A stretch of DNA of 12,339 nt from Candidatus Thorarchaeota archaeon (GTDB lineage: Archaea; Asgardarchaeota; Thorarchaeia; Thorarchaeales; Thorarchaeaceae), in assembly GCA_029858305.1 (NCBI GenBank), contig JAOUFI010000066.1, forward strand, positions 1-12,339. The letters run 5' to 3'. Under the pieces are notes generated by a model that worked only from the letters and a program-made list of their open reading frames with translations, made no database searches and had not been told where the DNA came from. Shown one piece after another: positions 1 to 12,339 of this stretch. Position numbers and translations under genes: made by a program. Numbering within the stretch: position 1 is the stretch's first letter; each line of letters opens with the position of its first letter.

Positions 1-279
1 GACAATGAGTCTATTCCGATACCTCTGCTAGATCCTACCAAAACTAAACTGGCTATCTTGGTACTTCTTCTAGTGATCAGCGGGGGACCTGTTTTATTCC
101 CTATCTTCGCTATCTATGGTTTTCTTCTCGTTTGGGGATATTTGGCCCTCATTGCAGTAGATCCATCAACACTAATACGGCTTTTCGCACAATTTCTGAA
201 TTGGATGCCACCTTTTCTTGCTCTTATCGTGTTTGTCATCGTTGCATCAATTGTCATGATCGAGTTTAGACATGAATAG
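1..279 (+). CDS. Hypothetical membrane protein, C-terminal part (5'-truncated by window edge)
   Basis: Frame 1 is open from base 1 (DNESIPIPLLDPTKTKLAILVLLLVISGG...) to a stop ending at 279. It has 2-3 hydrophobic TM-like stretches. The TTG at 58 in the ORF track is probably not the true start. Confidence 0.65.
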   Translation, partial: DNESIPIPLLDPTKTKLAILVLLLVISGGPVLFPIFAIYGFLLVWGYLALIAVDPSTLIRLFAQFLNWMPPFLALIVFVIVASIVMIEFRHE

Positions 280-1582
280 AACCAGAAGGAAAGATACCAG
301 GAACGACAATAGTTTCAGCTCTATCAGGACCAAGAGACAGAATAACAACCTTTGATTTGGCCCAAGTTTCAATCATCTTAATGTAGGAATGCAGGGAGTC
401 TGGTAATATGCGAAAGATATCAGGATCCATAATGTTTTGGGGTAACTCTGACCATCCTTCTATCTCTTCATAGACTGGTTGAGCACAGGCATATGCTGAG
501 GAACTTGCAGGTATTGTTGTTACTTCAGACCCATCAATATCATATGCTACACAGACTTTCAATGGATTTATACCATTAAGAACATCGACCTTGGTAATAG
601 CCAAGTATTTTGCTCCATTAAGCTTCGCCGCATATCGTAGCGCCACTAGGTCGAGCCAACCACATCGTCGAGACCTTCCTGTTACAGTCCCGTATTCTGC
701 GCCCTTATCGCGAATCATCTGCCCAATCGAATCATTTAATTCGGTTGGAAATGGACCAGTGCCCACTCTGGTTAGATAGGCTTTTGCGATACCTAGGATT
801 GAATCCAATTTATTTGGTGAAATTCCAGTCCCGATTGCCGCAGCAGCAGAAACGCAATTTGAACTTGTTACAAATGGATAGGTGCCATGGTCTATGTCAA
901 GAAGAGTACCTTGTGCACCTTCAAATAACACTCTTTTTCCAGAGTCAATTGCAGAGTTGAGGAGCTCACTGCAATCACCGATAAGCGGAATGATTTTCAA
1001 TAGAATATCTTTAAACTCCTTTAGTTGAGTTGATGTAGTCGCATCGACAGTGGAATTGTATAGTCTATTAATTTTGGATTCAGATGATTTCTCGAATTTA
1101 CGCCACTCACTTGTATTTCCGATATTTGCTATATCACATGCTCGAATTCCAATCCGAGTCACCTTGTCTGCATAAGTTGGACCTATTCCACGCTTGGTTG
1201 TTCCAACTAACAAATTCCCTCTTTCTGTTTCTTGAAGTTCATCAATCAGTATGTGGTAGGGAGTAATGAGATGAGCTCTATCACTAATTACAACATCAAT
1301 TTCTAATCCAGCCTTTCTAAGCTGTTCCATTTCATTATTGAGAATAATAGGATCTACAACAACTCCATTACCGATTACTGATTTCTTCCCTCTCACTGCG
1401 CCTGTTGGCATTAACCTGAATTTGAAAATATTCTCCCCAATCTTCACAGTGTGTCCAGCATTGCTTCCTCCTTGAAACCGAACGACCATGTCAAAATTCT
1501 CAGAGAGAACATCGACAATCTTGCCTTTGCCTTCATCGCCCCATTGGAGACCCACAACAACGAGATTCTGCACTCGACTCAT
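266..1582 (-). CDS. purA: Adenylosuccinate synthetase (long, 438-aa form)
   Basis: Signature motifs GLQWGDEGKGK, RFQGGSNAGHT, GTTKRGIGPTY, FEGAQGTLLDIDHGTYPFVTSS and EYGTVTGRSRRCGWLD. SD-like AGGAGTG (1593-1599, minus) lies 10 nt before the ATG. Confidence 0.98.
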   Translation of the reverse strand: MSRVQNLVVVGLQWGDEGKGKIVDVLSENFDMVVRFQGGSNAGHTVKIGENIFKFRLMPTGAVRGKKSVIGNGVVVDPIILNNEMEQLRKAGLEIDVVISDRAHLITPYHILIDELQETERGNLLVGTTKRGIGPTYADKVTRIGIRACDIANIGNTSEWRKFEKSSESKINRLYNSTVDATTSTQLKEFKDILLKIIPLIGDCSELLNSAIDSGKRVLFEGAQGTLLDIDHGTYPFVTSSNCVSAAAAIGTGISPNKLDSILGIAKAYLTRVGTGPFPTELNDSIGQMIRDKGAEYGTVTGRSRRCGWLDLVALRYAAKLNGAKYLAITKVDVLNGINPLKVCVAYDIDGSEVTTIPASSSAYACAQPVYEEIEGWSELPQNIMDPDIFRILPDSLHSYIKMIETWAKSKVVILSLGPDRAETIVVPGIFPSGSIHV

Positions 1583-1675
1583 GCACGCCTAACACTCCTA
1601 ATGCACTGATAATCGTTTTGCAAAAGACCTACCAATGATTAAAGTAAAGGAAAACGAGGGTGTAATATGCAGGCA

Positions 1676-1682
1676 TTTAAAT
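1676..1682 (+). promoter_or_regulatory. Putative archaeal TATA box for the GGR gene
   Basis: TTTAAAT about 30 nt upstream of the TTG start at 1713, in the divergent purA/GGR intergenic region. Confidence 0.4.
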
Positions 1683-1712
1683 CCCAGAAGAGAAGTTAAG
1701 CAATGACTGAAA

Positions 1713-3065
1713 TTGAAGAGGCAAGATGTTATTGTAGTTGGTGCTGGTTCCGCTGGTTGTGTCACGGCTCGACGTTGTGCGGAATTAGGTCTTCATACAC
1801 TTCTCCTAGATAGGAAGCCAAAGAATGAAGTCGGACAGAAAGTATGTGGCGATGAAATAAGCAAGTCTCACTTTGAAGCGACTGGTATAAACATACCTTC
1901 TGACAATGAAATCTCTTCAGTCATTGATGGAGCTGATGTTTATCCACCAAATTTGATGAATGAATTGAAAGTTCGAGATTGGTCAGACTTCGATGGTTGG
2001 ACTGTTGATCGATTGGCTTTTGGTCAGAGATTACTCAATGAGGCCATCAAGGCTGGTGTCAAATTTCTACCGAATATTCATGTAGCAGAACCTACTCTTA
2101 TTGGAGATCAAGTTACAGGAGTACATTATAGAGATTTATCAACTCGAGAAGAAACCACGGCTAAAAGCAAACTTGTAATCGATGCGAGTGGTTTTGCAGC
2201 GGTAATCAGAAATAAGTTGGATAGTCCATTAATTGAAAAAAACATCGACAAAAGCGACGTGGCATTATGTTACAGAGAGATATTGACACTCAAGGTTCCT
2301 CTAGCAGAACCTCAAGTCGCCCGCGTTTTTCTGGGAGGCAAGATAGCACCCCAGGGATATGCTTGGATTTTTCCTAAGGGAGTTAAGGAAGTAAATGCTG
2401 GTGTCGGTATTACTGGCGGTAGTGGAAAAGGCTCACCAAAATCATATTTTGAAACATTCAAGGCGAGCTATCCCCTTCTCTTCAAGAGTACAACTATAGA
2501 TGGGAAAGGTGGTGCAGTCCCAGTCAGAAGACCGCTGAAGAGTCTAGTGGGGAACGGTGTTGCATTCGTTGGAGATGCCGCCTTGCAGGTGAATCCGATC
2601 CATGGAGGAGGCATCGGAGCCGGGATAAGGGCTGGAGTCATTCTAGGTGAAGTAGCACGAGAAGCTATTGCACGACGAGATTTGACGGCAAAAGGGCTAT
2701 GGACATATAATACACGTTATCTGCCTGATTTTGGTAATAGACTAGCATCGCTGGAGATATTCCGGAGACTACTCCAGGGTGTGAACGATGAAGATTTGGA
2801 TTTCGGATTTGAAAAACGTCTACTTGAGGCAGAGGATCTAATGTCTGCAAACAGAGGAGAGGGACTCTCTCTTGGAATTGCTGATAAAATGAAGAGAGTA
2901 AGAAGAGGCGCGGGACGTATATCTCTTCTTCTCAAGCTTCAGAAAGCGACCTCACTGATGAAGAAGATAAGTAAAGAATACACTGCCTATCCTTCCGATC
3001 CTAGCGGCTTAGATACTTGGGAAAGACATGTTTTAAACATCATAGAAGATGCGAATTTCGAATAG
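1713..3065 (+). CDS. Geranylgeranyl reductase family FAD-dependent oxidoreductase (digeranylgeranylglycerophospholipid reductase-like)
   Basis: Rossmann motif DVIVVGAGSAG, KVCGD (Cys motif), VIDASG, GYAWIFPKG (YxWxFP), VGDAA and NPIHGGGI. Confidence 0.9.
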   Translation: MKRQDVIVVGAGSAGCVTARRCAELGLHTLLLDRKPKNEVGQKVCGDEISKSHFEATGINIPSDNEISSVIDGADVYPPNLMNELKVRDWSDFDGWTVDRLAFGQRLLNEAIKAGVKFLPNIHVAEPTLIGDQVTGVHYRDLSTREETTAKSKLVIDASGFAAVIRNKLDSPLIEKNIDKSDVALCYREILTLKVPLAEPQVARVFLGGKIAPQGYAWIFPKGVKEVNAGVGITGGSGKGSPKSYFETFKASYPLLFKSTTIDGKGGAVPVRRPLKSLVGNGVAFVGDAALQVNPIHGGGIGAGIRAGVILGEVAREAIARRDLTAKGLWTYNTRYLPDFGNRLASLEIFRRLLQGVNDEDLDFGFEKRLLEAEDLMSANRGEGLSLGIADKMKRVRRGAGRISLLLKLQKATSLMKKISKEYTAYPSDPSGLDTWERHVLNIIEDANFE

Positions 3066-3111
3066 AGAGATGTGAATGGTCGATGACCATCCACGCCTCC
3101 TTTCAAGTCAA

Positions 3112-4164
3112 TTATACGTCGCGAATTCCTTCTTTCACCACAGTGAAGACAGCCTCACCCTCTGGGAGATTAGGAGAGTCTACCAACCTACAGATTCTAC
3201 GTTCACCTTTTGATTTTCTTAGGTAACATCGTGTTTGCGGTACATGAGCCAATACATGACCACCAACGGGAGCTGTTGGATCGCCAAAGAATGCATCCGG
3301 TCGAGACATGACTTGGTTTGTAATATATACAGCCATGTTGTTAATCTCAGCACCTCTCTGTAAATGATGGAGGTGTTTGTTTAGTTTCTGTTGTCTTGCT
3401 GCAAGAGTACCTCTGCCTGTGTATTCAGCACGAAAATGACTTGTAACAGAATCAACGACTAACAGTTTAGCATTAGTATCAGGCGCCATCTCCATTGCTT
3501 GATCGCATAGGAGAATCTGATGGTCTGAATTATAGGCTCGCGCCCAAACAATACCCTTGAGAACTTTGGCAACGTCCATACCCAGAGCTTCAGCCATATC
3601 TACAAGCCGCTCAGGACGGAATGTTCCCTCAGTATCAACATAGATGGCTGTTGCGTTCAGACCTCCCAAACCAGGTGGTCGTTGGACCATAACAGCCAAT
3701 TGGTGAGCCATTTGAGTCTTCCCGGATCTAAAGGAACCATACATTTCAGTAATAGATTGTGTTTCAATACCGCCACCAAACATCTCGTCTAAAGCCTTAG
3801 AACCGGTCGATATTCGGCCAGCAATCTTACGCCTCTCGAGTAGTATATCTGCGGTCTCAAAACCAATATCTAGCATTTCGCGAGCTGCCTTGATAATTTT
3901 GGTAGCTGTTGTTTCGCCAATTGAGCCCGCTGCCGCCAATTCGCCAGGAGTAGCAACAGCAATGGCCTCGACACTTTTGTATCCTGACTCAGCAAGCCTC
4001 TTTCCTATCGCAGGACCGACACCAGGTAAATCGGTGACGTCAATACCTGCAACTGAATCACTATCTATCTCTAGGACATCCTCGGATTTACTTTCTTCAT
4101 CTTCAAATTGCTCGTAATCTTCCAAATCCTCTGCATCTTCGACATCTGTCTTCTTTGGTGACAC
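3112..4164 (-). CDS. radA: DNA repair and recombination protein RadA (Rad51/Dmc1 family)
   Basis: HhH N-terminal domain (DLPGVGP..GY.SVE), FxxA polymerisation motif (GFETA), Walker [21 protein letters not shown], Walker B LLVVDS, TNQV and GGHVLAH. Start moved from 4212 to the GTG at 4164 because a strong SD (GGGAGGT, 4172-4178 minus) sits 7 nt upstream; 350 aa. Confidence 0.97.
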
Positions 4165-4232
4165 TATGAAGACCTCCCTCAGATGCTTGTTGTTGCATCT
4201 GCTCGTGGACATGATGTAATCGATTCATAGAG

Positions 4233-4253
4233 TATAAAAATAGCACTAGTGCT
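4233..4253 (-). promoter_or_regulatory. Putative radA promoter: TATA box plus adjacent 12-bp palindrome
   Basis: Minus-strand TTTTTATA at 4233-4240, with perfect palindrome AGCACTAGTGCT (4242-4253) directly upstream. Confidence 0.5.
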
Positions 4254-4294
4254 CATTCCGAGTGAAGATAACTTATAATCTAACCAAGAAGCCT

Positions 4295-4603
4295 TCATAC
4301 CTTTGTTAATGTAACTAGAATGAACTCCTCTTGAGGTGCGATTCTGATACCACCCATATTTGTTTGAATTTGGATGAAAGACAATTCACCACCCTCTTTA
4401 ACGCCTTTTACGATTTCCAAGGTCTTGCCAATTAGGGAACTTAGCAGAGCTGATATTTCCTCAGCTCGTTCTAATGAAACACCCCAAGTATTGATTGGAA
4501 ATCCCTCTGGACTGATAAAGAGTGCTGCATATACATCAGGAAACTTGCTTGTGATGTTTTGGATTATTCTCTCGAAAATCTCTCGCTTTGGCATAGCTGG
4601 CAT
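4295..4603 (-). CDS. Roadblock/LC7 (MglB/LAMTOR2-like) domain protein
   Basis: ~102 aa with the family pattern: helix, DVYAALFISPEGFPI, helix EISALLSSLIG, GELSFIQIQTNMGGIRIAP..EFILVTLT. Likely start is the ATG at 4603 (AGGATGTG 7 nt upstream) or 4594, rather than 4663. Confidence 0.85.
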   Translation of the reverse strand: MPAMPKREIFERIIQNITSKFPDVYAALFISPEGFPINTWGVSLERAEEISALLSSLIGKTLEIVKGVKEGGELSFIQIQTNMGGIRIAPQEEFILVTLTKV

Positions 4604-4797
4604 TATTTCGCACATCCTAGCGGAATCTATGGTTCTCTTAGAGAAAAACGTGACAGATGACAAAGAAAAGGTTTGTTGTCATATGTTCCACCTTTCTGAG
4701 TCGTGCTGAAAGAAAAGGAAAAGCTTGATGAGAACTAAATTTTAATGGAAAAGATGAAAAGTCAAGCATTTGGGGGCACAATAGGAGATTTGCTAAC

Positions 4798-5421
4798 TTG
4801 AAGTATGGGGATGAAATCATTGATCTTCATGGTACAAATGTCACTATAGCTCGTTTTATCTCCAGAGTGACTCCTGCACCACTAATCAACCTCTATGTAG
4901 GAAGTATTTTTGCATGGTTTTCTCCAATTGGTCTTGGTCCCGTGCTTGCACCAGTGGGTACGCTTCTGTTATGCATAATTCTTATGGTCATAATGCCAAT
5001 CACACCCATTATCTATGAAGCTGCAAAAGGTAACATCGATCTTGATGTGTCTCAGAGAAAGAGTAGAACTAAATTCCTTCTCTTTTCGCTCTTCTGCTAT
5101 TCACTTAGTTTTGTTGTTTATACTCTCTTTGGATGCATAATCATGAGTTCACTTGCTGCAGCATACTTTACTGTGTCACTAGGCGTGACCGTGGTGAATT
5201 TAAAATCCAAGGTGTCAGTACATGGTGCAGGTGTCGGTGGTCCAGGGACCGCGTTAATTCTCGTGTTTGGAATATTCGCATTACCCGTTGTTCTTATCTG
5301 GATAGCAGTCATTTGGGCAAGAGTTGTTCTACAACAACATTCTATGGCCCAATCAATTGCAGGGGTTCTTTTGGGTGCGTTCATTACAGCTATGACTTAT
5401 CCTTTTGTTTACATCTATTAA
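4798..5421 (+). CDS. PAP2-superfamily-like integral membrane protein (putative lipid phosphatase)
   Basis: About 6 hydrophobic helices. KVSVHGAG is C2-like (SxH) and WARVVLQQHSMAQSIAG is C3-like (RxxxxxHxxxQ). AGGAG (4783-4787) lies 10 nt before the TTG start. Confidence 0.7.
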   Translation: MKYGDEIIDLHGTNVTIARFISRVTPAPLINLYVGSIFAWFSPIGLGPVLAPVGTLLLCIILMVIMPITPIIYEAAKGNIDLDVSQRKSRTKFLLFSLFCYSLSFVVYTLFGCIIMSSLAAAYFTVSLGVTVVNLKSKVSVHGAGVGGPGTALILVFGIFALPVVLIWIAVIWARVVLQQHSMAQSIAGVLLGAFITAMTYPFVYIY

Positions 5422-5532
5422 GCATGAGCAGATGATAAGTACGAAAAGCGTTCTTATGGAAACCCGAGAGAGGTAAGATATATTCCTGATGAATTTGCAT
5501 CAATAGAAGTAGAACTTGAAGTGATTCGTCTA

Positions 5533-6741
5533 ATGTCAGATCAGATTGCCTGTCCCGAATGCGGTAATAAAATGAGGAAGGGTTCGACCTTCTGCATTAA
5601 TTGCGGAAATAAGATACCAGAAGATATCCTACCGGAGCAGACATTGGAGGAGGAACAAATACTCGGCGAGGAAGAGGATGTTCTACCAGCTGTTGAAGAA
5701 TCAGGATTAGACGAGGTAATTCACGCTGAACCTGCAGCTGAACCGATACTTCATGAATCCAAAACCACAGAGCCTTCAGATATGCTCAGCTGGGATGAAG
5801 GACTTCCAAATACGCCTGAAGCTAATAAGACTCTCGAAAATGAAGTGGAAATGCCCGTTGATGTTTCAATTAAATCAGAAATAGAAACTCCAAGTACCGC
5901 AGACACTAGTGAGCTTTCGTGGGAAGAAGGCGTAGCGGGTATTAAAGAAGGCATGCCCTTCAAAGAGATCGAGCCACCAAGAGTCTTTGCTGAGGCGCAT
6001 GATGCAAAAGTCACAACTGATGACGCCTTGGAACACCTTTTCCCAGAAGTTAAGGATGATGCAACTAGGGATGCTGTGGCACATCTATTTCCTGAGGGAA
6101 GAGGTAGTACAAGTGCAAGTTTTATCGATGTCGTTGTTGGGAAACCAGAGAGAATCTCAATCAAGTCTCCTTTACATGAGCTAGAAACACCAGTTTGCTT
6201 AAGTTGTGGAACCATCCCAACATCAGACAGTTTTGAATATCCAGAATATGTCTTTGATGCGTTAGGCAAAGCGCGGGTTGAAAATGGGGAAAGATTACTG
6301 CAAGAAAATGAGCATGAAGCTGCAATTGAGAATTTCGAGATGGCTAAAATGCTATTCGAAAAATCTGGAAATGAGAAGAATCTTGCAGAGGCAATAAAGA
6401 GAATTGATCTTGGATACGATGATATGGCAAAGTTTCACTATGACCAGGCAGAAACTCATTTGAAAGAAAATGAATTTGAATGGGCTGTTGTTCAATTCAA
6501 AAAAGCACGGGAGCTCTATATGTTCACAACTGATACAAAGAAACGGGTTAAATGCGCTGAAAGAGCTCGTGATACCTTCATTGTTTGGGGAAAATTTCTA
6601 GAAGATGAAGGAGACCGACTAGCTAAGGCTGGAGAAACAAGGGAGGCGTTAGCTAAGTATCAGGAATCTGCTGCCAAGTATCGCGAAGGCCAAGACACTA
6701 AGAAATTGAGGGGTCTTGACAGAAAGATACGAAAAGCCTGA
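5533..6741 (+). CDS. Zinc-ribbon protein with acidic disordered linker and C-terminal TPR/MIT-like helical repeats
   Basis: N-terminal CPECG-x9-CINCG zinc ribbon, ~190-aa E/P/D-rich linker, lone CLSC, then three 54-aa helical repeats. ATG 5533 preferred over GTG 5521 (GAAGTGA SD-like at 5518-5524). Confidence 0.8.
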   Translation: MSDQIACPECGNKMRKGSTFCINCGNKIPEDILPEQTLEEEQILGEEEDVLPAVEESGLDEVIHAEPAAEPILHESKTTEPSDMLSWDEGLPNTPEANKTLENEVEMPVDVSIKSEIETPSTADTSELSWEEGVAGIKEGMPFKEIEPPRVFAEAHDAKVTTDDALEHLFPEVKDDATRDAVAHLFPEGRGSTSASFIDVVVGKPERISIKSPLHELETPVCLSCGTIPTSDSFEYPEYVFDALGKARVENGERLLQENEHEAAIENFEMAKMLFEKSGNEKNLAEAIKRIDLGYDDMAKFHYDQAETHLKENEFEWAVVQFKKARELYMFTTDTKKRVKCAERARDTFIVWGKFLEDEGDRLAKAGETREALAKYQESAAKYREGQDTKKLRGLDRKIRKA

Positions 6742-6753
6742 TGTGTATCGTTT

Positions 6754-7668
6754 CTATTTGGGTTTGAATCCGGTCAAACGCAATATATTCTCGCGAAAGA
6801 TGAGATTTATGTCGTTGTCACTGTAACATAATTGAGGGCATATTGAGCGCACCGCATTGTATTGCTCCTCGAGAATATTGTATCTGAATCCTCTTGGAAA
6901 GAAGGAAGAGTCAGTTCCAAACACTACTCTACAGGCAGATCCAGCCTTGAGGGCTTTCTCAAAGATCTTAGTAATAGTTAGATCATATGGTTGATAGATC
7001 ATCCAACTGTTGCTCCCACTAGTGTCCATCACGACATTGTGGGTTTGGTACATCAACATAAGTACTTCACGGAAAAAACCTGCGCCAAAATGTGCAATCA
7101 TGAAATTGAGGTCAGGAAAGTCTTGTGCTGGTTTTTGTATGTCAAGAGGATTTCCATACCTAAGATTGGCAGTAGCTCCAATGGTAATTCCAAAATGGAG
7201 GATTACCAGAAGTTTCTGTCGTAGCGCTTCTTCATAGATTGGATACAATTTTTCATCATAAGCATTATAGTTCCCAGAGCTTGGGTATAGCTTAATTCCT
7301 TGGAAACCATCTTTGCCTGCTCGCTTAACAAGGTCAACAGCATCATCAGATGCAGGATCGATATTCGCATAACCCATAAATCGACCAGGAAACCTCTTTC
7401 TGGTCTGGTTAAAATCATCCCAGACCTCAGAACTTATCATCATCCCTATTGCAGAGATACCATATTTGTCAAGCTCATCCATCCACATCTGACCAGCGTC
7501 CCAATTCTCATCGGGGATAGTAAGAGTACCCATGTCAGTATTGTGAGCCACTCGTTGTTGGATTCGATTTAAGGAAGCACCACTATCAAGCCAACGCTTA
7601 ATCGTTTGAAACGTAAAGTAGTGAGCGTGGGCATCCACTACATCTATACCTATCTTAGAAATGACCAT
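6754..7668 (-). CDS. Amidohydrolase family (TIM-barrel metal-dependent hydrolase, Amidohydro_2-like)
   Basis: VVDAHAH (HxH), GFQGIKLYP, ILHFG, IAHFGAG, MDTS and VFGTDS motifs. ATG at 7668 has GGAG 9 nt upstream; the alternative start is GTG 7683. Confidence 0.88.
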   Translation of the reverse strand: MVISKIGIDVVDAHAHYFTFQTIKRWLDSGASLNRIQQRVAHNTDMGTLTIPDENWDAGQMWMDELDKYGISAIGMMISSEVWDDFNQTRKRFPGRFMGYANIDPASDDAVDLVKRAGKDGFQGIKLYPSSGNYNAYDEKLYPIYEEALRQKLLVILHFGITIGATANLRYGNPLDIQKPAQDFPDLNFMIAHFGAGFFREVLMLMYQTHNVVMDTSGSNSWMIYQPYDLTITKIFEKALKAGSACRVVFGTDSSFFPRGFRYNILEEQYNAVRSICPQLCYSDNDINLIFRENILRLTGFKPK

Positions 7669-7752
7669 TATGATATTCTCCACTAGTTCTGAGATGCAAT
7701 TATCTCTTGACTACTGGGAGTATTAGTAATAAGAGCTCAGTTATGGTCATAA

Positions 7753-9888
7753 TTAGATCCAATCGCCAGTGTTAAGCTTTCTCGGTAGATACTCATCAGT
7801 AAGATACTGGAACGAGTGGCTAGCAAATGCCTGTATCTCTGCCTTCTCCTTCATTTTGAGCATCAACTGGAGATCCTCTACCCATGGCTTGTTCTGTTGC
7901 ACAAATGGCTCTTTCAGCATATCCTTGACACGCTTAACGTCAGCAGGTGTCATTGGGATTCTAACGGCTTTCGGAATCTTGTATTCGTCTAGATCCCTGG
8001 TTAAGACTCCAAGCAGTTTGAGTTCAGGAGTGGCGATGAAAGGTGACTCATAACTGAGCCTCTTGCTTCCTCTTAGGAACACTGAATAAATATAGTGTCC
8101 GTATGGGTCGGAGTCAACCAGAGCAAATGCTGGGATCTCTAGCTCTTTCACTAGCATCTTTAGAAATGCCCTTGTGGCAATATCACCTGAGCCTTTCCCT
8201 GTGATGACAATGCACGGTTGACGATTCCAGTACTTCGCCTCTGCTAACCTCATGACAGCGGCATCCTTCTCTGAGAGAAGGATGAATTCGGCATCACTTT
8301 CAACGATTTCTAGCTGGTCAAGGAATGGAGTAACAGCCCAACCACCAGTACCCATCTTTGTGAGATCAATTAGGTCTCCACCATCTCGTATTGTGACTCT
8401 ACCCATCGCTGAGCCACGTGCAGAGGCAACGATATGAACGCTATCACGAGTTGTCTGTAGCATAGAGGCTACGTCTTCGACAATCTTGTCGCTATACTTC
8501 TGATCTCTGAAGAGGTTCACATCGCTATAATAGACCTCTCTTTTTGTTGCATGCAAATTGGCTTTTAGTAGATTGTAGACAATCTCCATGACTCGAGCTG
8601 TTCGTGTCGCATCGACTACTGAGGCCAGGGAATGATAAGGACGCGAAATTGTTCGCATACCAAGGAGGAGTAAATCACGTACTTCATCCCAAACTATGTT
8701 ATCTCCAGATCGGCTTGGAATCTCAAACGCTGGTCTACCAGTCGTCATAGTTTCATTGAGAATATCCAGAGCAGCTTCAACCAGTCGCTCAGTTGTATCA
8801 TCAGCCGTTAGATTGATGACCTCGACCGTTTCAGCTGGTCCTTCAGCACCTTCTACTTTCGGTTCTTTAGCCCTTTCCTCGGCTGCAATCCAGTTTTGCT
8901 TCATCTCAGCAGCAAGCTTGACAATTGCTGGAGAAACTTTCAGATTAGACTTCTTTTTCACTGGCTTTGGTTTCTTCTTGGGAGGTGCAGCAGCTTTTTT
9001 GGGTGGTTTCTTTACAGGAGCTTCCACCTTTTTCTCCTTCTTCTTGGAAGGTTTTCTCTTAGCTTTCTTTATTGGCTCTGTAGAAGGTTCCACGGGAGTT
9101 TCTTTCTCCTTTGTATCTGTCTTTGTATCTACTTTTTTCGCAGCAATGACCGTTGATGGTTCACCAATAACTCTCTCAATCTCCTGATCACGTTCAATTT
9201 CCTTTGCAGAATCAACTAACTTTGTGGCGCTCGCTATACTAAGTCCATCTACCTTCGCTGCTACAGCATCAGGTCGAGACCGTGAAAGACGGGCTACTGA
9301 GGTGTATCCAGCTCTCTCAAGAGACAGAGCTAGTTTTGCACCCACACCCGGAATGTCAGTCAGCTTAAGCATAGGTTGCATAATCTCATCTGCGATTTCT
9401 TCATCCTGAGGTATCTCTTCCTTGGGTTCACTTTCTGACTTAATTTTTCGAAGCAGATCCTTCGCAGCAGCAGTTAGATTACTAGCTCCTACTTTGCTCA
9501 AACCATCAACTCTCTTTGAAATTGCGTCAGGTCGCGCACGAGAGAGCTGCTCCACGGAAATGTAACCAGCTGCGATGAGCTTTTGTGCAAGTTTTGGACC
9601 AACTCCTGGAAGTGTCTGTAATGGAATCTCCGAGGAGGCATCTGACATTGGCGAAGTTTCTATTTTGGGTTTAGGTTTTTCTGACGACTTTGCCTTGCTC
9701 GGTTTAGTATCTTTTTTGGGAGTCTTTCTCTTCTTAGGAGATGATTTTGCTTTTTTCGTAAGTTTTGATTCATCCTTCTTCTTGGGAGCGGGTTTCTTCT
9801 TTGGTTCTGATTTGACTAGCTCTCCAAGAGTTTCCTGGATGATTTCAGGCTTTTTCTTTGATTTCTTTTTTTCACTCAAGAATATCAA
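7753..9888 (-). CDS. top6A: DNA topoisomerase VI subunit A (Spo11 family) with long N-terminal extension (2x HhH domain plus Lys-rich tracts)
   Basis: C-terminal ~355 aa has 5Y-CAP TKREVYY (presumed catalytic Tyr454, 8527-8529), TOPRIM SEKDAA, ITGKG, LVDSDPYG (DxD) and KAEIQA. It overlaps or abuts top6B. Start is TTG 9888, or TTG 9879 (GGGGGTTGA SD-like upstream). Confidence 0.96.
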   Translation of the reverse strand: MIFLSEKKKSKKKPEIIQETLGELVKSEPKKKPAPKKKDESKLTKKAKSSPKKRKTPKKDTKPSKAKSSEKPKPKIETSPMSDASSEIPLQTLPGVGPKLAQKLIAAGYISVEQLSRARPDAISKRVDGLSKVGASNLTAAAKDLLRKIKSESEPKEEIPQDEEIADEIMQPMLKLTDIPGVGAKLALSLERAGYTSVARLSRSRPDAVAAKVDGLSIASATKLVDSAKEIERDQEIERVIGEPSTVIAAKKVDTKTDTKEKETPVEPSTEPIKKAKRKPSKKKEKKVEAPVKKPPKKAAAPPKKKPKPVKKKSNLKVSPAIVKLAAEMKQNWIAAEERAKEPKVEGAEGPAETVEVINLTADDTTERLVEAALDILNETMTTGRPAFEIPSRSGDNIVWDEVRDLLLLGMRTISRPYHSLASVVDATRTARVMEIVYNLLKANLHATKREVYYSDVNLFRDQKYSDKIVEDVASMLQTTRDSVHIVASARGSAMGRVTIRDGGDLIDLTKMGTGGWAVTPFLDQLEIVESDAEFILLSEKDAAVMRLAEAKYWNRQPCIVITGKGSGDIATRAFLKMLVKELEIPAFALVDSDPYGHYIYSVFLRGSKRLSYESPFIATPELKLLGVLTRDLDEYKIPKAVRIPMTPADVKRVKDMLKEPFVQQNKPWVEDLQLMLKMKEKAEIQAFASHSFQYLTDEYLPRKLNTGDWI

Positions 9889-11903
9889 CCCCCAATATCA
9901 TTGAAATCCATATCATCCGAGCTAGGATCTGCAATGAGCTCAGCTTCCTCAGTTTCTGCTTCAGACTCTTCGTCTTCTTCTGATGTTTCAAATCCTGAAA
10001 TTGAATCACGAATCCGGCTAGCTATTGTTTCGGCATCAAAGAGAGATTTCTTCTTTGCATCATTTGCAATAAATACCAGACTCTCAGCAAATTGATCAGC
10101 ATACATAGCTAGGATACCGGCTCGCTTTGCCTTACGACGGTCGGTTTCTCTTCTTGTAATGAAGCGTCGGAATTTCCGTCCAGCATCCTCAAGAGCAAGT
10201 TTGATTTCGCGGAGAAGCACCTCATCTTCTGCGAGAGCTTGCTTTGATTGACCTTTAAACATGACATGTACATAAGCTCCGCAAACATGGATGAAGACCA
10301 TTATCGGCCCACGAGGTATTCCATTATCGAAAGTTTGAACCTTGTAATTCCTCCAATTCACGAGTGTTGAGGCTTTCCATGTAGCACAGTCACTGTTATC
10401 CCTGAGTTTGGGCACCCTATTAACGAAACGCCATAACACCATAGGAGCTGAGGTCGCAGGCTTGATCTCGCCACCATATGCAATACATACCTCAATGGCA
10501 AATGAGAGGCCTTTCCCTGATGTGGGCTTCCTAGTTACAGCTGCTGTGAAGTCCGGTTTGTAAGCAAGTTGAATAGTTTGCTCAAAGATTTCTTCTCCTA
10601 CTGTAACAACAGTATCTGTAGGTGGAGCAATATAATCCTCATTTGAGAAGGCTCGGTAGAGTAACTCCACTTCAGTTTTTGAAAGAGAATCTGCTGGTGT
10701 CTGAAGTGTGATTGGTTCCAGATGTCGTCTACGAAGTTCCTTACTAGCTTCATTAACAATATTCTTCGCCTTATTCGGGCTAAGCCGGCAGAAGGCTTTT
10801 GTCAGGAATCCACGGAGATCTGACTCTGGAGTTTCTCTCAATAAATCCTGAAACTCACCGATTCTAATACTAGCAGGATGAGGTTGAGCATATTTGGGTT
10901 CATCAGGGAAGACAGATACTCTGCGCGGAAATATACGAACCTCTCCATATGGGTCGATGAAGATTATTGTAACATGTGAATTCAGGAGAGATGCCATCTC
11001 TGCGTAAATATCAGAGTATCCTCGGCGATATTGGATATTCAAATAGTATAACCTGATGTAAGTACCGTGGTTGAATGGCAAATCCATATCAATTGGACCG
11101 CCCACATAATCCTTAGTGTTTGCAGTTGTTGTATAGAAACTACTGACTGTAGCGGAATCTGATGTGAAACGTTTGGTAATTGAGAATATAGGCTTACCAG
11201 TTGTGTTCTGAGCATCACTGAATGCTGATGGCGCACCAAAGCCTTGACTTCCTCTTGTCTGTCGCAATTTTTCAGATTTGCTTGATGCAAGATACATACC
11301 AAACTTCGCAAGGTCAGCAGGGACCATACCCACACCTGTATCGAAGCACGTGAATTCGTAGACTTTGAACCCTTCTTCATCGTCTATTGGCACCAGGTCA
11401 GGCATCTGAACCTCCGTCAATTGCATGACAACCAAAGGTTCACGTTTGTTGAGAAGAGTTCGTAGAGGTGTCACGAATTTCCGGAATTCAGTAATCCGTT
11501 CCTCAAGGGTTTCTTTCTTTCGTGGAGGTAGCTCTACTTCTTTTCCAGCCCTAATATCTCGTTCAAGTTGCTTACTTAGAGCGATTGTATCAATCTGACC
11601 CTCAGATAGTTTCTTCTTAATTTCCTCAACAACTTCAGGTTCCAGTTGATCAGAGAGACGTGGACGTCGTTTTGTTTTCCACCACCATGACTCAAGGGCA
11701 TCAATGGCATTATCGAGAAATTCAATGGCATACTGAGTATGCTTGTTCAGTCCCGTTTCAAAACCAACCAACTGAGTTCTCTTTCGCATGAATTTTGCGA
11801 TCGTTCCTTGTTTGATGTCACCTGAACTTGTGACTGGATTTGTCATCGGAGTTGCTTTTGGTTTTGATTCATTGTCTGGACTGGAATTTTCATCGGGCCT
11901 CAA
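9885..11903 (-). CDS. top6B: DNA topoisomerase VI subunit B (GHKL ATPase, H2TH and transducer domains)
   Basis: N-box EFLDNAIDA, G1 DTGVGM, lid SSK..RQTRGSQGFG, HGT, transducer RFVNRVP, WRNY (WxxY) and switch-Lys region FKGQSKQALAE. SD GGAGTGA (11910-11916 minus) lies 6 nt before the TTG start. Confidence 0.95.
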   Translation of the reverse strand: MRPDENSSPDNESKPKATPMTNPVTSSGDIKQGTIAKFMRKRTQLVGFETGLNKHTQYAIEFLDNAIDALESWWWKTKRRPRLSDQLEPEVVEEIKKKLSEGQIDTIALSKQLERDIRAGKEVELPPRKKETLEERITEFRKFVTPLRTLLNKREPLVVMQLTEVQMPDLVPIDDEEGFKVYEFTCFDTGVGMVPADLAKFGMYLASSKSEKLRQTRGSQGFGAPSAFSDAQNTTGKPIFSITKRFTSDSATVSSFYTTTANTKDYVGGPIDMDLPFNHGTYIRLYYLNIQYRRGYSDIYAEMASLLNSHVTIIFIDPYGEVRIFPRRVSVFPDEPKYAQPHPASIRIGEFQDLLRETPESDLRGFLTKAFCRLSPNKAKNIVNEASKELRRRHLEPITLQTPADSLSKTEVELLYRAFSNEDYIAPPTDTVVTVGEEIFEQTIQLAYKPDFTAAVTRKPTSGKGLSFAIEVCIAYGGEIKPATSAPMVLWRFVNRVPKLRDNSDCATWKASTLVNWRNYKVQTFDNGIPRGPIMVFIHVCGAYVHVMFKGQSKQALAEDEVLLREIKLALEDAGRKFRRFITRRETDRRKAKRAGILAMYADQFAESLVFIANDAKKKSLFDAETIASRIRDSISGFETSEEDEESEAETEEAELIADPSSDDMDFNDIGG

Positions 11904-12252
11904 TTTGTATCACTCCATAGAGGTTTGGTAGTATCTTAGTCTACATCCGAATGTGCATTCTGTTGATAATCTTTCCCTACTTCAATGTGCTTTGCGCGTG
12001 TGTCTGTGGTGTCGGAGTGATTTCTATTGCATATTATTCTTTTCCGTTGCTAACCCTCGCAAAACGCTCCTTCTATGCTATAATCCAATTATAGACGTGT
12101 ATTTTCATCATTCCTTTCTCTATGCGTCATACTATAGTCTATCTGATGAAAACCTCAAAGAATAGTGGCACTGATAATTACTAAGATCATGTGTTCTAGT
12201 ATTTTCAGAAAAGAAAGACGTTTATGAGTAGAGATTTGGAAATAGAAGGACA

Positions 12253-12339
12253 ATGACACCTCAGAGTATTCGCGCAATTGGTATACCTAATTTACCCGCT
12301 ATTAAGGCGGGGGATGATATTTCAAAGCATATTATGACT
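12253..12339 (+). CDS. cofE: Probable coenzyme F420-0:L-glutamate ligase, N-terminus only (3'-truncated); absent from the ORF track
   Basis: ATG 12253 gives MTPQSIRAIGIPNLPAIKAGDDISKHIMT, open to the window end. It matches the CofE N-terminal pattern LPxIxxGDD[LI]. Only 29 aa are visible. Confidence 0.7.
   Translation, partial: MTPQSIRAIGIPNLPAIKAGDDISKHIMT

What the first reader, a model, noticed from the sequence alone, without database searches (positions are those of the whole stretch)
9196..9621. Spo11/Top6A fused to two tandem RadA/Rad51-NTD-like HhH domains
Seen: Top6A is 711 aa and contains two copies of a ~56-aa module, aa 90-146 LQTLPGVGPKLAQKLIAAGYISVEQLSRARPDAISKRVDGLSKVGASNLTAAAKDLL and aa 176-231 LTDIPGVGAKLALSLERAGYTSVARLSRSRPDAVAAKVDGLSIASATKLVDSAKEI. 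They are 30/56 identical by hand count. Both align almost gap-free with the N-terminal domain of the RadA ~5 kb away (3871-4038, [56 protein letters not shown]). Neither copy is followed by an FxxA motif. Known: characterised archaeal Top6A proteins are roughly 350-400 aa without such domains, the RadA/Rad51 NTD is an (HhH)2 DNA-binding domain, and Spo11 makes the meiotic breaks repaired by Rad51/Dmc1. Inference: a topo VI with added DNA-binding/processivity modules, or with recombinase-mimicking modules that couple break formation to RadA. I do not know of a description of this architecture.
Basis: partly seen in the sequence, partly recalled or inferred. Interest (0 to 1): 0.85.

Follow-up and report, generated by a model that had tools for sequence, protein, structure and literature searches.

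The report
Topo VI with HhH DNA-binding array
In one family of Asgard archaea the DNA-cutting subunit of topoisomerase VI carries an added N-terminal chain of two to seven small DNA-binding domains, most likely a built-in tether to DNA and not a link to the recombinase RadA.

Summary
The Top6A gene (7753-9888, minus strand) encodes two HHH_5 modules at 9196-9621. They are 30/56 identical to each other and lie in one open frame with a normal Top6A core.

The fusion is not an assembly artefact. An independent DNA contig spans it without gaps. Fifteen genera of the family were counted by HMM; a sixteenth matched by BLAST only. Copy number is 2, 3, 4, 5 or 7.

The sister family and the other Asgard rows listed have Top6A open frames of mostly about 400 aa (up to 603) and no match to the module region.

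The modules have the (HhH)2 fold, as RadA's N-terminal domain does, but they are not RadA-derived. In this genome their nearest relatives are N-terminal modules on ribosomal protein L32e and on RNA polymerase subunit Rpo6. In relatives the same module also ends an MFS-like membrane protein. A tree separates all of these from the RadA domains with 100/100 support. There is no FxxA motif, and RadA synteny predates the fusion.

The best solved-structure sequence match is the tandem (HhH)2 array of topoisomerase V. Most likely function, by inference: a lysine-rich, sequence-independent DNA tether or processivity arm.

I found no published description. Hundreds of copies sit in databases under generic names.

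The parts
9885..11903 (-). Top6B (672 aa). It has GHKL N-box, G1 and G2 motifs and a transducer domain. About 96 aa (aa 72-167) are inserted between the N-box and the G1 box relative to M. mazei Top6B. The last 50 aa form an acidic tail with net charge -17.
   Evidence: Topo-VIb_trans 3.3e-40; 2q2e_B aligned in two pieces: query 31-71 to chain 14-54, and query 168-605 to chain 60-486. The box motifs were read by eye in the translation.
7753..9888 (-). Top6A gene, 711 aa from the TTG at 9888, which overlaps the Top6B stop. It is more likely 708 aa from the TTG at 9879. Top6B and Top6A form one operon.
   Evidence: 708-aa gene calls identical to the window.
9631..9888 (-). Lysine-rich N-terminal tail, aa 1-86: 31% Lys in the 89 aa of open frame before the first module, net charge +18, with SPKK at aa 50 and TPKK at aa 56. 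Predicted disordered.
   Evidence: pLDDT below 50, no secondary structure.
9445..9630 (-). (HhH)2 module 1, aa 87-148. Hairpin 1 is LPGVG and hairpin 2 is DGLS.
   Evidence: (pLDDT 80-83, four helices).
9373..9444 (-). Acidic linker between the modules, aa 149-172, net charge -7. Variable in length and sequence between genera.
9187..9372 (-). (HhH)2 module 2, aa 173-234. Hairpin 1 is IPGVG and hairpin 2 is DGLS.
   Evidence: (pLDDT 85-91).
8944..9186 (-). Lys/Pro-rich linker, aa 235-315. The whole stretch aa 235-355 has net charge +15. Predicted disordered.
8869..8931 (-). Predicted helix, aa 320-340 (W333 invariant). It is a candidate for the extra N-terminal helix reported for Asgard and eukaryotic TopoVIA.
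   Evidence: pLDDT about 65. PMC9665070, passages read. The equivalence is inferred, not tested.
7756..8793 (-). Canonical Top6A/Spo11 core, aa 366-711: TP6A_N/5Y-CAP at 428-486 (REVYY at 450-454) and Toprim at 535-705 (DSDPYG at 592).
3112..4212 (-). RadA (366 aa). It has an acidic N-terminal extension, an HHH_5 N-terminal domain at aa 58-112 (nt 3877-4041), FETA at aa 118 and a Rad51 ATPase core. It serves here as a comparator and is not shown to belong to the feature.

Best explanation
This is the housekeeping topoisomerase VI A subunit of a Thorarchaeota-type Asgard archaeon. The lineage has grafted onto its N-terminus a cassette of (HhH)2 domains, two in this genome, flanked by lysine-rich disordered segments. 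The same cassette was spread in this family onto other core proteins: L32e, Rpo6 and an MFS-like membrane protein. On Top6A it was amplified in tandem to between 2 and 7 copies.

Proposed mechanism. Each (HhH)2 module binds the phosphate backbone of duplex DNA through its two conserved glycine hairpins, without sequence preference. The SPKK-like lysine tails add electrostatic affinity. Because Top6A is a dimer, the A2B2 enzyme carries at least four modules on flexible arms next to the DNA gate. These arms keep the enzyme on DNA between strand passages, or help it hold a second duplex. That would raise affinity, salt tolerance and processivity, as the tandem (HhH)2 array does for topoisomerase V.

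What is shown: the fusion, its conservation and copy-number variation, the fold, the conserved hairpins, and the kinship of the modules. What is inferred: DNA binding and the effect on topo VI activity.
For: 1. The gene is real and conserved.
- There is one open frame with no stops.
- All 120 listed database relatives (63-100% identity, mostly about 700-750 aa, range 561-756) carry PF14520, PF04406 and PF21180. 119 of 121 proteins have exactly two modules by HMM.
- 19 of 24 same-genus genomes match over nearly the whole length in one frame. Four others are cut at contig ends and one has no match.
- 81 of 87 genomes of the order match.
- An independent DNA contig of 7085 nt spans 7753-9950 with 38 substitutions and 0 gaps.

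2. The array varies in size. In 31 family loci from 15 genera the module count is 2 (23 loci), 3 (1), 4 (4), 5 (1) or 7 (2). Representatives P0124 and P0125 have 4 and 7 HHH_5 domains.

3. The modules are selected and the linkers are not. Across 23 sequences G19, G51, G103, G105, G137 and L138 are invariant and G17 is nearly so (at least 90%), while the linkers are rich in indels.

4. Fold. AF2 gives pLDDT 80-91 for the modules and below 50 for the linkers. Foldseek hits are the NusA tandem AR domains (7.7e-5), topoisomerase V bound to DNA (148 columns) and RadA N-terminal domains (rmsd 1.0 A).

5. The best PDB sequence match is (HhH)2 repeat 625-679 of topoisomerase V (2.9e-7), ahead of RadA (2e-4).

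6. The same cassette sits on unrelated proteins that act on or near nucleic acids (L32e, Rpo6) and on a membrane protein. That argues for a generic function.

7. Lysine-rich flanks are conserved: 31-43% Lys before the array in most genera. Net charges here are +18 and +15.

8. Precedent from papers, passages read. The tandem (HhH)2 domains of topoisomerase V wrap DNA and act as a processivity factor, and fewer repeats give less relaxation (PMC9489208). M. mazei topo VI, which lacks such arms, is slow and highly distributive (PMC8837201).

9. Context. The family lacks gyrase: GyrA-type PF00521 was found in 1 of 41 genomes. Type IIB enzymes are therefore its only type II topoisomerases found.
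Against: - No DNA-binding or enzymatic measurement exists for any of these proteins.
- (HhH)2 domains can also serve as protein-binding modules (recalled: NusA AR2 with the RNA polymerase alpha C-terminal domain) or carry AP-lyase sites, as three of the twelve in topoisomerase V do (PMC9489208). Sequence alone does not exclude either.
- The linker between the two modules is acidic (net -7), and Top6B ends in a strongly acidic tail next to the basic Top6A N-terminus. This could mean auto-inhibition or regulation rather than simple tethering.
- Gyrase-less archaea outside this family manage with a plain Top6A, so the need for the array is not explained.
- The full-length AF2 model was poor (mean pLDDT 48), so nothing can be said about docking of the modules on the core.
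Confidence: 0.65

Rival explanations
1. Shared-tag model. The HhH plus lysine-rich cassette is a common address label that brings Topo VI, RNA polymerase (Rpo6), the ribosome (L32e) and an MFS-like membrane protein to the same place, either on the chromosome or through a common partner or mutual HhH-HhH contacts. This would couple transcription, translation, topology control and the membrane.
For: The same module type sits on Top6A, L32e, Rpo6 and the membrane protein and forms one side of a 100/100 split in the tree. The L32e and Rpo6 fusions occur in the genus and in 5 of 5 other genera tested, but not in the 16 non-family Asgard genomes sampled. Further long frames also carry the module (G092, frames of 847 and 2283 aa). 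(HhH)2 domains of XPF-type nucleases dimerise (PMC9489208, passage read).
Against: Independent tethering of each protein to nucleic acid explains the same distribution without any co-localisation. There is no evidence for a common partner. A ribosomal L32e with an N-terminal HhH-like stretch also exists in Haloarcula marismortui (E 1.3e-3), so at least that fusion is not unique to this lineage.
Confidence: 0.13
2. Recombinase-coupling model. The modules mimic the RadA N-terminal domain and recruit or hand over to RadA, linking topo VI/Spo11-type breaks to strand exchange.
For: The fold is that of the RadA N-terminal domain (rmsd about 1.0 A, 35% identity to M. voltae RadA). RadA lies about 3.5 kb away in the window, and 2-8 kb away in 5 of 5 other genera tested. 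This Top6A belongs to the Asgard copy reported as sister to eukaryotic Top6A/Spo11 (PMC12680538, passages read).
Against: The modules are closer to the L32e and Rpo6 modules than to RadA (71.1 and 54.5 against 37.6 bits), and a 100/100 branch separates them from RadA in the tree. There is no FxxA polymerisation motif. RadA-Top6A proximity also holds in the sister family, whose Top6A lacks HhH, and is absent in two other Asgard genomes. Fusion of the same module to a ribosomal protein, an RNA polymerase subunit and a membrane protein has no recombination logic. The enzyme keeps an intact ATPase partner and looks like a working topoisomerase.
Confidence: 0.04
3. Repair-domain model. One or more modules carry AP/dRP-lyase activity, as three of the twelve (HhH)2 domains of topoisomerase V do. 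This would make a combined topoisomerase and repair enzyme.
For: The best PDB sequence match is a topoisomerase V (HhH)2 repeat. Lysines K65 and K107 (numbering of the first sequence of alignment A1) are conserved in at least 90% of the 23 sequences. Topoisomerase V combines both activities (PMC9489208).
Against: No catalytic-lysine alignment to the topoisomerase V lyase sites was made. The same module on L32e, Rpo6 and a membrane protein makes a lyase role unlikely. Most (HhH)2 domains are plain DNA binders.
Confidence: 0.05
4. Artefact: a misassembly, or two genes read as one.
For: None found. The only formal point is that the start codon is uncertain (TTG at 9888 or at 9879).
Against: The frame is continuous in this genome, in 19 of 24 same-genus genomes and in 15 genera examined. 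An independent contig from another study spans the whole gene without gaps. Hundreds of database proteins share the architecture.
Confidence: 0.01

Closest known systems
Archaeal topoisomerase VI subunit A (Top6A; solved for S. shibatae 2zbk_A, M. mazei 2q2e_A, M. jannaschii 1d3y_A)
   Same: The core, aa 366-711, aligns to the solved chains (9.6e-59 to 2.8e-34). TP6A_N and Toprim domains are present, with REVYY and DSDPYG motifs. Top6B lies directly upstream in an overlapping operon.
   Different: There are about 350 extra N-terminal residues: a lysine-rich tail, two (HhH)2 modules, a lysine-rich linker and an extra helix. Solved Top6A chains are 369-389 aa and have none of this.
Topoisomerase V of Methanopyrus kandleri (type IC, 12 tandem (HhH)2 domains)
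   Same: It is a topoisomerase carrying a tandem array of (HhH)2 domains. It is the best PDB sequence match of the modules (2.9e-7) and the second and third Foldseek hits over 147-148 columns. In relatives the array reaches 7 nearly contiguous copies.
   Different: The catalytic domain is unrelated (type IC against type IIB). The array there is C-terminal, not N-terminal. The organism is a hyperthermophilic euryarchaeon, not a sediment Asgard lineage. The lyase sites of topoisomerase V were not tested here. Lysine-rich disordered spacers are prominent in the Thorarchaeal protein.
RadA/Rad51 N-terminal (HhH)2 domain
   Same: Same Pfam family (HHH_5) and same fold (rmsd about 1.0 A over 57 residues, 35% identity). 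The LPGVG first hairpin is shared.
   Different: The modules are not followed by FxxA or an ATPase core. There is a one-residue indel, and the second half differs (SRxRPDxxxxKVDGLS against [16 protein letters not shown]). The modules fall on the opposite side of a 100/100 split and score lower with the module HMM than the L32e and Rpo6 modules do.
HhH-extended L32e and Rpo6 of the same lineage (Rpo6 extension noted in PMC13257274)
   Same: They are the nearest relatives of the Top6A modules in this genome (71.1 and 54.5 bits). They have the same layout: module followed by a lysine-rich linker. L32e shares the LSRAxxDxxxxKVDGLS signature.
   Different: They carry one module (sometimes two on L32e) rather than 2-7, and are attached to a ribosomal protein and an RNA polymerase subunit.
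Plant topo VI accessory proteins BIN4 and RHL1
   Same: They show that eukaryotic topo VI works with extra components beyond A2B2 (PMC7614492, passage read). That these proteins bind DNA is recalled, not taken from the passage. The Thorarchaeal arms would supply an added DNA-binding function in cis.
   Different: They are separate polypeptides, and no sequence or fold relation was tested. This is an analogy only.

Membership tests
Topoisomerase VI subunit A / Spo11 | 5Y-CAP (winged-helix) domain with the catalytic tyrosine | tested here: met
   TP6A_N 7.2e-20 at aa 428-486, and REVYY at 450-454. That this motif holds the catalytic Tyr is recalled.
Topoisomerase VI subunit A / Spo11 | Toprim domain with an acidic metal-binding DxD | tested here: met
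   TOP6A-Spo11_Toprim 1.1e-54 at aa 535-705, and DSDPYG at 592.
Topoisomerase VI subunit A / Spo11 | Partner Top6B with a GHKL ATPase and a transducer (a true topoisomerase, not a Spo11-only nuclease) | tested here: met
   Top6B lies directly upstream and overlaps the Top6A start. Transducer 3.3e-40; it aligns to M. mazei and S. shibatae Top6B (7.3e-53, 4.5e-43). N-box, G1 and G2 motifs were seen by eye. The GHKL Pfam hit itself is weak (HATPase_c_3 1.4e-3, below the cut-off) because of a 96-aa insert.
Topoisomerase VI subunit A / Spo11 | ATP-dependent strand passage activity | not testable with these tools
   Needs biochemistry.
(HhH)2 domain (Pfam HHH_5) | Profile match above the curated threshold | tested here: met
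   66.5 bits against a cut-off of 27, in two stretches.
(HhH)2 domain (Pfam HHH_5) | Two helix-hairpin-helix motifs with conserved Gly hairpins in a compact helical domain | tested here: met
   G19, G51, G103, G105, G137 and L138 are invariant and G17 nearly so. AF2 gives four helices per module at pLDDT 80-91. Foldseek hits are (HhH)2 domains.
(HhH)2 domain (Pfam HHH_5) | Sequence-independent binding of duplex DNA | not testable with these tools
   Inferred from the family. No assay was possible.
RadA/Rad51 N-terminal domain (specific subfamily) | Groups with RadA/Rad51 N-terminal domains rather than with other HHH_5 domains | tested here: not met
   A 100/100 split separates them. HMM scores are 37.6 bits for RadA against 71.1 (L32e) and 54.5 (Rpo6).
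RadA/Rad51 N-terminal domain (specific subfamily) | Followed by an FxxA polymerisation motif and a RecA-type ATPase core | tested here: not met
   No FxxA in aa 1-355. RadA has FETA at aa 118.
Topoisomerase V-like tandem (HhH)2 array | Several (HhH)2 domains in tandem in one topoisomerase polypeptide | tested here: met
   2 copies here, and 3, 4, 5 or 7 in relatives.
Topoisomerase V-like tandem (HhH)2 array | The array wraps DNA and raises activity or processivity; some domains carry AP-lyase lysines | not testable with these tools
   Known for topoisomerase V (PMC9489208). Untested here. This is analogy, not homology of the catalytic part.

The most novel reading that the evidence does not exclude
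Thorarchaeaceae have evolved a portable cassette, an (HhH)2 domain plus a lysine-rich spacer, and installed it on the topoisomerase, the RNA polymerase, the ribosome and a membrane protein. It would act as a lineage-wide system that anchors the core information machines to the chromosome and to each other: a primitive chromatin-tethering or co-localisation code in a relative of the eukaryotic ancestor. On Topo VI, the copy sister to eukaryotic Spo11/Top6A, the tunable array of 2-7 copies would set how long the enzyme stays on DNA.
Probability: 0.15. Interest if true: 0.75.

Novelty: new variant of a known kind. Interest (0 to 1): 0.55.

Why it matters
Canonical topo VI is a slow, distributive enzyme, and what sets its DNA affinity in cells is an open question. 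Here nature has added a variable-length DNA-binding arm of 2 to 7 (HhH)2 domains to the A subunit. This gives a ready-made series for testing how tethering changes relaxation, decatenation and processivity in a type IIB enzyme.

It is also a second, independent case of a topoisomerase with a tandem (HhH)2 array. That arrangement has been described as peculiar to topoisomerase V (PMC9489208).

The protein belongs to the Asgard Top6A copy reported as sister to eukaryotic Top6A/Spo11. The same cassette was spread to L32e, Rpo6 and a membrane protein. Together these point to a lineage-specific strategy of anchoring core machines to nucleic acid.

It does not, on present evidence, say anything about the origin of meiotic break-repair coupling.

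Tried and rejected
- RadA binding. Complex prediction with RadA (alignment A2, 5 rows) against the HhH region (A1, 23 rows) returned 'no answer' (score 0.00; controls not folded).
- Full-length AF2 model. Mean pLDDT was 48 and the core was badly modelled from a shallow alignment of 33 close relatives. I used it only for the pattern of order and disorder in the N-terminal part. I draw no conclusion about docking.
- The search for homologous proteins on aa 85-235 with 'shorter' lengths returned only two N-terminal fragments. It could not show where else the module occurs.
- Long 'open frames' of 1020-1553 aa around Top6A in other Asgard families looked like Top6B-Top6A fusions. In the two I fetched, the ORF listing shows a stop between Top6B (1130 or 659 aa) and Top6A (395 or 397 aa). 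These two are not fusions; the others were not examined.
- Other long Top6A representatives. I ran Pfam on 20 of the 150 listed. Ten are intein-containing, eight have N-terminal extensions with no Pfam domain, and only P0124 and P0125 carry HHH_5. The other 130 listed, and the roughly 3300 hits not listed, were not scanned. HhH-Top6A fusions outside this family are therefore 'not found', not excluded.
- Phylum survey. 347 of 400 genomes matched, 150 rows were listed and 205 were not. In the listed rows every match reaching query positions below 240 is in family f1, apart from G025, where the alignment reads through two stops from the Top6B frame.
- RNA evidence. Two contigs from one metatranscriptome library lie on the modules (9226-9390 and 9433-9608; 1 and 0 differences). 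An RNA library can hold DNA, so this does not show transcription. Parts without cover say nothing.
- Literature. The paper search. The terms 'Top6A' plus 'helix-hairpin-helix' gave one paper, a review in which HhH refers to topoisomerase V. I read passages only, by 'find', in PMC8185306, PMC9348778, PMC13257274, PMC12680538, PMC11894792, PMC9489208, PMC8837201, PMC7614492, PMC9665070 and PMC11302465. None mentions an HhH extension of Top6A. Supplements were closed. Those of PMC12680538 (supplementary text on Top6A) and PMC9665070 (Asgard alignments, figs S2-S4) could mention the extension.
- Recalled, from no call: SPKK as a minor-groove motif of histones; NusA AR2 binding the RNA polymerase alpha C-terminal domain; the exact catalytic Tyr within REVYY; DNA binding by BIN4 and RHL1.
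Full report
WHAT IS THERE. The window is contig C74 of a 3.04-Mb, 89%-complete Asgard genome. By the names that sources give to near-identical proteins it is Thorarchaeota-type. On the minus strand Top6B (9885..11903, 672 aa) is followed by an ORF of 711 aa (7753..9888) whose TTG start overlaps the Top6B stop. Database gene calls identical to the window start at the next TTG (9879) and give 708 aa. Pfam finds two HHH_5 stretches (66.5 bits, cut-off 27), then TP6A_N (aa 428-486) and the Top6A/Spo11 Toprim domain (aa 535-705).

The two modules share 30/56 residues without a gap; their score is 144 against 24.9 +/- 5.2 for shuffles, and 0 of 2000 shuffles reach it. They share 17/53 and 19/56 residues with the RadA N-terminal domain. 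Solved Top6A chains (369-389 aa) align only to aa 366-711.

IS THE FUSION REAL? Yes.
- All 120 listed relatives in the 5.8-billion-protein collection (63-100% identity, mostly about 700-750 aa, range 561-756) carry PF14520, PF04406 and PF21180.
- My module HMM finds exactly two modules in 119 of 121 proteins. One exception is a truncated protein with one module. The other has a spurious third hit.
- Nineteen of 24 same-genus genomes match nearly the whole 711 aa in one frame. Four are cut at contig ends and one gave no match.
- In the order, 81 of 87 genomes match.
- A 7085-nt DNA contig from a different study spans 7753-9950 with 38 substitutions and no gap. Shorter contigs from two further studies bridge the junctions from module to linker and from linker to core.

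DISTRIBUTION AND COPY NUMBER. I fetched 31 family loci from 15 of the 16 genera of GTDB family f1. The sixteenth, g18, matched query positions 31-711. Module counts were 2 in 23 loci, 3 in 1, 4 in 4, 5 in 1 and 7 in 2. In the 1.84-billion-representative library only two full-length 50%-identity clusters have the architecture: P0124 (746 aa, 4 HHH_5) and P0125 (950 aa, 7 HHH_5, nearly contiguous).

Of 18 other long representatives I scanned, 10 hold inteins and 8 have extensions with no Pfam domain. The sister family f2 (G025) has a 420-aa Top6A with a 64-aa lysine-rich N-terminus (33% Lys) and no HhH. In a 400-genome Asgard survey, the listed matches outside f1 start at query position 248 or later, in frames of mostly about 395-450 aa; one reaches 603 aa, and nine are longer frames of 1020-1553 aa, of which the two I checked are read-through from Top6B. 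The array is therefore a family-level innovation that has since expanded and contracted.

WHAT THE MODULES ARE. Across 23 two-module regions the glycine hairpins are conserved: G19 invariant and L15-P16-G17 nearly invariant, then G51, G103 and G105 invariant, and G137-L138 invariant with S139 nearly invariant. The linker between modules varies in length and sequence. AF2 on that alignment gives pLDDT 80-91 for each four-helix module and below 50 for the linker. Foldseek against the PDB ranks the tandem AR domains of NusA first (7.7e-5, 133 columns), then topoisomerase V bound to DNA (147-148 columns), then many RadA/Rad51 N-terminal domains (about 57 columns, rmsd about 1.0 A, 35% identity). 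By sequence, the best PDB match is a topoisomerase V (HhH)2 repeat (2.9e-7). After it come M. voltae RadA (2e-4), the N-terminus of H. marismortui L32e (1.3e-3), Hel308 and NusA. The fold is the (HhH)2 fold shared by all of these.

ARE THEY RadA-DERIVED? No. I built an HMM from 242 module segments and searched all 19,794 six-frame ORFs of the genome. Scores were:
- the two Top6A modules, 100.7 and 96.6 bits;
- an ORF on C44, 71.1 bits;
- an ORF on C98, 54.5 bits;
- the RadA N-terminal domain, 37.6 bits;
- a RadA paralogue on C76, 16.7 bits.

Pfam shows that the C44 ORF is HHH_5 plus a lysine-rich linker plus ribosomal protein L32e, and that the C98 ORF is HHH_5 plus Rpb6 (Rpo6/RpoK). In relatives the same module also ends an MFS-like membrane protein of about 540-570 aa. 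L32e can carry two copies. An ML tree of 62 modules has a 100/100 branch separating 11 RadA and RadA-paralogue domains from 51 Top6A, L32e, Rpo6 and membrane-protein modules; inside the latter group the order is unresolved.

The L32e and Rpo6 fusions are present in the genus (matches from residue 1 in most of the 24 genomes) and in 5 of 5 other genera tested. The 16 Asgard genomes outside the family match only the L32e or Rpo6 core. A 2026 paper notes the long N-terminus of Thorarchaeota Rpo6 with an HhH-type fragment (PMC13257274, passages).

Other points bear on the RadA idea. There is no FxxA in aa 1-355. RadA lies 2-8 kb from Top6A in five other genera, and also in the HhH-less sister family. 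It is about 440 kb away in two other Asgard genomes. The synteny is therefore older than, and independent of, the fusion.

FLANKS. The tail before the array is 31-43% lysine in most genera. The segment after it is about 20-28% lysine. In this protein the net charges are:
- tail, +18;
- module 1, +5;
- inter-module linker, -7;
- module 2, +2;
- post-array segment, +15;
- core, -7.

The last 50 residues of Top6B carry -17. SPKK and TPKK occur at aa 50 and 56. The full-length AF2 model was poor overall (pLDDT 48). It kept the modules at 77-85 and left aa 1-85, 154-171 and 242-315 without structure. It also placed a helix at aa 320-340. That helix may be the extra N-terminal helix described for Asgard and eukaryotic TopoVIA (PMC9665070, passages); the equivalence is an inference.

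HOW IT MOST LIKELY WORKS. Shown here: a housekeeping topo VI with intact catalytic motifs (REVYY, DSDPYG), an ATPase partner, and at least four (HhH)2 modules per A2B2 enzyme on flexible basic arms. Inferred: the modules bind the duplex backbone without sequence preference, and the lysine tails add affinity. The enzyme would then stay on DNA or capture a second duplex more readily.

The precedent is topoisomerase V. [quoted passage not shown] Plain topo VI from M. mazei is slow and highly distributive on supercoils (PMC8837201, passages). The family lacks gyrase: PF00521 was found in 1 of 41 genomes, and that genome has 7% contamination. Topo VI-type enzymes are thus the only type II topoisomerases found there. 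I put this reading at 0.65.

RIVALS.
- A shared-tag model in which the cassette co-localises topo VI, RNA polymerase, ribosome and membrane: 0.13.
- AP-lyase modules as in topoisomerase V: 0.05.
- RadA coupling: 0.04.
- Artefact: 0.01.

A complex prediction of RadA with the HhH region gave no verdict and counts for nothing.

COMPARISON AND NOVELTY. The protein is a member of Top6A/Spo11; all sequence-testable features are met. Its modules are members of HHH_5. They fail the two features that would make them RadA-type N-terminal domains. The architecture works like topoisomerase V's array but on an unrelated catalytic core and at the other end of the chain.

The 2025 survey of Asgard replisome genes places the conserved Asgard Top6A as sister to eukaryotic Top6A/Spo11. 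It reports second and, in Thorarchaeia, third copies (PMC12680538, passages). I see those copies at C140:5722-6741 and C156:22068-22721. 'Helix-hairpin' does not occur in that paper's main text. Searches, and passages from ten papers, gave no description of an HhH-extended Top6A. Supplements were closed. The proteins are public but named only 'helix-hairpin-helix domain-containing protein', 'meiotic recombination protein SPO11' or 'Type 2 DNA topoisomerase 6 subunit A'.

I rate it a new variant of a known kind, with interest 0.55. It is a clean, testable natural series and a second tandem-(HhH)2 topoisomerase. It remains a lineage-specific domain accretion with an unsurprising likely function.

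TOOLS NOT AVAILABLE. No earlier findings were used.

Noticed in passing
G000:C44:32939-33832 (+) = L051; G000:C98:32642-33304 (-) = L052: Ribosomal protein L32e (298 aa) and RNA polymerase subunit Rpo6 (221 aa) each carry an N-terminal HHH_5 module plus a lysine-rich linker of the same type as on Top6A. This holds in the genus and in 5 of 5 other genera tested. The 16 Asgard genomes sampled outside the family, including the sister family, match only the core.
   Followed up: yes
L033:1837-3501 (-), L036, L037, L038 (relatives G001, G017, G003, G002): A multi-pass MFS-like membrane protein of about 540-570 aa ends in the same HhH module followed by a poly-lysine tail. It could be a membrane-to-DNA tether. 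The module HMM found no such ORF in the window's own genome, which is 89% complete.
   Followed up: partly
G092:C61:26304-26669 (open frame of 2283 aa); G092:C143:11296-11574 (847 aa, 1 TAG); G065:C1:72328-72513 (294 aa); G089:C8:8327-8578 (210 aa): Further open frames in family members match the HhH cassette, so it sits on more proteins than the four identified.
   Followed up: no
window 9885-11903 (-), Top6B aa 72-167 and the last 50 aa: Relative to M. mazei Top6B, about 96 aa are inserted between the N-box helix and the G1 box of the GHKL fold. This pushes the Pfam ATPase hit below its threshold. The C-terminus is a strongly acidic tail (net -17 over 50 aa) that would lie next to the basic Top6A N-terminus. 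It might act as an electrostatic partner or as a DNA-mimicking regulator.
   Followed up: partly
G000:C140:5722-6741 (+) and G000:C156:22068-22721 (+): The genome holds two further Top6A/Spo11 paralogues. One has a 358-aa frame and 30% identity. The other has a 383-aa frame, with 28% identity over the Toprim part. This agrees with the second and third copies reported for Thorarchaeia in PMC12680538.
   Followed up: partly
window 3112-4212 (-); G000:C76:8486-9589 (-): RadA has an acidic extension of about 55 aa before its HhH domain. A second RadA-like paralogue with its own HHH_5 N-terminal domain lies on another contig. RadA stays within 2-8 kb of the Top6BA operon across the order, but not in two other Asgard genomes.
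   Followed up: partly
L029:3209-4468 (+) (G025, sister family f2): The Top6A of the sister family (420 aa) has a 64-aa N-terminus with 33% lysine and no HhH module. The basic tail may therefore predate the insertion of the HhH cassette.
   Followed up: partly
family f1, 41 genomes: A GyrA-type domain (PF00521) was found in only 1 of 41 family genomes, and that genome has 7% contamination. The family appears to lack gyrase.
   Followed up: yes
window 4295-4663 (-), 4798-5421 (+), 5521-6741 (+): Between RadA and Top6A lie three genes: a Roadblock/LC7-domain gene, a 207-aa ORF with no Pfam match, and a 406-aa protein with an N-terminal zinc ribbon. Elsewhere in the window are PurA (266-1582 -), a geranylgeranyl-reductase-type FAD enzyme (1713-3065 +) and an amidohydrolase (6754-7683 -).
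   Followed up: no
P0141, P0145, P0160, P0173, P0175, P0194, P0208, P0213, P0233, P0250: Ten Top6A representatives of 767-947 aa from elsewhere are long because of inserted elements, not extra DNA-binding domains. Nine match the intein splicing domain (eight of them also LAGLIDADG); the tenth, P0145, matches LAGLIDADG only. In most the element splits the Toprim domain.
   Followed up: yes
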